A stretch of DNA of 63,447 nt, filler included, from Anaerolineae bacterium (lineage in GTDB: Bacteria; Chloroflexota; Anaerolineae; B4-G1; DUEL01), in assembly GCA_041082215.1 (NCBI GenBank). It is 10 parts of 10 records of this genome, joined end to end, with 100 filler letters (N's around TTAATTAATTAA, not from the genome) between each part and the next. Parts side by side here need not be neighbours in the genome. Positions count along the whole stretch, not along the records: positions 53,812 to 59,144 come from JBDOIF010000090.1; 9 more parts are not named here. One strand, 5' to 3'. The position numbers and the translations under genes are program-made. Positions within the stretch are counted from its first letter, which is position 1. Each line of letters starts with the position of its first letter. The notes beneath the pieces were generated by a model. It saw only the letters and a program-made list of their open reading frames with translations, did no database searches and was not told where the DNA came from. Shown piece after piece: positions 1 through 63,447 of this stretch.

Positions 1-1
1 G

Positions 2-2188
2 GCGCGGATGGCGCAGGATTTCAGTCTGCGGTATCCGCTGGTGGATGGGCAGGGGAACTTTGGTTCGGTGGATGGGGACAGTCCGGCGGCGATGCGGTAC
101 ACCGAGGCCCGCCTGGCCCCCATCGCGATGGAACTGCTGGCCGACATTGACAAAGACACGGTCGAGTGGACCGGCAACTTCGACGGCAGCCTCCAGGAGC
201 CCCGCATCCTTCCGTCCCGACTCCCCAACCTGCTGGTGAACGGGGCGGCTGGGATCGCGGTGGGGATGGCGACCTCGATCCCGCCCCACAACCTGGGCGA
301 GGTCTGCGACGCCCTGAGTTTCCTGATCGAACACTGGGACGAACGGGATGAGGTCTCGACGGAAGAGCTGCTGCGGCTCCTCCCCGGTCCGGATTTCCCC
401 ACCGGGGGGATCATCCTGGGGGAAGAGGGGCTTGCCCAGGCTTACGCCACCGGGAAGGGGCAGGTCGTCGTCCGTGCTCTGACCCATATTGAAGAGATGA
501 ACGGGGGGCGGTACCGCATCGTCATCACCGAACTCCCCTATCAGGTCAACAAGAGCAGCCTGCTGGAACGGATCGCCGCCCTGGTGCGGGAGGGCCGCCT
601 TGAGGAGATCACCGACCTGCGGGATGAATCGGACCGCCGGGGGATGTCCATCATCCTTGAGTTAAAACGGGGTGCACAGCCGCGTAAGGTCCTCAACCGC
701 CTCTTCAAGTATACGCCGCTCCAATCCACCTTCGGCATCCAGTTGCTGGCCCTGGTGGATGGGGAGCCCCGTCTGCTTACTCTCAGGCGGACGCTGGAGC
801 TTTATGTCGAGCACCGGCGGGAGGTGATCGTCCGTCGCAGCCGATACGAGCTGGAAAAAGCCCGGGCCCGCGCCCACGTGCTGGAGGGGTTGAAAGTGGC
901 GCTGGACCACCTGGACGCAGTCATCGCCACGATCCGGCAGTCCCCCGATGTGGACGCTGCCCGTATACGGCTGATGGAGCGCTTCAACCTGACCGAGGTG
1001 CAGGCGCAGGCGATCCTGGATATGCAGTTGCGGCGGCTGGCGGCCCTGGAGCGGCAGAAGATTGACGAGGAGTACGAAGAGGTCATCCGGCTCATCGCCT
1101 ATCTGGAGGACCTCCTGGCCTCCCCCCGCAAGGTTCTGGCCCTGATCCGGACCGAGCTGGAGGAGCTGAAGGGACGGTATGCGGATAGCCGGAGGACCCG
1201 CATTGCGCCGGAAGCGGACGCGATGCTCGAAGAGGAAGACCTGGTCGCCGAGGAGGATGTGCTGATCTCTATCACCCGCCGGGGCTATATCAAGCGGGTT
1301 CCGGTGGAAGTCTACCGGACGCAGACGCGGGGCGGCCGCGGTGTGCGCGGGATGGCGACGCGGGAGGAGGATGCCGTCCTTTACCTCTTTTCCGCCCACA
1401 CCCTCAATCCCATCCTCTTCTTCACCAACAAGGGCAAGGTCTATATGGAGCGGGCCTACCAGATCCCGGCTGCTGACCGAACGGCCGGCGGCGTCCTCCT
1501 GGCCAGCATCCTGGCGCTGGATGCCGACGAGCGGGTCACGGCTGCCGTACCGGTGCCGGACTTCAACCAGGCCCGCTTTCTCACCATGGTCACCGTCGGG
1601 GGGCGGGTGAAGCGGCTCCCCCTCTCAGAGCTGGCCAGCGTGCGGCCCAGCGGGCTGATCGCTATCAAGCTGGATGAAGGGGACGAGCTGGGCTGGGTTC
1701 TCCTCACCCCAGGCGACGCCGAGCTGATCCTGGTGACGGAGCAGGGGCAGGCGCTTCGCTTCGCCGAGGGGGAGGTCCGGCCAATGGGGCGGGCGGCGGC
1801 TGGTGTCAGCGGTATCCGGCTGGAGAAGGGGGATCGGGTCGCCAGTGCGGAGGTGGTTGCCGGGGGAAGCGAACTGCTGGTGGTGACCGAGAGGGGGTAT
1901 GGCAAACGGACCCCCCTGGAGGAGTTCCGCGCCCAGGGGCGGTACACCGCAGGCGTGCGGTGCATCGGGGGGCAGCCGCAGACCCGCGGTCGGGTTGCGG
2001 CGGCCCGGGTGGTTGACCCCGGGGACGAAGTGACCCTCATCTCCTCGGACGGGATGGTGCTGCGCGCTCCCCTTTCCACCATCCCCCAGATGGGCCGGGC
2101 GGCCCGGGGGGCAAAAGTGATGGAGCTGAAGGAAGGGGACCGGGTGGCATCGGTAGCGGTGCTGGAAGGGGAGGAGACGCAGGGGTAG
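2..2188 (+). CDS. gyrA: DNA gyrase subunit A (5'-truncated by window edge)
   Basis: Catalytic AAMRYTEAR motif, [15 protein letters not shown], GyrA-box-like QTRGGRG and C-terminal beta-pinwheel repeats; frame open from the window start. Confidence 0.96.
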
Positions 2189-2220
2189 CGGTTGAGTTTT
2201 CGGTGTTGTTGAGGAGAACG

Positions 2221-3588
2221 ATGATCACCGCCTGGTTGTCAGATCGCCGCCCTGGTCAGCTACTGGCAGTGATGCCGGTCCTGGATGCGGACCTCCTGGC
2301 GGAGACGATGGTCGCCTTTGCCAACGCCGACGGCGGCACCATCGTCCTGGGAGTGGACGAATCCGGCCGGGCCACGGGCGGGCTGTATCCCGAAGAGGCA
2401 GGGGAAACGGTCCAGGCCGCCCTCCGCCTCTGCCGCCCCGTCGTGCAGACGGAGTGGCATCAGGAGGAGGTCGCCGGGGGGTTCGTCTTCTTCATCCGCG
2501 TCCCCCGCAGCACCGAGCTGCATAGCCTGGCCGATGGCCGCGTCCTCATCCGCACCGGCGCCGAAAACCGGCCCCTTTCGGGCGAGGAGATCCGGCAACT
2601 GGCCGCCACCAAGTCCACAGGGGACTTCGAGGCGCAGACGATGCCGGGAGCGCGGCGGGAGGACTTCGACGAGGAGGTCGTCCAGGAGTTCGTCGCTCGC
2701 TGGCAGGAGAAGCAGGGGCGGGAATGGGGCCGGTCGGTGGATGACCTGCTGTTCCAGATGGGTGCGCTGAATGAGGACCGATCCCCCACCGTGGCCGGCG
2801 TCCTGCTTTTCGGCGCCGCCCCCCAGTTCTTCCTGCCCCAGAGCGGGCTGGTCTTTGTCAAATTCCCCGGCACCGAGCCGCGGGGGGAGGACGGGCGGGC
2901 CGGGTACGGACGCCGGGAGGAGATCGGCGGCCCGCTGCCCCGCATCATCCAGCGCACCTGGGCTGTGATTATGGAAGAGATGCGGATCGGGGCGGTGGTC
3001 AAAGGACTGGAACGGGAGGAGAAAACAGAATACCCTCCGGCAGCGGTCCGCGAGGCGCTGGTCAACGCCGTCGCCCACCGGGATTACCGGCTCCGGGGGC
3101 GCCGCATCGAGGTGCGGATGTTCGCCGACCGGATGGAGATCATCAGCCCCGGCGGGCTGCCCGGCTACATCACCCTGGATAACATCGTCGAAGAGCACTT
3201 CTCCCGTAACCCCCGCATCGTCGCCGGCCTCTTCCAGTGGGGGTATATCGAGGAGCTGGGGCTGGGGGTTGACCTGATGATAGACGAAATGACCTCCGCC
3301 GGCCATCCGCCTCCCCACTTCCGGGCCGAGCCATATCTGTTCAGCGTCACCCTCTACAACCGTCAGGAGCGCCTCCCCATCGCCCGCTGGCAGTGGGTGA
3401 TGAACGAGCGACAGGCCAAGGCGCTGGAATATCTCCAGCGACACGGGCGTATCTCCAGCCGGGAGTATCACGCCCTCTGCCCCGACGTCAGCGCCGAGAC
3501 ACTCCGGCTGGACCTGAAGGACCTGGTGGATAAGGGGATCCTGCTGAAGATCGGGGACAAGAAGGGAACGTATTATATCCTCAAGTAG
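2221..3588 (+). CDS. AlbA_2 (Schlafen-like) + HATPase_c_4 (RecG-C-like) + winged-HTH protein
   Basis: AFANADGGTIVLGVDE (AlbA_2), AVREALVNAVAHRDY and SPGGLP...RNP (HATPase_c_4), C-terminal wHTH (LRLDLKDLVDKG...G.KKGTYY); RBS GAGGAG before ATG 2221. Confidence 0.85.
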   Translation: MITAWLSDRRPGQLLAVMPVLDADLLAETMVAFANADGGTIVLGVDESGRATGGLYPEEAGETVQAALRLCRPVVQTEWHQEEVAGGFVFFIRVPRSTELHSLADGRVLIRTGAENRPLSGEEIRQLAATKSTGDFEAQTMPGARREDFDEEVVQEFVARWQEKQGREWGRSVDDLLFQMGALNEDRSPTVAGVLLFGAAPQFFLPQSGLVFVKFPGTEPRGEDGRAGYGRREEIGGPLPRIIQRTWAVIMEEMRIGAVVKGLEREEKTEYPPAAVREALVNAVAHRDYRLRGRRIEVRMFADRMEIISPGGLPGYITLDNIVEEHFSRNPRIVAGLFQWGYIEELGLGVDLMIDEMTSAGHPPPHFRAEPYLFSVTLYNRQERLPIARWQWVMNERQAKALEYLQRHGRISSREYHALCPDVSAETLRLDLKDLVDKGILLKIGDKKGTYYILK

Positions 3589-3607
3589 CAAGGTGGGTGG
3601 AGAGGGG

Positions 3608-3643
3608 CGCAGGGACGCGGAGAAGCGGAGAAGCGGAGACACT
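3608..3643. repeat. Short 8-mer tandem repeat (GCGGAGAA/GCGGAGAC family)
   Basis: gcagggac-gcggagaa-gcggagaa-gcggagac; related units at 10722-10808 and about 24380-24425. Confidence 0.55.
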
Positions 3644-3659
3644 GTGAGAGGAGGGGAAC

Positions 3660-4880
3660 GTGAAACGGGACCTGGATCGGCTGATGGAGGAGCGGGGGCT
3701 GGACGCGGCTGTGGTGAACGGGCCGACCTACGGCAATCCCAACCTGGTCTATCTGCTCAACGGCGCGGCGGTAAGCCAGGGGATCGTGGTCAAGAAGCGG
3801 GGAGAGGAGCCGGTCTTCCTCCATTCCCCTATCGAGCGGGATGAGGCAAAAGCGACCGGACTGCGGCTGGTCAATATGGCCCGCTACGACTTTGTCTCCA
3901 TCCTCCGGGAGAGGGGGGACCGGCTGGAGGCCACGGTGGAGCTTTACCGCCGGATTTTCGCCGACCTGGAAGTGCGCGGAGAGGTGGGATTCTACGGCAC
4001 CGCCGACCAGGGGCGGGCCTACGTCTTCCTCAAGGCACTGGACGAGGCCCTCCCCGACGTCCACGTGCGCGGCGAGTACGAGCGGGGCCTCTTCGAAGTG
4101 GCCCGGGAGACCAAGGATGGGGCGGAGATCGCCCAGATGCGGGAGGTGGCCCACCTGACCTGTCAGGTAATGCAGGAGACGGTTGAGTTCCTGCGCCGAC
4201 ACCGGGTCCGGGATGAAGTGCTGGTCACCGACGACGGCTCCCCGCTCACCGTCGGGGAGGTCAAACAGCACATCCTGCGCCTCCTGGCCGAACGGCGGCT
4301 GGAGGACCCGGAGGGGGTGATCTTCGCCATCGGACGGGATGCGGGCGTACCCCACAGCAAGGGCCGTCCCGAAGACCCCATCCGCCTGGGCCAGACCATC
4401 GTCTACGACCTGTTCCCGCGCCGGCCCGGCGGCTACTTCTTCGACGTCACCCGCACCTTCTGCCTGGGCTACGCTCCGCCAGAGGTGGAGCGGGTCTACG
4501 AAGACGTAAAGGGGTGCGTCCAGGCGGTGATCGAGGCCGTCGGGGTGGGGGTGGAGGCCCGGCGGCTTCAGCAGGTGGCCTGCGCCTACTTCGAGGAGCG
4601 GGGTCACCCCACCGTCGCCAGCAACTCCCAAACCGAGGAGGGATACGTCCATCTGGTGAGCCACGGGCTGGGGCTGGCCATCCACGAAGAGCCCTCCTTC
4701 TCCGACGTGCCCAACAACACCCAGACCCTCCAGCCTGGCCATGTCTTCACTGTCGAGCCGGGGCTTTATTACCCCGAGCGGGGATATGGGGTCCGCATTG
4801 AGGACGTGATCTGGATTGACGAGGAGGGTAACGTCGTGAATCTGACGGAACTCCCCAGGGAGCTGGTCGTCAAACTGTGA
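3660..4880 (+). CDS. Xaa-Pro aminopeptidase, M24 family
   Basis: Pita-bread metal ligands: DLFP...FDVTRT, HGLG..IHE, TVEPGLY, VRIED; GTG start after GAGGAGG. Confidence 0.9.
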   Translation: MKRDLDRLMEERGLDAAVVNGPTYGNPNLVYLLNGAAVSQGIVVKKRGEEPVFLHSPIERDEAKATGLRLVNMARYDFVSILRERGDRLEATVELYRRIFADLEVRGEVGFYGTADQGRAYVFLKALDEALPDVHVRGEYERGLFEVARETKDGAEIAQMREVAHLTCQVMQETVEFLRRHRVRDEVLVTDDGSPLTVGEVKQHILRLLAERRLEDPEGVIFAIGRDAGVPHSKGRPEDPIRLGQTIVYDLFPRRPGGYFFDVTRTFCLGYAPPEVERVYEDVKGCVQAVIEAVGVGVEARRLQQVACAYFEERGHPTVASNSQTEEGYVHLVSHGLGLAIHEEPSFSDVPNNTQTLQPGHVFTVEPGLYYPERGYGVRIEDVIWIDEEGNVVNLTELPRELVVKL

Positions 4881-4937
4881 TCAGAAGAACGTATCTACCT
4901 ACCTGCCTCCTCTGGACCAACCCGAAACGCCGACTTC

Positions 4938-5075
4938 ATCACAAATGGCACGAATGGACCGAATCCCACAAATTGTAGAGCGTTTTTTTATTCGTGTGAA
5001 TTCGCGCGTTCGTGTCATTCGTGATGGCAGCAGATAGTTACAGAAGAACTCTGTGCTCTCTGTGCCTCGGTGGTA
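4938..5075. repeat. Intergenic palindromic repeats with 9-bp period (CACGAAT../..ATTCGTG and ..CTCTGTG families)
   Basis: cacaaatggcacgaatggaccgaat pairs with attcgtgtgaattcgcgcgttcgtgtcattcgtg; followed by ctctgtgctctctgtgcctcggtgg. Confidence 0.7.
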
Positions 5076-5183
5076 GAAAAATTAAAAAAGGGCGGGCTGT
5101 GCAGGCAGGGGACGGTCTGAACGTCTCTTACGCCGTTGCATTTGCGCATCGCACATCCAGGCATTGCAAGGGAGTTGGCTCTC

Positions 5184-6527
5184 ATGACTGTCACCGCTCA
5201 GATCGAAGGGCTCCTGCGTTCCCATCGCCTGCCCGGATTGGGGGAGGGCCTGTCGTCCAGTCGGCTCGTCTTTCCCAGTTACGAGAGCTACTCCCTGATC
5301 AACCTCCCCGCCACCATCGCCGCTCTCCTGGGGGCGGGGCTGGAGGGAGCCATGCCCCCCCTCCCCTCCGCCCTCTGGAGCGATCTCTCCTCCGGGGTGC
5401 GCCGCGTTGTGCTCGTTCTGGTGGACTCGATGGGGCATACTTCCTTCCAGCGGATTCTGGAAAACGGGTCGGGGCTGCGACGTCTGGCACAGGCGGGGCG
5501 GCTCTTCCCCCTTTCCTCTGTCTTTCCCACCTCGACCGTCACCAGCCTTCCCTCCCTCTGGACCGGAACCCCACCGATCGCCCACGGCCTCCTCGGGCCG
5601 GAGTCCTGGGAGCGGGCGGTCAACGAGGGGCTGAACTGGCCGCTTCGGGGGTTGATCCCCCCTCCCTTCCTCCGCGCCGGCGGGCTGCTGCTCCGGCGCG
5701 AGCTGCCGAAGGAGCTGGTCTCCGAGCCTAACCTGGGACCTCCGCTGGTCAGGGCCGGCGTGCGGATCATCCTGTTCTTCTACCTGCCCCCGCCCGGCAA
5801 CGGCCTCCCCCGTCTTCTCCTCCAGGGGGTAAAGCGGTTTCCCCTCAGCGAAGTGGGAGGAGTGGAAAGTTTCATTGGCTTCGGGGATTTCTACGATTTT
5901 CAGAAGATGGGGACCGATATCAGAAATGCGCTTGTCCAGCACCGGGGGACTCCCCTTTTCCTGGTCGCCTACTGGAGCCCCACTGACCTCCTCGGCCACC
6001 TCTATGGCCCGGAGGGCGAGCCTTTCCAGCGAGCGCTGCACTGCCTGGACCGAATGGTACAGTGGCTTCTGGACGCCCTTCCTCCTGCTGCCCGGGAAGG
6101 CACGCTGCTACTTCTTACAGCGGATCACGGGATGACGCAGACCCCGCCCGAGCGCGCCGTCCGTCTGGCCGACCACCCGGCTCTTGCCCGGATGCTGCGC
6201 CGCCCTCCCGGCGGGGAACCCCGCGCGGTCTATCTCCACGTCCGCCCCGGCCAGGCCGAATCCCTGCGCGCTTACATCGCAGACCACCTGAGCGACCGTT
6301 TTCTGTTGCTGGAGACGGAGCGCGCTCTGGCAGCCGGCCTTTTCGGTCCGAATGGAGCCGCTGCGCCGATCCGGGAGGAGCTGGGACAGATGCTGCTGGT
6401 GGCCCTGGACGACACCCGGCTGATTTTCCAGAAGGAGGTCGCCCCTCTCTACGGCCAGCACGGGGGGCTGTCGCCGGAGGAGATGCTTGTGCCTCTGCTG
6501 ATGGTCCGTCTGGATGGAGAGATATGA
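5184..6527 (+). CDS. Alkaline-phosphatase-superfamily (nucleotide pyrophosphatase/phosphodiesterase-like) protein
   Basis: LVLVDSMG, SVFPTST (Thr nucleophile region), D..GH.YGP, LTADHG, HGGLSPEEM. Confidence 0.85.
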   Translation: MTVTAQIEGLLRSHRLPGLGEGLSSSRLVFPSYESYSLINLPATIAALLGAGLEGAMPPLPSALWSDLSSGVRRVVLVLVDSMGHTSFQRILENGSGLRRLAQAGRLFPLSSVFPTSTVTSLPSLWTGTPPIAHGLLGPESWERAVNEGLNWPLRGLIPPPFLRAGGLLLRRELPKELVSEPNLGPPLVRAGVRIILFFYLPPPGNGLPRLLLQGVKRFPLSEVGGVESFIGFGDFYDFQKMGTDIRNALVQHRGTPLFLVAYWSPTDLLGHLYGPEGEPFQRALHCLDRMVQWLLDALPPAAREGTLLLLTADHGMTQTPPERAVRLADHPALARMLRRPPGGEPRAVYLHVRPGQAESLRAYIADHLSDRFLLLETERALAAGLFGPNGAAAPIREELGQMLLVALDDTRLIFQKEVAPLYGQHGGLSPEEMLVPLLMVRLDGEI

Positions 6528-7549
6528 CAGAAGAGCTCCGTGTTCTGGGCATTGAGACTTCCTGCGATGAGACAGCGGCGGCGGTGGTGGCGGACGGCCG
6601 TCGCATCCTCTCCAATGTGGTCGCTTCCCAGGTGGACCTCCACGCCCGGTACGGGGGGGTCTTTCCCGAAATGGCCTCCCGTGCTCACATCGAAGCGATC
6701 ATACCGGTGGTCCAGGAGGCAATGGAGAAGGCCCACCTGGGCTGGGATGACCTGGACGCCGTCGCCGTGACCTGTGGGCCGGGACTGGTAGGCTCGCTCC
6801 TGGTGGGGGTGAACGTGGCCAAGGGGCTGGCCCTGGGACGGGGATTGCCGCTGGTTCCGGTCAACCACCTGGAGGCCCATATCTATGCCCACTGGCTGGA
6901 GTCGCAGGCTGAGGGCGCGGCCCCGGCTGGCCTCTCCTTCCCCCTCCTGGTCCTCATCGTCTCTGGCGGCCACACGGAGCTGATCCTGATGCGGGGCCAT
7001 GGGGATTACGCCTACCTGGGCGGCACGCTGGACGATGCGGCGGGAGAGGCGTTCGACAAGGTCGGGCGGCTTCTGGGACTCCCTTACCCCGGCGGACCGT
7101 CCATCGAACAGGCGGCCCGGGAGGGTGACCCCGCCGCCTTCCGTCTGCCGCGGGCGCTGCTGGAGGGGACCTACGATTTCAGCTTCAGCGGCCTCAAGAC
7201 TGCTGTGGTCCGCCTGGTGGAACAGCACGGCGGCACGCCGACGCGGCGGATGGTGGCCGACCTGGCCGCCGCGTTCCAGGAGGCGGTGGTGGATGTCCTG
7301 GCAGCCAGGACGGTGGAGGCGGCAGAGGCGTACCGGGTGCAGGCGATCCTCCTGGCCGGCGGGGTCTCCGCCAACAAACGGCTGCGGGATGTGGTCCGGG
7401 AACGGTCCACTGTGCCGGTCTATTATCCGCCGCCCGTCCTCTGCACCGACAATGCAGCTATGGTCGCCGCCTGTGGCCACTTCCGCTACCTGGCCGGCGT
7501 GCGGGCTGGGTGGGACCTGGATGTGGACCCCGGCCTGAGGCTGGTATAA
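6524..7549 (+). CDS. tsaD: tRNA N6-adenosine threonylcarbamoyltransferase
   Basis: VLGIETSCDET, GGVFPE.ASRAH, NHLEAH, VSGGHT, DDAAGEAFDK, FSFSGLKT, CTDNAAM; ATGA overlap with the upstream stop. Confidence 0.97.
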   Translation: MTEELRVLGIETSCDETAAAVVADGRRILSNVVASQVDLHARYGGVFPEMASRAHIEAIIPVVQEAMEKAHLGWDDLDAVAVTCGPGLVGSLLVGVNVAKGLALGRGLPLVPVNHLEAHIYAHWLESQAEGAAPAGLSFPLLVLIVSGGHTELILMRGHGDYAYLGGTLDDAAGEAFDKVGRLLGLPYPGGPSIEQAAREGDPAAFRLPRALLEGTYDFSFSGLKTAVVRLVEQHGGTPTRRMVADLAAAFQEAVVDVLAARTVEAAEAYRVQAILLAGGVSANKRLRDVVRERSTVPVYYPPPVLCTDNAAMVAACGHFRYLAGVRAGWDLDVDPGLRLV

Positions 7550-7552
7550 GAG

Positions 7553-7580
7553 TTGACATCGGGACAAAATCCGATATATT
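7553..7580 (+). promoter_or_regulatory. Sigma70-type promoter with inverted repeat in the spacer
   Basis: TTGACA-N16-TATATT; ATCGG-N8-CCGAT dyad at 7558-7575. Confidence 0.6.
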
Positions 7581-7654
7581 TGATGTATCTCCCCTTCTAC
7601 CCAGCTCCATCTGGCAGTATTGTACTTTTCCAGCCAAGCATAAAGGAGGACAAA

Positions 7655-9280
7655 ATGGCCGCGTACGATTATCAATTGCTGCTCAAGCACATTCTCCACC
7701 ACGGTCTTGTGTGGGCACCCAACCAGGAGATCGTCTACCGGGACCAGGTCCGCTACACCTACACCGACATGTACAGGCGGGTGCTCCGACTGGCTGGCGC
7801 CCTGCAGGCCCTGGGCGTGGAGAAGGGCACCAAGGTCGGCGTCATCGAGTGGGATAGCCACCGATACCTGGAGATGTACTTCGGCATTCCCGGCATCGGC
7901 GCTATCCTCCACACCATCAACCCCCGCCTGGCTCCTGAGGACCTGGTCTACACGATGATGCATGCCGAGGACGAATTCCTCATCTTCCATGAGGACTTCC
8001 TTCCCCTGATCGAAAAGATCCGCCCTCGCCTCACTTCGGTCCGCAAGTACATCCTGATCACCGACAAGCCGGAGAAGCCGGCTGTCAAAGGGATAGACGC
8101 CGAGTACGAGGAGCTTCTGGCCGGCGCCATCCCGCTGGCGGAGTTGCCGGACCTGGATGAGCGTACCCAGGCCACCCTGGCTTACACCACCGGCACCACC
8201 GGCAAGCCCAAGGGGGTCTACTTCTCCCACCGGCAGCTCGTCCTCCACACCCTCGCCGTGACGGCTACCGTCTCCGCCTTTGGCAACTATGGCGGGGTGC
8301 ACAAACACGACGTCTACATGCCGCTGACGCCGATGTTCCACGTCCACGCCTGGGGCATCCCCTACATGTCCACCTTTATCGGCGTCAAGCAGGTCTACCC
8401 CGGCCGGTATGAGCCGGAAATGCTCCTGCGGCTGATCATCGGCGAGAAGGTCACCTTCAGCCACTGCGTTCCTACTATTCTCCAGATGATCGTCTCCGCG
8501 CCGGCGGTGAAGCAGTTCGACCTCAGCGGCTGGAAGGTGGTCATCGGCGGCGCCCGACTGCCCAAGGGCCTGGCAGTGGAGGCGATGAAGCTGGGCATCA
8601 AGGTCTACGCCGGCTACGGGCTTTCCGAGACCTGCCCGGTGCTCACCATTGCCAACCTGAAGCCCTTTATGGAGAAAGAATGGGACGAGGATCGGCAACT
8701 GGATTGGGCGATCAGCACCGGCATCGTCGTCCCGCTGGTCTACCTGCGGGTGATCAACCCGGCAGGGGAGGATGTGGCCCGCGACGGCAAAGAGACCGGT
8801 GAGATCGTGGTCCGCGCCCCCTGGCTGACCGAAGGGTATTACAAGGAGCCGGAAAAGTCGGAGGAGCTGTGGGCTGGCGGCTGGATGCACACCGGCGACG
8901 TGGCCCATATGGACGAGTACGGCTACATCCAGATCGTGGACCGGATCAAGGATGTGATCAAGAGCGGCGGGGAGTGGATCTCCTCCCTGGAGCTGGAGAA
9001 CCTCCTCAGCCTGCATGAGGGAGTGATGGAGGCGGGCGTCATCGGCATCCCCGACGCGAAGTGGGGGGAGCGGCCCCTGGCCATCGTGGTCCCACGCGAG
9101 GGGTATAAGGACCGGCTGACCGCCGAGGGGTTGAAGGCCCATCTGCAGAAGTTCGTGGAGCAGGGGATCATCACCGACTGGTCGGTGCCCGATCAGTACG
9201 TCTTCGTAGACGAGCTGCCCAAGACGAGCGTGGGGAAGATAGATAAGAAGGTGCTGCGCAGCCGATACGGTGCAGCCTAG
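7655..9280 (+). CDS. Fatty-acid--CoA ligase (AlkK-like AMP-binding enzyme)
   Basis: YTTGTTGKPKGV AMP-binding motif, GYGLSET, HTGD, DRIKDVIKSGGEWISS, PKTSVGK; RBS AAGGAGG. Confidence 0.93.
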   Translation: MAAYDYQLLLKHILHHGLVWAPNQEIVYRDQVRYTYTDMYRRVLRLAGALQALGVEKGTKVGVIEWDSHRYLEMYFGIPGIGAILHTINPRLAPEDLVYTMMHAEDEFLIFHEDFLPLIEKIRPRLTSVRKYILITDKPEKPAVKGIDAEYEELLAGAIPLAELPDLDERTQATLAYTTGTTGKPKGVYFSHRQLVLHTLAVTATVSAFGNYGGVHKHDVYMPLTPMFHVHAWGIPYMSTFIGVKQVYPGRYEPEMLLRLIIGEKVTFSHCVPTILQMIVSAPAVKQFDLSGWKVVIGGARLPKGLAVEAMKLGIKVYAGYGLSETCPVLTIANLKPFMEKEWDEDRQLDWAISTGIVVPLVYLRVINPAGEDVARDGKETGEIVVRAPWLTEGYYKEPEKSEELWAGGWMHTGDVAHMDEYGYIQIVDRIKDVIKSGGEWISSLELENLLSLHEGVMEAGVIGIPDAKWGERPLAIVVPREGYKDRLTAEGLKAHLQKFVEQGIITDWSVPDQYVFVDELPKTSVGKIDKKVLRSRYGAA

Positions 9281-9302
9281 CCTCCTCATTCTACCGTCAG
9301 TT

Positions 9303-9366
9303 CACAGAGGGCACGGAGTCGCACGGGATTTTTCGCTCTCCCGCTGTCTCTCCGTGTCCTCTGTGT
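9303..9366. repeat. Palindromic repeat (CACAGAG..CACGGAG / CTCCGTG..CTCTGTG family)
   Basis: cacagagggcacggag ... ctccgtgtcctctgtg; same family at about 5048-5075, 24455-24482 and 26527-26610. Confidence 0.75.
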
Positions 9367-9397
9367 CTCCGAACTCTTATTCTCCAGCGGAGGGGGG

Positions 9398-9928
9398 ATG
9401 ACAGGTCGGCTTTCTCGAGGTTATGTTCAGGTCTATACTGGCGACGGCAAGGGAAAGACCACCGCCGCCCTGGGGCTGGCCCTGCGGGCCTCCGGCCACG
9501 GCCTTCATACCTACATCGGCCAGTTTATGAAAGGCCAGCACTACGGGGAGCTGGATGCCCTGCACGGCCATCCCTGTATCACCATCGAGCAATATGGGGA
9601 CGTGCGGTGCATCCGTCGGGAAGAGGTCACCCCCGAGCACGTCGCTCAGGCCCGTCGGGGGCTGGAGCGGGCGCGGGCGGCGATGCTCTCCGGCCGGTAC
9701 GATATTGTGGTGCTGGACGAGGTCAATGTCTCCATCTGGTTTGGCCTGCTGACCGTGGAGGAGGTGCTGGCCTTCATTGACCAGAAGCCCACCCGTGTGG
9801 AACTGGTCCTTACCGGCCGCCGCGCTCCCCAGGAACTGATCGAGCGGGCCGATCTGGTGACGGAGATGCTGGAGGTGAAGCACTACTATCAGCAGGGGGT
9901 GATGGCGCGGGAGGGAATTGAGCGATGA
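9398..9928 (+). CDS. cobO: Cob(I)yrinic acid a,c-diamide adenosyltransferase (CobO/BtuR family)
   Basis: VQVYTGDGKGKTTAALG, QFMKG, VVLDE, LTGR.AP, ADLVTEM, KH.Y..G..AR.GIE. Confidence 0.92.
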   Translation: MTGRLSRGYVQVYTGDGKGKTTAALGLALRASGHGLHTYIGQFMKGQHYGELDALHGHPCITIEQYGDVRCIRREEVTPEHVAQARRGLERARAAMLSGRYDIVVLDEVNVSIWFGLLTVEEVLAFIDQKPTRVELVLTGRRAPQELIERADLVTEMLEVKHYYQQGVMAREGIER

Positions 9929-10710
9929 TGGCTGTTGACTCCTGGCACCGCTACGTGGTGGGGGCGGCCCGGCTGGAGGCCACCGGCCCCTCCCTCCGCT
10001 TCGTCCTCTCCGGCGCCTCCGCCCGCCAGTATTCGGACGCCCAGCTCGATGACTACGAGGGACTGCCCCGGCGCCGCTTCCCATGGCGACCGCCCCTCCG
10101 CCTCACGGTCCGTGCCCGCTTCTCCCATCCGGCAGGCGAACTGCGGGGCACCGCTGGCTTCGGCTTCTGGAACGATCCCTTCCTGATGACCGGCCTCCGG
10201 GTGCCCACCCTCCCCCGCGCCGTCTGGTTCTTCTACGCTTCGCCCCCCTCCGATATGAGGCTGGACCTGCACACGCCGGGCTGGGGCTGGAAGGCATCCG
10301 TCGTGGACGCCCTGCGCCCTCCTGCCCTCCTCCTGGCCCCTTTCGCTCCCCTGCTCGTCCCCCTGATGAACCTTCGCCCCCTCTACCATGCCCTCTGGCC
10401 CACCATTCAGCAGGCCCTGGGCGTGCGGGAGGCCGCGGTCGGCGCGGAGATGACCGGATGGCACACCTATACTCTGGAGTGGGGGACACAGCAGGCCCGC
10501 TTCGCAGTGGACGGAGAGCCGCTGCTTGTGGACGGCCCCTCCCCCCGCGGTCCCTTGGGCTTCGTGATGTGGCTGGATAACCAGTACCTGGTCGCCACCC
10601 CGCAGGGGCGATTGAGGTGGGGGCTGCTGGAGGTGGAGGGTGTTCAGTGGATGGAAGTGGATCGGTTCGTCATTGAGCCTGTGACTGCAGAGAGTCTGGA
10701 GGAGGGGTGA
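9925..10710 (+). CDS. Hypothetical protein, concanavalin-A/GH16-like beta-sandwich
   Basis: GTAGFGFWN, WHTYTLEW..ARFAVDG, P.GFVMWLDN patterns; translationally coupled to cobO. Confidence 0.6.
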   Translation: MMAVDSWHRYVVGAARLEATGPSLRFVLSGASARQYSDAQLDDYEGLPRRRFPWRPPLRLTVRARFSHPAGELRGTAGFGFWNDPFLMTGLRVPTLPRAVWFFYASPPSDMRLDLHTPGWGWKASVVDALRPPALLLAPFAPLLVPLMNLRPLYHALWPTIQQALGVREAAVGAEMTGWHTYTLEWGTQQARFAVDGEPLLVDGPSPRGPLGFVMWLDNQYLVATPQGRLRWGLLEVEGVQWMEVDRFVIEPVTAESLEEG

Positions 10711-10711
10711 C

Positions 10712-12046
10712 ATGGACGCACAGAGACAAGGGGACACGGGGATGCGGGGACACGGGGTCACCGCGTCATCCCATCTCCGCGTCACCGCATCCCGGCGTCT
10801 CCGTGTCTTTGCAGCAGGGACAGCCCTGTTTCTTATCGTTGGGTTGCTTTCTGCCTGCCGTGCGCCGCTTTCCCCGACGCCCACTCCCACTCCAACCCTG
10901 CCGCCCGGAGCTTATTCTCTCTTCATACCCAGCGTATCCGGCGGCGGGGCTCCCGTCCTCACCCCGACCTCCGTTCCCGCCCCTCCTTCCCCTGCCCCCC
11001 CTACTCCCCTGCCGCCTCCCGTCTTCAAGCCGGGGGCTGGCGTGCAGGTCCATCTCTTCGCCGGCGACCCCACGCAGACCCTCCGCTGGGCTCAGGGGCT
11101 GGGGGTGGAATGGGTCAAGCAGCAGGTGGACTGGAATCTGATCGAGCACGGGCCGGGGAATATCGAGTGGGTGCAACTGGACCAGGCGGTGGACCTCTGC
11201 GAGGCCTTTGGCTTCCGCCTTCTGATCAGTGTGATCAACGCCCCCGAATACCTCCGTCCCACTCCCACGGGGTTCGGCCCCCCGGCCGACTACGGGGAGT
11301 TCCGCCGCTTTATGCGACAGATGGCGGAGCGATACCGGGGGCGGGTGGACGCCTATGAGCTGTGGAACGAGCCGAACCTGGCCCGGGAGTGGAGCGGGGA
11401 TACGCTCGACCCCGCCCGGTTCGTGGCACTGGTGGCGGAAGGAGCGCAGGGGGTGCGGGAGGGGGACCCCCAGGCGCTGGTGGTGAGCGGCGCGCCGGGG
11501 GTCACCGGCATCAACGACGGCGTCACCGCAATAGACGACCGGGCCTTCTTCCGGGGGATGCTTGCCGCTGGCCTGGCCCAGTGGGTGGATGGGGCCGGTG
11601 TCCATCCCTACGGCTTCGCCAATCCCCCCGATGCCAGCTACCGCGACCCCCAGCAGGTGGCCCCCAGCCACAACAGCCATCCCAGCTTCTTCTTCCGGGA
11701 CACGCTGGAGGACTACCGGGCCATCCTGCTGGAGTACGGTGCAGGCGACCTTCCCCTCTGGGTGACCGAGTTCGGCTGGCCGTCGGTGGAGGGGATGGGG
11801 GGGATGGATACGACTGGGTGGGAGTACGCCCGCCACGTCTCCGAGCAGGAGCAGGCGGAATACATCGTCCGCGCCTTCCAGATCGGCCTGGGGACACCCT
11901 GGGTGGGGCCGATGTTCCTCTGGAACCTGAACATCGCCGTCGTTTACGGCAACAGCCGGCCAGAGGCAGCCTACAGCCTCCTGCGGCCCGACGGCAGCCT
12001 TCGCCCGGCCTACATCGCCCTTCGGCTGGCCAGCCCATCGCCCTGA
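10712..12046 (+). CDS. Glycoside hydrolase clan A (GH5/GH39-like) lipoprotein
   Basis: Lipobox LLSAC, Pro/Thr linker, acid/base WNEPN, HPYG, nucleophile WVTEFG. Confidence 0.85.
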   Translation: MDAQRQGDTGMRGHGVTASSHLRVTASRRLRVFAAGTALFLIVGLLSACRAPLSPTPTPTPTLPPGAYSLFIPSVSGGGAPVLTPTSVPAPPSPAPPTPLPPPVFKPGAGVQVHLFAGDPTQTLRWAQGLGVEWVKQQVDWNLIEHGPGNIEWVQLDQAVDLCEAFGFRLLISVINAPEYLRPTPTGFGPPADYGEFRRFMRQMAERYRGRVDAYELWNEPNLAREWSGDTLDPARFVALVAEGAQGVREGDPQALVVSGAPGVTGINDGVTAIDDRAFFRGMLAAGLAQWVDGAGVHPYGFANPPDASYRDPQQVAPSHNSHPSFFFRDTLEDYRAILLEYGAGDLPLWVTEFGWPSVEGMGGMDTTGWEYARHVSEQEQAEYIVRAFQIGLGTPWVGPMFLWNLNIAVVYGNSRPEAAYSLLRPDGSLRPAYIALRLASPSP

Positions 12047-12059
12047 CCCATTCCCCAAT

Positions 12060-12099
12060 TCTTATTCTTTTCTTACGTTGCTCTTATGTTTTTTTGACA
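12060..12099 (+). promoter_or_regulatory. 11-bp-period direct repeats (TCTTAY x3 + TTTGAC), putative OmpR-family binding array
   Basis: TCTTAT 12060, TCTTAC 12071, TCTTAT 12082, TTTGAC 12093 in an AT-rich stretch upstream of the ABC operon. Confidence 0.5.
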
Positions 12100-12141
12100 C
12101 ACTCGTTGTACATAACTCTTTCGTGATAACTGCTCGCTAAT

Positions 12142-12197
12142 GTAGGGCAAGCTTTTAGCCTGCCCCATCTGCCGACAGGCTGGAAAGCCTCTCCTGC
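12142..12197. repeat. GTAG-type REP-like palindrome
   Basis: gtagggcaagcttttagcctgcc ... gacaggctggaaagcctctcctgc. Confidence 0.65.
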
Positions 12198-12261
12198 ATC
12201 AGACAGGTCTGTTGAGCAATTGCCGCTAAACCTATAAAAACTTTGCTTCGGGAGGTGTGTA

Positions 12262-13425
12262 ATGCGAAAACTGGCAACCATTGTACTGCTCCTGACTCTG
12301 CTTCTGGCTGTCTTCGGAGGCCCGTCGGTCCTGGCACAGGGCCAGAGCCCAGGTACATTGAAAATCTTCACCCGTTATCCGGTCCAGGAGGCAGCTATCG
12401 GCGATTCCATCACCTTCGACCTCACGGTCCAGTCCGAAGCGACCTCTCAGGCCGTTCGGCTGGAAGTGCAGGGGCTGCCTGAGGGCTGGACGGCGACCTT
12501 CCGGGGCGGTGGGAAGGTCATCCGGGCAGTGTATGCCGAGAAGGGGGAAGATGCCCTGGTAGACCTTCGGGTCGAGCTTCCGGAGGATGTCCAGCCCGGC
12601 ACCTACAGCTTCCTGGTCGTTGCCCGGGGAGAGCAGGAGACAGCCCAGTTCCCCCTGGAGCTGATCGTGCAGGAAAAGTTGCCCCCCAGCTTGAAGTTCG
12701 AGGTGGAACTGCCTATGCTGCGGGGCACGCAGAACACCATCTTCCGGTACGACGCCACGCTGGAAAACGAGGGGGATGAGGATCTCTCGGTCAGCCTGAC
12801 CGCCGACGCGCCGGCAGGCTTTCAGGTGACCTTCAAACTTTCCGGGCAGGATGTGACCAGCATCCCCATCGCCGCCAACGAGTCCAAGCGGCTGAGCATC
12901 GAAGTGCAGGCGTACACTGAAGTGCCGGCTGGCACATATGAGATTGGGGTGCTGGCCCAGGGCGGGGAAGCCCGCGCAGCGACGATCCTGACCGCCGAGG
13001 TGACCGGCCAGCCAGAGTTGAGCATCTCCGGGGTGGACGGCCGGCTTTCGGGGCAGGCCTACGCTGGCAGGGAGTCTTCCCTGAAGATCGTGATCCAGAA
13101 CACCGGCACCGCTCCGGCCCGTGGCGTTCAGTTGAGCGCTTCCCAGCCCTCTGGCTGGTCGGTCACCTTCGACCCGGAGGAGATCCCCGAACTGCCGAGC
13201 GGCAGTGAGGTCGAGGTGACCGCCAAGATCCGGCCTTCGGAACAGGCGGTGGCCGGGGACTACGTTGTCACCGTCCGCGCCTATCCGGAGGATGGCTCCT
13301 CCGAGTCGGCGGAGTTCCGCATCACTGTGCGCACGTCCACCCTCTGGGGCGTCGTCGGGGTGGCGCTCATCGCTGTGGCCGTGTTTGTCGTCGGCCTGGC
13401 CGTGACGCGCTTCGGCCGCCGATAG
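12262..13425 (+). CDS. NEW3-domain (Ig-like repeats) ABC-transporter-associated membrane-anchored protein
   Basis: Signal peptide, three Ig-like repeats (LPEGW, APAGF, QPSGW), C-terminal TM ending in RFGRR. Confidence 0.85.
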   Translation: MRKLATIVLLLTLLLAVFGGPSVLAQGQSPGTLKIFTRYPVQEAAIGDSITFDLTVQSEATSQAVRLEVQGLPEGWTATFRGGGKVIRAVYAEKGEDALVDLRVELPEDVQPGTYSFLVVARGEQETAQFPLELIVQEKLPPSLKFEVELPMLRGTQNTIFRYDATLENEGDEDLSVSLTADAPAGFQVTFKLSGQDVTSIPIAANESKRLSIEVQAYTEVPAGTYEIGVLAQGGEARAATILTAEVTGQPELSISGVDGRLSGQAYAGRESSLKIVIQNTGTAPARGVQLSASQPSGWSVTFDPEEIPELPSGSEVEVTAKIRPSEQAVAGDYVVTVRAYPEDGSSESAEFRITVRTSTLWGVVGVALIAVAVFVVGLAVTRFGRR

Positions 13426-13442
13426 GGGTGAGGTGATGCACC

Positions 13443-14396
13443 ATGGGCGAGGTAGTCCTTGAGGCAAGGGGTCTGACCAAGCGGTACGGCGACATCCTCG
13501 CCGTGGACAATCTGGATCTGACCATTCACCAGGGGGAGGTCTTCGGGCTGCTCGGCCCCAACGGCGCCGGCAAAACGACCACCATCCTGATGCTCCTGGG
13601 CCTTACCGAGCCGACGGCGGGCAGCGTACGGGTGCTGGGCTTCGACCCGGCCCGCCGCCCCCTGAGCGTCAAGGCACGGGTGGGGTATCTCCCCGAGCGG
13701 CTTGGCTTCTATGAAGGGCTGACGGCCCGGGAGAACCTGATCTACACCGCTAAGCTCAACGGCCTGCGCCGGGAGGAGGCGTACCGGCGGATTGACGAGG
13801 CGCTGGCCCGGATCGGGCTGGGAGATGTCGCTGACCGTCCGGTCTCCACCTTCTCGCGGGGGATGCGTCAGCGGCTCGGCGTGGCCGACGTGCTGATCAA
13901 ACAGCCCCAGCTCATCATTATGGACGAGCCGACCCAGGGGCTGGATCCGGAGGCCGCGCGGGAGTTCCTGAAGATCATCCGCCAGCTCAAGGGGGAAGGT
14001 ATTACTATCATGCTCTCCTCCCATCTCCTCCACCAGGTACAGGCGGTCTGCGACCGGGTCGGCCTCTTCCACCGGGGCCGGATGGTGCTGGAGGGGACGG
14101 TCGAGGAGCTGGCCCGGCGGGTGCTCGGCACCGCCTACCGCATCCGTCTGGAGGCGGAAGGGCCAGCAGAGCAACTGGAAGCGGCCCTCCGCCGCCTGGA
14201 GGGGGTGGCGAAGGTCGAACGATCCGACGCCAACCTCTATGAGCTGGAGGCGGGGGAGGACCTGCGCGCCGAGGCGGCCCGGGCGGTGGTCGAGGCAGGA
14301 GGGAGGCTCCTCTCGCTGAACATCGAGACCTTCAGCCTGGACGACGTCTACGCCCACTACTTCGAGCAGGAGGTGGAACATGGCGCAGCAAGCTGA
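13443..14396 (+). CDS. ABC transporter ATP-binding protein
   Basis: Walker [10 protein letters not shown], signature FSRGMRQR, Walker B IMDEPT, H-loop SSH. Confidence 0.95.
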
Positions 14397-15363
14397 ACAG
14401 GTCGAGCGGACATTTCAGCGCGAAGGCTCGCCGTGGACCGGCCTCTGGGCTGTGGTCGCCAAGGAGATGGCCGACCACCTGACCAGCGTGCGCATGTTCT
14501 TCCTGGAGCTCCTCATCGTGTTGACGGCCATCGGCACCGTGTACGCAGCCGCCCAGAACCTGCGCAGCGCAGGCCAGGACCGGTTCCTCTTCCTCCAGCT
14601 CTTCACCACCGGACGGGACCCGATCCCGGCGTTCGTGGGCTTCCTGGGATTCCTGGTCCCCCTGATCGCCATCGCCATGGCCTTCGACGCCGTCAACGGG
14701 GAGTTCAACCAGCGGACCATCTCCCGTATTCTGGCCCAGCCGATCTATCGGGATGCCCTGCTGCTGGGCAAGTTCCTGGCCGGGCTGCTCACTCTGGCAC
14801 TGGTTCTGGCGACCATCTGGCTGCTGGTGATGGGGCTGGGGATTATGGTGCTGGGGGTCCCGCCCAGCCCTGAGGAGGTCGCCCGCAGCCTCTGGTTCAT
14901 GCTGGTGGTGGTCTTCTATGGCGGCATCTGGCTGGCGCTGGCCACGCTCTTCTCCATCCGCTTCCGACAACCGGCCACGGCCGCGCTGGCCTCCATCGCC
15001 GTCTGGCTTTTCTTCACCATCTTCTGGGGGATCATCGCCGATCTACTGGCGCCGGTGCTGCGACCGGTGCGGGTCGGTTATCTGGATGAGGTGGTGGCGC
15101 AGATCCAACTGAACCTGGCGCTGAGCCGCCTCTCCCCCAACACGCTGTACGCGGAGGCGGTGCTGGCCCTGCTCAACCCCACCGTCCGATCCCTGGGGCT
15201 GCTGTTGCCGATCCAGCTGGACGGGGCGGTGCTGGGCGCGCCGCTGCCACTGGCCCAGAGCGTGGCGCTCATCTGGCCACACCTGACGGGCCTCGCTGCC
15301 GCGACGATCCTCCTCTTTGCCCTCGGCTACGTCCTTTTCCAGCGGCAGGAGATCCGCGCATAG
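14380..15363 (+). CDS. ABC-2 type transporter permease
   Basis: Multiple TM helices; E...TI.RILAQPI.R..LL.GKF motif; overlaps the ATPase stop. Confidence 0.92.
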
Positions 15364-15393
15364 CGAGTGCGGAACAGGCTGTACCGCTTTTGA

Positions 15394-15428
15394 CCGGGAG
15401 GGGGGCTGAGCCAGCTTCCCCCTCCCGG
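15394..15428. terminator. GC-rich hairpin downstream of the ABC operon (possible terminator)
   Basis: ccgggagggg...cccctcccgg inverted repeat; no clear U-tract. Confidence 0.4.
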
Positions 15429-15451
15429 CGCCATTATAATGGCCTGCCCGC

Positions 15452-15501
15452 ATAGCCCGGGCCGTCAGGCCTGTCTCTTGCAGGCAGGCAGCCTGCGCTA
15501 C
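15452..15501. repeat. GTAG-type REP-like palindrome
   Basis: atagcccgggccgtcaggcctg ... caggcaggcagcctgcgctac. Confidence 0.5.
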
Positions 15502-15525
15502 ACTTAGACCCGTTGAGCCGTGGGC

Positions 15526-15554
15526 TTGACACGGGGGATATGTCCTGCTATAAC
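15526..15554 (+). promoter_or_regulatory. Sigma70 promoter for the acyl-CoA dehydrogenase operon
   Basis: TTGACA-N17-TATAAC with extended TGn. Confidence 0.75.
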
Positions 15555-15635
15555 ACAGAACCATCCCGTGAGTGTCCGGGATGTCCGGGCCTGCAATGGG
15601 TTCAGACGACGATAAAACGTAGAGAGGAGGCTAAG

Positions 15636-16868
15636 GTGGACTTCAGTTGGACTGAGGAACAGCGGCTGTGGCGGCGGGCGGTGCGGGACTTCGCCCAGAA
15701 AGAGATCGCCCCCCGCGTGCGGGAGATGGACACCACCGGACGGATCCCCCCCGAGATCGTCAGAGGGATGGCCGAGATGGGCCTGCTGGCTCCGGTGGTA
15801 GGGGAGGAGTACGGCGGGGCTGGCGCCGACTGGACGATGGCCGCCATCGCCGCCGAGGAGCTGGGCCGCGCCGACATCAGCCTGGCGGTGCCAGTGCTGT
15901 ATCTGGTGGAGGCGGCCTGGGGGTTCATTTTCTACAAATACGGCACTCCCGAGCTGAAAGAAGAGTACCTGCCCAGAGTGACGCGGGGGGAGGCCTTCCT
16001 GGGCATCGCCAGCACCGAACCCAGCGGCGGCTCGGATATTCTCAGGGCCTGCCGCACCCGCGCCGTGCGGGAAGGGGACGGGTGGGTCCTCAACGGTGAG
16101 AAGATTTTTATCAGCGGTGTGCGGGAGTCGCTGGAGTGGGGCGGCATCCACCTCACCCTGGCCCGCACTGACCCCGACCCCAGGGCCGGCCACCGGGCCT
16201 TTACCTTCTTCGCCGTTCCCCTCAAAGGGACAAAGGGCATCACCCCCACTTTCTTTGAGGACATGGGGCGAATGGGCATCTCCACCGGCGGCTTCGCGAT
16301 GGAGGACGTGCGGCTGCCCGCTCACCACCAGGTCGGCGAGTTCAACCGGGGCTTCTACCACGCGATGGAAGGGTTCTCCGCCGCCCGTACCCTGATCGGC
16401 GCCACCTGCGTCGGGGCGGCCGAGGCGGTGCTGGAGATGGGGATGGACCATATCCGGCTGCGGGAGGCCTTCGGACGGCCCCTGGCCACCTTCGAGGGCA
16501 TCCAGTTCCCCCTGGCCGACCTCTACGCCGAGCTGGAGGGGGTCCGGCTCTCCACCTACAAGGCCGCGTGGACGATGGACCAGAAGTACAAATACGACGC
16601 GGCCACCCACCACGATATCGCGCTGGCGGCGGCGATCGCCAAGCTCCGCGCCCCCAACCTCGGCTTCGAGATTATGAACGAGGTCGCCAACTGGTTCGGC
16701 GCGATGGCCTACACCAAAGAGTACCCCATCGAGATGGGCATTCGGGGCATCCGCTCCTATTCCATTGGCGCGGAGGGGACGATCAACGTCATGCGCCTCA
16801 TCATCGCCCGCGAGCTTTTGGGGCAGGAGTTCCTTCCCACCCTTTATACCGGCCGAGAAGAGGTATGA
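15636..16868 (+). CDS. Acyl-CoA dehydrogenase
   Basis: ASTEPSGGSD, LNGEKIFIS, R.AFGRPL..F.GIQF.LAD, FG.M.Y..EYP.E, IGAEGT; GTG start after GAGGAGG. Confidence 0.93.
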   Translation: MDFSWTEEQRLWRRAVRDFAQKEIAPRVREMDTTGRIPPEIVRGMAEMGLLAPVVGEEYGGAGADWTMAAIAAEELGRADISLAVPVLYLVEAAWGFIFYKYGTPELKEEYLPRVTRGEAFLGIASTEPSGGSDILRACRTRAVREGDGWVLNGEKIFISGVRESLEWGGIHLTLARTDPDPRAGHRAFTFFAVPLKGTKGITPTFFEDMGRMGISTGGFAMEDVRLPAHHQVGEFNRGFYHAMEGFSAARTLIGATCVGAAEAVLEMGMDHIRLREAFGRPLATFEGIQFPLADLYAELEGVRLSTYKAAWTMDQKYKYDAATHHDIALAAAIAKLRAPNLGFEIMNEVANWFGAMAYTKEYPIEMGIRGIRSYSIGAEGTINVMRLIIARELLGQEFLPTLYTGREEV

Positions 16869-18923
16869 GCCGACGCGGGCTTCTCCTGGCGGTTGTGCTG
16901 CTGCTGGTAGGGGCTATCCCGGCGTCGGCCGGCGGCCCGCCGCCCCGCGAGGAGGACCTCCGGCTGGCGGAAACCTACGCGCCGGCCCTCTATTTCCATC
17001 CCGACGAGCTCTTCCGCCCCCAGCCGGTGGAGGTGATGGTCAGACAGGCTCGCCTGCGGCAGGCCCGCTCCGGCTGGTTCGACGTGAACGTGCTCAATCA
17101 ACTTTCCGTGCATGAGCTTTTTCTCTTCCACGGAGCGGAGTATTTCCTGGACGCCTGGTACGGCACCGAAGGGGCCTCCGATTACAAAAACTACTCCGCC
17201 CACCGTGCCCACTATGCCGCCGGCCTCAGCCCCGAGGCCGGCGGCCCTCCTATCACAGCCTACGCCCGCGTCGTCCGCGGGGAAGAGGGGATCACGATCC
17301 AGTACTGGCTCTTCTATTACTACAACGACTGGTTCAACAAGCACGAGGGGGATTGGGAGATGGTCCAGGTGATCCTGGACCCGGAGGAACGGCCGCACTG
17401 GGTTGTCCTGAGCCAGCACCACGGCGGCACCCGTCGCCCCTGGGCCGGTGTGCGGGTGGAGGAGGAAACCCACCACGCCGTCTACGTGGCCCTCGGCTCC
17501 CACGCCAACTACTTCTGGGGGGACGAGGTCTACCCCAATGCCCGGGAGCTGGGCGGGGAGTCCTTCATCGTGATGGACCGGACCGGCTCCGCCGGGCGGG
17601 CGATCCCCCAGGTGCTGCTCCTGCCCGAACGGGAGGAGGTGGAGGCCCATCCGGAAGAGTATCCCGGCCTGGAATGGCTCCGCTTCTCCGGCAACTGGGG
17701 GGAGCGGGCCCCCCAGGCCGACTTCGGCGGCCCCCGCGGCCCGGCAGAGAAAGGTGAACAGTGGGAAGCCCCATACGAATGGGGAATGGCCCAGCCGCTC
17801 GACGAAACGGTCTGGTACGGCCACCGGCTCCGGATAGAGGCGGCAGGAGAGGGGCCAGTGGAGGTGGCGCTGGTAGGGAAGGACGGCGCTCCGGTGCCGG
17901 ATGTGGACCGGATCGAGGCGGATGGGGGACGGCGGGTGACCCTCCTCCTGCATCGGGACCCCGGGCCGGAGGCAGCGTTCCGGTTCGTCGTATCTGCCCC
18001 ACAGGGGGGGGAAGTGCAGGTGACCACCGTCTACCCCCACCCGGGGCGGGAGGAGGTGACCCGTGCAGCGTGCGGACCGGTGGCGCTGACACCGGAGGGG
18101 CAGCTCGCGGGCCGGCTGTGCGATACCTGTCCCCCCACTCTGGAGCAGACCGGCGGGGCAGGACAGGCAACGGTGGTCTGTGAGGCCGAAAACCTCCCGG
18201 CGATCTGGGATGCGCCGGATATTGTGTGGCTGGCCGGGTTGCTTCCGGCAGGGGAGGTGATACGCGGGCTGGGGCTGGCCCTCCTGGCCGGGCTTGGCCC
18301 CACGGCCCTCTATGTGCTGGCCCTTTACTGGGTGGACCGGTATGAGAAGGAGCCAAAGCGGCTTCTGGCAGCCGCCTTTCTCTGGGGCGCCATCCCCGCC
18401 ATGCTGGTCGCCATCGCCGTGCGGCTCTTTTTCCGCCTGCCCCCCTCCCTCCTGGGGCCGGAGGCGGTGGAGGCGGTGGGGGCCGGGCTGGTGGCTCCAC
18501 TGGTGGAAGAACTGCTGAAAGGCGGAGCGGTCCTCTTCATTTTCCTGCGCTACCGGCAGGAGTTCGACGACATGCTGGATGGCATGGTCTACGGCGGGAT
18601 GGTGGGGTTCGGCTTCGCTATGACGGGCAACACCGTCAGCTACCTGGGGGCCTTCCTCCTCCACGGCTGGGCAGGTCTGAGCACGCCGGTCTTTCTGCAG
18701 GGACTGCTCTACGGGCTGGACCACGCCCTCTACACGGCGATCTTCGGGGCGGGGCTGGGGCTGGCACGGACAATGCAGACGGGTCGGCCCCGCTGGGCGG
18801 TCGGCCTGAGCGGGCTTCTTCTGGCGATGCTCGTCCACGGCCTCCACAACACGGCGGTGCGGCACGCGCTGGGGCTGAGTCCCCTCACCGTAGTGGGGAC
18901 CCTGGCCGGCGTTCTGGCGATGG
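16865..18923 (+). CDS. Vps62-like extracellular domain fused to a PrsW-family intramembrane protease (3'-truncated at contig end)
   Basis: Signal peptide; YAP.LYFH..E.F.P, IQYWLFYYYN...HEGDWE, SQH, VYVALGSHANY; then DRYEKEP, VEELLK, DHA, HGLHN. Confidence 0.75.
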
Positions 18924-19023
18924 NNNNNNNNNNNNNNNNNNNNNNNNNNNNNNNNNNNNNNNNNNNNTTAATTAATTAANNNNNNNNNNNNNNNNNNNNN
19001 NNNNNNNNNNNNNNNNNNNNNNN
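18924..19023. other. Artificial contig linker
   Basis: N44-TTAATTAATTAA-N44 (stops in all six frames). Confidence 0.98.
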
Positions 19024-20700
19024 AGAAAACAATGGGAGGAGCACCGGCTGTCCCAACCGCTCTTGCCCTTGCTTCCGCCCTGCTTCTACTCCCTCTTTCC
19101 CCTGGGGCAGCCGGAGTCTGACGCGCAGGAAACGGTGCAACCGTCGCACATTGACCACCGCAGCCGACCCAATCACCATACAGGCCGCCCGAAACCGCCC
19201 GCGCACCGGCAGTTTCCCTCCCGAAAACGGATGTTTGACGCTCCGCACCGTGGATTCTACGGCCGCCCGCAAGTTCCGCCCGGTCTGTTGGTGCTGAGCA
19301 GATTGGCGCCGACGCTCTGCCCGCCGCCAATCCTCCATCGTGAAACGCAAGACCCACTCTCCCGACCGCTGGCGCAGAACTACCGGGCAGCGGTATCGCT
19401 CCACACAGGTGGCGCAGGCGTCGCCCGCAAAGACGGCCACAAATGCTCGGCCCGACCCGGAAAGGGTCACGGCCGCTATGACTCCGACCGGGCAGGTGAC
19501 CCGCTCCGGTGTGCCCGTCGCATCCGTCCCGACCTGGAAATCATCCAGGTAGAACTGCTCCAGGTCACGCGGCCGGCCCCGGATGGCCGTCTGGATCAGG
19601 GTGACCTGATGTTCGGCCAGCAGCCGGTCATTGTCCGGACTCCCATAACCGCCATCGGTGACGAGCGTCTCCACCCCGGTGCGGGCTTTCAGGTCCGGCA
19701 ACGCCTCGGCCAACAGCACGCTGTCGTCGGTGACGTTGGGCGCCACCTGCACCTGGGTAATCAACTGGACCGGGTTCTCCGGGTCACAGGTCTCGGTGAC
19801 GTTGACCACGTAGCCCCGGTAGCGCTTCCCGCCTTTCTCCCGATAGGTCGCCTCCAGGTCGTCCGGCGACTGCAGACTGCTGGCGCTCAGTTCCCTGGAC
19901 TCTTTGACCTCCAGGCGCTCCTGCTTCAGGCGGAAGTGCTCGGCGAAGACCCGGGCCAGAACCTGATAGACGGGCTGGTCGCCGTAGTCGGCCTCCAGTT
20001 CCGTCAACAGACGGCGCATCGCTTCCCCGATGCGCTGCAGGTGGGCGGGGAAGTCTTCTTTCTTCAGCCGATAGACATACTGTCCGGCGTGCCCCTGCAG
20101 ATAGGGGGCGAAGAGGTCCGCATACCGTTGCTGGTCCTCTTCCGAGAGCATGCGGTAGACCCGCTGCAGGACGGTCACCAGCAGTTGGATGCGCCCCATC
20201 TGGCGAATATTGGACGCCAGGAGAGTGCTATCCATCCGCTGTTTCCCGGTCTTGAGGGAGAAGGCCTGGAGTTGCTCATCGGTCACCTGCTCAAAGGCCT
20301 GCTCCAGCAGGTTCTCACCCGTCTCCTGCATATGGCGAGCCAGCCGTTCTCGGAAGTAATAGAGGGTGCGCAGGTCAAAGTACCCTTCGCCCAGGTGGCG
20401 ATAGCCCAGGGCATAGCGCACCTGGACATTGTAGCAGAACTCGTTGTACATCTCTTCGTCCGTCCAGCCGTTGGCCGCCTTGAGAAACTCCAGGGCGACC
20501 AGCACATTGACCGGTACGTTGGGGCGGGAAGGAAGATCCGCATACAGGACAGCGAAGGGCGCTTCGTCCAGACGGCAGAAGAATTCCTGATAGAAGGTCT
20601 CTGCCCAGGAGTTCTGCAGTCGCTGCCGCAGCGGTTCGGGCAGTTCATCTACGTGGCTGGTCAACGGGATTTGCAGGTGCCGGGTGTTCTTTCGGAACAT
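19024..20700 (-). CDS. DDE transposase (DUF772-like N-terminus + DDE domain), 3'-truncated
   Basis: SRPNVPV..LV.L..LK...G.TDEE, RMDST...SNI, SPDD.EATYREK, VTDGGY, RAAVESTV...K. Confidence 0.88.
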
Positions 20701-20799
20701 GGCCTTCTCCTCTACCGCGTTTCCCGGATTATAGCAGATCCGGCCCATTTTGAGGAGAACGTTCAGAATCGGGTGCTATCCCCTTTTTGCAGTGGAGTC
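19024..20799 (-). mobile_element. Insertion sequence (IS5/IS1182/ISNCY-like DDE), one end present
   Basis: Transposase plus terminus-like TTTTGCAGTGGAGTC at 20785-20799, followed by an abrupt switch to AT-rich sequence; other end lost at the contig break. Confidence 0.75.
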
Positions 20800-21125
20800 A
20801 TAATGTTAAAGAGGCTAATTCTGTTGGTATTGATTGTGATCCTGGAACGTGTTGTACGCAAGGATTCAAGTGTAAGTATGATGGTAGTACCCGCTCTTAT
20901 ACCTGCCAGCTAGATAGTAGTTGTGGAGTTGTTCCTGAGCCCTCACGACAACCAGGCATTAATCCTCCTCCACCACCTCCCGGCGGTGGAGGGGGGCCGA
21001 CGCCGACCTCACCGCCAGGAGCCACATCGCCTCCCGGCCAGCCAACGCCAGGGGGAAGGTATGTTTTGGGTCATGTTTTCGGGATGGTTCACAACTGGCA
21101 ACCCGACGAATCTTTTAATCAATAA
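20800..21125 (+). pseudogene. 3' remnant of a Cys-rich / Pro-Gly-Thr-rich gene cut by the IS
   Basis: Open frame with no native start: ...CDPGTCCTQGFKCKYDGSTRSYTCQLDSSC...[18 protein letters not shown]...; begins at the IS terminus. Confidence 0.5.
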
Positions 21126-21181
21126 AATCTGCGGAAATCTGCGTTAATCTGCGTCCTGTTTTCATCCGCGTTCATCCGCAT
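21126..21181. repeat. ATCTGCG/ATCCGCG 9-10-mer tandem repeats
   Basis: aatctgcggaaatctgcgttaatctgcgtcc...catccgcgttcatccgca. Confidence 0.6.
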
Positions 21182-21204
21182 CCAACCTGAAACGGAGGTG
21201 CACC

Positions 21205-22080
21205 GTGAACGGACTCATGGAGTGGGGCCTTCAGGTCATCGCCGGGCTCCAGCATCTCAGCCCTGCGCTGGACTGGCCCTTCCGGGCCTTCACGTTTATG
21301 GGCGAGGAGGAGTTCTTCCTCCTGCTGCTGCCGCTGATCTACTGGTGTCTGGACCGGCGGACGGGCGCGCGGTTGACCGTCGCCTTTCTGCTCTGCGCCT
21401 ACACCAACGCGGTGGCGAAGACGCTGGCCGCGCTCCCGCGCCCGCCGGAGTACGCGCCGGGGCGGGTGAAGGTGCTCTGGGACGCAACCGGCTACGGCTT
21501 CCCCAGCGGCCACACCCAGAGCGCCGTCGTCGTCTGGGGATACCTGGCCGCGCAGGCCCGCCGCCGCTGGGTCTGGATTCTGGCGGCGGTGATGATGCTC
21601 TTCATCCCCCTCTCCCGCGTCTACCTGGGCGTCCACTTCCCCCACGACGTCCTGGGCGGATACGTCATCGGCGCGGCGCTCCTGCTCCTCTACCTCTGGC
21701 TGGAACTGGGGGTGGAGCGCTGGCTGGAGGAGAAAGGGCTGGCCTGGCAGTTGGGCGTGGCGCTGGCCGTCCCCCTGCTCCTGATGCTCCTCTTCCTCAC
21801 CGGGGACGGCGTGACCGAAGGGGCAACGCTGATGGGGATGGGCGTCGGGTTTGTGCTGGAGCGACAGTGGGTCCGCTTCCACTCCGGCGGCCCCCTCTGG
21901 AAACGGGTGGTCCGCTTCCTGCTGGGCGTGGTCGTCCTGGTGGGGCTCTGGCTGGGGCTGCGGGTGGCCTTCTCCGGCCTGGAACCGGCCCTGCTCTTCC
22001 GCTTCGTCCGCTACGGGCTGGTGGGGCTGTGGGGCGGCCTGGGCGCGCCCTGGGCCTTCCGCCGCCTGAGACTGGCGTAA
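21205..22080 (+). CDS. PAP2-family membrane phosphatase
   Basis: K......RP, GFPSGH, SRVYLGVHFPHD motifs; TM helices. Confidence 0.92.
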   Translation: MNGLMEWGLQVIAGLQHLSPALDWPFRAFTFMGEEEFFLLLLPLIYWCLDRRTGARLTVAFLLCAYTNAVAKTLAALPRPPEYAPGRVKVLWDATGYGFPSGHTQSAVVVWGYLAAQARRRWVWILAAVMMLFIPLSRVYLGVHFPHDVLGGYVIGAALLLLYLWLELGVERWLEEKGLAWQLGVALAVPLLLMLLFLTGDGVTEGATLMGMGVGFVLERQWVRFHSGGPLWKRVVRFLLGVVVLVGLWLGLRVAFSGLEPALLFRFVRYGLVGLWGGLGAPWAFRRLRLA

Positions 22081-22083
22081 GTC

Positions 22084-24108
22084 ATGCCAATCCTATACCT
22101 GACCCCCGCTTCTATCGGGTATCTGACCCAACTCATCCTGGCGGTGGCGATTGCGAGCTACTTCGGCCGTCGTGCCGTTGTCGCCTGGCGGCGCGGGGAA
22201 AAGAGCACGCCGGTTCCCCTGCTGGCTCTCTTCTACGCCTCCGTCGTCCTGGTCATGCTGTTGTTCTTCCTGGACGCGGCGCTGCCGCCCACGCCGCGCC
22301 TCTACGCTGTGTACCTGGAGAACACCGCCATTGGCCTCTTCCTGACCCTGCTGACCCAGTTCGCCTACCGCTTCCCTCGCCTGTACCCCCAGCGCAAATG
22401 GGAGGCCCGCTTCGTGCTGGCGGCAGACCTCCTCTACACGCTCTGGGAGGCCGGATTCGCCGTCTATCGCGGGCAGTTGCTGCTCCAGGACAACTACGTC
22501 GTATACCGCTCCATTGCCATGGACCGCGCCCTGATGGTCTGTCTCGCGCTGGCGCCGCTGGCCTTCCTGCGCCAGACCGTCGCGGCCTCCGAGCACGAGG
22601 GGGCGCGGCCCGGCCTGCTGTACCGGTCGGGCATCGGCCACCTGATACGGCCCCAGGGAGCGGCCGCGAAGGCCGCGCGCGCCTTCGCGCTGGTCTTCCT
22701 GATCCCGGTGGCTCTGGGCCTGGTCAACATGGGGCGCGCCCTCTACGCCATCCTCCCGGCGCTCTTCCATTCGGCCACCTCGGCGGGCATCCTGCTCACC
22801 CAGTTCCTGTTTGCCCTGGTCTATCTCAACTACACGCCCGAAATGACGACTTTCCAGGTACGCCTGGTGGGCATCACGCTGGTGACGGTGCTGGCCGTCT
22901 TCGGCGCGGCGGGCTGGGTGATGACGCCATCCTACGTGGCCGCCTACCGGCCCGCGCTGGCCGACCGGCAGACGCTGCGGTTCACCCCCAACGCCGCCGG
23001 TGGCTACGACGTGACGCCGGTGGAGTCCCACTTTGACGCTGACCCGGGCCGTCCGCTGGACTTCCGGAAACTCCAGCCCAGTGACGACCCATGGGAAGAG
23101 GTGGCGGAGATTCCCTTCCCGTTCCCGTTCTACGGGAGGACAGCCCGGACCGTCTGGGTGATGCGCAGCGGCGCCGTCAGCATGGATAGGCCGTTAGACT
23201 ATCCGAGCATGGAATACCACTACGCCGCGACGCCCGCGATATTCCCGTTGTTCGTGCCCCTGAGACCAGCGGCCAATGGGGGAGTGTTCGCCCGGAGTGA
23301 AGGGGAGCGCCTGATCATCACCTGGTACCGGATGCCCGCCGTCTATAACCCTCAGGAGATATTTACGTTTCAGATGGTCCTGTACCGGGATGGCGCCTTT
23401 GAGATCACTACCAACGGCCTGCCTGACCTGGCATACCAGCCCGATACCGGCCCGTTCGCGAACGTCTGGGTGATGGGCGCGCTGCCGGGGAGGACCAACC
23501 TGTCGCCAGAGATGGTGGACCTGACCCGCCTGCCGGTCCACAGCGGGCCGCAGGGCATCATCCAGGACCACTATCTGGAGTTTCGCCGCCACCTGCACGA
23601 ATTGCTCCGCCCGCTGGCGGTTCTGATCCTGCTCAGCAGCCTCTTTGTCATCGCTGGTTTCCCCATCCTGTTCCACGTCAGCCTGATCCGCCCGCTGAAC
23701 GCGCTGCTGGAGGGGGTTCGGCGGGTCAACGCGGGCGACCTGGAGACCAGTATGCCGGTGCAGTACCACGACGAGATTGGCTTTCTGACGGAGGCGTTCA
23801 ACGGCATGGTGGCGCGATTGCGCGAACTGGTCACGGGATTGGAGACCCAGGTCGCCCGGCGCACCCAGCAGTTGACGGACCAGAACATAGACCTGATGCA
23901 GGCGAAAGAGGCCGCCGAGGCCGCCAGCCGCGCCAAGAGCGCTTTCCTGGCGAACATCAGCCACGAACTGCGCACACCGCTCACGGCCATTATCGGTTTT
24001 TCGGAACTGCTGGCGAGCGACCCCCATGCGACGCCCCGTCAGAGGGAGAGCCTGGCCATCATCAACCGCAGCGGCGAGCATCTGCTGGCGCTCATCAACG
24101 ATGTGTTG
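22084..24108 (+). CDS. Membrane sensor histidine kinase (multi-TM, NIDO-like extracellular domain, HAMP, HisKA), 3'-truncated
   Basis: HAMP (RPL..L..GVRRV..GD...DEIG.L..AFN.M), H-box FLANISHELRTPL; PFPFPFYG...IFPLF...F.FQMVLY.DG segment. Confidence 0.88.
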
Positions 24109-24208
24109 NNNNNNNNNNNNNNNNNNNNNNNNNNNNNNNNNNNNNNNNNNNNTTAATTAATTAANNNNNNNNNNNNNNNNNNNNNNNNNNNNNNNNNNNN
24201 NNNNNNNN
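24109..24208. other. Artificial contig linker
   Basis: N44-TTAATTAATTAA-N44. Confidence 0.98.
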
Positions 24209-24299
24209 CCTGACCGAAGGTCAGGAGAGGGGAGGGGGTGGCCCGAAGGGCCGGGGGTGGGGTGAGGAAGTGGTGTCCCAACTTATGTCCGAACCTCAG
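24209..24299. repeat. Terminus of a repeated element (GGGGTGAGG...GTGTCC.AAC....GTCCGAACCTCAG)
   Basis: Reverse-complement match at 59030-59144; both copies abut contig ends. Confidence 0.65.
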
Positions 24300-24313
24300 T
24301 GTCAAACGGGCAC

Positions 24314-24341
24314 TTGCCTTCCTCCCGGTGGATGATAAAAT
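24314..24341 (+). promoter_or_regulatory. Putative sigma70 promoter
   Basis: TTGCCT-N16-TAAAAT with extended TGn. Confidence 0.5.
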
Positions 24342-24587
24342 CAGGAATCACGCACTTCGGAAAAACCACAAAGACATCGGGAAACGGGGACGTGGGGACA
24401 CGGAGATGCGGAGACGCGGAGAAATACCGGGAAACCTCAGAACCTTCTAAGGAACTCTGCGTCCTCTGTGTCTCTGCGGTGAGTAAGCCCTGATCATAAC
24501 CATCGCCAGCCGGCATCTTCCTTCGCCTGACGGGGTTATACCGTTTGGAAAGGATCGTCCAGCCAGTTCAGCACAGGAGAATTCAGG

Positions 24588-25490
24588 GTGTCTTCTCATC
24601 TGCTCATAGCCAATCCCGTTGCCGGCCGGGGAGCGACACGGCGATTGCTCCCCCGGGTGCAGGAAATGCTGAGAGAGCACGGCCTTTCTTTCGACACAGT
24701 GATCACCGAGCGGCCATGGCACGCAGCAGAGCTGGCCCGGCAGGCCGTCGCCAGCGGCTACCGGGTCGTCATCGCGATGGGAGGGGACGGAACCTCCAAC
24801 GAGGTGCTCAACGGGCTGATCCAGGCCCAGGAGGCCGGGGAGGGAGACGCCGCAATGGGGGCGCTCTGCGTGGGCACCGGCAACGACTTTGCCTATGGGG
24901 CGGGCATCCCCCTGGACCTGGAGGCCGGATGTGCAGCGCTGGCAAGGGGCCGCACCCGTGTCGTTGACGTGGGGCTGGCCAGAGGGTTCCGCTATTTCGG
25001 AAATGGCGTTGGCATCGGCTTCGACGCTGTCGTCAACGTGCAGGCCGCTCGCTATACCCAACTGCGCGGCTTCGCCGTCTACCTGGTGGCGGTCCTCCGC
25101 ACCCTCCTCTTCTACTACCGCGCCCCCCTCACCCGCATCGAGCTGGATGACATGGTGCTGGAACAGCCGACGCTGATGGTCTCCATCATGAACGGGCGGA
25201 GGATGGGAGGTGGGTTCCTGATGACCCCCCATTCGGCCCCCGACGACGGCCTGTTCGACCTCTGCATCGGGGCGAAGATGAACCAGTTGCAGATGCTCTC
25301 TTTTGTCCCCCGCTTTATGCGAGGCACACAGGTGGGCCGGCCCCGCATCACAATGGCCCGCTCCCGTCACGTCCGGGTCGTTATCAAAGACGGGACACAG
25401 ACAGTCCACGCCGATGGCGAAACCCTGTGTCTGGATGCGGACGAACTGGAGTTCGAGGTCCTGCCGGGGCGCCTCCGTGTGGTCTGCTGA
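24588..25490 (+). CDS. Diacylglycerol/lipid kinase (YegS/DagK family)
   Basis: NPVAG, GGDGT, GTGNDFA, GIGFDA, DDGLFD, ADGE. Confidence 0.93.
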   Translation: MSSHLLIANPVAGRGATRRLLPRVQEMLREHGLSFDTVITERPWHAAELARQAVASGYRVVIAMGGDGTSNEVLNGLIQAQEAGEGDAAMGALCVGTGNDFAYGAGIPLDLEAGCAALARGRTRVVDVGLARGFRYFGNGVGIGFDAVVNVQAARYTQLRGFAVYLVAVLRTLLFYYRAPLTRIELDDMVLEQPTLMVSIMNGRRMGGGFLMTPHSAPDDGLFDLCIGAKMNQLQMLSFVPRFMRGTQVGRPRITMARSRHVRVVIKDGTQTVHADGETLCLDADELEFEVLPGRLRVVC

Positions 25491-25503
25491 GGGTTCGGGC
25501 AGA

Positions 25504-26223
25504 ATGGAGGGAAACCTGCCCACCTGGCTCCGCCGCTTCGGCCAGCTCTTCTTTCGGCTCCTCCTCCAGTCCGTTGTCCACATAGAGGCAACGGGCCTGG
25601 AACGGATACCCACCACCGGCCCCCTCATTATCATCAACAACCACGTCAACTTCCTGGACGGGCTGTTAACTTATCTGCTCTCCCCCCGTCATCTGGTGGG
25701 GTTCAGCAAGATCGAGAACTTCGAGCACCCGGTCCTGGCCCCCCTGATGCGGCTGGGGGGAGTCATCCCCGTGCGCCGCGGCAGCCCGGACGTGGCAGCG
25801 GTGCGGAAAGCGCTGACAGCACTGGGAGAGGGGGAGGCGCTCCTGCTGGACCCGGAGGGGACCCGCAGCCACCACGGGCGGCTGCAGGCGGGACGGACGG
25901 GTGTGGTGCTGCTGGCTCTGATGACCGGAGCTCCTATCCTGCCGGTGGCCGTGTGGGGGCAGGAGAGGTTCTGGCACAACCTGGCCCGTCTGCTCCGGAC
26001 CCGGGTGTGGGTTCGGGTGGGCTATCCCTTTCACCTGCAGTCGGGGGGTGAGCGTGTACGGCGGGAGGAGCGAGAGCTTATCTTGAAAGAGGTGATGTAC
26101 CAACTGGCGGCCCTGCTCCCCCCCCCTTACCGGGGAGTCTACGCCGATCTGGAGAACGCCACCGAGCAGTATCTGATCTTTCCTCCGGGGGCAGAAAGCA
26201 ACCTCCGGGCAGGGTTTCCTTAA
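25504..26223 (+). CDS. plsC: 1-acyl-sn-glycerol-3-phosphate acyltransferase
   Basis: NHVNFLD (HX4D), IPVRRG, PEGTRS, ILPV. Confidence 0.88.
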   Translation: MEGNLPTWLRRFGQLFFRLLLQSVVHIEATGLERIPTTGPLIIINNHVNFLDGLLTYLLSPRHLVGFSKIENFEHPVLAPLMRLGGVIPVRRGSPDVAAVRKALTALGEGEALLLDPEGTRSHHGRLQAGRTGVVLLALMTGAPILPVAVWGQERFWHNLARLLRTRVWVRVGYPFHLQSGGERVRREERELILKEVMYQLAALLPPPYRGVYADLENATEQYLIFPPGAESNLRAGFP

Positions 26224-26254
26224 GGGAAGGGCGGGGATCGGGAGGAGGTGAGTT

Positions 26255-26485
26255 ATGAGAAGGGTTCGCTGTCAGCGGTGCGGTTATATGTTCACGCTTT
26301 CCAGAGAGCTGGTGGAGGCCGCCCTGGAGGAGATGGAAGCCAGGGGAGCAGACCACTACACGGTGGAATGCCGGCAATGCCGCCATGCGATCAAGATAAC
26401 CCGTCAGCTCCTGGAGCGGATGCGGCCACAGGGGCCGATGGGTGAAGCAGAAGGGGATCAGGACCGCCCTCATCCATCCCCCTAG
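26255..26485 (+). CDS. Small zinc-ribbon hypothetical protein
   Basis: CQRC...CRQC; strong RBS GGAGGTGA. Confidence 0.75.
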   Translation: MRRVRCQRCGYMFTLSRELVEAALEEMEARGADHYTVECRQCRHAIKITRQLLERMRPQGPMGEAEGDQDRPHPSP

Positions 26486-26526
26486 CCTCTCCCCTCTCCT
26501 GCGTGGCGGGAAAGGGGAGGAGAAGA

Positions 26527-26610
26527 ACCGCGGAGGCGCGGAGGGCACAGAGAAACGCCGAGGAACCTCGGAATCTCCCTTAGAACTCCGTGTCCTCTGT
26601 GTCTCAGTGG
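26527..26610. repeat. Palindromic repeat (CACAGAG/CTCTGTG family)
   Basis: ccgcggaggcgcggagggcacagag ... ctccgtgtcctctgtgtctcagtgg. Confidence 0.7.
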
Positions 26611-26647
26611 TGGGAATTTACTTCCAAAACCTGGCCGGGTGGGCGGC

Positions 26648-26676
26648 TTGCTATATACTGGCTGGCGGGTTATAAT
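26648..26676 (+). promoter_or_regulatory. Putative sigma70 promoter
   Basis: TTGCTA-N17-TATAAT. Confidence 0.6.
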
Positions 26677-26727
26677 TAATAAAGAAACCTTCCCAATTCT
26701 CCTATAAGCGGGGCCGTGAGAAAAGGC

Positions 26728-27543
26728 ATGCCTCCCATCAGCTCGGCGACAGTCTGTAGACGCGGACGACCTCACCACCGACCCTTTACGCGCCGGGTAG
26801 CGACACTCGGGGCAGTGTTGCTTGCGCTGATCGGCTTTGCCAGCGCCTGTACCCCCTCCTCCCCCACACCGCCCTCTGCCTTTGCACCACCCTACCTCCG
26901 GATGCGCCTCTGCGAGGGGGAAGCCCAATGGCAACCGGCAGGCACCGACGATTGGGAAGCCATCGCTCTGGATGAGGAATTTGTCCTCGAGGCCGGGGGA
27001 CGGGTCACGACCGGGGCGACGGAGGGGGCCCGTTTCTGCCTGGGAGACGGCAGCTCGTTTGAACTTTCCCCCGCATCCACTCTGGAGCTACGGAATCCAG
27101 GTGTTCTTCCCCGCCTCGAGCTAACGCCGATAGAAGGGCACTTCCTCTTCGAGATCCGGCAGCTTTCCTACGAACTCACCCTGCCCGTCTGCCCTGTGGA
27201 CCCGCTGGGCGTCCCCACCCGGTTTGACCTGGAGGCCCATGGGGAGACCATGCGGCTGGAGGTGCTGGAGGGCTCCATCAACTGCTCCTCCGAAACGGAG
27301 ATGTACGTGCTCTTCCCGTGCTGGGTGATGGAGATACAGCCGCAGGAGGAGCCAAAGGTCTATGACGGGTGTGCCGCACGGGCAACGGCCACTGCCCGGT
27401 ACAGCCCCCCCTCACCCACCCGCCCGCCCCGACCAACACCCACCCCGACCTTCACCCCTTCTCCCACCCGTCCCCCTGTCCGGGTTACCCCTACCGCCAC
27501 CCCGACCCCGCTCCCGCCCACCAGCCCCCCGCCCCCGCCCCCT
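26728..27543 (+). CDS. FecR-domain lipoprotein with Pro/Thr-rich tail (3'-truncated)
   Basis: Lipobox ASAC; G.RVTTG....A...LGDGS.FEL.P.STL; T.F......LEVLEGSI. Confidence 0.7.
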
Positions 27544-27643
27544 NNNNNNNNNNNNNNNNNNNNNNNNNNNNNNNNNNNNNNNNNNNNTTAATTAATTAAN
27601 NNNNNNNNNNNNNNNNNNNNNNNNNNNNNNNNNNNNNNNNNNN
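27544..27643. other. Artificial contig linker
   Basis: N44-TTAATTAATTAA-N44. Confidence 0.98.
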
Positions 27644-27852
27644 TGGGGGAGCGAAGGGACCGGCGGCCTGTGATCACCGGGCTCGAGCGGGTGAGCAAGC
27701 CGGGCCGTCGGGTCTACACCAGCGCCAAGGACATTCCCTGGGTGCGCAGCGGCATGGGCATCGTCATCCTGACCACCCCCAAAGGGGTGCTCACCGGCCA
27801 GCAGGCACGCCGCCTCGGCGTGGGTGGCGAGGTCATCTGCTACGTCTGGTAG
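27644..27852 (+). CDS. rpsH: 30S ribosomal protein S8 (5'-truncated)
   Basis: [15 protein letters not shown]...[13 protein letters not shown]...GGEVICYVW. Confidence 0.97.
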
Positions 27853-27871
27853 GCGGCGAGGGAGGTGAGAG

Positions 27872-28408
27872 GTGTCGCGGATTGGTCGTAAGCCGATTCC
27901 CCTGCCACCAGGGGTGACGGTCAAAATCGAAGGGAGCCGGGTGACGGTGCGGGGGGCAAAAGGGGAGCTGACCCGTACTTTCGACCCGGATATGCGGATC
28001 GAGCTGGAGGAGAACACCCTGCGGGTCCACCGCCCGGCGGATACCCGACGACATCGGGCGCTGCACGGATTGACCCGGGCGCTTCTGGCCAATATGGTCG
28101 CGGGCGTCTCCCAGGGCTTCGAAAAGCGGCTGGAAATCCAGGGGGTGGGTTACCGGGCCGAGACCCAGTCCGATGGGAGCCTGGTAATGTATCTGGGGTT
28201 CTCCCACCCGGTGCGCGTGCAGCCGCCCGAGGGGATCACCTTTGAGGTGGACCCCCGGACCCGGGTAATCACCGTGCGGGGGGTTGATAAGGAGCTGGTC
28301 GGAAGGGTTGCGGCGGAGATCCGGGCCTGGCGTCCTCCAGAGCCCTACCGGGGCAAGGGGATCCGCTACGTCGGCGAGGTTGTGCGCCATAAGGCGGGCA
28401 AGGCATAA
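27872..28408 (+). CDS. rplF: 50S ribosomal protein L6
   Basis: [26 protein letters not shown]. Confidence 0.98.
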
Positions 28409-28425
28409 TCGGGGAGCGATGGCGA

Positions 28426-28791
28426 ATGGGTGAGAAAGAACGTCGTCTGGGACGGCTGCGCCGGCATCGGCACGTGCGGAAGAAGGTGTTCGGCACTCCC
28501 GAACGGCCGCGCCTGAACATTTTTCGTAGCCTGCGGCATATCTACGCCCAGGTAATAGATGATACGCAGGGCCATACTCTGGTCGCGGCTTCCACACTGG
28601 ACCCGGAGCTGCGGGAGCAGGTGGCGGGGCTGAAGAAGGTGGACCAGGCGCGGATCGTGGGCAAGGCCCTGGCCGCCCGGGCCCGGGAAAAGGGTGTGGT
28701 CCGGGTGGTCTTCGACCGGGGGGGGTATAAGTACCACGGTCGGGTGAAGGCCCTGGCAGAGGGAGCCCGCGAGGGGGGGCTGGATTTCTAG
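28426..28791 (+). CDS. rplR: 50S ribosomal protein L18
   Basis: [30 protein letters not shown]. Confidence 0.98.
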
Positions 28792-28803
28792 CACGGAGGC
28801 GGT

Positions 28804-29343
28804 ATGAGCGCGAATCTGCGGGACCGTGAGGTGTTCGAAGTAGAGCAGGAAGGGCTGGACGAGCGGGTTGTGGACATCGCGCGGGTGGCGAAGGTCATCA
28901 AGGGTGGCCGCCGGTTCGCCTTCCGGGTAGTGGTCGTGGCAGGCGACAACAACGGCCAGGTCGGGATCGGCGTGGGGAAAGCCCGCGCTGTGCCAGACGC
29001 CATCCGCAAGGCGACGGAGCGGGCCGTGGCCTCCATGCAGCCCATCCCCCTGGTCGGGCGGACGATCCCCCATGAGGTGGTCGGTCGGTGCGGCGGGGCC
29101 GAGGTGCTCATCAAACCGGCCTCTCCTGGCACCGGCGTGATCGCCGGTGGTGGCGTGCGGGCCATCCTGGAAGCGGCCGGCATCCACGATGTGCTCACCA
29201 AGTCCAGGGGCAGCTCCAATATGCTCAACGTCGTCAAAGCGACGATGGACGGGCTCCGGCAGCTCCGGAGCGTGGAGGAACTGGCCCGGGATCGAGGGCT
29301 CCCCGAGGCTCAGGTGATGCCTTTCTGGAGGCGAGGCCGATGA
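28804..29343 (+). CDS. rpsE: 30S ribosomal protein S5
   Basis: [25 protein letters not shown]. Confidence 0.98.
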
Positions 29344-29543
29344 GCGCGAAGAAAAAGCAGAAGCTCCTGCGGATCACGCTGGTCAAAAGCCCTATCGGCT
29401 ACTCGGAGCGGCAGAAGCAGACGGTGCGGGCCCTGGGCCTGCGACGGATGAACCAGACGGTGGAACAGGCAGATACGCCGGTCATCCGCGGGATGGTGGC
29501 CAGGGTCCAGCACCTGGTGACGGTGGAAGAGGTTGAGGCATGA
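29340..29543 (+). CDS. rpmD: 50S ribosomal protein L30
   Basis: [11 protein letters not shown]....[11 protein letters not shown]...V.HLV. Confidence 0.97.
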
Positions 29544-30019
29544 AGTTGCACGATTTGCGACCGGCTGAAGGTTCGAAGAAACGCCGCAAGCGGGTCGGCT
29601 GCGGTATCGCTGCCGGCCACGGGAAGACGGCGGGCCGGGGGACCAAGGGACAGCGGGCCCGCAGCGGCGGTAGCCTCCCCTCCTACTTCGAAGGAGGGCA
29701 GCTACCACTGGTGCGAAGGCTCCCCTTTGCCCGGGGCGTCGGCTTCCGCGACCCCTGGCGGGTCCGCTTCACCCCTGTAAATGTGGAGCGGCTGGAGCGG
29801 TTCGAGCCGGGCAGCGAGGTCACCCCGGAGCGGCTGGCTGAGGCCGGCGTCATCCAGCGGGCCGACGAGCTGGTGGCGATCCTGGGGCGGGGTGAGCTGA
29901 CCCGATCTCTCACGGTGAAGGCCCACCGCTTCTCCGCCAGCGCCCGCGCCAAGATCGAGGCGGCAGGCGGACAGGTGGAGGAGCTGGAATGGCAGCGGGG
30001 AGGACGACGGACCCGATAG
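29540..30019 (+). CDS. rplO: 50S ribosomal protein L15
   Basis: [35 protein letters not shown]. Confidence 0.98.
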
Positions 30020-30034
30020 GGGACGGGAGGAGCG

Positions 30035-31366
30035 ATGATTCAGGCGTTGCGTGATGCTCTGAGGCTGCCCGATTTGCGAAAGCGGCTGTTCTATACGCTG
30101 CTGATCCTGGTCATCTTCCGGGCGGCGGCCCACGTGCCCGTGCCCGGCCTTGACCGCCAGGCGCTGCAGCAGCTCCTGGAGGGCACCAGCGGGGCCAGCC
30201 AGCTCTTCAACCTGCTGGACCTGCTCTCCGGCGGTGCGGTGGCTAACTACTCGATCCTGGCCAACGGGGTCTATCCCTACATCAACGCTACCATCATCCT
30301 CCAGTTGCTGGTCCCGGTGATCCCGGCATTGAAGCGCATCACCGAGGAGGAAGGGGAGGCCGGACAGCAGAAGCTGAACCAGTGGAGTTACTACATCACC
30401 ATTCCACTGGCAGCATTGCAGGCATGGGGGCAGGCTCAGCTCTTCACCTCTGCTGGCGGCGGACAGCCCATCCTCCCCCGGTTCGGCTTTCACCGACCGG
30501 ATTACATCCTGCCGACGATCTCGGTGCTGATGGCAATGACGGCCGGGACGATGTTCGCCATCTGGCTGGGGGAGCTGATCAGCGAGCAGGGCATCGGCAA
30601 CGGCCTTTCGCTCATCATCTTCGGCGGTATCGTCGCCCGGGCTCCCTACAATGTGGCCCGCATCTATACCTCCGATGGCTGGCTGGGCATCCTCTTCTTC
30701 GCCGTCATCACCGCCCTGACGATCTTCGTCATCGTCTATGTGCAGGAGGGGCAGCGGCGGATCCCGGTCCAGTACGGCAAGCGGGTCCGGGGGCGACGGA
30801 TGTACGGGGGCGGCAGCACCTACATCCCGCTGCGGGTCAACATGGCCGGGATGATCCCCCTCATCTTCGCCCAGTCCTTCCTGACCTTCCCGGCGGTGAT
30901 CGCCCAGTTCTTCGCTGGCTCGTCCAATCCCGGCGTGGCCCACTTCGCCGCCAGCGTGATGAACTTCTTCAGCGGGACAACGACGGAGTGGTACACAACA
31001 CTCCTCTACGCTATCCTCTTCTTCGTGACTGTCGTCGGATTTACGTACTTCTACACCTTCGTCCTGGTAGAGCAGCAGGACCTGCCGGGGGCGTTGCAGA
31101 AGCAGGGCGGGTTCATCCCGGGCATCCGGCCGGGGAAGATGACCGCTAACTACATTGACGGGGTCTATAAACGGATCACGCTGTTCGGTGCTCTCTTCCT
31201 GGGCGGGGTGGCGGTGCTGCCCTTCATCACCCAGCTCATGATGAATACGCGGATGTTGCTCATCACGTCGGCAGGACTGCTGATTGTGGTCGGCGTGGTG
31301 GTGGATACGATGCGGCAGCTTGAGGCCCAGTTGCTGATGCGCCACTACGAGGGGTTCATCAAGTAA
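30035..31366 (+). CDS. secY: Preprotein translocase subunit SecY
   Basis: GVYPYINA.II.QLL, WLGE.I...GIGNG.S, IPGIRPG, LLIVVGV..DT. Confidence 0.98.
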   Translation: MIQALRDALRLPDLRKRLFYTLLILVIFRAAAHVPVPGLDRQALQQLLEGTSGASQLFNLLDLLSGGAVANYSILANGVYPYINATIILQLLVPVIPALKRITEEEGEAGQQKLNQWSYYITIPLAALQAWGQAQLFTSAGGGQPILPRFGFHRPDYILPTISVLMAMTAGTMFAIWLGELISEQGIGNGLSLIIFGGIVARAPYNVARIYTSDGWLGILFFAVITALTIFVIVYVQEGQRRIPVQYGKRVRGRRMYGGGSTYIPLRVNMAGMIPLIFAQSFLTFPAVIAQFFAGSSNPGVAHFAASVMNFFSGTTTEWYTTLLYAILFFVTVVGFTYFYTFVLVEQQDLPGALQKQGGFIPGIRPGKMTANYIDGVYKRITLFGALFLGGVAVLPFITQLMMNTRMLLITSAGLLIVVGVVVDTMRQLEAQLLMRHYEGFIK

Positions 31367-32031
31367 TGGGCTGTCGGATCGTGCTTCTGGGATTACCAGG
31401 CTCCGGTAAGGGAACGCAGGCGGAGCTGCTGGCGGAAGTGCTGGGCGTGCCCCACGTGGCCAGTGGGGACCTCTTTCGGGAGCATCTGGACAAAGGGACG
31501 GAGCTGGGACGGCAGGCGCGGGCCTATATCGAGCGAGGGGACCTGGTGCCGGATGAGGTGACGATCGGGATGGTCTCCGAGCGGCTGGCCCGACCGGATT
31601 GCGCGGAGGGGTTTATCCTGGACGGCTTCCCGCGCACGGTGGCCCAGGCGGAGGCGCTGGAGCGAGCGTTGCGCGGGATGGGAACGGCGCTGGACGTCGT
31701 GCCGCTGATCCGGGTCCGGGAGGAAGTGGCGCTGGCCCGGCTGGCGGGCCGGTGGACCTGCCGGAAGTGCGGGGCGGTCTACCATGCCCTGTTTAACCCG
31801 CCTCGGCAGGAGGGGGTGTGCGACGCTTGCGGCGGGGAGCTGTACCAGCGGCCCGACGAGACGCCGGAGACACACCGCCGTCGGCTTCAGGTCTACCAGG
31901 AACAGACAGCGCCGCTGGTGGAGTACTACCGCCAGGCCCGGCTGCTGGTCGAAGTGGACGGGGAACAGTCCATCGAGGATGTGCAGGCCGACCTGCGGGC
32001 GGTTGTGGAGACGGTCTGCAGGGACGGATGA
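31366..32031 (+). CDS. adk: Adenylate kinase (Zn-lid type)
   Basis: GLPGSGKGTQ, FILDGFPRT, CRKC...CDAC lid. Confidence 0.98.
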   Translation: MGCRIVLLGLPGSGKGTQAELLAEVLGVPHVASGDLFREHLDKGTELGRQARAYIERGDLVPDEVTIGMVSERLARPDCAEGFILDGFPRTVAQAEALERALRGMGTALDVVPLIRVREEVALARLAGRWTCRKCGAVYHALFNPPRQEGVCDACGGELYQRPDETPETHRRRLQVYQEQTAPLVEYYRQARLLVEVDGEQSIEDVQADLRAVVETVCRDG

Positions 32032-32792
32032 TCCATATCAAGTCGGAATCGGAACTTAAAAAGATGCGCCGGGCCGGCCAGATCGTGGCCGAGGTGCTGG
32101 AGCGGATGCGGGAGCGGGTGGCGCCGGGTGTGACTACGGCGGAGCTGAACGCGCTGGCGGAGGAGGTGATCCGGAGCCACAACGCGATCCCTTCGTTCAA
32201 AGGGTATCCGCCGGGCAGTCCCCACCCTTTCCCGGCCTCCATCTGTGCGTCGGTGAACGAGGAGCTGGTCCACGGGATCCCCGGCCCCCGTCCCCTCCGG
32301 GAGGGGGACATTGTCAGCATTGACGTGGGGGCCATCTACGAGGGGTATCACGGCGACGCGGCGGTGACGTTGCCGGTTGGAGAGATCGGCGAGGAGGCCC
32401 GGCGGCTCCTGGAGGTGACCGAGGGAGCGCTCTATGCCGGGATCGCCCAGGCGCGGGCCGGCAACCGCTCTGGCGACATCTCGGCGGCGATCCAGGCCTA
32501 TGTGGAGCGCCACGGTTACAATGTGGTGCGGGAATATACCGGCCACGGCATCGGCCGGGAGATGCACGAGGAGCCGCAGGTGCCCAACTACGGGCTGCCA
32601 GGACGGGGCGTGCTGCTCCGGCCCGGAATGACCATCGCGCTGGAGCCGATGGTCCTGGCCGGCGATTACCAGGTGCGGGTGCTGGAGGACCGCTGGACGG
32701 TCGTCTCAGCGGATGGGCGGCTGACCGCCCACTTTGAGCATACCATCGTGGTTCGCGACGGAGAAGCAGAGATACTGACGCGGTTGGGATAG
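32028..32792 (+). CDS. map: Methionine aminopeptidase type I
   Basis: ICASVNEE.VHGIP, DVG....GYHGD, GHGIG..MHE.P, LEPM, AHFEHT. Confidence 0.97.
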   Translation: MIHIKSESELKKMRRAGQIVAEVLERMRERVAPGVTTAELNALAEEVIRSHNAIPSFKGYPPGSPHPFPASICASVNEELVHGIPGPRPLREGDIVSIDVGAIYEGYHGDAAVTLPVGEIGEEARRLLEVTEGALYAGIAQARAGNRSGDISAAIQAYVERHGYNVVREYTGHGIGREMHEEPQVPNYGLPGRGVLLRPGMTIALEPMVLAGDYQVRVLEDRWTVVSADGRLTAHFEHTIVVRDGEAEILTRLG

Positions 32793-32801
32793 GGGGAAGG
32801 T

Positions 32802-32915
32802 ATGAAGGTTTCACCGTCTGTCAAGCGAAGATGTCCGAAGTGCAAGATCATTCGCCGACGGGGCGTGGTTCGGGTGATCTGCGAGAACCCGAAGCATAAG
32901 CAGCGGCAGGGTTAG
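32802..32915 (+). CDS. rpmJ: 50S ribosomal protein L36 (Zn-binding form)
   Basis: Read directly (below the ORF-track size cut-off): [37 protein letters not shown]. Confidence 0.97.
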
Positions 32916-32946
32916 TGCCTGAAGGGCCTTTGGATCGGAGGGAAGA

Positions 32947-33336
32947 ATGGCGCGTATCGCAGGGATAGACCTGCCACGGAATAAACGGGTTGAGGTGGGA
33001 CTGACCTATATCTACGGGATCGGCCGCTCCCTGAGCAACGAGATCCTGCGCAAGGCCGGGGTGGATCCGAACACGCGGATCAAGGATCTGACCGAGGCGG
33101 AGGTTGCCCGGCTGAGGGAGATCATTGACCGGGAGTACAGGGTCGAGGGCGACCTGCGGCGAGAGGTCCAGATGAACATCAAGCGGCTGATCGAGATCGG
33201 CTGCTATCGTGGCCTGCGCCATCGGGTGGGACTGCCGGTGCGGGGACAGCGGACACGCACCAACGCGCGGACGAAACGAGGGCCGCGGAAGACGGTGCCG
33301 GGTCGGGGCCGCCGCCGCGGGATGAAGAAGAAGTAG
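32947..33336 (+). CDS. rpsM: 30S ribosomal protein S13
   Basis: [29 protein letters not shown]. Confidence 0.98.
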
Positions 33337-33354
33337 CCTTAGGGTGGAGGTAGT

Positions 33355-33753
33355 ATGCCAGGAGCTCAGAAGGGACGGGGGCGGGGTACCCGCCGGGTGA
33401 AGCGGAGCGTGTCCAGAGGGCACGCGCATATCCACGCCACGTTCAACAACACCATCATCACGATGACGGACCTGCAGGGGAACGTCGTCAACTGGGCAAG
33501 CGCCGGGTCGGTGGGCTTCAAGGGGTCGCGGAAAAGCACCCCTTTCGCAGCCCGACAGGCGGCCCAGCGAGCGGCGAAGGACGCGATGGATAACGGGATG
33601 GTTGAGGTGGATGTCTTTGTGAAGGGGCCGGGCCCGGGCCGGGAGGCGGCGATCCGCGCCCTTCAGGCAGCGGGGCTCAGGGTCCGCTCCATCACCGATG
33701 TGACGCCTATCCCGCACAACGGGTGTCGCCCTCCGAAGAAGCGCCGGGTGTAG
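33355..33753 (+). CDS. rpsK: 30S ribosomal protein S11
   Basis: [39 protein letters not shown]. Confidence 0.98.
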
Positions 33754-33775
33754 AACGGATCGTTGGGGAGGAAGT

Positions 33776-34414
33776 ATGGCCAGATATACAGGCCCTGTTT
33801 GTCGAATCTGTCGTCGGGAGGGGCAAAAGCTTTTCCTGAAGGGGGAGCGGTGCAGCTCCCCGAAGTGCGCGCTGGAGCGGCGGGATTACCCGCCCGGGGA
33901 ACACGGGCAGATGGCCCGCTTCCGGCGCCAGCGGCCCTCCGACTATTATCTTCAGTTGCGGGAAAAGCAGAAGGTACGCCGCATCTACGGGGTGATGGAG
34001 CGGCAGTTCCGACGGTATTTCCGGCTGGCCGAGCGTCAACCCGGCCTGACGGGTGAGAACCTCCTCGCCCTGCTGGAACAGCGGCTGGATAACGTGGTCT
34101 TTCGGCTGGGCTTCGCCGACTCTCGCGCTCAGGCCCGCCAGCTTGTCCAGCACGGCCACTTCACCGTCAACGGCCAGCGGACCAATATCCCCTCCTATCT
34201 GGTGCAGGAGGAGGATGTGATCGCCGTCCGGGAGGGAAGCCGAAAGCGAAGCTATTTTAAAGAGCGGGTAGAGCAACTGGATGCCCAGCGCGTGCCGCGC
34301 TGGTTGAGCCTGGATCCGGAGACGCTCACCGCACGGGTGGTGGGGAGGCCTGCACGGGAGGATGTGGATATCCCGATCCAGGAGCAGTTGGTCGTGGAGT
34401 ACTACTCACGCTAA
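33776..34414 (+). CDS. rpsD: 30S ribosomal protein S4 (Zn-binding form)
   Basis: [38 protein letters not shown]. Confidence 0.98.
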
Positions 34415-34453
34415 GGCGGCCGATTCGGTCAGCCTGGAGGGAGGAAGGCGAGG

Positions 34454-35398
34454 TTGTTCACGCCGGTTTTACCCAAGATTGAGACGGAAGCCATCTCGCA
34501 GCAGTACGGCCGGTTCATCATCGGCCCGCTGGAGAGTGGGTATGGCGCCACCCTGGGCAATGCGCTCCGAAGGGTGTTGCTTTCCTCGCTCCCAGGAGCT
34601 GCGGTGACATCTATCCGCATTCTCGATGTCCCCCACGAATTCGGGACCATCCCGAACGTGCGTGAGGATGTGATCCAGATCATCCTGCAGGTGAAGAAGC
34701 TGCGTCTGAAGATGCACGGGGACGGACCGATGCGGATGGTGCTGGAGGCCAGAGGAGAGGGAGTCGTCACAGCGGGGGATATCCAGGCCCCCCCTGAGGT
34801 CGAGATCCTCAATCCTGACCTCTACCTTTTCACCACCGACTCCCCCGACGCCCGCGTCGAGATGGAGTTCACAGTGGAAAAGGGGCGGGGATACTCTCCG
34901 GCAGAGGAGCGGGGACGGCTGCCCATCGGCGAGTTGCCGGTAGACGCCATCTTCAGCCCCATCCGTCGGGTGGCCTACGACATAGAACGGGCCCGGGTGG
35001 GCCAGATGACCAACTACGATCGCCTCACGATGGAAATCTGGACCGATGGGCGGATCAGTCCGATGGAGGCGCTGAAAGAGGCCGCCCGTATCCTGGTGAC
35101 CCACCTGCGGCTGGTGGCCGGTGTCACCGAGGAGCCGGAGATCGAAGAGGAAGAAGAGGGGATCCCCAGTCAGGTGTACGAGGTCCCCATCGAGGACCTC
35201 GGCCTCAGCGTCCGCGTCTTCAATGCCCTTAAGCGGGCCGGCATCTCCAAGGTCGGAGAGGTGCTGGATATGCTGACGAGGGGGGAAGATGCGATCCTCA
35301 CTATCCGCAACTTCGGCGATAAGTCGCTGACGGAGCTGAGGGAGAAGCTGCGGGAGGCAGGGTATCTGGGATACCTGGAGGAAAGGCCGGCGGGGTAA
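34454..35398 (+). CDS. rpoA: DNA-directed RNA polymerase subunit alpha
   Basis: PLE.GYG.TLGNALRRVLLSS, VDAIFSP, IEDL.LSVR..NALKRAG, RNFG.KS. Confidence 0.98.
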   Translation: MFTPVLPKIETEAISQQYGRFIIGPLESGYGATLGNALRRVLLSSLPGAAVTSIRILDVPHEFGTIPNVREDVIQIILQVKKLRLKMHGDGPMRMVLEARGEGVVTAGDIQAPPEVEILNPDLYLFTTDSPDARVEMEFTVEKGRGYSPAEERGRLPIGELPVDAIFSPIRRVAYDIERARVGQMTNYDRLTMEIWTDGRISPMEALKEAARILVTHLRLVAGVTEEPEIEEEEEGIPSQVYEVPIEDLGLSVRVFNALKRAGISKVGEVLDMLTRGEDAILTIRNFGDKSLTELREKLREAGYLGYLEERPAG

Positions 35399-35422
35399 AC
35401 GCCGGTAGTCGGAGGTGTATGG

Positions 35423-35926
35423 ATGCGGCATCGCGTGGCAGGTAAGAAGCTGAATCGCTCAAGCGGCCATCGCCGTGCGCTGCTTCGAAATCTGATCTCC
35501 GGGCTGATCCGCCACGAACGGATTCAAACGACAGAGGTGAAAGCCCGGGTGGTTCGTCCCCTGGCGGAGCGGCTGGTGACAAAGGCCCGCAAGGCCCGGG
35601 CAGATCGGGTGGTGGAGCTGGCCAAGCAGGGAGATAAGGTGAAGCTTTCGGCCTGGTTCAATGCCAGACGGGCCGACCAGTTGATCGAGCTGGCCAGGCA
35701 AAAGGATGAGGAAGGGCTGGAAAAGCTGGCCAGCGAGCTGGCCCTGCATGCCCGCCGACAGGTGGCGGCTGTGGTGACCGATAAGGAGCTGGCACGGAAG
35801 CTGGTGGAGGAGATCGCACCCCGCTACGAAGACCGCCCCGGCGGATATACCCGGATCGTGAAACTGGGACCCCGCAAGGGGGATGCGGCCCCGATGGCCG
35901 TGCTGGAGCTGGTGGAGGTAGAGTAG
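35423..35926 (+). CDS. rplQ: 50S ribosomal protein L17 with ~50-aa internal insertion
   Basis: MRHR..G.KL.R...[32 protein letters not shown]. Confidence 0.96.
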
Positions 35927-35963
35927 CGGCGCAGTTTGTTGCGTCGCAGACCGGACATTTCCA

Positions 35964-36710
35964 ATGCGGGTGCGGGCAGTCGTTGCCTATGATGGGACGG
36001 ATTACCAGGGCTTCCAGCGGCAGGCCAATGGTCCCACCGTCCAGGAGGTCCTGGAATCCGCTCTGGCCCACGTTACCGGGGAGGAGGTAACCGTCCTGGC
36101 AGCAGGGCGCACCGACGCGGGGGTGCACGCCGAAGGACAGGTGATCGCCTTCGATACGGAATGGCGACATCCCTTAGAGGCGCTTCTGAGGGCACTCAAC
36201 GCCCTGCTCCCCCCCGATGTGGCGGTCCGGGAGGTGGCCGAGGCAGCGCCTGATTTCCATCCCCGGTATGATGCCCGCAGTCGGCGCTACCGGTACACGG
36301 TTTACAACCATCCGATCCGTTCACCGCTGGCCCGGCGGACCAGCCTCCATGTGCCGGTGGCGCTGGACGTGGAGGCCATGCAGGCAACGGCCCGGCTGAT
36401 CAGGGGAGAGCACGACTTTGCCGCCTTCGGCCAGCCACCCAAAGGGGAAAACACGGTCCGACGGGTGATGCGGGCAGAATGGGGCGGGGAACCGCCCTGG
36501 CTCTACTTTGATATTGAAGCAGATGCCTTTCTCTACCGGATGGTGCGTAGCCTGGTGGGGACGATGCTCCAGGTGGGTTCGGGACAGATGACGGTGGAAG
36601 CCTTCGAAGAAGTCCTGACTTCGCGGGATCGGTCGAAGGCCGGGCCGACAGCCCCGCCTCACGGGCTGTGTCTGGTAGAAGTAAAGTATGAGCTGGAGAA
36701 CACGGATTAG
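35964..36710 (+). CDS. truA: tRNA pseudouridine(38-40) synthase
   Basis: YDGT.Y.GFQRQ, AGRTDAGVHA, G.HDF.AF, FLYRMVR, TAPPHGL.L. Confidence 0.97.
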   Translation: MRVRAVVAYDGTDYQGFQRQANGPTVQEVLESALAHVTGEEVTVLAAGRTDAGVHAEGQVIAFDTEWRHPLEALLRALNALLPPDVAVREVAEAAPDFHPRYDARSRRYRYTVYNHPIRSPLARRTSLHVPVALDVEAMQATARLIRGEHDFAAFGQPPKGENTVRRVMRAEWGGEPPWLYFDIEADAFLYRMVRSLVGTMLQVGSGQMTVEAFEEVLTSRDRSKAGPTAPPHGLCLVEVKYELENTD

Positions 36711-36732
36711 AACACGGATATAGTGGGAGTGA

Positions 36733-37167
36733 GTGAGCGTGAAGACTTACGTGACGAAACCAGGTGACGTGCAGCGCGAGTGGTTCGTCGTCAATGCTGA
36801 GGGTAAGACCCTGGGCCGTCTGGCGGCGGGAGTTGCCCGCATCCTGCGGGGCAAACATAAGCCGATCTACTCCCCCGCTGTGGACGTGGGGGATTACGTG
36901 ATCGTGATCAACGCCGAAAAGGTGCGGGTCACGGGCCGGAAGCTGGACCAGAAGTTTTACTACCGCCACTCCGGTTATCTGGGAGGGCTGAAGCAGGCCG
37001 GGCTGCGGGATATGTTGTCCAGGCACCCGACCCGGGTGATCGAGTTTGCGGTGAGGGGGATGTTGCCCAAGAATGCGCTGGGGCGGCAGATGCTCAAAAA
37101 GCTGAAGGTATACGCCGGGCCGGACCACCCGCATCAGGCCCAGCAGCCGAAGCCCCTGGATTTGTAG
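36733..37167 (+). CDS. rplM: 50S ribosomal protein L13
   Basis: LGRLA...[28 protein letters not shown]. Confidence 0.98.
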
Positions 37168-37185
37168 TGGAGGAGGAGATCAGGG

Positions 37186-37587
37186 ATGGCAAACCAGCAG
37201 TATTACTATGAAGGGGTGGGACGGAGAAAGGTGGCCACGGCTCGGGCACGCCTCTATCCGGGAGGTAACGGCCTTGTTGTGGTTAACGACCGTCCACTGC
37301 AGGAATACTTCGCCCGAGAGATGGATATCGCCTATCTGCTGGAGCCCCTGAAGGCTACGGGGTTGGAGGGCCGCTTCAACGTCTCGGTGAAGGTCCGTGG
37401 TGGGGGGATCACCGGGCAGGCCGGCGCGGCCCAACTGGCCATCGCGCGGGCGCTGCTCAAGGCGGACCCGGAGCTCCGGCCGATCCTGCGAAAAGGCGGC
37501 TTCCTCACCCGGGATGCCCGCGTAAAAGAGCGGAAGAAGCCCGGTCTGAAGCGCGCCCGTAAGGGACCTCAGTACACCAAGCGGTAG
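37186..37587 (+). CDS. rpsI: 30S ribosomal protein S9
   Basis: GRRK.A.AR, GGG.TGQAGA, LTRD.R.KERKKPG..RARK.PQY.KR. Confidence 0.98.
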   Translation: MANQQYYYEGVGRRKVATARARLYPGGNGLVVVNDRPLQEYFAREMDIAYLLEPLKATGLEGRFNVSVKVRGGGITGQAGAAQLAIARALLKADPELRPILRKGGFLTRDARVKERKKPGLKRARKGPQYTKR

Positions 37588-37606
37588 GTCAGGATCAGTG
37601 CAAGGA

Positions 37607-37644
37607 AAAGGGACAGGAGCTTCCTCCCTGTCCCTTTCTTTTTT
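37607..37644 (+). terminator. Intrinsic terminator after rpsI
   Basis: aaagggacagg/cctgtcccttt stem followed by cTTTTTT. Confidence 0.85.
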
Positions 37645-37671
37645 GCCGTTACAGGCAAAATATGCTACAAT
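37643..37671 (+). promoter_or_regulatory. Sigma70 promoter for the cNMP-binding gene
   Basis: TTGCCG-N17-TACAAT with extended TGn. Confidence 0.6.
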
Positions 37672-37703
37672 CTCCTCTGAGGTCCGAGGTGGAAGGAGGG
37701 AGG

Positions 37704-38237
37704 ATGGACGAAAAGAAGGTCCAGGAATATATCAATATTCTGCGTCGTACCGACGTATTCTACGACCTCTCTCAGGCCCAGTTACAGATGGTCGCTTCCC
37801 TCTGTTCTGAGGCCGAATACAAGATGGGGGAAATCATCTTCGAAGAAAACAGCGCGGGGGACGAGCTTTATGTCATTGCCAGGGGCGAGGTGGAGATACT
37901 GGTGGACCCCTCTCTGGTGCAGACGACGCCCAGCCCCAGGCCCTCAGGTCCGGTTACCATTGCCACGCTCCGCGCAGGGCAGACCTTCGGAGAGGTGGCG
38001 CTGGTGGACCGGGGACTGCGCACCGCTTCTGCCCGCTGCGCCTCCCGGGACACCCGGTTGCTGGTGATCCCCCGGGAGCGGCTGATCACCCTCTGCGACA
38101 ACTTCCCGGAGCTGGGATACCGGGTGATGCGCAATGTGGCGGCCGATCTGGCTTTCAAGATTCGCGGCACGGACCTTTTGATCCGGGAGCAACTGCTCTG
38201 GCGCCCTCGTGCTACAACGGAAAAAGCCCGCTCCTGA
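37704..38237 (+). CDS. Cyclic-nucleotide-binding domain protein (no HTH)
   Basis: GE.IFEE...GDELYVI.RGEV, GQTFGEVAL......RTASA. Confidence 0.9.
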   Translation: MDEKKVQEYINILRRTDVFYDLSQAQLQMVASLCSEAEYKMGEIIFEENSAGDELYVIARGEVEILVDPSLVQTTPSPRPSGPVTIATLRAGQTFGEVALVDRGLRTASARCASRDTRLLVIPRERLITLCDNFPELGYRVMRNVAADLAFKIRGTDLLIREQLLWRPRATTEKARS

Positions 38238-38250
38238 GAGTAAGGGGCAC

Positions 38251-38298
38251 AAGAAGGCACGGACGGAGGCAGGTGTTGACCTCCGTCCGCGCTTTTTT
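38251..38298. terminator. Hairpin terminator between convergent genes
   Basis: cggacggagg/cctccgtccg stem followed by gcTTTTTT. Confidence 0.75.
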
Positions 38299-38312
38299 GG
38301 GGGACTGCTATC

Positions 38313-39161
<849 letters not shown>

Positions 39162-39261
39162 NNNNNNNNNNNNNNNNNNNNNNNNNNNNNNNNNNNNNNN
39201 NNNNNTTAATTAATTAANNNNNNNNNNNNNNNNNNNNNNNNNNNNNNNNNNNNNNNNNNNN
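39162..39261. other. Artificial contig linker
   Basis: N44-TTAATTAATTAA-N44. Confidence 0.98.
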
Positions 39262-41006
39262 TAGAGTGTAGAGATTCCCATAATCCGCACCAGCTGCTCG
39301 GCGACTGTCTCCAGAACCGCCTCCAGTTCCAGCGCGGAACTGACCTGGAGGTCAATTTCGTGGAGGGCGGTCAGCTCCTCCAGCCGTCGCTGGGCTTCCT
39401 GATAGAGAAGGGCGTTCTCCACCGCCATCGCTGTCTGGTCGGCCAGCGCCTGGCAAAACTGTCGATCCTCTGCCGGGTAGGGCCGCACCCGGTCGTGGTA
39501 GAAGACCAGCGCGCCCAGCGCCTGCTCCCGGCGGCGAATGGGGAGGACCAGCACGGAGCGATACCCCTCCCGGCGGCTCGCAGCCTGAAAGGAAGGCATC
39601 TCCCAGGCCTGCTGGGCATCCTCCACCCATACCATCTCCTCCCCTTCGGGGCTGAGAAGGGAATGAAGATCGGCCAGGGAGGAGTTCAAGTATTCCGGCG
39701 AGAGTCCCTCGGCGTAGACAGCCCCGACCTGCCCGGTTCTGGATTTGTGGAGGTACAGGACGGCCCGATCTACGTCGAGGACTTCCCGTGCGGCGGACAC
39801 GATTTCCCGTAACACAGCCTCCAGGTCCATCCCCAGTGCCATGTGGCGGGAAGCCCGGGTCAGCGCCTCCAGGCGCTTCACCTCCCGTCTCAGCCCCTCG
39901 AACAGCCGGGCGTTCTCCAGCAGGGTTCCGAGCTGCCGGCCTAACGCTTCCAGTGTCTGCTGCTCCCCTCTGGAGAGCATAGAATCTGGAGGCAGTGTCG
40001 CGACGAGAAACCCCAGGGCTCGATCCCGGCCCAGGATGGGGATGGCCAGGTTGACATCGCAGTCGGGGAGGCGGGAGATCACCTTTTCTCCCTCCAGCCA
40101 GACCAGACGGCACTCGGCGGTCGCCCTCCTGCAGAGGCATTCCTGGAACGGCGACCCTTCCCCCTGCCAGAAATGACAGCGGGGGGAAAGGCCCTTCGCA
40201 ATGATCAGACGGGCCTTCCTGCTCTCCTCTTCTATCAGGAAAGCCCCCAACCCTTCATCCACCCCGAGGAGCCTGCCGACCTCGTCCAGTGCCGCCGTCA
40301 GCAGTTCGCTGGGGGAGAGGAAGCGGTCGGGGACACTGGTCAGCCTGGCGAGGGCGTTGAGCCGCTCCGTTCGGCGGCGGGCGGAGCGCTCCGCCTCTAT
40401 CAGACTGAGGCCGATGAGCGAGAAGGCCAGCCCCAGGGCGAGCATGTTCATCAGCAACAGCCCGACGATGAACAGGGGGGATTGGGCCATCGTCAGAGGA
40501 TGGATAAGCTTGAGCATAGCCCACAGCGCGTAGGCTCCTCCCAGAACCCAGGCGATTCCCGGGTTTCTTACATGGCGGGCGTATCGAAGAAGGGCATACA
40601 TGGTGAAAATGTCCACCGCGGCGGAGAAGGCGGAGATCGGAGCCACGATCAGGCGGCTGTCTGAAGGGAGGTGGAGAAAGACCCCCAATGCCCAGAGGAT
40701 GGGGATCAGCCCCCAGCCGTAGGTTCGGAGCGCGATGGGCCGGCCAATGAAAGAGCGGGTACCCGCCCACAACAGGAAGCCGCTGAGCCCCAGGGTGGAA
40801 AGATTGACAAACTGCCAGGGGAGCGGATCGGCCATCATGGATTCCCCGGCCAGGGCGAGGAAGCGGAGCGTGTAAACAGCCCACCCCATCGCCCAGAGCC
40901 CCATGCTGGGCTGGCGGCCCCGCTGCCAGAGGTACAGATAAGCTGCGATGAGGATGAGGAGAGAGACCGCGGAGGTAAGGAAGGTGCCGATGATCAGGTC
41001 CGTCAT
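39262..41006 (-). CDS. Membrane sensor protein: ~7 TM helices + tandem GAF domains (output domain lost at contig end)
   Basis: Hydrophobic N-terminal ~200 aa; repeated GAF signatures LG..LENARL and A.Q.A.A.ENA.LY. Confidence 0.85.
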
Positions 41007-41037
41007 TGCCCCTGCGCCCCCTTATCCAGCCGCTCCA

Positions 41038-41137
41038 NNNNNNNNNNNNNNNNNNNNNNNNNNNNNNNNNNNNNNNNNNNNTTAATTAATTAANNNNNNN
41101 NNNNNNNNNNNNNNNNNNNNNNNNNNNNNNNNNNNNN
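41038..41137. other. Artificial contig linker
   Basis: N44-TTAATTAATTAA-N44. Confidence 0.98.
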
Positions 41138-41376
41138 GGGGCATCGGCTTCGGACTCTTTGCCCTTTCCCTCTGGTTCACCGACCATACTGCAGGAGAAG
41201 CTTCCTATCCCCTTATCCTCCTGCCGACCATCGGCCTGAGCAAGCTTCTCCAGGTGTGGCGCGCCCGACGCGCGGCCAAATATGAGTCTCCATAAGACCT
41301 CGTGCTCCCTGGATTCCGTTTGCAGGACAAGCTTCAGCTTGTCCGACAGCTTACACCTTGCTGGAAGGAAAAGAGT

Positions 41377-42396
41377 GTGACTCTGACCGTTTCCCCCCAC
41401 CATGATCCTGCCGTCTTCGACGCGCTGACAGACGAATGGCTTGCCCTCCTGCGCCGTTGCCCCACCGACACCGTCTTCCTCACTCCCGTCTACAAGCGGG
41501 TCTGGTGGCGCCACCTGGGGGAAGGGGAACTGCTCCTGCTCGCCGTCCGCGACGGAGATGAGCTGGTCGGCATCGCCCCCCTTTTCATCACCGGGCAGGC
41601 GGGGTCGAAGCGGGTCCTCCATACGATCGGCTGCGTGGAGGTCTCCGACTACCTCGACCTGATCCTCGCTGCTGGCCACGAAGAGGCAGTGATTGACGCC
41701 ATACTCGATTTTCTGCAAGGCCCCACTGCCCCTGCCTGGGATCGGATGGACCTCTGCAACATTCACCGCGATTCGCCCACGCTCCGCCTGTTGCCAGCGC
41801 TGGCCCGGGCGCGCGGCTGGAAGGTGGAGACAGAGGTCCAGGAGGTCTGCCCGGTGGTGGAGCTGCCGGAGAGCTGGGAGGCATACCTGACCGCTCTGAA
41901 GGGCAAGGACCGGCATGAGCTGCGGCGGAAGATGCGGCGGGCCGAGGCGATGGAGGGCCTCCGCTGGTACATTGTCGGGCCGGAGCAGGACCTGGAAGCG
42001 GAAATGGAGGATTTCCTCGACCTGATGGCCCGCAGCACGCCCGAAAAGGCGGCCTTTCTCACCCCCCGGATGCGGGCCTTCTTCCACGACCTGGCCCGTG
42101 CCACCTTCGACGCTGGCTGGCTACAGCTTGCCTTCCTGCAGGTAGGGGAGCGCAAGCTGGCCGCCTATCTCAACTTTATCTACAATAACCGGGTCCTGGT
42201 TTACAACTCCGGCCTGGATTGGAAGGCCTATCCGTGGCTGGGGGCCGGCGTCGTCCTCGCTGGCTACCTGATCCGCCATGCCATCGAGGAGGGACGGGAA
42301 GCTTACGACTTCCTGCGGGGTGACGAGCCCTACAAGTACCGCCTTGGCGGTCAGGACGTGACGGTCCACCGCATCCTGGTCGAACGGGAGGGGTGA
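41377..42396 (+). CDS. GNAT-family acetyltransferase (CelD/BcsL, Acetyltransf_6 type)
   Basis: LVGIAPL, SDYLD, LPESWE.YL..L..K.R..LRRK.RR, YDFLRGDE.YKY; start codon uncertain. Confidence 0.85.
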   Translation: MTLTVSPHHDPAVFDALTDEWLALLRRCPTDTVFLTPVYKRVWWRHLGEGELLLLAVRDGDELVGIAPLFITGQAGSKRVLHTIGCVEVSDYLDLILAAGHEEAVIDAILDFLQGPTAPAWDRMDLCNIHRDSPTLRLLPALARARGWKVETEVQEVCPVVELPESWEAYLTALKGKDRHELRRKMRRAEAMEGLRWYIVGPEQDLEAEMEDFLDLMARSTPEKAAFLTPRMRAFFHDLARATFDAGWLQLAFLQVGERKLAAYLNFIYNNRVLVYNSGLDWKAYPWLGAGVVLAGYLIRHAIEEGREAYDFLRGDEPYKYRLGGQDVTVHRILVEREG

Positions 42397-42397
42397 A

Positions 42398-43837
42398 TTG
42401 CGTCCGATCGAGCTGAAGCGCCACTTCGAGCCGGAGGAAAAGGAACGGGATGAGTTCCCCCTCCTGCCTTTCCGGGTGGGGCCGGGCATTGGGAAGCTTC
42501 ACATCTCTTACGAAGTGAGCCGCGCTATCACCGCCGACAAGGCAGGCTGGGAGGAAGGGAACATCGTGGACATCGGCCTCTTCGACCCGCGCGGGGCCGG
42601 GTTCCCCGGCGGGAGGGGCTTCCGTGGCTGGAGCGGGACCAGCGTTCGCCAGATCACCGTTGGCCTTGAGGAAGCTACCCCCGGCTACCTCCCTGGCCCT
42701 ATCCAGCCCGGAACCTGGCATATCCTCCTGGGCCTCTACCAGATCGCCCCAGAGGGGTGCGATGTGCGGATCACGATCCGGCTGGAGGAAAGCTCCCCGT
42801 CCTCTCCGCTCTCCTCCTCCGTCCCCATCCCCTGTCCCTTCGACCCGGACCCCATCGCCTGCGGCCCCCGCTGGTTCCGGGGCGACCTCCACAGCCACAC
42901 CCACCATTCGGACGGGACCGGATCGCCCGCGGACCTGGCAGCGGCGGCTCGGACGCAGGGGCTGGATTTCGTGGCCGTGACCGAGCACAATACCGTCAGC
43001 CATCTGCCGTACCTCAAGGCGGCCGCGGACGGCCCGCCTCTGCTGATCCCCGGTGTGGAGATCTCCACGTACCACGGGCATGCGAACGTCTGGCCGGTGA
43101 CCGACTGGCTGGACTTCCGCATCTGGGAGGATGGCTCGATGCGCCTGATACGGGAGCTGGTCCGGGAGCAGGGTGGACTCTTCTCGGTCAACCACCCCAA
43201 AGACGACGGGCCGCCCTGGCAGTTTGGAGAGCTTTTCGACCCGGACTGCATCGAGGTCTGGGGGGGGCCCTGGTTCATCTCCAACTACCAGGCACTGGCG
43301 GTGTGGGACCGGCTTCTGCGGGAAGGGCGTCGGGTGACGGCAGTGGGTGGTTCGGACAAACACCAGCCCCCTTTCACGGGAGAGCTGGGCTGGTACGAGC
43401 TGGGCACGCCCACCACCTGGGTCTGGGCGGAGGAGCTTTCCATCCCCGCCCTTATGGAAGGAATACGGGCAGGGCGGGTCTTCATCTCCGAGGGACCGGA
43501 GGGGCCGCGGTTGGAGCTGATCGCCGAGGCGGGCAGCCGCCAGGCGACGATGGGTGAGGCGATACCGGTCACTCCCGGCAACCCGATCCGACTGATCTGC
43601 CGGGTGTGGGGCGGCGAGGGCAGCCTCCTCCGCCTGGTCTCCGCCCGGCGGGTGCTGGAGGCGGAGATCGGCGCTGAGACGTTTGTCAGGGAGTGGGAGA
43701 TCGAGGTGGAGGACGACCGGTACTTCCGTCCCGAGGTGATCGAGCCGCCGGAGGAGCCGCTGGAGAAAGAACCGGGGGCGTTGATAGCGCGGGCGCTGGG
43801 AAATCCGGTATACATAACGTCAGAAAGCAAACGTTAA
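42398..43837 (+). CDS. PHP-domain metallohydrolase (CehA/McbA family)
   Basis: GDLHSHT.HSDG, VTEHN, GVE..T..GHAN, NHP, GGSD.H. Confidence 0.88.
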   Translation: MRPIELKRHFEPEEKERDEFPLLPFRVGPGIGKLHISYEVSRAITADKAGWEEGNIVDIGLFDPRGAGFPGGRGFRGWSGTSVRQITVGLEEATPGYLPGPIQPGTWHILLGLYQIAPEGCDVRITIRLEESSPSSPLSSSVPIPCPFDPDPIACGPRWFRGDLHSHTHHSDGTGSPADLAAAARTQGLDFVAVTEHNTVSHLPYLKAAADGPPLLIPGVEISTYHGHANVWPVTDWLDFRIWEDGSMRLIRELVREQGGLFSVNHPKDDGPPWQFGELFDPDCIEVWGGPWFISNYQALAVWDRLLREGRRVTAVGGSDKHQPPFTGELGWYELGTPTTWVWAEELSIPALMEGIRAGRVFISEGPEGPRLELIAEAGSRQATMGEAIPVTPGNPIRLICRVWGGEGSLLRLVSARRVLEAEIGAETFVREWEIEVEDDRYFRPEVIEPPEEPLEKEPGALIARALGNPVYITSESKR

Positions 43838-43860
43838 ACGTCAAACGTCAGGCGTCAACG
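43816..43860. repeat. Heptamer tandem repeat (AAACGTC-like)
   Basis: aacgtcag aaagc aaacgtt aaacgtc aaacgtc aggcgtc aacg. Confidence 0.6.
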
Positions 43861-43872
43861 GGGGCAGGAAAG

Positions 43873-44157
43873 ATGGTGATCGGGGTCTGCCGGGTGAAGC
43901 TACACCTCCCCGGCAACGGCTCTCTGAAAGGGAAGCGGAGCCGACTGAAGCCGCTCCTGAACCGGTTACGGCGGGAGTTCAACCTTTCCACCGCCGAGGT
44001 GGACCTGCACGACGTGTGGCAGTCGTCGGTCATCGGCCTGGTGACCGTCTCCAACGATGCGGAGCGGGCCCACGCCGTCCTGCAACAGGCCGTCCGCTGG
44101 ATCGAGGTCCATCACCCGGACGTTCAGATCGTGGACTGGGGGGTTGAGCTGTTATAG
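43873..44157 (+). CDS. DUF503 family protein
   Basis: SLKGKRS.LK.L..RLR..FN.S.AEV..HD.WQ. Confidence 0.9.
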   Translation: MVIGVCRVKLHLPGNGSLKGKRSRLKPLLNRLRREFNLSTAEVDLHDVWQSSVIGLVTVSNDAERAHAVLQQAVRWIEVHHPDVQIVDWGVELL

Positions 44158-44619
44158 GGGCCGAAGCACACCCCGTCCTTCCGCCGACGGCCCGCTTCGC
44201 AGAGGGACCGCCCGCTCCCAGCCCACCCGGTCCTCCCCACATACGGACCAGGTCCCCTCCAGCGACCCGTCGGGGAGCACCCGGTAGGAGACGACGCCAC
44301 AGGTCCCTCCGGCATCCCACCCCACCGAGAGCACGTCTCCGGTGAGGATGCCGGTCCCCGTATAGCTTGCGCCGCCGACCTCCCATTCCAGCCAGTAGAC
44401 CTCTCCCCATTCCTCGATATAAAGGCTCCCCTCGTAGCTGCTTCCGTCCAGCCCGGTGCCGGTGACCTGGTAAGAGCCTCCAGGCCGGGCAGGGGAGGAG
44501 GGTTCCGGCAGGGAAGCCGTCGGCGCAGGCCCGATCGGGACGGGGGTCGGTTCCGAGAGCGAGCAGGCCAGCGACAGGAGGAACAGGAAAGCCAGAGCCG
44601 GGAATCCCTTATTCTTCAT
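44152..44619 (-). CDS. Hypothetical lipoprotein (small beta-barrel)
   Basis: Lipobox LSLAC, Pro-rich linker, G.Y.V.G...DGS.YEG...W...G.GI...DG.LEGTW. Confidence 0.75.
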   Translation of the reverse strand: MKNKGFPALAFLFLLSLACSLSEPTPVPIGPAPTASLPEPSSPARPGGSYQVTGTGLDGSSYEGSLYIEEWGEVYWLEWEVGGASYTGTGILTGDVLSVGWDAGGTCGVVSYRVLPDGSLEGTWSVCGEDRVGWERAVPLRSGPSAEGRGVLRPL

Positions 44620-44681
44620 ACCTTGCCTCCCTCGTTCAGTATACCGCAGGCAGGCGTCTTCGCAAGGGAATCATTGCATTG

Positions 44682-44873
44682 AGGTGTATTTCAGTCTGGG
44701 GGCGGGATGTCCCCCGCCCGGGCCGGACCTGGGGAGACACGAATGGCACGAATGGAAACGAATACCGCGAATGGGGCAGGGATCCCTCCTGTTCGCGGTA
44801 TTCGGGCCATTCGTGGGATTCGCGATCCACCGGCGGGCGAGAGGACCACTTGCCCCGAAATTGAAATACGCCC
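44682..44873. mobile_element. MITE copy 1 (~192 bp)
   Basis: TIRs AGGTGTATTTCA / TGAAATACGCCC; flanks ATTGCATTG / ATCGCAGTG (degenerate TSD); near-identical inverted copy at 55589-55781. Confidence 0.85.
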
Positions 44874-44887
44874 ATCGCAGTGGCCGC

Positions 44888-44916
44888 TTGTCCTCAGTCC
44901 CCCATTGGAGTATAAT
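44888..44916 (+). promoter_or_regulatory. Sigma70 promoter for the response regulator
   Basis: TTGTCC-N17-TATAAT. Confidence 0.6.
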
Positions 44917-45041
44917 ACGAACCATCCTGCATACTCTCAGCCGGGCTGCCTTATCGGCGGCCTCCGCTCCTGAAAGGCGATGTACCTGTGTCACCCTTTC
45001 CAACGGAGCTGTTCCCCTCCGTGCAAAGAGGAGCAAGCCGG

Positions 45042-45719
45042 ATGGAGACCCAGATACTGTTAGTCGAAGGACAACGGTCCAGGGCTCTTTCTTGCGCCCT
45101 CTGGCTGGAGAAGAAGGGCTACCAGGTCACCTGTGTCCACACCCGACGAAAGGCGAACGCCCTCCTCGAAAAAGAAATGCCCGATCTTCTGATCGTTGAC
45201 GCCCGCTTTCTTCGCTTCAACCCCTACCGCTTCTGCCAGGCGCTCCGGAGGAACGGGAACTCTGTCCCGCTCCTCCTCATCCTCCCCGAAGAGCAGGACA
45301 CCTCCGGATGCGGCGCAACCGCCGTACTCCAGGGTCAGCCCACCCCCCGCCGACTGCTCCACCGGGTCAAAAGGCTCCTGCCCGGCTCGGGTGGAGAGGT
45401 CCTGCGGGCCGGAGACCTGGCGCTGGACCTGAAACGCCGAACGGTTACGCGGGGGTTGCGAACCCACCGGCTGACGCCCAAACAGACCCATCTCCTGGAG
45501 GTCTTCATCCGCAACCAGGGCCGGGTGCTGACCCGGGCTTTCCTTATGAGAGAGGTCTGGAGCACCGACTATGTGGACGATACCCGCACGCTGGAGGTCC
45601 ACGTCCACTGGCTGCGTCAGGCCATCGAGGAAGACCCGTCCCAGCCCTTTTATCTCACTACAGTACGCGGGGTGGGCTACCGGTTCGACGTGCCCAGAGT
45701 GGACCCATCAGAGCCATAA
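45042..45719 (+). CDS. OmpR-family response regulator with atypical receiver
   Basis: C-terminal LTPK...LLE.F..N.GRV.TR..L..EVW.....DTRTL.VH..WLR..IE.DP..P....TVRGVGY; receiver degenerate. Confidence 0.9.
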   Translation: METQILLVEGQRSRALSCALWLEKKGYQVTCVHTRRKANALLEKEMPDLLIVDARFLRFNPYRFCQALRRNGNSVPLLLILPEEQDTSGCGATAVLQGQPTPRRLLHRVKRLLPGSGGEVLRAGDLALDLKRRTVTRGLRTHRLTPKQTHLLEVFIRNQGRVLTRAFLMREVWSTDYVDDTRTLEVHVHWLRQAIEEDPSQPFYLTTVRGVGYRFDVPRVDPSEP

Positions 45720-45775
45720 TCAGCCCCCCTGCCGCCACCTTCCTGACGCCTGAGGCCTCCTGCCGCAGGATTTCC

Positions 45776-45804
45776 TTGATTTCCCCCTCCGTTTATGGTA
45801 AGAT
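45776..45804 (+). promoter_or_regulatory. Sigma70 promoter for the archease operon
   Basis: TTGATT-N17-TAAGAT with extended TGn, about 10 nt upstream of the ATG. Confidence 0.6.
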
Positions 45805-45813
45805 GTCAACAGG

Positions 45814-46221
45814 ATGAACATGAAGTTTGAGGAAATCCCCCACACCGCCGACGCCGCGCTGAGAGTGTGGGGAAATGACCTGAGGGAACTGTTCATCAAC
45901 GCCGCGCACGGCCTGGCCTGGCTGATGGCCGACTCCCAGACCGTCCGCCCCGAAAAGGAGGTGGCGCTGGACCTGAGCGCGCCGGACGTGGAGACGCTGC
46001 TGGTCACCTGGCTGGGGGAACTGATTTATCTGAATGAGCGGGACGGCCTGGTCTTCATCGAGTTTGACCTGGAGGAGGTGACGCCGACCCATCTGCGGGG
46101 GACAGCGCGGGGCGGACGGCCGGGTGAAGTCCGCCGCTTCGTCAAAGCCGCCACCTTCAGCAACCTGGCCATCCGCCCCACCGAGCGCGGATTGGAGACG
46201 ACCATTACTTTTGACGTCTGA
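45814..46221 (+). CDS. Archease
   Basis: HTAD, G.DL.ELF.NAA, LLV.WL.EL.Y, VKAATF, terminal FDV. Confidence 0.93.
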   Translation: MNMKFEEIPHTADAALRVWGNDLRELFINAAHGLAWLMADSQTVRPEKEVALDLSAPDVETLLVTWLGELIYLNERDGLVFIEFDLEEVTPTHLRGTARGGRPGEVRRFVKAATFSNLAIRPTERGLETTITFDV

Positions 46222-46274
46222 ATTGCAGTTCGTCATGCATTGCTCTCTGCGTGTTCTTCAGGGCGGGGGGACAT

Positions 46275-46877
46275 ATGTCTGGACAGAGCCTGAGAGGTGC
46301 AATAAGCCCAGATGTCCCTGTAGTCATTCCGCTTTGGAGTAAACTGCCTCGCGGCGAGCGATATCGTTACATATCACAGTTCATGCACCTGAATCCAGGC
46401 GCATTACCGTCTCTGGGGGCAGTTGAATTTGGGTTGCTCATGCAATGGGTTTTTGAACAACGTGGGCTGGAAACAACAGCCGTAGTCTATGAGAGAGGAC
46501 GCCTCGACCTGGAATTATATAACGCGCGGCACGCGAGAAGCGAGTTCGCAAGAGCCTATGCCAGAGAGCAAGATATGCCAGCGGGTGTCCTGGGGGTGCT
46601 GCTCAACGATCTCAAAGGCACTCGCTTTCAGAGAATATATCTGTGCACGACAGGGACGTTCAGCCAACGATTCAAACCAATCCAATTTGCGTTTCCACTG
46701 GCCCTGAATCTGGTGGAAGGAGAAGAACTGCGTTCATATGTGCGAACAGCCCAGCAGAAGTGGCGGCAGGAAATGGACAGGCGAAGATCACGAACCGCGT
46801 ACGTCTTGCCTGAACGTAAAGGGGTATGGCGGTTAATAAAGCGAAAGGTGCTGGGTCTATTCCGAAAACGCAGGTAA
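46275..46877 (+). CDS. Hypothetical protein, degenerate Mrr-like restriction-endonuclease fold
   Basis: L...EF.LL..WVF...G....G.LDL..., IYLCTTGTFS, LNLVEGEEL resemble the Mrr_cat pattern; visibly AT-richer than the neighbours. Confidence 0.55.
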   Translation: MSGQSLRGAISPDVPVVIPLWSKLPRGERYRYISQFMHLNPGALPSLGAVEFGLLMQWVFEQRGLETTAVVYERGRLDLELYNARHARSEFARAYAREQDMPAGVLGVLLNDLKGTRFQRIYLCTTGTFSQRFKPIQFAFPLALNLVEGEELRSYVRTAQQKWRQEMDRRRSRTAYVLPERKGVWRLIKRKVLGLFRKRR

Positions 46878-47039
46878 AAGTGTGCAACCGATGAGAGAGC
46901 GGCCTGTCCTGCACCTGAACGGTGCATTTTGTCGGCGCTGTCTTCAGTGGCGTGACTGATGCGGATGTTGAGGAGCGACGGACAACAGCAGTCCTTCGTC
47001 TGCGATCCGTAGTCCGTCGTCTAATAAGGGGGTGTCGTC

Positions 47040-48491
47040 ATGGTGGAGAAGAAAGACTTCCGTCGGGTGGACAAATTCATCTGGGAACTGCCAAAAGAGA
47101 CCCGTCCGGATATGCGGGTCCCTGCCCGCATCTTCGCCACGCCGGAGATGCTGGATTCCGCCTTCCGCGACCGGACGGTGGAGCAACTGGTCAACACGGC
47201 GACGCTGCCGGGCATCCTCAAGTACGCGATGGCCATGCCCGACTTCCACGAGGGCTACGGCTTCCCCATCGGCGGCGTCGCGGCGATGGACGTCAAAACC
47301 GGCGTCATCTCTCCTGGCGGGGTTGGCTACGATATAAACTGTGGCGTCCGCCTCCTGGCCTCCCATCTGGAGAAGGAAGAGGTGGCCCCGTATCTGCGGG
47401 AGCTGACCAACGCCCTCTATCAGGCCTGCCCCAGCGGCGTGGGGGAGCCGGGGCGCATCCGCATCTCGGGCCGGGAACTGGACGAACTGGTGGTGCAGGG
47501 GGCGAAATGGGCGTTGAAGCGGGGGCAGGCACGGGAAGAGGACCTGGCTCACACCGAGGAGGAGGGCACGCTCCCCGGCGCCGACCCCAGCAAGGTGAGT
47601 GCGCGGGCCCGGGAGCGGGGCGGCGGGCAGATCGGCTCCCTGGGCGCGGGTAACCACTTCCTGGAGATTGACGTCGTGGAGGAAGTCTACGACCCGGAGG
47701 TGGCCCGCGCCTTTGGCCTGTGGGAGAACCAGGTGGTGGTTCAGATCCACTGCGGATCCCGCGGCTTCGGCCACCAGATCTGCGACGACTATGTCAAGAG
47801 CCTGCAGACCGCCGTCCAGAGGTACGGCATCTCCATCCCTGACCGGGAACTGGTCTGCGCGCCCATTGATTCCCCCGAGGGCCGGGCCTACTACGGCGCG
47901 ATGGCCTGCGCGGTCAACTATGCCTTCGTCAACCGGCAGGTCCTGGCAATAGGCGTGCGGGAGGCCTTCGAGCAGGTGCTGGCCGGGAAAGTGAGCAATT
48001 TCGACCTGTTCCAGGTTTACGACGTGGCCCACAATATCGCCAAGTTTGAGGAGCACGAGATAGACGGGAAACGAGTGCGGGTCTGCGTCCATCGCAAGGG
48101 AGCCACCCGCGCCTTCGGACCGGGCCGCCCGGAGGTCCCGAAGGCCTACCGGGACGTGGGTCAGCCGGTGCTGGTCCCCGGCTCGATGGGCACGGCGTCC
48201 TACGTCCTGGTGGGGACGGGCCGGGCAATGGAGATCGCCTTCGGCTCCACCTGCCACGGGGCCGGTCGGGTGATGAGCCGCTCCCAGGCATTGAAGAAAA
48301 TCTGGGGCGCAGATCTCAAGCGGGAACTGGAGGAGCAGGGCCTGGTCATCCGGGCCGGAAGTACGAAGGGGCTGGCGGAGGAGGCGCCGGCAGCCTACAA
48401 GGATGTCAGCCAGGTGGTGGAAGTGGTGCACGGGGCCGGGCTGGCCCGCAAGGTCGCCCGCCTCCGCCCGCTGGCAGTGATCAAGGGGTGA
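47040..48491 (+). CDS. rtcB: RNA ligase RtcB
   Basis: [56 protein letters not shown]. Confidence 0.97.
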
Positions 48492-48520
48492 GATTTCCAG
48501 CCACAGGAAGGGGAAAAGTT

Positions 48521-48859
48521 ATGCAGGATGATTCTTACGACGAGATGCCGGATTGGCTCCGCGAGATGCGCCCCCCTATGGAGGAAGAGAGGGGAAAGGC
48601 AGCGGAACCACCGGTCGCTCCGTTCGGCCCCCTCCCCCGCCCACCTTCGGAGCGGGAGCCGGTGCTGGACGAACTGCGCGAACAGGCGTTTGGAGCCAGG
48701 TTGAGGGAAGTCACCCCCCGGTCCAGGGCGGGCCTGGGAGGGATGATCCAGGGCCTTGCCCCGTGGCAGCGGTTTGTCCTGGCCCTCCTCCTCTTCCTCG
48801 ACGTGGCTCTTCTGGGCTGCATGTGCCTGGTGATGACGGGGAGGGTGGCACCCTTCTAG
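48521..48859 (+). CDS. Hypothetical membrane protein
   Basis: Acidic/Pro-rich N-terminus (MPDWL) and a C-terminal TM (QRFVLALLLFL). Confidence 0.65.
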   Translation: MQDDSYDEMPDWLREMRPPMEEERGKAAEPPVAPFGPLPRPPSEREPVLDELREQAFGARLREVTPRSRAGLGGMIQGLAPWQRFVLALLLFLDVALLGCMCLVMTGRVAPF

Positions 48860-48880
48860 CCGCAACCCCGCTGCAACGCC

Positions 48881-49996
48881 TCAGGTCGCCCGGCGGGGGC
48901 GGAAAGCCCCCATCAGCCACGACACCTCACGGACCAGTGGGGAGGAGGGGGAACCGACCGCCAGCGGCTGACCCTGAACCAGGCTTTGAGCCTGGGCCGG
49001 ATCGAAGGGGATGGAGGCTACAATGGGCCGCTTCAGCACCCGCTGGAGCGCCTCCACAGGGGGAGAGGGGCCGGGAGCGACCTGGTTCAGGACCAGGGCA
49101 ATCCTGTCTACCAGCGGCTTGAGCACCTGAAGCGTACCCACCGTGCTCTGGATGGAGGACGGGTCGGCGGTGGTGACCAGGGCGATGAAGTCAGCCATCT
49201 CCAGCGCCGCCATCACCCCCTCCCCCAGCACCGACGGCAGGTCCACCACCACAACGCCGAATTCCTGCCGCAGGGCGGAAAGCAGACCCTGAACGGCCTG
49301 CCGGGGAAGCTCCCGACCGACGAGCGGCAGGAAAGGAGCGGCCAGGAGATGCAGGCCAGATGGGTGGGCCAGGAGGGCGCCTCGAACGGTCGCCCCATCG
49401 GGCCGGGCATCTCCCAGGAGCAGCTTTGACCAGTTCGGCTCCGGGCGAAGGCCAAGCTGAAGCGCCGCGTGGCCTGAGGAGGGGGAGAGGTCCACCAGGC
49501 AAACCCGTCCTGCATTCTGCTGGGCGAAGAGGACGGCCTGATTCACCGCCAGCGTCGTCACCCCCACCCCGCCCCGGAGGCTGAGGAAGGCCAGGGTCCC
49601 CTGGAAGGGGGCGGTTCGCTCAGCCCCCTTTCGGGCCAGCAGCCCATCCACATGCTTTAACAGCTCCGCCATCGTCACCGGCTTGGCCAGGTATTCATCG
49701 GCTCCGGCCTTCAGAGCCGCCTCCCGGTCCACCGGCTGGCCCCGAGCGGTGAGGATCAGGATCGGGATGTCGGCGGTGGAGGGGTTCTGTCGCAGCCGCC
49801 GACAGACCTCATAGCCGGTTATCCCCGGCATCATCACATCCACAACGGCCAGGTCGGGTGGATCGGCGAACGCCTTTGCCAGCCCATCCTCCCCTTCCGC
49901 GCTGAGGACAACCTTGTGCCCCCCCTTCTCCTCCAGAAACATCCGGATCATCTGCAGGAGGTCGGCGTTGTCGTCAATGACCAGAATACGGGCCAT
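48881..49996 (-). CDS. Response regulator receiver + MinD/CpaE-like ATPase domain
   Basis: Intact REC (IDD, D.MMP, LTA, KP); RGGVGVTT deviant P-loop, LVDL, VVVDLP. Confidence 0.85.
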   Translation of the reverse strand: MARILVIDDNADLLQMIRMFLEEKGGHKVVLSAEGEDGLAKAFADPPDLAVVDVMMPGITGYEVCRRLRQNPSTADIPILILTARGQPVDREAALKAGADEYLAKPVTMAELLKHVDGLLARKGAERTAPFQGTLAFLSLRGGVGVTTLAVNQAVLFAQQNAGRVCLVDLSPSSGHAALQLGLRPEPNWSKLLLGDARPDGATVRGALLAHPSGLHLLAAPFLPLVGRELPRQAVQGLLSALRQEFGVVVVDLPSVLGEGVMAALEMADFIALVTTADPSSIQSTVGTLQVLKPLVDRIALVLNQVAPGPSPPVEALQRVLKRPIVASIPFDPAQAQSLVQGQPLAVGSPSSPLVREVSWLMGAFRPRRAT

Positions 49997-50017
49997 TGTC
50001 CCACCTCCTTTCGGGGG

Positions 50018-50593
50018 CTACTCCTCCTCCGCAAGGCAGAAAGCGCCGATGTGATGCTTGTTCACCAGCACCCCCCCGCCGGTGAACACCACGTCGGGCC
50101 GGATCGAGGCCCGGACGCGCCCATCCAGGATCGGGATGAACTCCTCCGTCTCCACAGAGAGCAGGCGACGCAGGTTCACCCTCGCTGAGAGCCGCAGATA
50201 CCCCACCACCTCGAACGAAGGGACGGTCAGGAAAATCTGCTGCAGGTAGGTGCCGTAGTAGCTCCCATAGCTCTGCTTGCGGGAGAGCGCGTCGTCCCGA
50301 TGGGGCACCAGCACAAGCGTCACATTGGCCTTGGTCAGATGGGAGGAGGTATAGGTGGCGATGATCTCCCCCGGCCGGTCGAGGGGGGAGACGTAGGCGT
50401 CTTCCAGCTCAATGAAGCCGGTCATCCGGTCGTTGAGGATGTCGAACAGAGGACGCTTGCGGATGTCCACCCGCCCGGAAATCCGGTAACTGTGAAGGAA
50501 GAAATCGGCCGTCAGCCAGTTGGCGCGCAGGGCCCCTTCTGCTGCCTGGCCCTCCCCCTCCGGGCTTCCGAAGGCATCGAACCTGTCCGTCAT
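50018..50593 (-). CDS. Conserved hypothetical protein with two repeated small beta domains
   Basis: Two similar halves (YRISGRV...DILN..FIELEDA / FEVVGYL..LL...FIPILDG); ATGA-coupled to deoC. Confidence 0.65.
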   Translation of the reverse strand: MTDRFDAFGSPEGEGQAAEGALRANWLTADFFLHSYRISGRVDIRKRPLFDILNDRMTGFIELEDAYVSPLDRPGEIIATYTSSHLTKANVTLVLVPHRDDALSRKQSYGSYYGTYLQQIFLTVPSFEVVGYLRLSARVNLRRLLSVETEEFIPILDGRVRASIRPDVVFTGGGVLVNKHHIGAFCLAEEE

Positions 50594-51528
50594 CCCAACT
50601 CCCTCCGCCGTTCCTGATAGGGGCAAAGCTGGCATCGCTGCTCATAGAATGCCCGCACCTCTCCGGCCTGCTTCTCCCAGTGCCCTGAAGGACAGACCGC
50701 GCAGGGGAGGACCGTCTCCCCGAGAGCAGCCTGCGGGTCCGCCTGGATCCGCTCGAAAGTGGAGAGGATACCCAGGGGGCTGGAGGTGCCGACGCGGAAC
50801 CGGTCGGGGGTGCGGAGCTGGGGGTCGAGCGCCCCGGCGTAGAGTAGCCGCACCACGTCCATCGCCGTGCGGATGCCACCGGCCGCCTTGACCCCCATCG
50901 CTGCCCCCACCGCCTCCCGCATCAGGCGGATATGATCGGGGGTGGCGCCGAAAGCCTCCATCCCCGTAGAGTTTTTTACGAAGTGGGCGCCTGCCTCTCT
51001 GGCTATCCGACAGGCTGTGGCGATTTCCTCATCTACCAGCTCTGAGGAGCGGACGATCACCTTCACCAGCTCTCCATCCGCTGCCTCGACGATGGCCGCG
51101 ATCTCCCGGCGAGTGTAGTCGGGGTCTCGCTTGAAGCGGCCCACATTGATCACCATATCCAGCTCCACCCACCCCGGTCCCTCCCCCCGCCTTGCCCGGC
51201 TTTCCGCCACAACCCGCCCGGCCTGCCAGGCCTTCATCTCGATGGTGGACTTGCCGAGGGGGAAATCTATCACGTAACATTCCTTCACGGGGGTCCCCCG
51301 CAAAAGCCCTGGCAGGATGTCCACCTCCACAGGGTTCACACAGACCGAAGCACAGCCATACCGGGTGGCCCACTCCACGATCTGGCGGATCTGAGGCTCC
51401 TGGGTGTCGGCCTTCAGATCGGTGACGTCGAGGAAGGAAGCCAGCCGTTGGAGGGTGAGCCAGCGGACGATCTCCAGCAGCCCGTCGGGGGGGAAATCCA
51501 CCAGTGGCATCCGAAAGGCCGCTTCCAT
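50590..51528 (-). CDS. deoC: Deoxyribose-phosphate aldolase with Cys-rich C-terminal extension
   Basis: D.T.LK, ASVCVNP, VIDFPLG, ELDMVIN.G, VKVI, FVKNSTG (Schiff-base Lys), GVKAAGGIR, RVGTSS. Confidence 0.88.
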   Translation of the reverse strand: MEAAFRMPLVDFPPDGLLEIVRWLTLQRLASFLDVTDLKADTQEPQIRQIVEWATRYGCASVCVNPVEVDILPGLLRGTPVKECYVIDFPLGKSTIEMKAWQAGRVVAESRARRGEGPGWVELDMVINVGRFKRDPDYTRREIAAIVEAADGELVKVIVRSSELVDEEIATACRIAREAGAHFVKNSTGMEAFGATPDHIRLMREAVGAAMGVKAAGGIRTAMDVVRLLYAGALDPQLRTPDRFRVGTSSPLGILSTFERIQADPQAALGETVLPCAVCPSGHWEKQAGEVRAFYEQRCQLCPYQERRRELG

Positions 51529-51529
51529 C

Positions 51530-52141
51530 CTAGTCCTGCTCCTCCTGTGTGGGGAAACGGTAATGGGGGACGGATCCCCAATACTGAGGGGGCCAGTAGC
51601 AGAGCCAGGCCTTGCCAACGAAGTTGTCCGCAGGCAACGGCCCCCAGGAATGGGAGTCGTTGGAATTGGCGCGGTTATCCCCCAGCACGAAGTACTCGTC
51701 GGGACCCAGTTGCCAGGAGCCGTTGTAGGGGATGGGGGAAGCCACGTAGGGTTCGTCCAGCCGGTAGCCGTTGATCCAGACAGCGCCGTCGCGGATCTCC
51801 ACCCGCTCCCCCGGCAGGCCGACGATGCGCTTGATGTAGTCCTCGCCGGTCCCGTTGGGCGGTTCGAAGACGACGATGTCGCCCCGTGCTGGCTGCGCCA
51901 GCCGGTAGCTGATCTTGCTCACAATCAGGTACTGCCCGTTGTGAAGCGAGGGTTCCATGCTCGACCCACGGACCTGGAAGCGACCGGTGAGCAGATTGAT
52001 GACGAAGTAGATGAGCAGGGTCAGAACAATGGTCTCGATCAGGTCCCTCAGCAGGGACTGCCCACCGAAAGCCCGGGAAAGGGAGACCTCTTGAGGTTCC
52101 TCGTCAAACTCTGGCTGGTCGGACGGAGTGTGAAGTTCCAA
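51530..52141 (-). CDS. lepB: Signal peptidase I
   Basis: GSSMEPSL, RGDIVVF, YIKRIVGLPG, FVLGDNR.NS.DS. Confidence 0.95.
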   Translation of the reverse strand: MELHTPSDQPEFDEEPQEVSLSRAFGGQSLLRDLIETIVLTLLIYFVINLLTGRFQVRGSSMEPSLHNGQYLIVSKISYRLAQPARGDIVVFEPPNGTGEDYIKRIVGLPGERVEIRDGAVWINGYRLDEPYVASPIPYNGSWQLGPDEYFVLGDNRANSNDSHSWGPLPADNFVGKAWLCYWPPQYWGSVPHYRFPTQEEQD

Positions 52142-52177
52142 AGGGGAGACCCTCCCAGATAAGGTTGCCGTTATCCG

Positions 52178-52612
52178 TCAGATCGGAAAGGGCACACGTT
52201 TTCGTTCCTTTTGCTGCCGCTCCCGGTTGGCCTGCGCCGCTCCCCGAAAGGCCTCCAGGTCGTGGATGACGTTCCGGCCTGGCACCTCCAGCGGCAGAGG
52301 GATCAACTGACGGAGGCGGTCCAGATTCGCCGCCGTCACCGGGGCCTCCCGGTAGGCCAGCCCTTCCGCCGTGTTCGCCGCCACCAGCGCCCAGGTCCAC
52401 TCATCCCTCAGCCGGTCCGCCCGCAGATGGTAGTGCTTCCGGTCCCACACCTGGGCCGAGCGCATCACATCCTCATAAACCGTCCGGAGCACCATCCCGA
52501 CCACGGAGAGCAGATCCCGGGCCAGCTCCTGATCGTCCAGCACCGTGGGCAGGTGAACCAGCAGGATTTCGGCTACGATGCGCAGGTGCTTCTTTCGGTC
52601 AGCGACGGTCAT
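52178..52612 (-). CDS. Hypothetical protein
   Basis: 144-aa ORF with RBS GAGG between degV and lepB; S...WD.K.Y..RADRLR.EW motif. Confidence 0.7.
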   Translation of the reverse strand: MTVADRKKHLRIVAEILLVHLPTVLDDQELARDLLSVVGMVLRTVYEDVMRSAQVWDRKHYHLRADRLRDEWTWALVAANTAEGLAYREAPVTAANLDRLRQLIPLPLEVPGRNVIHDLEAFRGAAQANRERQQKERKRVPFPI

Positions 52613-52648
52613 ACCTGCCTCAGCAATTCCTTATTTTCCTGCAGGATT

Positions 52649-53497
52649 TCACTCCCCCACGTAGTAGGCCAGCCCCAGCGCCCCCGGGCCGGCATGGACC
52701 CCCAGCACGGGCGCGACCATCTCGATATAGACCTCGACGCAGCGGAACCGGGCGAGCAGTTCCTCCTTTACCCGCTGGGCCTCTTCGATTGCGCCGGTGT
52801 GAAGGACCGCCACATGCAGGGGGGCATCCCCCACCCGTTCCGCCAGCTCGCTCAACATCCGATGGATCGCTTTAGCCCGGGTACGGGCCTGTCCGACGAT
52901 GCCCACCTCATTCCCCCGCACACGGACCAGCGGCTTGACCCGGAGCAGGTTATCCACCATACGGGCCGCCCAGGCCAGCCGCCCGCCACGGACGGCATAC
53001 TCCAGCGATTCCACCGTGGCGATCAGATCGATCCTGGGGATCACAGCCCGAACCCGCCGGACGACCTCAGCCAGCGATGCCCCCGCCTCAGCCGCCCGCG
53101 CCGCTACCAGGACGGCAAACCCCTGCGCCATCGAGATGGTCCCGGAATCCAGGACCTCGATGGGAAAGGGGGCCAGCTCCCGTGCCGCTGACTGCGCCGC
53201 GCTGAAAACGCCGCTGTAACGACCCGTCAGATGGACGGATACGATCGCCTCCGCCTTCTCCTGGATCCGGCGGTAGAACTCCAGGAACTCCCCCAGCGAG
53301 GGCTGAGAAGTCCCCACCCGCCTGACCCGCTCTCCCAGCCGCCGGAAGAACTCCAGCGGCTGAATCTCCACCCCATCCCGATAGGACTGATCCTCGATTT
53401 GAACCCACAGGGGGATCACTTCGATCCCATACCGCTCCACCAGCGGCCCGGGGAGGTTGGCTCCCGAATCGGTCGCAACGGCTACCTTTCTCTTCAT
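52649..53497 (-). CDS. DegV family fatty-acid-binding protein
   Basis: ATDS, TSQPS, H....SG....A, DS..IS, RGGRL, KPL, VHAGPG.LG. Confidence 0.94.
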   Translation of the reverse strand: MKRKVAVATDSGANLPGPLVERYGIEVIPLWVQIEDQSYRDGVEIQPLEFFRRLGERVRRVGTSQPSLGEFLEFYRRIQEKAEAIVSVHLTGRYSGVFSAAQSAARELAPFPIEVLDSGTISMAQGFAVLVAARAAEAGASLAEVVRRVRAVIPRIDLIATVESLEYAVRGGRLAWAARMVDNLLRVKPLVRVRGNEVGIVGQARTRAKAIHRMLSELAERVGDAPLHVAVLHTGAIEEAQRVKEELLARFRCVEVYIEMVAPVLGVHAGPGALGLAYYVGE

Positions 53498-53520
53498 CCC
53501 TATTTTCCTTTCTTGACCCA

Positions 53521-53566
53521 ATCTTAGCATAGTTCGGCTGTGCGTCAAGTCCACCTGTGGTATAAT
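53521..53566. promoter_or_regulatory. Overlapping divergent promoters (degV operon / GNAT gene)
   Basis: Minus strand TTGACG-N16-TAAGAT (53548-53521); plus strand TGgTATAAT (53558-53566). Confidence 0.55.
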
Positions 53567-53577
53567 ATGTGACCACT

Positions 53578-53711
53578 ATGAGCCATTTCAAGCTCCGCCT
53601 GATGGCTCCAACGGACGCTGACGAGGTCCGTTTCCTGGACCAGGCGGCCTTCGGCGACTGGATGTATCGCCGTAGGTACAACGAACCCATGCCCCAGCGC
53701 ACCCGCGCCAA
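53578..53711 (+). CDS. N-terminal fragment of a probable GNAT-family protein
   Basis: LRLM.P.D..EV..LD..AF pattern; cut by the contig end. Confidence 0.45.
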
Positions 53712-53811
53712 NNNNNNNNNNNNNNNNNNNNNNNNNNNNNNNNNNNNNNNNNNNNTTAATTAATTAANNNNNNNNNNNNNNNNNNNNNNNNNNNNNNNNN
53801 NNNNNNNNNNN
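53712..53811. other. Artificial contig linker
   Basis: N44-TTAATTAATTAA-N44. Confidence 0.98.
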
Positions 53812-53860
53812 CCCTCTCCCACAAGCGGGAGAGGGGGAGGGGCAGGGGAGGGGGTGAGGG
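53812..53860. repeat. CCCTCTCCC..GGGAGAGGG..GGGGTGAGGG REP-like repeat at contig end
   Basis: Same style as 24209-24267, 26478-26520 and 59079-59144. Confidence 0.65.
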
Positions 53861-54070
53861 TCACCGCGTCAACGTCAGTTTGAACTCGTCCCCCACCGCC
53901 TCTACCTGCACCTTCAGGCCGGCCCGTTCAGCCGCCCGGCGCACGTTCTCGCGGGAGGTGACGGTATCCACCAGGACCTCAATGGGAAACTGCCCCTCCC
54001 CCATCGCCTGCCGGGTGAGGATGACCGGCTGGGGGCAGGATAGGCCCCGCGCATCCACAACTTTGGCCAT
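53861..54070 (-). CDS. TusA/SirA/YedF-family sulfur(selenium)-carrier protein
   Basis: VDARGLSCPQPV motif, 69 aa; RBS GGAGGT; directly downstream of the YedE gene. Confidence 0.93.
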   Translation of the reverse strand: MAKVVDARGLSCPQPVILTRQAMGEGQFPIEVLVDTVTSRENVRRAAERAGLKVQVEAVGDEFKLTLTR

Positions 54071-54112
54071 CTTTACACCTCCGATAGTGCGCTTGGTAAA
54101 ACCCAGCACGAT

Positions 54113-54139
54113 GTAGCGCAAGATTGAATCTTGCGCTAC
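54113..54139. repeat. Perfect GTAG-type palindrome overlapping the YedE stop codon
   Basis: GTAGCGCAAGATT-g-AATCTTGCGCTAC (13-bp arms). Confidence 0.85.
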
Positions 54140-55251
54140 GACCGCTCGCGCATGGTGAAGCCCAGCACGATGCAGAAGACCAGTCCAATAATGACGGCGG
54201 CCTGTCCGTAGGGACCGGGTCCGCCCACTGTGAGCACGCCCTCGGCCAGTTTGTCGGGGACGCCAGCCAGGGCCCAGTTGTGGGCAAAGCCCGCGCCGAA
54301 GATCATCCCCAGGACGAAGAGGCCGGCGTCGCCGTCCCCCTCACCGGAGAGGAAGAGCTGACGGCCCGGGCAGCCGCCCGCCAGGAGGAAGGCCAGCCCG
54401 GCCAGCGCCATCCCCAGGAAGTTCCAGATGTGGCTGGAATGGGCGACCGGCTGGGCGACGAAGCCCGGATTGAACTGCCCCAGGACCAGATTGGTGATCA
54501 GGGCGACCACGAAGAGCGCGCCGACACCGGTGATGAGGTGAGTATCCCCCATCAGAATGACGTCCCGCCAGGCGCCCATCGTGCAGAAGCGGGTGCGCTG
54601 GGCCAGAAAGCCGATGAGCAGCCCCACACCCAGGGAGATGAGGACAGGGGCATGCTTGGAACCGGGGCCCTCTACGCTGAAGAAGATGGGGCCTTCGGGC
54701 GCGAACTGGGGGCGGAAGAGGAGGAGGAGCAGGAGGCCCAGCATGATGGCGGGCATGATCCAGCCAACGGGGGCCGGTGCCGGGCGGCTGCGGCCCAGGG
54801 AGTAGCCCCGCTTCAGGAAGAAGACGCCCAGGGCAATGCCGGCGACCAGCCCGGCGGTGCCCACCAGGCCGTTCAGGTCACCGCCCGCCAGCCGCAGGAG
54901 CGCCCGCCACGGGCAGCCCAGAAAGACCAGGGCGCCGATCATGGCGAACATCCCCAGCAGGAAGCGGACGATGGGGGCGGAACCGGCGCGGGGCTTGAAC
55001 TCCCGGAAGAGGAGGGCGGCGATGGTGGAGCCGAGGACGAAGGCGATGATCTCCGGGCGGATGTACTGGACGAGGGCTGCCCGATGCAGCCCCAGCGCCC
55101 CGGCGATGTCCCGCTCGAAGCAGGCCACGCAGATGCCCATATTGGTGGGGTTGCCGGCTTTCTGCAGAAGCGGGGCCAGCAGGCCGATGACTGCCCCGGC
55201 CAGGAGGATACCCCAGCGCGAGGCAAAGAAACGGGTGAGACGCTCAGACAT
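54136..55251 (-). CDS. yedE: YedE-family putative selenium transporter (YeeE/YedE superfamily)
   Basis: GNP.NMGICVACF.RDIAGALGLH, QYIRPEI, LVFLGCP.R, AQRTRFC, GGCPGRQL; multiple TMs; RBS AAGGAGG. Confidence 0.9.
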   Translation of the reverse strand: MSERLTRFFASRWGILLAGAVIGLLAPLLQKAGNPTNMGICVACFERDIAGALGLHRAALVQYIRPEIIAFVLGSTIAALLFREFKPRAGSAPIVRFLLGMFAMIGALVFLGCPWRALLRLAGGDLNGLVGTAGLVAGIALGVFFLKRGYSLGRSRPAPAPVGWIMPAIMLGLLLLLLFRPQFAPEGPIFFSVEGPGSKHAPVLISLGVGLLIGFLAQRTRFCTMGAWRDVILMGDTHLITGVGALFVVALITNLVLGQFNPGFVAQPVAHSSHIWNFLGMALAGLAFLLAGGCPGRQLFLSGEGDGDAGLFVLGMIFGAGFAHNWALAGVPDKLAEGVLTVGGPGPYGQAAVIIGLVFCIVLGFTMRERS

Positions 55252-55320
55252 CGTTACGTACCTCCTTATCGTTGGATTTTCCACGCGCCGGGCCGATGCC
55301 CGGACACGGCGTGGGCAACG

Positions 55321-55351
55321 AAAAACCGCCGCCAGCACACGCCGACGGCGG
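55321..55351 (-). terminator. Intrinsic terminator (attenuator 3:4 helix) in the yedE leader
   Basis: Minus strand CCGCCGTCGGC-gtgt-GCTGGCGGCGG-TTTTT, 11 bp with 2 G-U pairs, about 70 nt upstream of the yedE start. Confidence 0.85.
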
Positions 55352-55377
55352 ATGGGAGGTACATGCCCCGCTTCGCT

Positions 55378-55485
55378 TCAGGGCGCGGCCTCACCGCCGC
55401 CCCCCGACGTGTGCCAGACGACCCACGGGCACCGCCCGGTGCCCCAGGCCCCACCTCAGGTGCGGCGGTGGCGCAACCCGAACAT
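55378..55485 (-). CDS. Putative selenocysteine-containing leader peptide (MFGLRHRRT-U-GGAWGTGRCPWVVWHTSGGGGEAAP)
   Basis: RBS AAGGAG 55498-55493, ATG 55485, in-frame TGA at codon 10 (55458-55456), frame stays open to TGA 55380-55378. Confidence 0.65.
55420..55450 (-). promoter_or_regulatory. Bacterial SECIS-like hairpin
   Basis: GGGCACC-GGGC-GGTGCCC (55444-55427) starts exactly 11 nt 3' of the UGA; G-initiated 4-nt apical loop; weaker lower stem ggcct/gggtc. Confidence 0.65.
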
Positions 55486-55542
55486 CGGTCTACTCCTTGC
55501 CTTCGCGGTAATTCGCTCGCTGCAGGTGTGCAACTGATGCTA

Positions 55543-55571
55543 ATTATACTCTAATCTGCATCATTTGACCA
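55543..55571 (-). promoter_or_regulatory. Sigma70 promoter of the leader-yedE-tusA transcript
   Basis: TGGTCA-N17-TATAAT on the minus strand. Confidence 0.65.
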
Positions 55572-55588
55572 GTCCGTGAAGTTCGCAG

Positions 55589-55781
55589 GGGCGTATTTCA
55601 ATTTCGGGGCGAGTGGTCCTCCCGCCCGCCGGTGGATCGCAAATCCCACGAATGGCCCGAATACAGCGAATTAGGAGGGATACCTGCTCCATTCGCGGTA
55701 TTCGTTTCTATTCGCGCCATTCGTGTTTCCCCAGGTCTGGCCCGGGCCAGAGACATCTCGCCCCCAAACCGAAATACACCT
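55589..55781. mobile_element. MITE copy 2 (inverted relative to copy 1)
   Basis: GGGCGTATTTCA ... GAAATACACCT; flanked by direct repeat AGTTCGCAG (55580-55588 and 55783-55791). Confidence 0.88.
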
Positions 55782-55854
55782 GAGTTCGCAGATAGATATC
55801 CCCCTGGCATGTCCGGGGATCGCGAACCCCGCGAGCCAGGCGAATAAGGGCCTA

Positions 55855-56973
55855 TTATTCGCCACCCTTCGGCGTTACCCCTGTTTTGAGGCCGCTGCCG
55901 GTGAGGATCACCACGACCGTTCCACCCAGCTCTCCCTCGGCCCGCAGTCGGGTCAGCGCGGCCACCGCCAGGGCGGAGGTCGGCTCGACGTAGAAGCCCC
56001 GATAGGCCAGCCGGCGCTGTGCGGGCAGAATGTCCACCTCTGGCACCGCCAGGAGCCGACCCCCGCTCCTCCGCACCGCCTCCAGCACCGCCCGGCCCCG
56101 CACAGGTGCGGCGATCCGCACCCCCTCGGCTATCGTCTCCCCCTCCTCGATAGATGCCGGCTCTTCTTTCCCTTTCTCCCAGGCGGTCGCCAGCGGCGCG
56201 CACGGTGCCGCCTGCACGCCGAAGAGACGGGGCAGGTGGGCGATGCACCCTGCTGCCATCAACTCCGCCCATCCCCGCGCCAGCCCCAGAAGCAGGGAGC
56301 CGTGCCCCACCGGCAGGACGATGGCGTCCGGCACGTGGGGAGGAGGGAGCTGCTCGTAAAGCTCGAAGGCCACCGTCTTCATCCCGTGGTGGATCAGGGG
56401 GTGGTAGACATGGCTGGCATACGCCGCCCCACGATACGCTGCCTCCAGTACCGCCCGCGCTGCCTCGGTCCGCGGCCCGGGCACGGGGACCACCTGCGCT
56501 CCGTATGCCGCGATCTGAGCCTGCTTGGCCGGTGAGGCGTGGGCAGGGACGTAGACCGTAGCACGGATGCCCGCCCGGGCGGCATAAGCGGCCAGGCTCG
56601 ACCCCGCGTTGCCCGACGAGTCCTCCACCACCTCCTCCACGCCCGCTGCCGCCAGCGCCGTCATCAATACCGCTGTGCCCCGGTCCTTGAACGAACCGGT
56701 GGGATTGAGGAACTCGCACTTGAAGAGGACCGGCAGCCCCTCCCACTCCGCCGCCACCAGGGGGGTCATCCCCTCCCCCAGCGTGACCGGCGTCGCTCCT
56801 TCTGGCAGCGGGAAGGCGTGTCGGTACCGCCACAGCGTCAGATCGGCCCCTTCTACCCGAGCCGGATCGTAGACGGGCGGCTCTTCGATCTCCAGAACCC
56901 CGCCACAGTCGCACCGGAACCGGATGGGGTCAGGCGGATAGGCCCTTGAACAGCTCGAACAGCTCAGGCGCAC
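55855..56973 (-). CDS. thrC: Threonine synthase-like PLP enzyme
   Basis: N-terminal CxxC..CxC, TLGEGMTPL, NPTGSFKDRG, DSSGNAG, PVGHG, VEPTSA, LTGSGLK. Confidence 0.85.
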   Translation of the reverse strand: MRLSCSSCSRAYPPDPIRFRCDCGGVLEIEEPPVYDPARVEGADLTLWRYRHAFPLPEGATPVTLGEGMTPLVAAEWEGLPVLFKCEFLNPTGSFKDRGTAVLMTALAAAGVEEVVEDSSGNAGSSLAAYAARAGIRATVYVPAHASPAKQAQIAAYGAQVVPVPGPRTEAARAVLEAAYRGAAYASHVYHPLIHHGMKTVAFELYEQLPPPHVPDAIVLPVGHGSLLLGLARGWAELMAAGCIAHLPRLFGVQAAPCAPLATAWEKGKEEPASIEEGETIAEGVRIAAPVRGRAVLEAVRRSGGRLLAVPEVDILPAQRRLAYRGFYVEPTSALAVAALTRLRAEGELGGTVVVILTGSGLKTGVTPKGGE

Positions 56974-57001
56974 TTTCCCTCTCCCCCCGATGATAGGGGA
57001 G

Positions 57002-57030
57002 ATAATACCATCGAACAGGAGAGCAGGCAA
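57002..57030 (-). promoter_or_regulatory. Sigma70 promoter for thrC
   Basis: TTGCCT-N17-TATTAT with extended TGn (minus strand). Confidence 0.6.
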
Positions 57031-57048
57031 CCCGGCTGTCCGGGCAGG

Positions 57049-57861
57049 TCAACCCCGCCGCACCAGCCACACTGCTTCCCCCTTCTGCCCGCGCCCCCGC
57101 TCCAGGTCGGTCATCCATAACTTCAAGGGGCGATCCCCGGACCAGAAGAAGACCTCCGAGCGGAGCCGGTCGAGCGTACGGGCATCCGGCGCGACGAAGA
57201 GGAGGTGCCCCTCCCCGATTGCATGGCAGGCCTCCCAGCGGGCCTCCCGCTCGGCGGGGGGACGGCTCAGGTCCTCCACCTCCACCGGCAGCTCCTTCCC
57301 CTCCAGCCGGAGGATCAGGTCTGGCCGGAAGGCCGTGTTGCCGGAGGCGGAGAGAGGGCCAGACGGGAACACCACCTCGTAGCCGGCCGCGGCAAGGAGG
57401 TCCGCTGCTGCCCGGACCGGCGGCCGTGGGACGAGCGGATGGGGGGACAGGAGAGCTTCGGTCATCTGAAGTCGCTGCCGCAAGCGTTCTGCTTCCGCCT
57501 CCGCCCGTGCTGCCCGCGCCTCGGCGCTCTTCAGGCGGGCCTCCAATTGGCGCAGCCGGGCCTTCAGCTCGGCCGTCCTGGTGGCCGGTTCCTGCTCCTG
57601 GCGGCCGGCCCGTAGTCTGGGGGCCAGGGCTTTCAGCACCATCTGCGCCACCTGGCGGGGTGTGAGAGCGGCCAGTCCGTCGGGGGATTGGCTGCGGAGC
57701 CGGTCTACCTCTTCCGGGCAGACAGCCTCTGCCAGATGTTCCAGCTCCTGTTGCACCTCTCGCGCCCGATCCTCCGCGGCCTTGCGGAGGCGGGCCTGTG
57801 CCTCCAGGAGGGCCTGGAGCTGGCGGAGGGAGAGTTCCTGGGCTTGCTGTTCAGGGTCCAT
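57049..57861 (-). CDS. Coiled-coil protein with C-terminal PD-(D/E)xK-like domain
   Basis: Heptad-rich N-terminal half; FRPDLIL...LPVEVE motif near the C-terminus. Confidence 0.6.
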   Translation of the reverse strand: MDPEQQAQELSLRQLQALLEAQARLRKAAEDRAREVQQELEHLAEAVCPEEVDRLRSQSPDGLAALTPRQVAQMVLKALAPRLRAGRQEQEPATRTAELKARLRQLEARLKSAEARAARAEAEAERLRQRLQMTEALLSPHPLVPRPPVRAAADLLAAAGYEVVFPSGPLSASGNTAFRPDLILRLEGKELPVEVEDLSRPPAEREARWEACHAIGEGHLLFVAPDARTLDRLRSEVFFWSGDRPLKLWMTDLERGRGQKGEAVWLVRRG

Positions 57862-58387
57862 TCAGCCAGACGCTTCTTTCTACCGTGACTCGCAGCCCTC
57901 GCGCCCGCCGCAGTACCTCCAGCGCGGCGCGGCGGTTTTCTGGCTCCGGTGCGCCTACCCATTGAGCGGCGGCCAGGACTGCCTGATGGTGGGCTTCGGC
58001 GGCGGCCCGGATCTGTTCGGCGAATCCCGTCAGGGCAGGAGGGGGGGTAGAGAAAGCGGCTTCGCGATGGATTGCGATGGCCCGATCTATCAACCCCTCG
58101 ACCTCGTGAACCAGCCCGTAGAGCCGGACCGGATCGGCCCCTCCATCCACGCTCAGCAGAGCAGTGAGGTCCCTATCCACCCTTTCCATCTCCCTCATCC
58201 ATCGGAGCACCATCTGGCGGTATTTTTCTGCTGCATATACGGAGGGGGAGAGGAGCAGAGGACGGCCTGCTCCGTCGCGGGGAGTCAGACGGGCGCCGAG
58301 GAGGTAGCAGAGAGCGAGGGCGGCCCATACGGTTGCCGTCCAGGCCACTACCCGCAGGAAGCGGCGGGAGAGCCGCAGCCGGATCAA
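57851..58387 (-). CDS. Hypothetical protein with N-terminal TM anchor and helical domain
   Basis: Hydrophobic segment followed by TP....GRP.LLSP; overlaps both neighbours. Confidence 0.6.
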   Translation of the reverse strand: MIRLRLSRRFLRVVAWTATVWAALALCYLLGARLTPRDGAGRPLLLSPSVYAAEKYRQMVLRWMREMERVDRDLTALLSVDGGADPVRLYGLVHEVEGLIDRAIAIHREAAFSTPPPALTGFAEQIRAAAEAHHQAVLAAAQWVGAPEPENRRAALEVLRRARGLRVTVERSVWLNGP

Positions 58388-58761
58388 GCCACCGCCTCCA
58401 CAGGAGGGAGTTCTCCCTCAGAAAGGAGTCGGGCGCGGGCTGCTTCCCCCCGCTCCCAGTCAATCTTGTCAATGAAGACGATGTGATCGGCCACGAACTC
58501 ATGGACCGTCTCGTCGTTATCATGCCGTTTCCGCTGGCGGTAGCGGGCCTGGACCATGATCTTGGAGCCGACGCGGAGGTAAGGGTAGCTCAACAGGGCG
58601 ACATCGCCATAGGCGACAACCCGCACGTAGGAGGCATGGTCCTTTCCATCGTCCACGGCCAGGTAAAGACGCAGGAAGGGGAGGTTGGAGGTACCGATCC
58701 GCTGGAAGTGAGGCGGGTGAGTGATGTTGCCAATGAAGCGACAGTCGTTATTCCAGGTCAT
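58384..58761 (-). CDS. ssb: Single-stranded DNA-binding protein (short, no acidic tail)
   Basis: N...FIGNIT..P, LAVD, VVAYG..A......L..GS.I.V.AR...R, EFVA..I.F; RBS GGAGG. Confidence 0.85.
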   Translation of the reverse strand: MTWNNDCRFIGNITHPPHFQRIGTSNLPFLRLYLAVDDGKDHASYVRVVAYGDVALLSYPYLRVGSKIMVQARYRQRKRHDNDETVHEFVADHIVFIDKIDWERGEAARARLLSEGELPPVEAVA

Positions 58762-58992
58762 TGCCCGCCTCCTGGGAAGAGGGTCCATTGGTTGGGTGTG
58801 TTGTGAGCATCGTTGGCCTCCTTGAGGTGTGTTTGGGCTGAAGTCCTGCGCCCGAGACGGGCACAGGGCAGGCAGAGGAAGGGAACTCCCCGATGGGGGC
58901 AGGGAAAAGCGCGGGGCCAATGCCCCGGTGGGCATTGAGCTGAGGTCTCATCGGACAGCTGCGATGAAAACAACAATGGTTTCTGGTGGGAA

Positions 58993-59020
58993 ATTATAGT
59001 GGGCTTTGGCAAAGTGTCAA
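58993..59020 (-). promoter_or_regulatory. Consensus sigma70 promoter for the ssb operon
   Basis: TTGACA-N16-TATAAT on the minus strand. Confidence 0.75.
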
Positions 59021-59029
59021 GTCCTTGTT

Positions 59030-59144
59030 CTGAGGTTCGGACGCGGGTTCGGACACAGGCACTCATCGGCTGCTTCTGACCTCACCCCATTCCCCTCACC
59101 CTACCCCCAGGCCCCCACCCCACACCCCCGCGGCGGGCGAGGGG
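59030..59144. repeat. Terminus of the repeated element also seen at 24209-24299
   Basis: CTGAGGTTCGGAC....GTT.GGACAC ... CCTCACCCCA. Confidence 0.65.
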
Positions 59145-59244
59145 NNNNNNNNNNNNNNNNNNNNNNNNNNNNNNNNNNNNNNNNNNNNTTAATTAATTAA
59201 NNNNNNNNNNNNNNNNNNNNNNNNNNNNNNNNNNNNNNNNNNNN
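59145..59244. other. Artificial contig linker
   Basis: N44-TTAATTAATTAA-N44. Confidence 0.98.
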
Positions 59245-60294
59245 TCCCTCCCCCTTCTCCAGGCCGACCTGGACCCGCCAGTCGGCCCCCCGCCGCGCTT
59301 CGATCACCTTCTTTGCCCACTCCCAGGCGCTCCTTCCCCCCTTTCCCGGCCGAACTTGCTCCAGCAGACGGCTTCCCTCCGCCCACTCCCCCCTGCGGAT
59401 GGCCTCATACAAGGTAGACCCCATCTCCCCGCCCGCCTGATAACAGGACCGGGCCAGGTGGAAGCCGTCCAGCTGCCGAACCGCCCGGCCCAACAGCTCC
59501 GCCCCTTCATCGATCCACCTCGCCCCGTCCCCATTCATCACCACCAACCCTATCCGACTCCAGTCCCACACCCGCCCAAAGGCCACCGAAACCCCCTCCC
59601 AGAAGTCGATCCCCTCGTCCGCCTGAGCGTACACCCGCTTGCCCACCAGCCGGTGCCGATCCCCGGCCCCGGCCAACCGCTTCCACCCTTCGTATCCAAT
59701 CGCCGTCCGAATCTCCAAGTACCCCTCCCTCGCCCGCTGCAACCGCACGTATAGCCCGTCCGCCTCCACAAACAGCCACGGGACCACCCGCCCACCCGCC
59801 TCCGGCACCTCCCCCCGCTCAAAACAGGCTTCCACCTCCCCCCGCTCCCACTCCACCACCCTTTCCCCTACCCGCTGAACCGACCGCTGCACCGTCATCA
59901 CCGACACCACCCCCGCCGTCAGATGCTCCACTACCATCGCCGCCTCCCGAAACGAGCTCCTTGCCGCCACGGCCACCATCGCCTCCTGAAGGGAAGGAGT
60001 GGCAATCTGGCGGGGCTCCCACCCCAGGTACTCATCCAGCAGGAAGTGATACCTCCCCCCTCCATCCCGATACAGCCGCCGCCGGACGGTGACCTCCCCA
60101 AACCGACAGACCACCGTCCGCTCCCGAAACCCCACCACCTGCCAGTCCGGCGGAGCCTGCCCGTGCAGCCACGCCTCCAGGACCTCCAACCTCTCCCGCG
60201 CCTCCTGCCGCATCCGGGCGCAGCCCTCCCGGTACAACGCCTCCTCCCAGTCCTTCCCAATCAGCCCATCTTGAAGTACAATTGCCCCTGTCAT
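59245..60294 (-). CDS. ISLre2-family (UPF0236) transposase, 3'-truncated
   Basis: R.V...FGEV...RR.Y, LLDE.LG, SFR.A, LFVEADG, NGDGA.WI, LD.FHL. Confidence 0.9.
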
Positions 60295-60385
60295 CAGCCC
60301 GCTCCTCCCTGGATGGTCTGATCAACCAGAGGATACAGGACTGATGGCTATTTTGCAACTCCACCTACTAATCTGTTACAGACTC
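59245..60385 (-). mobile_element. ISLre2-family insertion sequence (left end present)
   Basis: UPF0236 transposase; terminus-like GAGTCTGTAACAGATTAGTAGG at 60385-60364 (minus strand). Confidence 0.8.
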
Positions 60386-60402
60386 TACCGCCGGACCGCA
60401 GC

Positions 60403-60430
60403 TTGACAACAGCAGCGAAGGGATTATAAT
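60403..60430 (+). promoter_or_regulatory. Consensus sigma70 promoter with no downstream sense CDS
   Basis: TTGACA-N16-TATAAT. Confidence 0.7.
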
Positions 60431-60436
60431 AATCCA

Positions 60437-60505
60437 TTGGTAGCAGGCCGCCGGCCTCAACGAAGAAGACAACGCAGCCAGGGCAGGCGGCCTGCTGCCT
60501 GTTTT
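60437..60505 (+). ncRNA. Candidate ~67-nt small RNA
   Basis: Starts at the predicted TSS; 14-bp stem GGTAGCAGGCCGCC/GGCGGCCTGCTGCC, 33-nt loop, then TGTTTT. Confidence 0.35.
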
Positions 60506-60562
60506 CAACCGGGGTGAAAAGCGATCACTCCCCAATGCCCGATGGACCTACCCCCGGGCCGT

Positions 60563-60775
60563 TCAATCGCCATCGCAGTCTCCCCTGACAGTCAAGCATC
60601 CCCACCCTACCGCCTCCAGCACCACCAGCGCCACGAAGAGCGGGTTGTTAGCCAGATACCGCCGCCAGAGGCGCCGGGGCTCAGTGCGCAGAAAGAAGAG
60701 CCATTCCAGGCCAGCGCGCTGAAGCCAGCGAGGGGCCTGCGGCTTGCGGCCGGTGAGGAAGTCAAAGGCCACGCC
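60563..60775 (-). pseudogene. C-terminal fragment of a WecB/TagA/CpsF glycosyltransferase
   Basis: GVAFDF..G...[19 protein letters not shown]; in-frame TGA immediately upstream, N-terminal two thirds missing. Confidence 0.8.
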
Positions 60776-60831
60776 ATATCTTCATCCCATCCCCCAAATC
60801 AAGCGAAGCGCTCTCCTTGTCTCCCCACCGC

Positions 60832-60971
60832 CTACAGTAGATCATATTGCAGTAGCAGATCCTCTACCCTGGCCAGGAACTTCAGCAGAGGCCTGGGCCC
60901 CAGGCCTTCAGGCAACAACTCATGCTTATCCGGAGCGCCGTAGGGGTGTAGATGCCATTCACTGCTCTCCC
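60832..60971 (-). CDS. C-terminus of a small protein (DUF6516/TumE-like, tentative)
   Basis: ...EWHLHPYGAPDKH...FLARVEDLLLQYDLL-stop; 5' part lost at the contig end. Confidence 0.4.
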
Positions 60972-61071
60972 NNNNNNNNNNNNNNNNNNNNNNNNNNNNN
61001 NNNNNNNNNNNNNNNTTAATTAATTAANNNNNNNNNNNNNNNNNNNNNNNNNNNNNNNNNNNNNNNNNNNN
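60972..61071. other. Artificial contig linker
   Basis: N44-TTAATTAATTAA-N44. Confidence 0.98.
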
Positions 61072-61194
61072 ATCGGAGATCCCAACATGCCATACATGGG
61101 AGGCGATGGGAGCTTGCAAAGGATTCTTCGCGGAGACCCGCGCTTCCAGGAACTGCTGCGGAAGATGAAACTAATCATACCCAACAACGAATAG
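61072..61194 (+). CDS. C-terminus of a TPR-type kinase/cyclase-like protein (fragment)
   Basis: DPNMPY......LRGDPRFQELLRKM C-terminal motif. Confidence 0.6.
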   Translation: MGDPNMPYMGGDGSLQRILRGDPRFQELLRKMKLIIPNNE

Positions 61195-61205
61195 GAACTT
61201 ACACC

Positions 61206-62303
61206 ATGAAATGCCCCCATTGCCAGGCCGAGAACAGGGACGACTCCAAGTACTGCAGCAACTGCGGGACATCGCTCGGAGTAAAGGTGGGAGCAGGGGC
61301 AGGGGTCGGACCTGAAGGTGCCACCGTGACCAGGACACTGGAAGCACCCATTCTCACTCCGGGCACCGTGCTTAAGGGTCGATATGAAATCCTGGGACTG
61401 CTCGGGGCCGGTGGAATGGGCGAAGTCTACCGAGCTGTTGATAGAAGTCTGGACCGCCAGGTGGCCATCAAGATCCTACCAGCCGCCTTCTCAGAAGATG
61501 TGGAGAGATTGGCCAGGTTTGAACGTGAAGCCAAGCTGCTGGCTGCCCTTAACCATCCCCACATCGCCGCCATCCATGGGCTCGAGGAAGCAGACGGCAG
61601 ACGATTCCTTGTACTCGAGCTGGTTGAAGGTCTATCGCTTCGGGCCAGGCTAATGAAAGGTCCTCTGCCGATCGAGGAGGCGCTCGAAACCTGCCGCCAG
61701 ATTGCTGAAGGCCTTGAGGCAGCCCACGAGAAGGGAATCGTCCACCGAGACCTGAAGCCGGGCAACATCATGCTTAGCAGCGATGGCAACACCAAGATCC
61801 TGGATTTTGGCCTGGCCAAGGTGTCGGGATCTGAGGCTCCCGTTGCCGAGGCCTACAAGTCGCCGACGATCACAGGCCGGATGACCGCGCCGGGCGTCGT
61901 TCTGGGAACTGCGGCTTACATGAGCCCGGAGCAGGCCCGCGGCCGGGCCATAGATAAGCGGACGGATATCTGGGCCTTCGGGTGTGTTCTCTATGAATGC
62001 TTAACGGGCAAGCGGGCCTTCCAGGGGGAAACGGTCTCAGACACCATGGCCCAGATCCTCAAGGGGGAACCGGACTGGGAGGCGCTTCCGGCTGGGACAC
62101 CGCCCTCCGTCAGGTCCCTTCTTGGCCGTTGCCTCGAGAAAGACCCGAAGGAGCGGCTTCACGACATCGCCGACGCCCGGATCGAGCTGAGCCTGGCCTT
62201 GCGATCGCCCGAGGATGTCATTGCCTCCCCGGCGATCTCCAGGCGTCGCCCGATGACATTACTAGCGGTTGGGGCTGCAGCTGTGATCATCGGCATCCTG
62301 ATC
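61206..62303 (+). CDS. Hanks-type Ser/Thr protein kinase with N-terminal zinc ribbon (3'-truncated)
   Basis: MKCPHC...CSNC; LGAGGMGEVY, VAIK, HRDLKPGN, DFGLAK, YMSPEQ, DIWAFG; TM at the break. Confidence 0.95.
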
Positions 62304-62403
62304 NNNNNNNNNNNNNNNNNNNNNNNNNNNNNNNNNNNNNNNNNNNNTTAATTAATTAANNNNNNNNNNNNNNNNNNNNNNNNNNNNNNNNNNNNNNNNN
62401 NNN
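62304..62403. other. Artificial contig linker
   Basis: N44-TTAATTAATTAA-N44. Confidence 0.98.
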
Positions 62404-63447
62404 AGCGAACAGGACACCTCCCAGGCATCCATCACCATTGCCCACGGCACCGTCGCCAAGTCAATCTACGCCGTGAACGGCAACACCTCGCTGCCCCCTC
62501 TGGTGCTCATCGCTCCCGGGGATCAGGTGACCTATCGTGTGCGCTACACCCTCCCCACGTCCGATTTCGAGGACCTCACGATCACCGATTTTTTGCCGCT
62601 GCCGATTTTCGACGCGACGCAGGTCACCACCTTCAGCAACAGCATTTGCGGCATTCCCCCAGCGGGCGCCTCGTGTCTCGGGCCTTCGGATACTTATCAC
62701 CTGGTGCCCGGGGCCGTGACGCCCTCCCTCACCACCAGCGCCGCGGCGAATGCGGTGGTCTGGACCTACGGCGATTTCGACTCGAGCTTCAACAGCGCCA
62801 GCACCATCGACCTCCTTTTCACGGTGACCGTCTCCAATCAGCCTTTTGCCGACGGGCTTTACCTCACCAACCAGGCCCTCGTCAACGAGGGAGGCACCAA
62901 CAGCTCGGGCAGTGACGCCTCCGGCGTCATCCAGGTCCAGCTCCAGGAGCCGCAGCTCCGGATCTCCAAAGGCGCGGTGTGGAGCAACAACCCCGATGCC
63001 CTTTTTATCCCAACCCCGGTCGGACCGGTGAATTTCAGCCCCGGATGCCCGGCGTTTGCCGGAACCATCACCAGTTCCGGGCTGCAGGCTAACCCCGTCA
63101 ACAGCTTCGTTGCCTACGTGGACGGGGCAGACCAGGTGATGATGGCCATCGTGGTGGAAAACGTGGGGCACTGGAGCGCCTTTGATGTGAGGATCCAGGA
63201 CACCCTGCCCCCGGGCGTCACGCTCGTCCCCGGATCGGTGTGCGTGACCGACGGGACCGGCGCGCCGATGAGCTTCACGGACCTGGGTGGGGGTCTGTTC
63301 GGTGCCGGCATCGAGCTGGACGACCCCGGACCCACACCCTCCCCCCCCGGAGCGCTTGACCCAGGAACCGACAGCAACGGCAACCCCATCGACGACGGCC
63401 GCAACATTGCGGTGATCACCTACATCGTCCAGCTGGACAGCACCGTC
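62404..63447 (+). CDS. Internal fragment of a large surface protein with isopeptide/DUF11-type Ig-like repeats
   Basis: Stop-free frame from 62404 (absent from the ORF track): KSIY...PGDQVTY...ITDFLP...LTNQA...EPQL.ISK...VENVG...IQDTLPPG. Confidence 0.85.

Follow-up and report, generated by a model that had tools for sequence, protein, structure and literature searches.

The amino-acid attenuators (trp, his, leu, thr, pheA, and ilv) combine a short leader reading frame containing regulatory codons with mutually exclusive helices 1:2, 2:3, and 3:4 that end in an intrinsic terminator. A ribosome waiting at a regulatory codon masks segment 1, and the controlled genes supply the amino acid that is sensed. 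In the tryptophanase operon, the nascent TnaC leader peptide together with free tryptophan blocks RF2 at a UGA codon, and termination of transcription is Rho-dependent. For selenium, Thanbichler and Bock are said to have described in 2002 a SECIS-like element in the leader of E. coli selAB, which reportedly serves not as a decoded signal but as a SelB-binding site that affects translation. According to the accessible part of a study of Treponema primitia (PMC3892789), transcription of fdhF(Sec) is controlled by selenium through translational coupling; there, the UGA belongs to the very selenoprotein gene under control, and low selenium reduces transcription (polarity).

Selenium sensing in bacteria is still a largely open question. 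The accessible part of PMC5322559 proposes YedE as a transporter, together with YedF and a LysR regulator, describes the regulatory network as not understood, and contains neither 'UTR' nor 'attenuat'. The words 'leader', 'uORF', and 'attenuat' are likewise absent from the accessible part of a 2026 review of prokaryotic selenoproteomes (PMC13188914). We found no description of a Sec-codon leader or attenuator in full-text searches of a literature collection that leaves most subscription journals outside, and as far as these searches reach, a Sec-codon attenuator is so far undescribed.

Here we analyze a leader on the minus strand of a 63,447-nucleotide stretch of DNA from an Anaerolineae bacterium (GCA_041082215.1; 10 records joined end to end with filler). 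This whole stretch is called the window, and all positions refer to it. An initial annotation, made from the sequence alone, had proposed a trp-like attenuator keyed to an in-frame UGA codon. The parts of the leader, their conservation, their covariation, and their tie to selenium genes are shown here. On this basis we regard it as moderately probable that the leader is a ribosome-mediated transcription attenuator that senses the supply of Sec-tRNA at its UGA. If true, this would provide a direct, testable mechanism and extend textbook attenuation to a recoded stop codon. It would also furnish a genomic marker for selenium-regulated genes, candidate transporters included, as well as a selenium-responsive genetic switch.

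A reading frame with an in-frame UGA upstream of yedE

The leader precedes yedE (54136–55251), which encodes a putative selenium transporter (TIGR04112, 487 bits against a cut-off of 200). A short YedF/TusA-like gene (53861–54073) follows, with a match to the N-terminal domain only of TIGR03527, at 49 bits and thus below the cut-off of 110. Neither a tRNA gene nor selD was found within the window. On the 5' side of the leader is a sigma-70-like promoter (TGGTCA-17 nt-TATAAT, 55543–55571) with 10 of 12 matches; one such site occurs, compared with 0.2 ± 0.5 in shuffled sequences. A Shine-Dalgarno-like AAGGAG (55493–55498) precedes a reading frame of 35 codons plus stop (55378–55485), which reads MFGLRHRRT-U-GGAWGTGRCPWVVWHTSGGGGEAAP when TGA is translated as U. 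Its start codon ATG (55485–55483), the UGA at codon 10 (55456–55458), read as selenocysteine in this translation, and the second stop at codon 36 (55380–55378) were all confirmed in the sequence. In the RNA library X9, a contig of 170 nt is identical to the window at 55237–55406 and bridges the terminator described below at a depth of ~2, which has no bearing on regulation. A second contig of X9 lies within yedE, and contigs of X12 and X13 cover the yedE and yedF of a relative at 90–95% likeness.

Homologous leaders were collected from the best 80 of 288 loci of yedE relatives in species-representative genomes. These 80 loci come mostly from Chloroflexota MAGs named Anaerolineae or Thermoflexales. 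Conservation 5' of yedE extends from the small frame's ribosome-binding site as far as yedE, and the sequence on the promoter side of the leader differs between loci. A covariance model (R1) was built from the window and 37 loci. When run on the window and the 80 loci, R1 scored all 38 training sequences at 86–146 bits, directly upstream of yedE, matched a second leader copy in L017, and gave weaker matches (27–38 bits) 5' of yedE in L055, L056, L045, L012, L050, and L070. An evenly drawn class sample of 151 genomes contained 24 R1 copies, spread over 22 genomes. A search of Rfam with E values up to 10 gave no family for the leader, the only matches being spurious ones of miRNA type. A metagenome scan with the pattern CACCGCCGNACCTGA gave nearly all chance hits among the matches listed, and one weak model match in 80 loci taken from that scan.

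Pairings and their changes were counted on MAFFT alignments that were not fitted to any structure, A1 having 39 sequences and A4 having 54. L056, which has long inserts, was excluded from A2, A4, and the model. L222, L225, and L226, identical to L021, L016, and L014, were excluded from A4, and neither A3 nor A4 includes L239 (33.6 bits) or L224 and L229, which occupy the same genome places as L017 and L027. In A3, the covariance-model alignment, bases of the terminator loop fell in insert columns, and the antiterminator was counted on A4 instead.

The upstream frame appears to be translated through the UGA. A Shine-Dalgarno-like motif is found 4–16 nt before the start codon in 37 of the 39 aligned leaders, with ATG (24), GTG (14), or TTG (1) as start codon. 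The UGA is preceded by 9 codons in 30 copies, by 8 in four, by 7 in four, and by 6 in one. Of 54 distinct aligned leaders, 53 have TGA as the first stop; the lone exception, L234, has TCA (Ser) in the same frame and a candidate attenuator that is otherwise intact. At the aligned second stop, a stop codon is present in all 39 leaders (TGA in 30, TAG in 6, and TAA in 3), and in 37 of them it is in frame with the UGA and has no earlier in-frame stop before it. The UGA-to-stop distance is other than 78 nt in nine copies, seven of which differ by multiples of 3; in L017 and L013 the offset is not a multiple of 3, and an earlier in-frame stop is present. Translation through the UGA is indicated by the second stop being kept in frame, and by the restriction of the first stop to UGA where the second can be any of the three stop codons. 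A family-independent detector was also applied, which looks for a Shine-Dalgarno motif, a start codon followed by 3–20 codons and a TGA, and, at 13–26 nt, a G+C-rich hairpin whose loop has a G. It was positive in 46 of 81 yedE upstream regions, as compared with 4 of 81 reverse complements and 13 of 239 random locus windows.

The hairpin that follows the UGA (55420–55450) is laid out in the window as an 11-nt spacer, a lower stem, and a 7-bp apical stem (55444–55438 with 55433–55427), and its loop (GGGC, 55437–55434) begins 18 nt after the UGA. Its position relative to the UGA is conserved among the leaders. The seven apical base pairs are 93–100% paired in the aligned leaders and show compensatory changes, with variants such as GGGCGCC/GGCGCCC, GGGCACC/GGUGCCC, GAUCGCC/GGCGAUC, and GAGCGCU/GGCGCUC. 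Apical loops are 3–6 nt in length and begin with G or AG (GGUU, GGGC, AGUU, GGCC, GUUC, GGAC, and similar); the work on bSECISearch is said to have given as a rule a G in the first apical-loop positions of bacterial SECIS elements. By its distance from the UGA and its loop G, the hairpin is SECIS-like, and the binding of SelB and the insertion of Sec are predicted for it.

Relatives of the window's genome have the corresponding machinery. Ten leader-bearing genomes, all of them relatives, were tested for SelB, and in all 10 it scored above the curated cut-off. In the class sample SelB is present in 130 of the 151 genomes, which by a comparison of tables include all 22 with the leader. SelD has one in-frame TGA in five of five relatives, which indicates that these organisms decode Sec, and by eye the relatives' selD genes have a G+C-rich stretch at a similar place after the UGA.

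Covariation of the alternative helices

A script check of the minus strand found every coordinate and pairing of the initial annotation to be present. The core of segment 1 (codons 6–8, CACCGCCGC, 55470–55462), which ends 4 nt before the UGA, pairs with GCGGCGGTG (55400–55392) through nine of nine Watson-Crick pairs. CCUGA (55460–55456) further pairs with UCGGG (55407–55403) at five of five positions, one of them G-U, and because of this extension helix 1:2 encloses the post-UGA hairpin; on the segment 1 side the extended helix reaches 55475–55456. Segment 2 consists of 2a (55404–55416), which as judged by covariation is the antiterminator strand for the top and loop of the terminator, and 2b (55392–55403), a G-run plus GCGGCGGUG. 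The main part of helix 2:3 joins 55416–55404 to 55345–55333 through 13 of 13 pairs (four G-U), and a further part joins GGCGG (55401–55397) to CCGCC (55351–55347) through five of five. Helix 3:4 is the intrinsic terminator (segments 3 and 4, 55321–55351), which has a stem of 11 bp (55351–55326) closed by the 4-nt loop GUGU and followed by five uridines (T5 in the DNA, 55325–55321).

Single-sequence statistics provide only modest evidence for structure beyond chance. In the window, the minimum free energy (MFE) of the leader has a z-score of -1.8, with 8 of 200 shuffles folding equally well. The 1:2 duplex (-32.2 kcal/mol) is matched by 6 of 200 shuffles and the 2:3 duplex (-33.3 kcal/mol) by 3 of 200. 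One terminator-like site was found, the sole one in 1.2 kb, compared with 0.8 ± 1.1 expected. In most leaders the RNAduplex energies were lower than those of composition shuffles, of which at most 10 in 200 reached them; this held for 1:2 in 36 of 38 leaders and for 2:3 in 35. The initial annotation had made its scheme depend on the conservation of the complementarities in homologous leaders, and the same architecture, with compensatory changes, is seen again in 54 distinct homologous leaders. We regard this recurrence as the decisive evidence that it goes beyond chance.

The antiterminator 2a:3 is paired in 87.1% of cells in A4, with 10 of 12 pairs changed on both sides. For the whole antiterminator (2a:3 plus 2b:3), the values are 88.5% and 13 of 18, and its 90 double-change cells compare with 29.2 ± 6.0 after shuffling (0 of 500 shuffles reach the observed number) and with 8–15 in slid controls. 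When all column pairs are scanned without bias, 2a:3 comes out on top, ahead of the terminator and then the apical stem of the SECIS-like hairpin. The terminator is 92–95% paired, again with compensatory changes, and its U-rich tail is conserved in the alignments. Bases of the terminator loop covary with 2a (AU 35 and CG 10; CG 26, UA 14, and UG 14), which goes beyond the need of a plain terminator. In L238, the 2a:3 pairing is retained, by eye, with a wholly different sequence (GCUCGUGUG with CACAUGAGC). Taken jointly in A4, the SECIS-like hairpin, the terminator, and a further hairpin, P2, are 86.1% paired, with 27 of 34 pairs changed on both sides and 136 double-change cells, as compared with 54.4 in shuffled alignments. 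The RNAalifold consensus of the 54 sequences consists of the SECIS-like hairpin and the antiterminator, even if segment 4 is included; an alignment truncated ahead of segment 3 gives 1:2b.

Helix 1:2, extended to 19 pairs, is 73.6% paired in A4, with 12 of 19 pairs changed on both sides and 55 double-change cells against 33.0 ± 6.5 after shuffling (reached by 0 of 500). It is less firmly supported because the partner slid by ±3 columns still pairs at 66–71%, owing to a GCC triplet periodicity. Helices 1:2, 2:3, and 3:4 are predicted to be mutually exclusive and have been kept in evolution, 2:3 and 3:4 with strong support and 1:2 with weaker support.

The three-helix scheme of the initial annotation accordingly holds up for 2:3 and 3:4 and, less firmly, for 1:2, but it lacks two conserved hairpins, P2 and P5, and includes one pairing that fails. 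This last, GAGG (55392–55389) with CCUC (55359–55356), had been counted as part of the antiterminator. It pairs at four of four positions in the window but in only 55.8% of cells in A1 (39 sequences), with three of four pairs changed on both sides. It is not conserved as a pairing, and we have dropped it.

P2 (2b:2c, 55378–55407, -24.5 kcal/mol) has a 3' arm that ends on the stop at codon 36. It is 88% paired, six of its seven core pairs are changed on both sides, and its internal mismatch is U-A or A-U in other lineages. P2 competes for segment 2 and is without a role in the classical attenuator scheme. By the predicted pairings, segment 2b is a hub with three partners, namely segment 1, 2c, and the part of segment 3 that forms the foot of the terminator's 5' arm. 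A role for P2 in pausing the polymerase, or in slowing ribosomes as they cross 2a, is speculation. P5 (55281–55314) lies between the terminator and the yedE ribosome-binding site and is 76–78% paired, with 11 of 13 pairs changed on both sides, in a region where the alignment is poorer.

Genes downstream of the leader

The genomes of five relatives each have one R1 match, before yedE, and in four of the five selD is located downstream on the same contig and strand as the leader. In the class sample, 15 of the 24 copies likewise precede yedE. Other copies precede a selD with Sec (L220; TIGR00476, 340 bits), a YedF fragment (L221), a putative selenate ABC binding protein (L238; TIGR04553, 358 bits), an HdrD/TfrB-like iron-sulfur protein (L236), and a double-cubane reductase (L241; NF040772, 462 bits). 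Three copies precede members of the TIGR01977 cysteine desulfurase family near the selenocysteine lyase SclA (L234, 438 bits; L228; and L223). Among these three, L228, which lies behind a yedE remnant, and L223, which is truncated, are SclA-like by N-terminal translated sequence rather than by a family scan. One duplicated copy lies beside inserted mobile genes (L240, which is L017:1-213).

More diverged leaders, having a Sec-codon frame and a hairpin, were recognized by eye before yedE at 13 loci. Nine of these are L055, L045, L012, L032, L035, L047, L067, L069, and L080, and four have a named lineage (L063, Dehalococcoidia; L076, Chloroflexia; and L060 and L070, Fibrobacterota). By a strict rule, only 2 of the 13 have a terminator, and the ones without an obvious terminator suggest translational or Rho-dependent versions of the same idea.

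These associations bear on a broader reading, for which we see only slightly better than an even chance. The leader would be a natural cis-acting selenium sensor, in which a race between SelB and RF2 at the leader UGA would gauge charged Sec-tRNA and lead to termination or read-through, and it would mark a selenium-starvation regulon of Chloroflexota that comprises yedE/yedF, selD, the SclA-like lyase, and the putative selenate ABC transporter.

The proposed attenuator and its direction of response

We propose that a leader of ~215 nt is transcribed from the promoter, and that a ribosome would start the 35-codon frame and arrive at the UGA of codon 10. If Sec-tRNA(Sec)/SelB were scarce, the ribosome would dwell or end at the UGA, short of segment 2. 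The emerging terminator would then be captured by segment 2, its loop and top pairing with 2a and its foot with 2b, and with this antiterminator formed, RNA polymerase would continue into yedE-yedF (and into selD in relatives). If selenium were ample, Sec would be inserted, and the ribosome would melt the SECIS-like hairpin and cross 2a, 2b, and P2 to codon 36; segment 3 would be left free and the terminator would form. The terminator would also form if there were no translation, with segment 2 sequestered in 1:2. Within this scheme we infer that Sec is inserted and that the ribosome dwells at the UGA, as well as how the steps are timed and in which direction the element responds.

The geometry of the leader is consistent with the scheme, as segment 1 is covered when a ribosome waits at the UGA, and both 2a and 2b stay accessible. 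Against the scheme, release of the ribosome by RF2 at the UGA may free segment 1. When 39 leaders were folded with ribosome masks, the ensemble probability of segment 3 being held by segment 2, taken just before segment 4 emerges, averaged 0.61 with the ribosome at the UGA, 0.44 with no ribosome, 0.31 with the ribosome at codon 36, and 0.01 with the ribosome on 2a. Relative to no ribosome, a ribosome at the UGA raised this probability in 18 of the 39 leaders and lowered it in 6. Constrained MFE folding, a check that the initial annotation had proposed, favored the terminator state by ~15 kcal/mol under every ribosome mask and so gave no discrimination. The terminator is thus always the thermodynamic minimum, and the attenuator model rests on kinetics.

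A serious rival, albeit one we consider unlikely, has the same parts working with inverted logic. Low selenium would lead to release by RF2, formation of 1:2 or P2, and termination (OFF), and at high selenium (ON) a ribosome at codon 36 would melt P2 and block 1:2, so that 2a and the 5' half of 2b would capture segment 3. A ribosome at codon 36 would cover only 2c and the 3' part of 2b and would leave 2a free, as this logic needs. Of the 39 leaders, nine have a higher antiterminator probability with the ribosome at codon 36 than with it at the UGA, which speaks for inversion, and 28 have a lower one, which speaks against it. Insertions of 15 nt in the loop of P2 (L041 and L044), which place the stop further from 2b, are tolerated, which speaks for the inverted logic. 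L234, with Ser for Sec, would simply be constitutive under it, whereas ON-at-low-selenium logic would make L234 constitutively off. The placement of the UGA, however, such that a waiting ribosome masks segment 1, is that of a trp-type design. The controlled genes also speak against inversion, being genes of uptake, activation, and salvage (yedE, selD, the SclA-like gene, and the putative selenate-binding protein), and genes with these functions are usually induced by starvation. In Methanococcus maripaludis, yedE mRNA is up 5.28 log2-fold upon selenium starvation, according to the accessible part of PMC11097638 (Table 1), which is likewise at odds with inverted logic. As judged from the controlled genes and the ensemble folding, the response of the element is probably ON at low selenium.

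We consider it improbable that the hairpin is an operator for SelB rather than an insertion signal, with SelB occupancy, whether or not charged tRNA is bound, shifting the fold or blocking translation and the frame mattering little. No part of the leader varies less than the apical stem-loop, and the element of the E. coli selAB leader reportedly provides a precedent. Conservation of the start codon, the Shine-Dalgarno motif, and the frame to the second stop, along with the exclusive use of UGA at codon 10, nevertheless points to translation, and the reading frame includes both 2a and 2b. Most improbable of all is a functional small selenopeptide, such as a selenium carrier, with the hairpin and U-run serving as its terminator with partial read-through. 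The reading frame, UGA, and SECIS-like hairpin are conserved, but at the protein level the part of the peptide beyond Sec is poorly conserved across the leaders, whereas compensatory changes maintain the RNA pairings; the peptide has no match in NCBIfam, and the covariation of the terminator loop with 2a would be superfluous for a plain terminator.

The attenuator that we favor, ON at low selenium, would resemble the amino-acid attenuators in its short leader frame with a regulatory codon, its exclusive helices ending in an intrinsic terminator, its masking of segment 1 by a waiting ribosome, and its control of genes that supply what is sensed. It differs from them in having, in place of a run of hungry codons, a single UGA that needs SelB, SECIS, and Sec-tRNA and at which recoding would compete with RF2. 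It further differs in having the SECIS-like hairpin inside helix 1:2 and the extra hairpin P2 on the leader stop codon, and in controlling genes that transport or activate an element instead of genes of amino-acid biosynthesis. As in tnaC, a ribosome held at the UGA of a leader frame would decide whether transcription continues, but the leader described here has an intrinsic terminator with an RNA antiterminator. The selAB leader similarly is reported to have a SECIS-type hairpin that regulates genes of selenium metabolism; here, in contrast, the hairpin comes after a UGA that is in frame within a conserved reading frame, and a terminator and an antiterminator are coupled to it. With T. primitia fdhF(Sec), as described in the accessible part of that study (PMC3892789), it would have in common that the passage of a ribosome over a Sec UGA sets the extent of transcription; unlike that selenoprotein gene, the leader here is a dedicated one with alternative helices, placed before other genes, and its response is likely the opposite.

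Genes flanking the leader and yedE-yedF

In four of five relatives, selD is located 3' of yedE-yedF on the same strand; therefore, the leader may also control a selenoprotein SelD. These selD genes have an in-frame TGA within the motif CAG-U-AGK. No selD was found within the window. The yedF gene is directly followed by a pair of 44-N runs (53712-53755 and 53768-53811), located at the site where the relatives have a repeat-rich spacer and then selD. Nine such pairs, with 12 bases between partners, occur across the window, whose ten records are joined by 100 filler letters (N's around a short nongenomic sequence); the other eight pairs lie within 18924-62403.

Just 5' of the leader's promoter, the minus strand carries a gene for a threonine-synthase-like PLP enzyme with a Cys-rich N-terminus (55855-57030), for which every NCBIfam match was under its cut-off. 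This gene may be terminated by a hairpin at 55732-55776, the source of a spurious miRNA match in the Rfam search.

Additional pairings of the leader

A conserved hairpin, P5 (55281-55314), follows the terminator and precedes the ribosome-binding site of yedE. Similar hairpins also occur 3' of the leader ahead of an HdrD-like gene (L236) and a double-cubane reductase gene (L241). The G-run at the start of segment 2b, the hub that pairs with segment 1, segment 2c, or segment 3, is complementary to a conserved CCUCC of the linker (about 55405-55401 with 55360-55356). In the MAFFT alignment of 39 leaders, 83% of the cells in the corresponding columns (137-141 with 198-202) can pair, and 10 cells covary. 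The CCUCC could be a fourth partner of segment 2b, or the complementarity could serve as an anti-Shine-Dalgarno pairing.

Leader variants in relatives

The leader that precedes an SclA-like gene (L234, 1501-1658, minus strand) has an in-frame TCA (Ser) in place of the Sec codon and a mismatch in the SECIS stem. It retains an intact terminator and intact helices 1:2 and 2a:3, and the genome that carries it has SelB. Locus L017 has two diverged leader copies, at 1-213 and 2755-2944, separated by 2.7 kb. Between them, open reading frames resembling a nucleotidyltransferase/HEPN pair, a chorismate mutase, and a DAHP synthase were recognized by eye from their translations, as was a transposase-like gene on the opposite strand. 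This arrangement looks like an insertion with duplication of the leader.

Diverged leader frames with a Sec codon and a hairpin occur 5' of yedE in seven further loci: L060 and L070 (Fibrobacterota), L063 (Dehalococcoidia), L076 (Chloroflexia), L067, L069, and L080. No obvious intrinsic terminator was found in these seven leaders. In L067, L069, and L080, a stretch further downstream could base-pair with the ribosome-binding site and start codon of the leader frame itself.

Follow-up and report, generated by a model that had tools for sequence, protein, structure and literature searches.

Tandem Trp codons and alternative RNA pairings are the general features of attenuation in the trp system, and comparable leaders include trpL, hisL and pheL. 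Among bacterial SECIS elements, G23 and U24 of the apical loop of Escherichia coli fdhF are important, and a bulged U in the upper stem is a feature of the E. coli SECIS. A SECIS-type hairpin is also found in the 5′-UTR of E. coli selAB, where, in the account given in PMC13449736, it serves as a readout of how much SelB-GTP-Sec-tRNA complex is present, a high level leading to repression, and is described as lying 3 nt from the Shine-Dalgarno (SD) sequence with no UGA, leader ORF or terminator. In Treponema primitia, selenium controls transcript elongation in fdhF(Sec) via translation across the UGA and SECIS, the UGA lying inside the selenoenzyme gene and failed decoding lowering downstream transcription, as described in PMC3892789. 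Mycobacterial short-ORF attenuators are described in bioRxiv 10.1101/834739 as having runs of ordinary Cys codons and leaderless ORFs, with no recoding signal. How bacteria sense selenium and control its uptake is largely unknown. A 2024 study of Methanococcus maripaludis states that a dedicated selenium transporter is known in no organism, and it reports that yedE mRNA rises by 5.28 log2 under selenium starvation (PMC11097638).

The leader considered here lies upstream of yedE in the window, that is, the whole stretch of 63,447 nucleotides from an Anaerolineae bacterium that was analysed. Like trpL, hisL and pheL, it has a short, putatively translated 5′ ORF with its own SD and a regulatory codon for the amino acid that would be sensed, alternative 1:2, 2:3 and 3:4 pairings up to an intrinsic terminator such that a ribosome over region 2 would permit termination, and regulatory codons in tandem, here UGA-NNN-UGA in frame at four loci. 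Unlike those attenuators, it would sense stop-codon recoding via SelB and an mRNA hairpin rather than ordinary sense-codon decoding, failure would mean termination by a release factor or a stall at UGA, the genes under control would serve uptake of an element rather than synthesis of an amino acid, and an anti-SD would add translational control. With the fdhF SECIS it shares an in-frame UGA and a hairpin from 11 nt on, but the host is a non-conserved peptide of 35 codons and not an enzyme, and the stem is a perfect 7-bp G+C helix. As in selAB (PMC13449736), a SECIS-type hairpin stands in the leader of a selenium operon, but here it is in a putatively translated ORF ~160 nt ahead of the SD that it would regulate, and any effect would come via decoding. 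It resembles T. primitia fdhF(Sec) as described in PMC3892789 in the proposed control by translation across a UGA, whereas a dedicated leader with a terminator and antiterminator would turn that logic round to suit an uptake operon, and it resembles the mycobacterial polycysteine leaders (bioRxiv 10.1101/834739) in that translation of an upstream ORF would report how much of a chalcogen amino acid is available. No published description of such a Sec-codon leader switch was found in the literature, which agrees with the statement in the original prediction that no example had been described.

A UGA-containing leader ORF and its hairpin

The leader comprises the following elements, listed in the direction of transcription.

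55543-55571, minus strand: sigma-70-type promoter, -35 TGGTCA, 17-nt spacer, -10 TATAAT at 55548-55543; 10/12 matches
55493-55498, minus strand: leader-ORF Shine-Dalgarno AAGGAG, 7 nt 5′ of the ATG
55459-55485, minus strand: leader ORF part 1, ATG 55485 plus 8 codons, MFGLRHRRT
55456-55458, minus strand: in-frame UGA, candidate selenocysteine codon, tenth codon of the 35-codon leader ORF
55427-55444, minus strand: SECIS-like hairpin GGGCACC-GGGC-GGTGCCC, 7-bp stem GGGCACC/GGTGCCC and loop GGGC, its first nucleotide 11 nt past the UGA
55378-55455, minus strand: leader ORF part 2, 25 codons past the UGA, then stop TGA 55380-55378

The predicted leader peptide is MFGLRHRRT-U-GGAWGTGRCPWVVWHTSGGGGEAAP, and one promoter-like site was found against 0.3 expected in shuffles. 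The -10 element, AAGGAG, ATG, nine codons, TGA, 11-nt spacer, hairpin and the 25 open codons that follow, to TGA 55380, had all been claimed in the original prediction, and they proved exact to the base. In orthologous leaders the SD, start, short ORF, UGA, 11-nt spacer and hairpin are all conserved with covariation, and the frame and stop past the UGA are kept.

At E<=0.01 a covariance model of the leader (R1), which gives the window 102.9 bits, matches 44 of 80 independent related yedE loci, and 13 of those matched were absent from the training set. The first stop is TGA in all 44 fully aligned matches, while the second is TGA in 32, TAG in 7 and TAA in 5; no TAA or TAG counterpart with such a hairpin was found at the UGA position in one scan. 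Leader starts are ATG, GTG or TTG and the short ORF has 4-13 codons, with an SD-like motif 5′ of the start in most related loci, across phyla. Codon -3 is Arg in 48 and codon -1 Thr in 40 of 55 leaders, but CGC dominates in the Arg-Arg-Thr before the UGA, so that constraint at the peptide level is not separable from constraint at the RNA level and no arrest peptide is claimed. Use of UGA as a sense codon through an altered genetic code was considered as well and is not favoured here.

The frame past the UGA was followed in 55 leaders (38 clusters at <80% identity). In all 55, frame 0 runs for at least 54 nt before a stop, and in 50/55 the first stop comes 69-96 nt past the UGA, against 3/55 and 5/55 for frames +1 and +2. 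Across the model matches the aligned second-stop triplet is a stop codon in 44/44 and is in frame in 41/44, and the in-frame lengths past the UGA are 72, 75, 78, 81, 90 and 93 nt. L053 and L073, A+T-rich leaders from Desulfobacterales, have exactly 25 codons open, whereas stops interrupt their other frames after 25 and 8 nt. The frame rule has exceptions in L013 and in the copy nearer to yedE in L017, each with the homologous stop out of frame and another in-frame stop nearby, and in L060 and L070, which run on for >300 nt before any second stop. The second stop sits within a local hairpin that itself covaries, and hence its TGA/TAG variation is partly an effect of RNA pairing. Residues after the UGA are poorly conserved, as seen in GGAWGTGRCPWVVW (window), SDNRGAGWRPQTAG (L001) and KIFNYAGSVEFNVF (L053); the conserved positions of this part coincide with RNA helices, and no Cys or other partner residue is conserved in the leader peptides.

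In the leader alignment the hairpin helix is paired in 97.3% of cells, with compensatory changes in 6/7 pairs, and in the window a lower stem lengthens it to about 55450-55421. Counting from the U of the UGA, the stem starts at nt 15 and the loop occupies nt 22-25, which is the register of G22 G23 U24 C25 in E. coli fdhF (codon 140, NC_000913.3); the selD SECIS hairpins of four leader-bearing genomes (G001, G003, G004 and G005) likewise begin at nt 15. Nucleotides 22-25 among 55 leaders include GGTT (16), AGTT (7), GGTC (3), GGGC (4) and GGCC (4). U24 is present in most leaders, whereas the window loop, G22 G23 G24 C25, keeps G23 and has U24 replaced by G. The bulged U was not found in the window or leader stems, which are uninterrupted helices of 6-9 bp, and it may be a peculiarity of E. 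coli SelB. Across the whole window Rfam 15, bacterial SECIS models included, gave 0 matches at gathering score, and hence the leader belongs to no catalogued family of riboswitch or SECIS. A search of 55100-55700 in E-value mode returned 7 matches; none reached its gathering score, and the best (E = 0.18) falls outside the leader.

Downstream genes, distribution and Sec machinery

The leader is followed by two genes, the first preceded by its own SD.

55261-55267, minus strand: Shine-Dalgarno AAGGAGG of yedE, paired in every equilibrium fold
54136-55251, minus strand: yedE, putative selenium transporter, 371 aa (P0001); TIGR04112 seleno_YedE, 487.2 bits (cut-off 200)
53861-54070, minus strand: small TusA/YedF-like protein, 69 aa (P0002); TIGR03527 selenium_YedF, 49.1 bits, under the cut-off of 110

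The small protein aligns to positions 1-62 of the 194 of the TIGR03527 profile, and its counterpart in L017 matches Pfam TusA. In relatives, the genes for a NifS-like enzyme and a DsrE-like protein, and selD, join yedE-yedF among the selenium uptake and activation genes that the leader would control.

The leader is placed 160-290 nt upstream of yedE and occurs in at least 4 phyla, and on comparative grounds the agreement of its features is far beyond chance. When metagenome contigs were scanned independently of yedE, 18 of 80 fetched loci matched R1 at E<=0.01, and 14 of these have yedE 111-159 nt downstream. The other four (L174, L127, L167 and L177) are weak and have no yedE after them; L174 falls within a coding region, and L127 is of equal score and length. 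No leader was found before any gene other than yedE with a search pattern that was itself derived from yedE leaders. A phylum-wide model search returned 1 match, the centre genome itself, in 151 genomes, and it says nothing on distribution because only 24 of thousands of first-look candidates were scored per genome.

Among leader-bearing genomes of relatives, selB was above cut-off in 10/10, and tRNA-Sec, selA and selD with one in-frame TGA were each found in 5/5. As selB is also present in 4/5 genomes with a leaderless yedE, however, its co-occurrence does not discriminate. No sel genes were found among the 58 ORFs of at least 230 aa that were scanned in the window, and judging from its relatives the window's own genome presumably has the Sec machinery.

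Terminator, antiterminator and anti-SD helices

Within the leader ORF, and between it and yedE, are sequences that could form alternative helices.

55462-55470, minus strand: region 1, CACCGCCGC (leader codons 6-8), complements GCGGCGGTG in region 2
55389-55410, minus strand: region 2, antiterminator 5′ strand, ACGTCGGGGGGCGGCGGTGAGG, inside the post-UGA reading frame
55355-55364, minus strand: anti-SD, ATGTACCTCC, complements the yedE SD region GGAGGTACGT; paired in the MFE
55321-55351, minus strand: intrinsic terminator, 11-bp stem CCGCCGTCGGC/GCTGGCGGCGG (55351-55326), loop GTGT, then TTTTT

The terminator, the anti-SD and the antiterminator strand are absent from the original prediction. 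Region 2 has at least 3 possible pairing partners, and its duplex with the anti-SD and terminator 5′ arm has a predicted energy of -41 kcal/mol in the window. Recovery of these helices from alignments needed the narrower alignments A2 and A4; RNAalifold on the wide alignment A1 recovers the hairpin alone. The terminator, detected in 41 of 57 leaders, is 93.4% paired with compensatory changes in 6/11 pairs, and the antiterminator is 89.7% paired, also with 6/11 pairs compensatory, falling to 34-56% when the partner is slid; both draw on the same 5′-arm alignment columns. The helix of regions 1 and 2 is paired in 83.0% of cells with compensatory changes in 4/9 pairs, and its cognate duplexes have -17.7 kcal/mol against -15.5 for non-cognate ones (0/2000 permutations as low). 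For the anti-SD and SD the corresponding values are -16.6 and -13.9 kcal/mol, again with 0/2000 permutations as low. The terminator/antiterminator pair offers a route by which decoding of the UGA could control yedE.

The leader is strongly structured (z = -3.53 vs shuffles). In equilibrium folding of 41 leaders, the terminator has a probability above 0.5 in 39 when a ribosome sits on region 2, in 24 when the RNA is free, in 18 with a ribosome at the UGA and in 24 with a ribosome exactly on the second stop; such modelling distinguishes free RNA poorly from RNA with a ribosome at the UGA. Under each of the four modelled ribosome placements the SD of yedE remains paired, and for that reason SD accessibility in the folds is uninformative on the sign of regulation. 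An RNA-library contig of 170 nt is identical to 55237-55406 and spans the terminator, although this support is weak as DNA carry-over is possible; the RNA contigs give no 5′ or 3′ ends, and stretches without RNA cover carry no meaning.

Proposed coupling of UGA decoding to yedE-yedF expression

By comparison of related loci, the analysis establishes a leader that bears the marks of translation, with an invariant UGA and a hairpin that covaries in the SECIS register, and likewise a conserved in-frame second stop and two covarying helices that are mutually exclusive. From these we infer that Sec is inserted and that SelB binds, as well as the kinetics and the direction of the control. We consider it very likely that the element is in some form a regulatory leader that decodes Sec, and we hold with moderate confidence the full statement, sign included, that it is a ribosome-mediated attenuator with selenocysteine as its sensing codon and that the operon is off at sufficient selenium. 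In the proposed mechanism, the yedE-yedF transcript would open with the 35-codon leader ORF, its UGA followed at the canonical distance by the SECIS-type hairpin. Where SelB with Sec-tRNA(Sec) is available, Sec would be inserted and 25 more codons translated, through region 2, and region 2 when occupied by the ribosome could pair with neither the anti-SD nor the terminator 5′ arm. The terminator at 55351-55326 would then form and the anti-SD at 55364-55355 would close the yedE ribosome-binding site, turning the operon off. If selenium and hence Sec-tRNA were short, translation would end or stall at the UGA with region 1 also covered, and region 2, left free, would pair with region 3, disabling both terminator and anti-SD, and yedE-yedF would be made. 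Since RF2 normally releases ribosomes rapidly at UGA, the scheme assumes a stall that lasts. The reading given in the original prediction, in which the upstream ORF senses the availability of Sec-tRNA and SelB and acts as an attenuator leader, gains support in that, of the comparative tests proposed there, every one that was run came out favourable.

The same Sec-decoded leader might be coupled to the operon differently, being ON when Sec can be made or acting mainly on translation, with a read-through ribosome opening the downstream structure or coupling to yedE in the interest of selenium trafficking or detoxification. This would accommodate the 16 of 57 leaders without a detectable terminator, which have only an SD-sequestering helix ~14 nt past the second stop (e.g. 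L067, L069 and L080) that a ribosome ending at that stop could melt, and also L060 and L070, where the second stop is absent for >300 nt and the read-through frame crosses the yedE start; a ribosome on the second stop, moreover, gives a terminator probability above 0.5 in just 24/41 leaders. We nevertheless regard such opposite or different coupling as unlikely, as the translated stretch is itself the 5′ strand of the antiterminator, its occupancy leads to the terminator in 39/41 leaders, and uptake genes would be expected to rise on starvation, like yedE of M. maripaludis in the data reported in PMC11097638.

That the hairpin is a SelB operator, the UGA being the mere stop of a 9-codon upstream ORF and binding of SelB-GTP-Sec-tRNA shifting the folding of the leader, draws on the SelB-bound SECIS-like repressor element of E. 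coli selAB (PMC13449736) and on a hairpin that covaries and sits in the SECIS register; it appears rather improbable, however, because it leaves unexplained the closure of frame 0 at 69-96 nt in 50/55 leaders against 3/55 and 5/55 for the other frames, the length variants that keep the frame and the 25 open codons in A+T-rich leaders, and because the hairpin is ~160 nt from the yedE SD rather than 3 nt as in selAB. An in-frame UGA with a SECIS-like hairpin is the usual signature of a selenoprotein gene, and given the co-transcription with selenium genes the 35-residue product could itself function as a small selenoprotein, such as a selenium carrier that works with YedE and YedF, instead of or besides being a sensor. 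This is very unlikely in view of the variable residues after the U, the conservation that sits on RNA helices, the lack of a conserved Cys or partner residue and the overlap of the ORF with the terminator/antiterminator switch. We give slightly less credence still to a metabolite-binding riboswitch or an untranslated structural leader, whose ORF-like features would be by-products of G+C-rich helices: in its favour are the strong structure (z = -3.53) and a typical expression platform of terminator, antiterminator and anti-SD, but the short ORF has an SD-like motif and an ATG, GTG or TTG start in several phyla, the UGA never varies, A+T-rich genomes maintain the frame too, and neither a multi-helix junction with conserved unpaired bases nor an Rfam match was seen.

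Returning to the Sec-sensing attenuator, it seems fairly probable that these leaders make up a "selenostat" family in several phyla, in which recoding of UGA by SelB and Sec-tRNA would serve as a sensor of Sec-making capacity; the same joint judgement covers the proposals that the terminator/antiterminator and anti-SD set the expression of genes for selenium uptake and activation and that a tandem UGA, found in some lineages, sharpens the response in the way of the tandem Trp codons in trpL. Such a leader would represent a direct mechanism for selenium homeostasis and would carry classical attenuation over to a stop codon that is recoded. It would be the first attenuator for a non-canonical amino acid and would give the SECIS its first regulatory role beyond selAB and the making of selenoproteins. 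As it has been found only before yedE, YedE and YedF would be tied functionally to the Sec pathway. If the reading is true, the leader would also be a compact natural part (~230 nt) that reports Sec-insertion capacity and could help in engineering selenoprotein expression. With respect to annotation, UGA-containing ORFs of 30-45 codons escape gene callers, and leaders of this type are likely to be taken for riboswitches.

The UGA-containing leader and the operon that it precedes

The -10 box, Shine-Dalgarno (SD) sequence, ATG, codons, in-frame TGA, 11-nt spacing, hairpin and 25-codon open frame of the original prediction all lie on the minus strand exactly where they had been claimed. Three leader elements can be added to that list, namely a terminator, an anti-SD and a G-rich pairing stretch.

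Features of the leader and the yedE-yedF operon
55548-55543, minus: promoter -10 box TATAAT, with -35 TGGTCA at 17 nt; a promoter scan gave 1 site vs. 0.3 expected
55498-55493, minus: leader SD AAGGAG, read from the sequence
55485, minus: ATG of the leader ORF, then TTC GGG TTG CGC CAC CGC CGC ACC
55458-55456, minus: in-frame TGA, read from the sequence
55444-55427, minus: hairpin GGGCACC-GGGC-GGTGCCC, 11 bases after the TGA
55410-55389, minus: G-rich stretch (region 2), pairing possible with the anti-SD and with the terminator 5′ arm
55380-55378, minus: second stop TGA, ending 25 open codons after the first TGA
55364-55355, minus: anti-SD ATGTACCTCC, complement of the yedE ribosome-binding region GGAGGTACGT
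55351-55326, minus: predicted intrinsic terminator with TTTTT
54136-55251, minus: yedE, YedE-family putative selenium transporter (TIGR04112, 487.2 bits, cut-off 200)
53861-54070, minus: 69-residue TusA/YedF-like protein (TIGR03527, 49.1 bits, below the cut-off of 110)

The 297-nt leader folds far more strongly than its shuffles (z = -3.53). Rfam 15 gave zero matches at the gathering score over the whole window and, in E-value mode over 55100-55700, seven matches that are all sub-threshold, with the strongest (E = 0.18) falling outside the leader, so the leader belongs to no catalogued RNA family. A further conserved stem, CCCACGCCGTG...CGCGTGG, surrounds a variable hairpin after the terminator and before the yedE SD (55281-55315, minus); it is present in nearly all leader-bearing loci and, as CCACG...CGTGGAAATATCC, also at loci that have no such leader, e.g., L024, L036, and L050.

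Conservation of the leader and probable read-through of its UGA

A YedE search of species-representative genomes gave 288 loci, and our comparisons use the best 80 of the 288, most of which come from MAGs of Anaerolineae and Thermoflexales and some from other phyla. By a simple upstream scan, ~55 of these 80 loci have, 160-290 nt before yedE, a short ORF that ends in TGA and is followed by a G-containing hairpin; no TAA or TAG counterpart was found at the leader position. A covariance model built from 32 leaders (R1) matches the window with 102.9 bits and, at E ≤ 0.01, is matched by 44 of the 80 loci, 13 of which were outside the training set. The conservation upstream of yedE that the original prediction had put forward as a check is therefore seen, as the architecture recurs and the hairpin shows compensatory changes (97.3% of cells paired, with such changes in 6/7 pairs). 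Going by record titles, there are carriers among Chloroflexota, Desulfobacterota (L053, L059, L073) and Fibrobacterota (L060, L070), as well as in one MAG of Candidatus Eisenbacteria (L049) and one of Thermovirgaceae (L077); L059 and L077 are matches of the pattern scan only, without an R1 match.

Metagenome contigs were also scanned with a degenerate leader pattern that made no use of yedE. At least 120 stretches matched and 80 were fetched, 18 of which match R1 at E ≤ 0.01. In 14 of the 18 yedE lies 111-159 nt downstream, 12 of them having yedF too; the other four (L174, L127, L167, L177) are weak, L174 being within a coding region and L127 equal to it in score and length. At one yedE locus, L017, a second leader copy (positions 1-210, 60.7 bits) is cut by the locus edge, and a 48-nt insertion in it leaves the post-UGA frame intact. 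Downstream of this copy lie a nucleotidyltransferase/HepT toxin-antitoxin pair, genes for chorismate mutase and DAHP synthase, and then a normal leader-yedE operon, an arrangement that resembles a leader duplication with DNA inserted between the copies. Four leaderless Desulfobacterota loci (L061, L071, L072, L075) have in common an A+T-rich box, ATTGA(A/G)ATTAAC(A/T)ATTTGAC, with flanking similarity ~90-110 nt before yedE, which may serve there as a promoter or regulator site in place of the leader.

The SECIS element of E. coli is characterized by U24 and a bulged U, features that are not all present in the leader hairpins, the window having G24. With nucleotides counted from the U of the UGA, the apical loop of E. 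coli fdhF (NC_000913.3; codon 140 is TGA) is G22 G23 U24 C25, compared with G22 G23 U24 U25 in the leader of L002 and G22 G23 G24 C25 in the window, and among 55 leaders these four positions read GGTT (16), AGTT (7), GGGC (4), GGCC (4), and GTTC (4). The hairpin of a genuine selenoprotein gene, selD, in four leader-bearing genomes likewise begins at nt 15 after the UGA. The genomes containing L002, L005, L007, L053, and L060 all have selB over cut-off, tRNA-Sec (66.9-72.1 bits), selA, and selD with one in-frame TGA (5/5 for each). With five more leader-bearing genomes selB is present in 10/10; it is a necessary component but not a discriminating one, since it is also found in 4/5 yedE genomes that lack the leader.

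The reading frames beyond the UGA argue strongly for its read-through. In all of the 55 leaders compared, which form 38 clusters below 80% identity, the frame of the leader ORF (frame 0) stays open for 54 nt or more after the UGA (55/55, vs. 37/55 and 35/55 for frames +1 and +2), and the first stop falls at 69-96 nt in 50/55, vs. 3/55 and 5/55 for the other two frames. In an R1-based alignment the triplet homologous to the second TGA of the window is a stop codon in 44/44 complete rows (TGA 32, TAG 7, TAA 5) and keeps the frame of the first UGA in 41/44, at distances of 72, 75 (32 rows), 78, 81, 90 and 93 nt; the first stop, unlike the second, is invariably TGA (44/44). The TGA/TAG variation of the second stop is in part RNA-driven, as this stop is within a covarying local hairpin (pair 88/118, 19 rows CG and 6 rows UA). 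The three exceptions are L013, with a different in-frame stop at 60 nt, the yedE-proximal copy of L017, with a 25-nt insertion and a new in-frame TGA 16 nt ahead of the old one, and the truncated L017 copy, whose stop, read by eye, is in frame at 123 nt. The A+T-rich leaders of L053 and L073 (33 and 39% G+C after the UGA) have exactly 25 open codons, and the remaining two frames meet a stop after 25 and 8 nt. Four leaders (L039, L053, L059, L073) contain an in-frame UGA-NNN-UGA, in which the second UGA has the canonical 18-nt distance to the hairpin loop; the arrangement resembles the tandem codons through which amino-acid attenuators act. The Fibrobacterota L060 and L070 have no second stop, and their post-UGA frames of 333 and 306 nt pass over the start of yedE in another frame, such that read-through ribosomes would cross the yedE initiation site.

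A candidate attenuation switch and its alternatives

We propose that selenocysteine recoding is the sensor of a ribosome-mediated attenuation system, a reading supported by comparative sequence analysis. When Sec-tRNA-SelB is available the UGA would be decoded and the ribosome would pass through region 2, allowing the terminator and the anti-SD:SD helix to form and turning off yedE-yedF. Without Sec the ribosome would end or wait at the UGA, region 2 would pair with region 3 (anti-SD and 5′ arm of the terminator), and the operon would be transcribed and translated. This is the logic of trp, except that the regulatory codon is a recoded stop.

Duplex prediction repeatedly pairs the stretch from 48 nt after the UGA with region 3. 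In an alignment of 29 leaders, 93.4% of terminator cells are paired and 6/11 pairs are compensatory; for the antiterminator, which shares the 5′-arm columns of the terminator, the values are 89.7% and 6/11, with 34-56% for a slid partner and only 60% paired in its anti-SD segment. A helix between leader codons 6-8 (region 1) and region 2 is paired in 83% of cells (4/9 pairs compensatory). All three helices are more stable with cognate partners than with partners swapped between loci: -23.2 vs. -21.8 kcal/mol for the antiterminator (2:3; 1/2000 permutations as low), -16.6 vs. -13.9 for anti-SD:SD (0/2000) and -17.7 vs. -15.5 for 1:2 (0/2000). When 41 leaders were folded at equilibrium with ribosome-sized blocks, the terminator probability exceeded 0.5 in 39/41 with region 2 blocked and in 24/41 with the second stop blocked; such folding poorly separates the free RNA from one with a ribosome at the UGA (24/41 vs. 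18/41). The robust prediction of the folding is the removal of the antiterminator by a ribosome translating beyond the UGA. The yedE SD remained paired under all four placements, and its accessibility did not inform on the sign of regulation. A 170-nt RNA-library contig identical to 55237-55406 spans the terminator into yedE and is compatible with read-through transcripts in situ, although the contigs are of low depth and DNA carry-over is possible.

Every comparative test available favors the original interpretation as a Sec leader. The hairpin could be a SelB operator that acts without decoding, like the selAB element, or the leader could be an untranslated riboswitch; the frame statistics speak against both. 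A functional mini-selenoprotein is a further alternative, against which stands the poor conservation of the leader peptide. A closer rival keeps this leader but reverses the sign or relies mainly on translational coupling; in its favor, 16/57 leaders have no detectable terminator and the read-through frames of L060 and L070 cross the yedE start. The off-with-selenium sign that we propose fits the increase in yedE mRNA on selenium starvation described for M. maripaludis (PMC11097638).

The original prediction knew of no described example, and this agrees with the full-text articles searched (main texts from outside subscription journals), in which no Sec-codon leader peptide or attenuator was found. 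No mention of such a leader was found in a 2026 review of prokaryotic selenoproteomes (PMC13188914) or in the 2015 comparative-genomics paper in which YedE was proposed (PMC5322559). The nearest published systems are the SECIS-like operator of E. coli selAB (PMC13449736) and the selenium-dependent, translation-coupled transcription of Treponema primitia fdhF(Sec) (PMC3892789). Selenocysteine recoding as the sensor would be new within ribosome-mediated attenuation.

Genomic surroundings

The window is chromosomal (it carries gyrA, secY, and rpoA), and the DNA runs containing it are labelled hot-springs metagenomes. A threonine-synthase-like gene lies upstream of the operon and a DegV gene downstream; in 52649-53861 the latter follows yedE-yedF where the closest relatives have selD, and no sel gene, selD included, is among the 58 scanned window ORFs of at least 230 aa, nor were tRNA genes found in the window. 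The selenium operon behind the leader is longer in relatives. In the closest ones (G001 contig C27, locus L097/L093), selD, which has its own UGA, comes at most ~0.5 kb after yedE-yedF on that strand, and the order in L017 is leader, yedE, TusA-like gene, class-V aminotransferase, DsrE-like gene, and selD.

Directly upstream of the leader promoter is a 193-nt repeat (55588-55782) with long terminal complementarity that folds at -90 to -102 kcal/mol and contains a weak Rfam match to DUF3800-XI (E = 0.18). A second, inverted copy in the window (44682-44873) is 90.7% identical. The word depth of the repeat in two DNA runs is ~1200-4500 vs. ~8-30 in adjacent bins, and loose contig ends are numerous at its borders. 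The repeat resembles a miniature mobile element with high abundance in the community.

Follow-up and report, generated by a model that had tools for sequence, protein, structure and literature searches.

A putative selenocysteine-recoding leader ORF as a candidate transcription attenuator of selenium genes in Anaerolineae

Introduction

How bacteria sense selenium is largely an open question. In the available excerpt of a review of the field, a LysR-type candidate is the only selenium regulator named (PMC5322559), and according to the available part of a study on Methanococcus maripaludis, a selenium-specific transporter is not known from any organism (PMC11097638). The locus considered here, upstream of a gene for a putative selenium transporter in an Anaerolineae genome, contains a short open reading frame (ORF) with an in-frame UGA followed by a hairpin resembling a selenocysteine insertion sequence (SECIS), and raises the question of whether such an ORF could report selenium status to the genes behind it. 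The sequence-only reading of the window (the whole 63,447-nucleotide stretch of DNA that was analysed) had proposed that this is the case, with the ORF acting as an attenuator leader for selenocysteine (Sec). In the literature searched, we found no precedent for selenium sensing by a Sec-codon attenuator leader.

Organization of the leader locus

When the sequence was re-read, every element that had been named was found in place on the minus strand. From the promoter-like site to the last gene of the contig, the locus includes the following features:

55543..55571, minus strand: promoter-like site, -35 TGGTCA, 17-nt spacer, -10 TATAAT (10 of 12 matches)
55493..55498, minus strand: Shine-Dalgarno sequence AAGGAG of the leader ORF (sequence motif)
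55459..55485, minus strand: leader ORF part 1, ATG and eight codons, MFGLRHRRT (ORF reading, alignment)
55456..55458, minus strand: in-frame UGA, proposed Sec/control codon (invariant in 30/30 best leaders)
55427..55444, minus strand: SECIS-like hairpin GGGCACC-GGGC-GGUGCCC, beginning 11 nt 3′ of the UGA (fold, alignment)
55381..55455, minus strand: 25-codon read-through part of the leader ORF, GGAWGTGRCPWVVWHTSGGGGEAAP (open frame)
55396..55421, minus strand: predicted 5′ strand of an antiterminator, including the G-rich block A at 55403-55396 (pairing, covariation)
55382..55403, minus strand: predicted hairpin P2, formed by blocks A (55403-55396) and B (55389-55382) (covariation)
55378..55380, minus strand: second stop (UGA), end of the read-through frame (alignment)
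55355..55364, minus strand: anti-Shine-Dalgarno sequence AUGUACCUCC, predicted partner of the yedE ribosome-binding region at 55265-55256 (minimum-free-energy fold)
55321..55351, minus strand: predicted intrinsic terminator, 11-bp stem, GUGU loop, UUUUU (terminator scan, covariation)
54136..55251, minus strand: yedE, YedE-family putative selenium transporter, 371 aa (TIGR04112, 487 bits; cut-off 200)
53861..54070, minus strand: TusA-domain protein, 69 aa (PF01206, 51 bits; cut-off 28.6)

The start codon of the leader ORF occupies 55485-55483 (minus strand), and in relatives the part preceding the UGA comprises 6-9 codons with a C-terminal [YH]-R-R-T. The SECIS-like hairpin, located ~175 nt 5′ of the yedE start codon, is lengthened by a lower stem to ~55450/55421. 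P2 is the alternative partner structure of block A, with its 3′ end at the second stop, and the CCUCC block that matches the anti-Shine-Dalgarno sequence is conserved in the alignment of the window's own family. The gene following yedE, previously described as a TusA/YedF-like carrier, does encode a bare TusA domain (PF01206), whereas the YedF part of that description does not hold, the TIGR03527 score of 49 bits being below the cut-off of 110; the contig ends 49 nt beyond this gene. A promoter scan of the 3-kb region returned four promoter-like sites, compared to 0.3 expected from shuffled sequences, and none of them lies between the terminator and yedE; at the position aligned with the leader promoter, relatives carry TTGCG..-17-TATACT. 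Taken alone, the terminator scan (hairpin plus T-run, 55351..55326) is not above shuffles, with one terminator found versus 1.9 expected. No family of Rfam 15 produced a match overlapping 55320-55540 at a permissive E-value, and the 11 weak matches in the 3-kb region are all located elsewhere and score far below the gathering scores.

Conservation of the leader and the Sec machinery of the genome

The bare combination of a TGA and a hairpin is not significant, because the pattern (G+C-rich stem of at least 6 bp beginning 9-14 nt after the TGA, with a G early in the loop) occurs at 1147 sites on both strands of this 3.53-Mb, G+C-rich genome. The same pattern scan, with 406 of the 1147 sites falling in long frames, was dropped as a finder of selenoprotein genes in favour of family searches that report in-frame stops. 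What places the leader above chance is its conservation rather than the motif alone. Of the 145 genomes of the order, 40 contain a yedE orthologue, and the 30 best loci served as the alignment set. In line with the sequence-only reading, which had named conservation of the UGA and of the hairpin spacing as a test, the start codon, the UGA, the hairpin at a distance of ~11 nt, the second stop and the terminator are kept in all 30 best orthologous loci, with compensatory changes in the hairpin, and 29 of the 30 leaders have a Shine-Dalgarno-like site before the in-frame start. The UGA is also present in all 23 further aligned leaders. A covariance model of the 111-nt core yields a single strong match genome-wide, at the leader (E = 4.9e-18), the sole other match having an E-value of ~1. 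Among 151 genomes sampled from the phylum, the covariance model R1 recovered only the window and one false match, in an acetolactate-synthase-like gene; as built, R1 does not reach far outside the class.

The genome possesses the Sec machinery on which the sequence-only reading depends, namely, selA, selB, a Sec-containing selD and tRNA-Sec (all sel genes scored over the curated cut-offs, and the tRNA was identified as tRNA-SeC by ARAGORN). It also encodes three formate-dehydrogenase (FDH)-like proteins, each from a gene with one in-frame TGA. The suggested likeness of the leader hairpin to the genome's own SECIS elements is borne out by those of the FDH genes, with which it has in common the 11-nt spacer, the 7-bp stem and a loop that starts with GG. 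In bacterial SECIS elements, GU is required in the apical loop; the loop of the FDH elements reads GGUCU and that of the window's leader GGGC, without a U, and in most relatives the leader loop is GGUU, on a 7-bp stem placed 10-13 nt, mostly 11 nt, from the UGA. Judging from sequence, Sec would be inserted at the leader UGA and SelB would bind to the hairpin.

Translation beyond the UGA

The read-through frame (frame 0) is open in all 30 best loci, compared to 15/30 and 14/30 for the other two frames, and none of the 40 stop trinucleotides in the read-through region falls in frame 0. The leaders measure 111, 114, 126, 129 or 150 nt, each a multiple of three. At the aligned position, the second stop is TGA in 27 of the 30 loci and TAA in the other three, and it is preceded by a Pro codon in 26/30 relatives; among the further leaders, 18/23 end at the usual second stop and 5/23 stop a few codons earlier. 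Variability by codon position after the UGA is 0.79, 0.81 and 0.81, without periodicity; in the five codons before the UGA, the third position is more variable (0.72 versus 0.46 and 0.51). An open frame 0 combined with the lack of codon periodicity after the UGA suggests that it is translation that matters and not the peptide. Judged by sequence, translation beyond the UGA is thus under selection, and the ORF codons 3′ of the UGA would be translated only upon UGA decoding.

RNA structures of the leader

Comparative evidence identifies the read-through stretch as the 5′ strand of an antiterminator that pairs and covaries with the terminator, and the two structures, both covarying, are mutually exclusive. 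The predicted partner of the antiterminator strand is 55352-55326, that is, the entire terminator, and 21 of the 24 pairs are standard in the window. Across the 30 best loci, the antiterminator helices are paired in 81%, 84% and 93%, and covariation is found at columns 95/262 (AU/CG) and 165/247 of the 30-locus alignment; a column in the terminator loop also covaries with a column in the leader ORF (AU 13, CG 10). For the antiterminator and the hairpin together, the covariation score is 0.177 versus 0.06-0.12 in slid controls, and 0/500 shuffles reach 0.177, although shuffle statistics overstate the significance because the aligned leaders are related. That the leader ORF holds an antiterminator strand in covariation with the terminator provides direct structural support for the attenuator idea put forward earlier.

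The individual hairpins are well paired in the 30 best loci. The terminator has 95.7% of alignment cells paired, with three pairs changed on both sides and a U-run following, and the SECIS-like hairpin 97.2%, with AU, GU and UA replacements. For P2, 92.9% of cells are paired, and one pair is CG in 14 and UA in 11 sequences; P2 (A:B) rivals the antiterminator even without a ribosome past the UGA. A segment preceding the UGA, segment 1 (55477-55464), can pair with block A, and 75.7% of cells in this helix are paired; given a paired core, mostly invariant or wobble pairs and a register that varies between families, we retain the helix as plausible. A B:B′ helix, predicted for the window's own family by minimum-free-energy folding, was dropped for lack of conservation, with 35% of cells paired across the order.

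In divergent leaders, a simple scan detects a terminator in 24/29 and none in 5/29. A cultured carrier, Ornatilinea apprima P3M-1 (L118), shows the uORF-UGA-hairpin-terminator layout. Duplexes between the post-hairpin ORF and the terminator 5′ arm are stronger than shuffles in 24 divergent leaders (median z of -2.08), with z below -1.64 in 14 of them. Equilibrium folding of 29 loci with a 30-nt mask in place of the ribosome gives a median terminator probability of 0.18 when the mask is at the UGA and 0.90 when it is 30-60 nt further; in 17 of the 29 loci the probability climbs from below 0.5 to ~0.9, and in the remaining 12 the terminator is predicted at every ribosome position. With the mask at the second stop, the terminator probability is intermediate (mean 0.66). 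The sole transcript data are two low-depth contigs from RNA library X9, possibly DNA, in which ends and levels are not readable; RNA contigs of X12 and X15, also of low depth, are from relatives at 90-95% identity. Assembled low-depth contigs cannot give 5′/3′ ends or levels, and the RNA contigs were discarded as evidence on attenuation; regions of the window that they leave uncovered carry no meaning.

Proposed mechanism and alternatives

We propose that the leader is a ribosome-mediated, trp-like transcription attenuator, in which the control codon is a Sec UGA equipped with its own SECIS hairpin, an undecoded UGA would switch the operon ON and read-through would switch it OFF; on the comparative sequence evidence, we put the probability of this reading at roughly two in three. 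Transcription would start ~50 nt 5′ of the 35-codon leader ORF, and a ribosome would read nine codons and arrive at the UGA. In the presence of SelB-GTP-Sec-tRNA(Sec), the hairpin 11 nt downstream would be bound by this complex and Sec would be inserted, after which the ribosome would continue for 25 codons, unwinding and covering the G-rich antiterminator strand (55421-55396). The terminator (55351-55326) would then fold and transcription would halt before yedE; in the window's own family, the freed anti-Shine-Dalgarno sequence may additionally shut the yedE ribosome-binding site. When Sec-tRNA runs short, the ribosome would pause or terminate at the UGA and mask the upstream C-rich codons that otherwise hold block A, and the antiterminator strand would pair with the terminator, letting RNA polymerase proceed into yedE-tusA, so that low selenium status would turn selenium uptake ON. 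Fast release by RF2 at the UGA would make the stalled state brief. We infer the polarity of the switch, its response to selenium and the dwell of the ribosome at the UGA. The proposed polarity fits the physiology, because in M. maripaludis, according to the available part of the study, yedE mRNA is up 5.3 log2-fold under selenium starvation (PMC11097638).

The same parts could also operate with reversed polarity, such that read-through to the second stop would be the ON state and an undecoded UGA would leave P2 and the terminator to form (OFF). Slow release at Pro-UGA would keep the ribosome over block B and the P2 loop, with block A free for the terminator 5′ arm. The conserved Pro codon before the second stop is consistent with such an arrangement, as are the covariation of P2, which hence forms in some state, the position of block A, which in the order ends 16 nt before the second stop, just beyond a 30-nt footprint, and the intermediate terminator probability obtained with the mask at that stop. 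However, reversed polarity would require antiterminator formation with a ribosome bound in between, and in several divergent leaders (L066, L068, L073, L106 and L111) the antiterminator strand reaches almost to the stop, with only a few nt between them, and so falls within the footprint. Furthermore, CCC-UGA belongs to the P2 stem, so that the Pro codon may reflect an RNA constraint; expression at plentiful Sec would not be homeostatic for an importer and for selD; and the increase of yedE upon starvation in the M. maripaludis data available points the other way. On balance, we regard reversed polarity as unlikely.

The short ORF could alternatively be a true gene for a 35-residue selenoprotein such as a selenium carrier, ending in a terminator of its own, and yedE could be merely co-located or transcribed by basal read-through. 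The conserved ORF with its UGA and SECIS-like hairpin would be expected of such a gene, and the elevated third-position variability in the five codons before the UGA, along with synonymous changes (CGC/CGT/CGA and ACC/ACG/ACT), is some sign of selection at the peptide level. Past the UGA, however, codon periodicity is missing and the conserved residues coincide with RNA stems, the ORF covaries with the terminator, including its loop, the cassette lies immediately 5′ of several different selenium operons, and the interval between the terminator and yedE has no promoter-like site, which together make a selenoprotein gene quite improbable. Slightly less credible still is a translation-free RNA switch, in which SelB, with or without Sec-tRNA, would stabilize the hairpin and its lower stem and thereby favour the terminator. 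The hairpin does resemble the genome's own SECIS elements, and the 3′ strand of the lower stem (columns 80-88) adjoins or overlaps the antiterminator columns 86-98; regulation of a SECIS-like type has a precedent in the selAB leader of E. coli, reportedly described by Thanbichler and Bock in 2002 in a paper that PMC3892789 cites. Yet, binding of SelB alone leaves unexplained the Shine-Dalgarno sequence and start codon, the invariant UGA at fixed spacing, the absence of stops in frame 0, the frame-preserving indels and the conserved second stop.

Comparison with known regulatory systems

As a proposed ribosome-mediated attenuator with a Sec control codon, the leader parallels those of the trp, his, leu, thr and ilv operons: a short ORF led by a Shine-Dalgarno sequence lies in the 5′ leader before the structural gene, a single charged tRNA is needed to decode the control codon, the structural genes are preceded by an intrinsic terminator that cannot coexist with an antiterminator reaching into the leader ORF, C-rich sequence 5′ of the control codon can sequester the antiterminator strand, as in segment 1:2 pairing, and the regulated genes supply the sensed amino acid. 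Unlike in these systems, the control codon is one stop that has to be recoded instead of tandem sense codons, decoding would require a SECIS hairpin in cis and a dedicated elongation factor, failure of decoding may mean release rather than stalling, and what would be sensed is the status of a trace element, with an anti-Shine-Dalgarno sequence added. Because the leader holds a single UGA and no series of codons specifying the amino acid that is sensed, we consider it a variant rather than a plain member of the attenuator class. With fdhF-type SECIS elements it shares the in-frame UGA, the ~11-nt spacer, the 7-bp G+C-rich stem and a loop starting with G, but its 35-codon ORF bears no sign of a selected protein product, and the post-hairpin sequence doubles as an antiterminator strand.

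In E. coli selAB, a SECIS-like element in the 5′-UTR mediates translational repression through SelB. There too, a SECIS-type hairpin reports Sec-tRNA/SelB status to genes of the selenium pathway, but selAB lacks a UGA-containing ORF, a terminator/antiterminator pair and a read-through frame; the leader hairpin, conversely, is not an untranslated element near a start codon but part of a UGA-bearing ORF. The tna (TnaC) leader relies on Rho and on free tryptophan in the exit tunnel, with stalling at a stop after Pro. There, as is proposed here, events at the UGA stop of a short regulatory ORF decide on downstream transcription, and a Pro codon before the second stop is the rule here as well, but the present leader uses an intrinsic terminator and a SECIS hairpin. 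In Treponema primitia, as described in the available part of the report, selenium controls transcription of fdhF(Sec) via translational coupling at the Sec codon, and an undecoded Sec UGA alters downstream transcription, which the authors liken to attenuation (PMC3892789). In that case, the UGA is within the enzyme gene and low selenium lowers the downstream transcript (polarity), again according to the part available (PMC3892789), whereas the leader described here is a dedicated one that includes an antiterminator, and its most likely response to low selenium is increased expression.

Leader copies and a putative selenium regulon

A covariance model search produced 60 matches in 55 of the 145 genomes of the order. 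Besides those upstream of yedE, ~20 other leader copies in the order precede operons for selD, yedF, an SclA-like desulfurase or a double-cubane reductase. Among the 17 fetched non-yedE loci with usable downstream sequence, selD, yedF or the TIGR01977 desulfurase was found downstream in 16, and two further leader copies are located 5′ of selD and of the double-cubane reductase. In the present genome, the contig bearing selD stops ~70 nt 5′ of that gene. With the same cassette upstream of all these genes, a selenium regulon would have the leader as its cis-element, and the copies appear to define such a regulon, which emerges from the present analysis. We consider it fairly probable, if somewhat less so than the attenuator mechanism itself, that Sec-recoding leader ORFs of this family form the cis-regulatory backbone of a regulon that takes in yedE, yedF/tusA, selD, the SclA-like desulfurase, the double-cubane reductase and its activase, and perhaps an ABC transporter, and that occurs across Anaerolineae and in some MAGs carrying the labels of other phyla. 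The leader would then be the first attenuator to read tRNA(Sec) charge through SelB/SECIS stop-codon recoding, and hence the first known RNA-level sensor of selenium status in bacteria.

If so, the cell would gauge Sec-tRNA(Sec)/SelB activity through Sec-codon decoding, the only variable input of the leader, and tune the uptake of selenium through yedE, its activation through selD and its trafficking through yedF/tusA and the desulfurase. The leader would also be genomic evidence for grouping YedE, YedF, the TIGR01977 desulfurase and the double-cubane reductase in one selenium-controlled set, and would imply that stop-codon recoding can be used as a regulatory signal beyond its role as a coding device; in practical terms, it could offer a compact, ~250-nt selenium-responsive part for reporters. 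The selB gene is present in 38/40 yedE-bearing and 52/55 leader-bearing genomes of the order; the third family of the order has neither (0/71). Two of the leaders, L057 and L077, contain two in-frame UGAs.

The leader and its genomic setting

Comparative analysis points to the leader upstream of yedE being an attenuator in the manner of trp, with a recoded stop as its control codon, a reading to which we assign a probability of roughly 0.68. The leader lies on a 5.3 kb contig (window 53812-59144); the window strings together several contigs with N runs between them, and neighbours across these runs are unlinked. Upon re-reading of the sequence, the promoter, ribosome-binding site, ORF, TGA, hairpin and second TGA proposed in the sequence-only reading were all recovered at the same minus-strand places.

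Features of the leader locus
55855-57030, minus strand: threonine-synthase-like PLP enzyme, directly upstream of the leader promoter
55571..55543, minus strand: promoter-like site TGGTCA-17-TATAAT (sequence and promoter scan)
55498-55493, minus strand: Shine-Dalgarno AAGGAG (sequence)
55485, minus strand: leader start ATG (sequence)
from 55485 up to the UGA, minus strand: first part of the leader ORF, nine codons, MFGLRHRRT
55458-55456, minus strand: in-frame TGA, the first stop (sequence)
55444-55427, minus strand: hairpin GGGCACC-GGGC-GGTGCCC, starting eleven nt past the TGA
up to TGA 55380-55378, minus strand: read-through frame, open for 25 more codons
55403-55396 with 55389-55382, minus strand: hairpin P2, G-rich block A with block B, ending just 5' of the second stop
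55421-55396 with 55352-55326, minus strand: antiterminator (AT) helix (folding and comparative counts)
55351-55326, minus strand: terminator hairpin, then TTTTT
55251-54136, minus strand: yedE (TIGR04112, "YedE family putative selenium transporter", 487 bits versus a cut-off of 200)
3' of yedE, minus strand: TusA-domain protein, 69 aa (domain search)

The PLP-enzyme gene is separated from the leader promoter by a G+C-rich spacer of ~280 nt (55572-55854); no link between this gene and the leader was seen, and the upstream genes vary among relatives. A TGA followed 9-14 nt on by a G+C-rich hairpin occurs at 1147 sites in this genome (pattern scan) and, as a bare motif, is therefore unremarkable.

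The genome encodes selB, selA and selD, all above the curated cut-offs in profile searches, and a tRNA-SeC was detected, so that the selenium machinery which the sequence-only reading called for is in place. Within selD, a TGA lies in frame at the customary CAG-U-AGK position; three formate-dehydrogenase-like (FDH) genes carry one in-frame TGA apiece. The SECIS elements of the latter (UGA, 11 nt, GGUGGCC-GGUCU-GGCC(G/C)CC) match the leader hairpin in spacing, stem length and a loop starting with GG; in most relatives, the leader loop is GGUU.

In RNA library X9, two low-depth contigs are identical to the window, one within yedE and the other (55237-55406) spanning the terminator into the start of yedE. 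The bridging contig is compatible with read-through transcripts but may also stem from DNA carry-over; these contigs show neither transcript ends nor levels.

Conservation across the order

Orthologues of yedE were found in 40 of the 145 genomes of the order, and the best 30 loci were used for comparison. The layout predicted from the single sequence is retained in its entirety in all 30, and the hairpin shows compensatory pair changes. Each locus has an in-frame start (ATG in 22, GTG in 7, TTG in 1), preceded in 29 by a Shine-Dalgarno-like motif; 6-9 codons ending in ...[YH]RRT; an invariant UGA; a SECIS-like hairpin (97% paired over the 30 loci, with AU, GU and UA replacements); a second stop at the matching aligned place (TGA in 27, TAA in 3); and a terminator after it. 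Leader lengths (111, 114, 126, 129 and 150 nt) differ always by multiples of three, which L040 and the L033 group achieve by a number of small indels that offset one another. In the stretch from one stop to the other, frame 0 stays open in 30/30 loci versus 15 and 14 for the other frames, and none of the 40 stop trinucleotides in this region falls in frame 0, a count from related sequences that yields no clean probability. With frame 0 kept open and stops confined to the other frames, the trend is clear, and ribosomes are expected to pass the UGA.

Codon-position variability is equal after the UGA (0.79, 0.81 and 0.81) and highest at the third position before it (0.46, 0.51 and 0.72). In the second part of the leader, the act of translation appears to matter and its product does not, whereas the residues just 5' of the UGA may act as peptide, as RNA, or both.

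Two mutually exclusive structures

Folding yields two mutually exclusive structures, state T and state AT, each backed by pair counts on a 412-column alignment of the 30 loci. State T comprises the terminator (three pairs altered on both sides; 95.7% of cells paired) and P2 (92.9% paired, one pair being CG in 14 sequences and UA in 11). The anti-Shine-Dalgarno segment of the window's own family (55364-55355) is predicted to sequester the ribosome-binding site of yedE in this state. In state AT, the 5' strand lies entirely within the read-through part of the ORF and the 3' strand consists of the two arms and loop of the terminator; 21 of 24 pairs are standard in the window, and pairing over the 30 loci amounts to 81%, 84% and 93% in the three AT helices. 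The covariation score of the whole tested structure is 0.177 versus 0.06-0.12 for slid controls and is reached by 0/500 shuffles. One column of the terminator loop changes together with a column in the leader ORF (AU in 13, CG in 10), which would be unaccountable for a loop that did not pair with this distant upstream base.

Among 29 divergent leaders from named MAGs, 24 have a detectable terminator, and in these the duplex between the post-hairpin ORF and the terminator 5' arm is stronger than in shuffles (median z -2.08; 14/24 below -1.64, 2/24 positive). Segment 1, the C-rich codons just 5' of the UGA (55477-55464), can pair with block A (75.7% of cells), mostly through invariant or wobble pairs and in a register that varies by family.

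Ribosome position and polarity

With the ribosome modelled as a 30-nt mask in 29 loci, the median terminator pairing probability is 0.85 on ribosome-free RNA and 0.18 when the A site sits on the UGA; for a ribosome 30-60 nt past the UGA it is 0.90, and for one at the second stop 0.84. In 17/29 loci, the probability goes from below 0.5 at the UGA to ~0.9 downstream; in the other 12, the terminator is predicted at every ribosome position. As long as the terminator 3' arm has not been made, the predicted partner of the 5' arm is mainly block A. A ribosome held at the UGA would mask segment 1 and allow the antiterminator to form, and one moving past would cover the antiterminator strand and let the terminator form; available Sec would give read-through and the OFF state, and decoding failure the ON state. 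The control-codon logic, with ribosome position choosing between antiterminator and terminator, is that of the trp attenuator. As far as sequence goes, the exclusive, covarying terminator and antiterminator back the attenuator originally proposed; Sec insertion, SelB binding, the behaviour of the ribosome at the UGA against RF2 and the polarity we infer.

A Pro-stop context slows peptide release, and the second stop is preceded by Pro (CCC-UGA; window 55383-55378) in 26/30 leaders, which would fit the opposite polarity, in which read-through takes the ribosome to the second stop and switches yedE ON, as would the position of block A just outside the footprint of such a ribosome in this order. 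The CCC-UGA also lies within the P2 stem, so that peptide and RNA constraints are inseparable. In several divergent leaders, however, the antiterminator strand reaches up to the stop, and we regard the opposite polarity as improbable. Read-through as the OFF signal would be homeostatic for an importer and agrees with the induction of Methanococcus maripaludis yedE, whose mRNA is up 5.3 log2-fold under selenium starvation (PMC11097638).

Known systems for comparison are the SECIS-like element of E. coli selAB and TnaC. Full-text searches of the literature on selenocysteine, SECIS, SelB and YedE regulation turned up no account of a leader or attenuator built on a Sec codon, subscription journals being largely outside this search; the earlier statement that no example is described holds within the same bounds. 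The leader is best described as a known, trp-style kind of system in which the Sec-UGA control codon is new within the literature searched. The passages covered from a prokaryotic-selenoproteome review of 2026 (PMC13188914) mention neither a leader nor attenuation; the comparative genomics of YedE were treated in a 2015 paper (PMC5322559), and the nearest precedent is a Treponema primitia study in which selenium acts on transcription via a Sec codon (PMC3892789).

Spread beyond the order

R1, a covariance model of the 111-nt leader core, matches 19/151 genomes of a class-level sample. Script scans recover the uORF-UGA-hairpin arrangement at about half of a set of 80 named yedE loci (39 under strict rules, one of them doubtful; ~43 with R1), including that of the cultured Ornatilinea apprima P3M-1 and those of MAGs labelled Chloroflexia, Syntrophorhabdaceae, Fermentibacteria, Spirochaetales and Bacteroidia, labels that may be wrong; the leader was not found at the proteobacterial loci among the 80. 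On two Anaerolineae/Chloroflexota MAG contigs (L057 and L077), the leader ~205 nt 5' of yedE has an in-frame TGA followed six nt later by another (..HHR-TGA-ATT-TGA), the hairpin beginning 11 nt past the second.

A proposed selenium regulon

Across the order, R1 gives 60 matches in 55/145 genomes, distributed by family as 22/25 plus the window's genome, 32/48 and 0/71; selB has the same distribution (22/25, 45/48 and 0/71). It is present in 38/40 yedE-bearing and 52/55 leader-bearing genomes, the exceptions being MAGs 81-93% complete. The window's genome has one strong match and a second (E ~1) inside a coding-looking stretch. Its selD(Sec) contig stops ~70 nt upstream of the gene (G000:C139:21849-21939, off the window), an assembly break that a repeated leader, if one lies there, could itself have caused.

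About 20 matches in the order lie away from yedE. Of 18 such loci fetched, one was too short, leaving 17 in addition to three earlier ones; in 16/17, selenium-metabolism genes are directly downstream. These include selD (confirmed with TIGR00476 in nine scanned loci), full-length YedF (TIGR03527) and a TIGR01977 cysteine-desulfurase-family protein, which also reaches 365-398 bits against the SclA selenocysteine-lyase model, short of its cut-off of 525. Of 23 aligned non-yedE leaders, 18 finish at the usual second stop; the other five have a TGA in the P2 region, a few codons early, and block A is still traversed. Because it extends over a whole selenium gene set, the leader is of wider interest than one locus would imply.

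One relative, whose genome is 100% complete and has no yedE, carries the leader in front of an operon made up of selD(Sec), the desulfurase and a double-cubane-cluster reductase, and in another genome a second leader copy heads the reductase and an activase-like ATPase. The leader-associated anaerobic reductases (NF040772, 462-472 bits; L141, G052:C1; L140, G050:C185; L142, G053:C125) are partnered by an acyl-CoA-dehydratase-activase-like ATPase alone or stand behind selD and the desulfurase, a context suggestive of a part in selenium metabolism that has gone unrecognised.

The odd locus of the 17 has an ABC-transporter binding protein downstream. At L155 (G044:C142), the leader is followed by an unassigned 375-aa ORF, a phnS2-like substrate-binding protein (186 bits, below the cut-off) and a permease, possibly a further selenium-controlled transporter. 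Another contig (L139, G332:C76) carries two leaders 2.7 kb apart (locus positions 879-1037 and 3633-3768): the second heads yedE-tusA-desulfurase, and the first stands before an MntA-type antitoxin gene and a DAHP synthase, as if parted from its operon by a toxin-antitoxin module or rearrangement.
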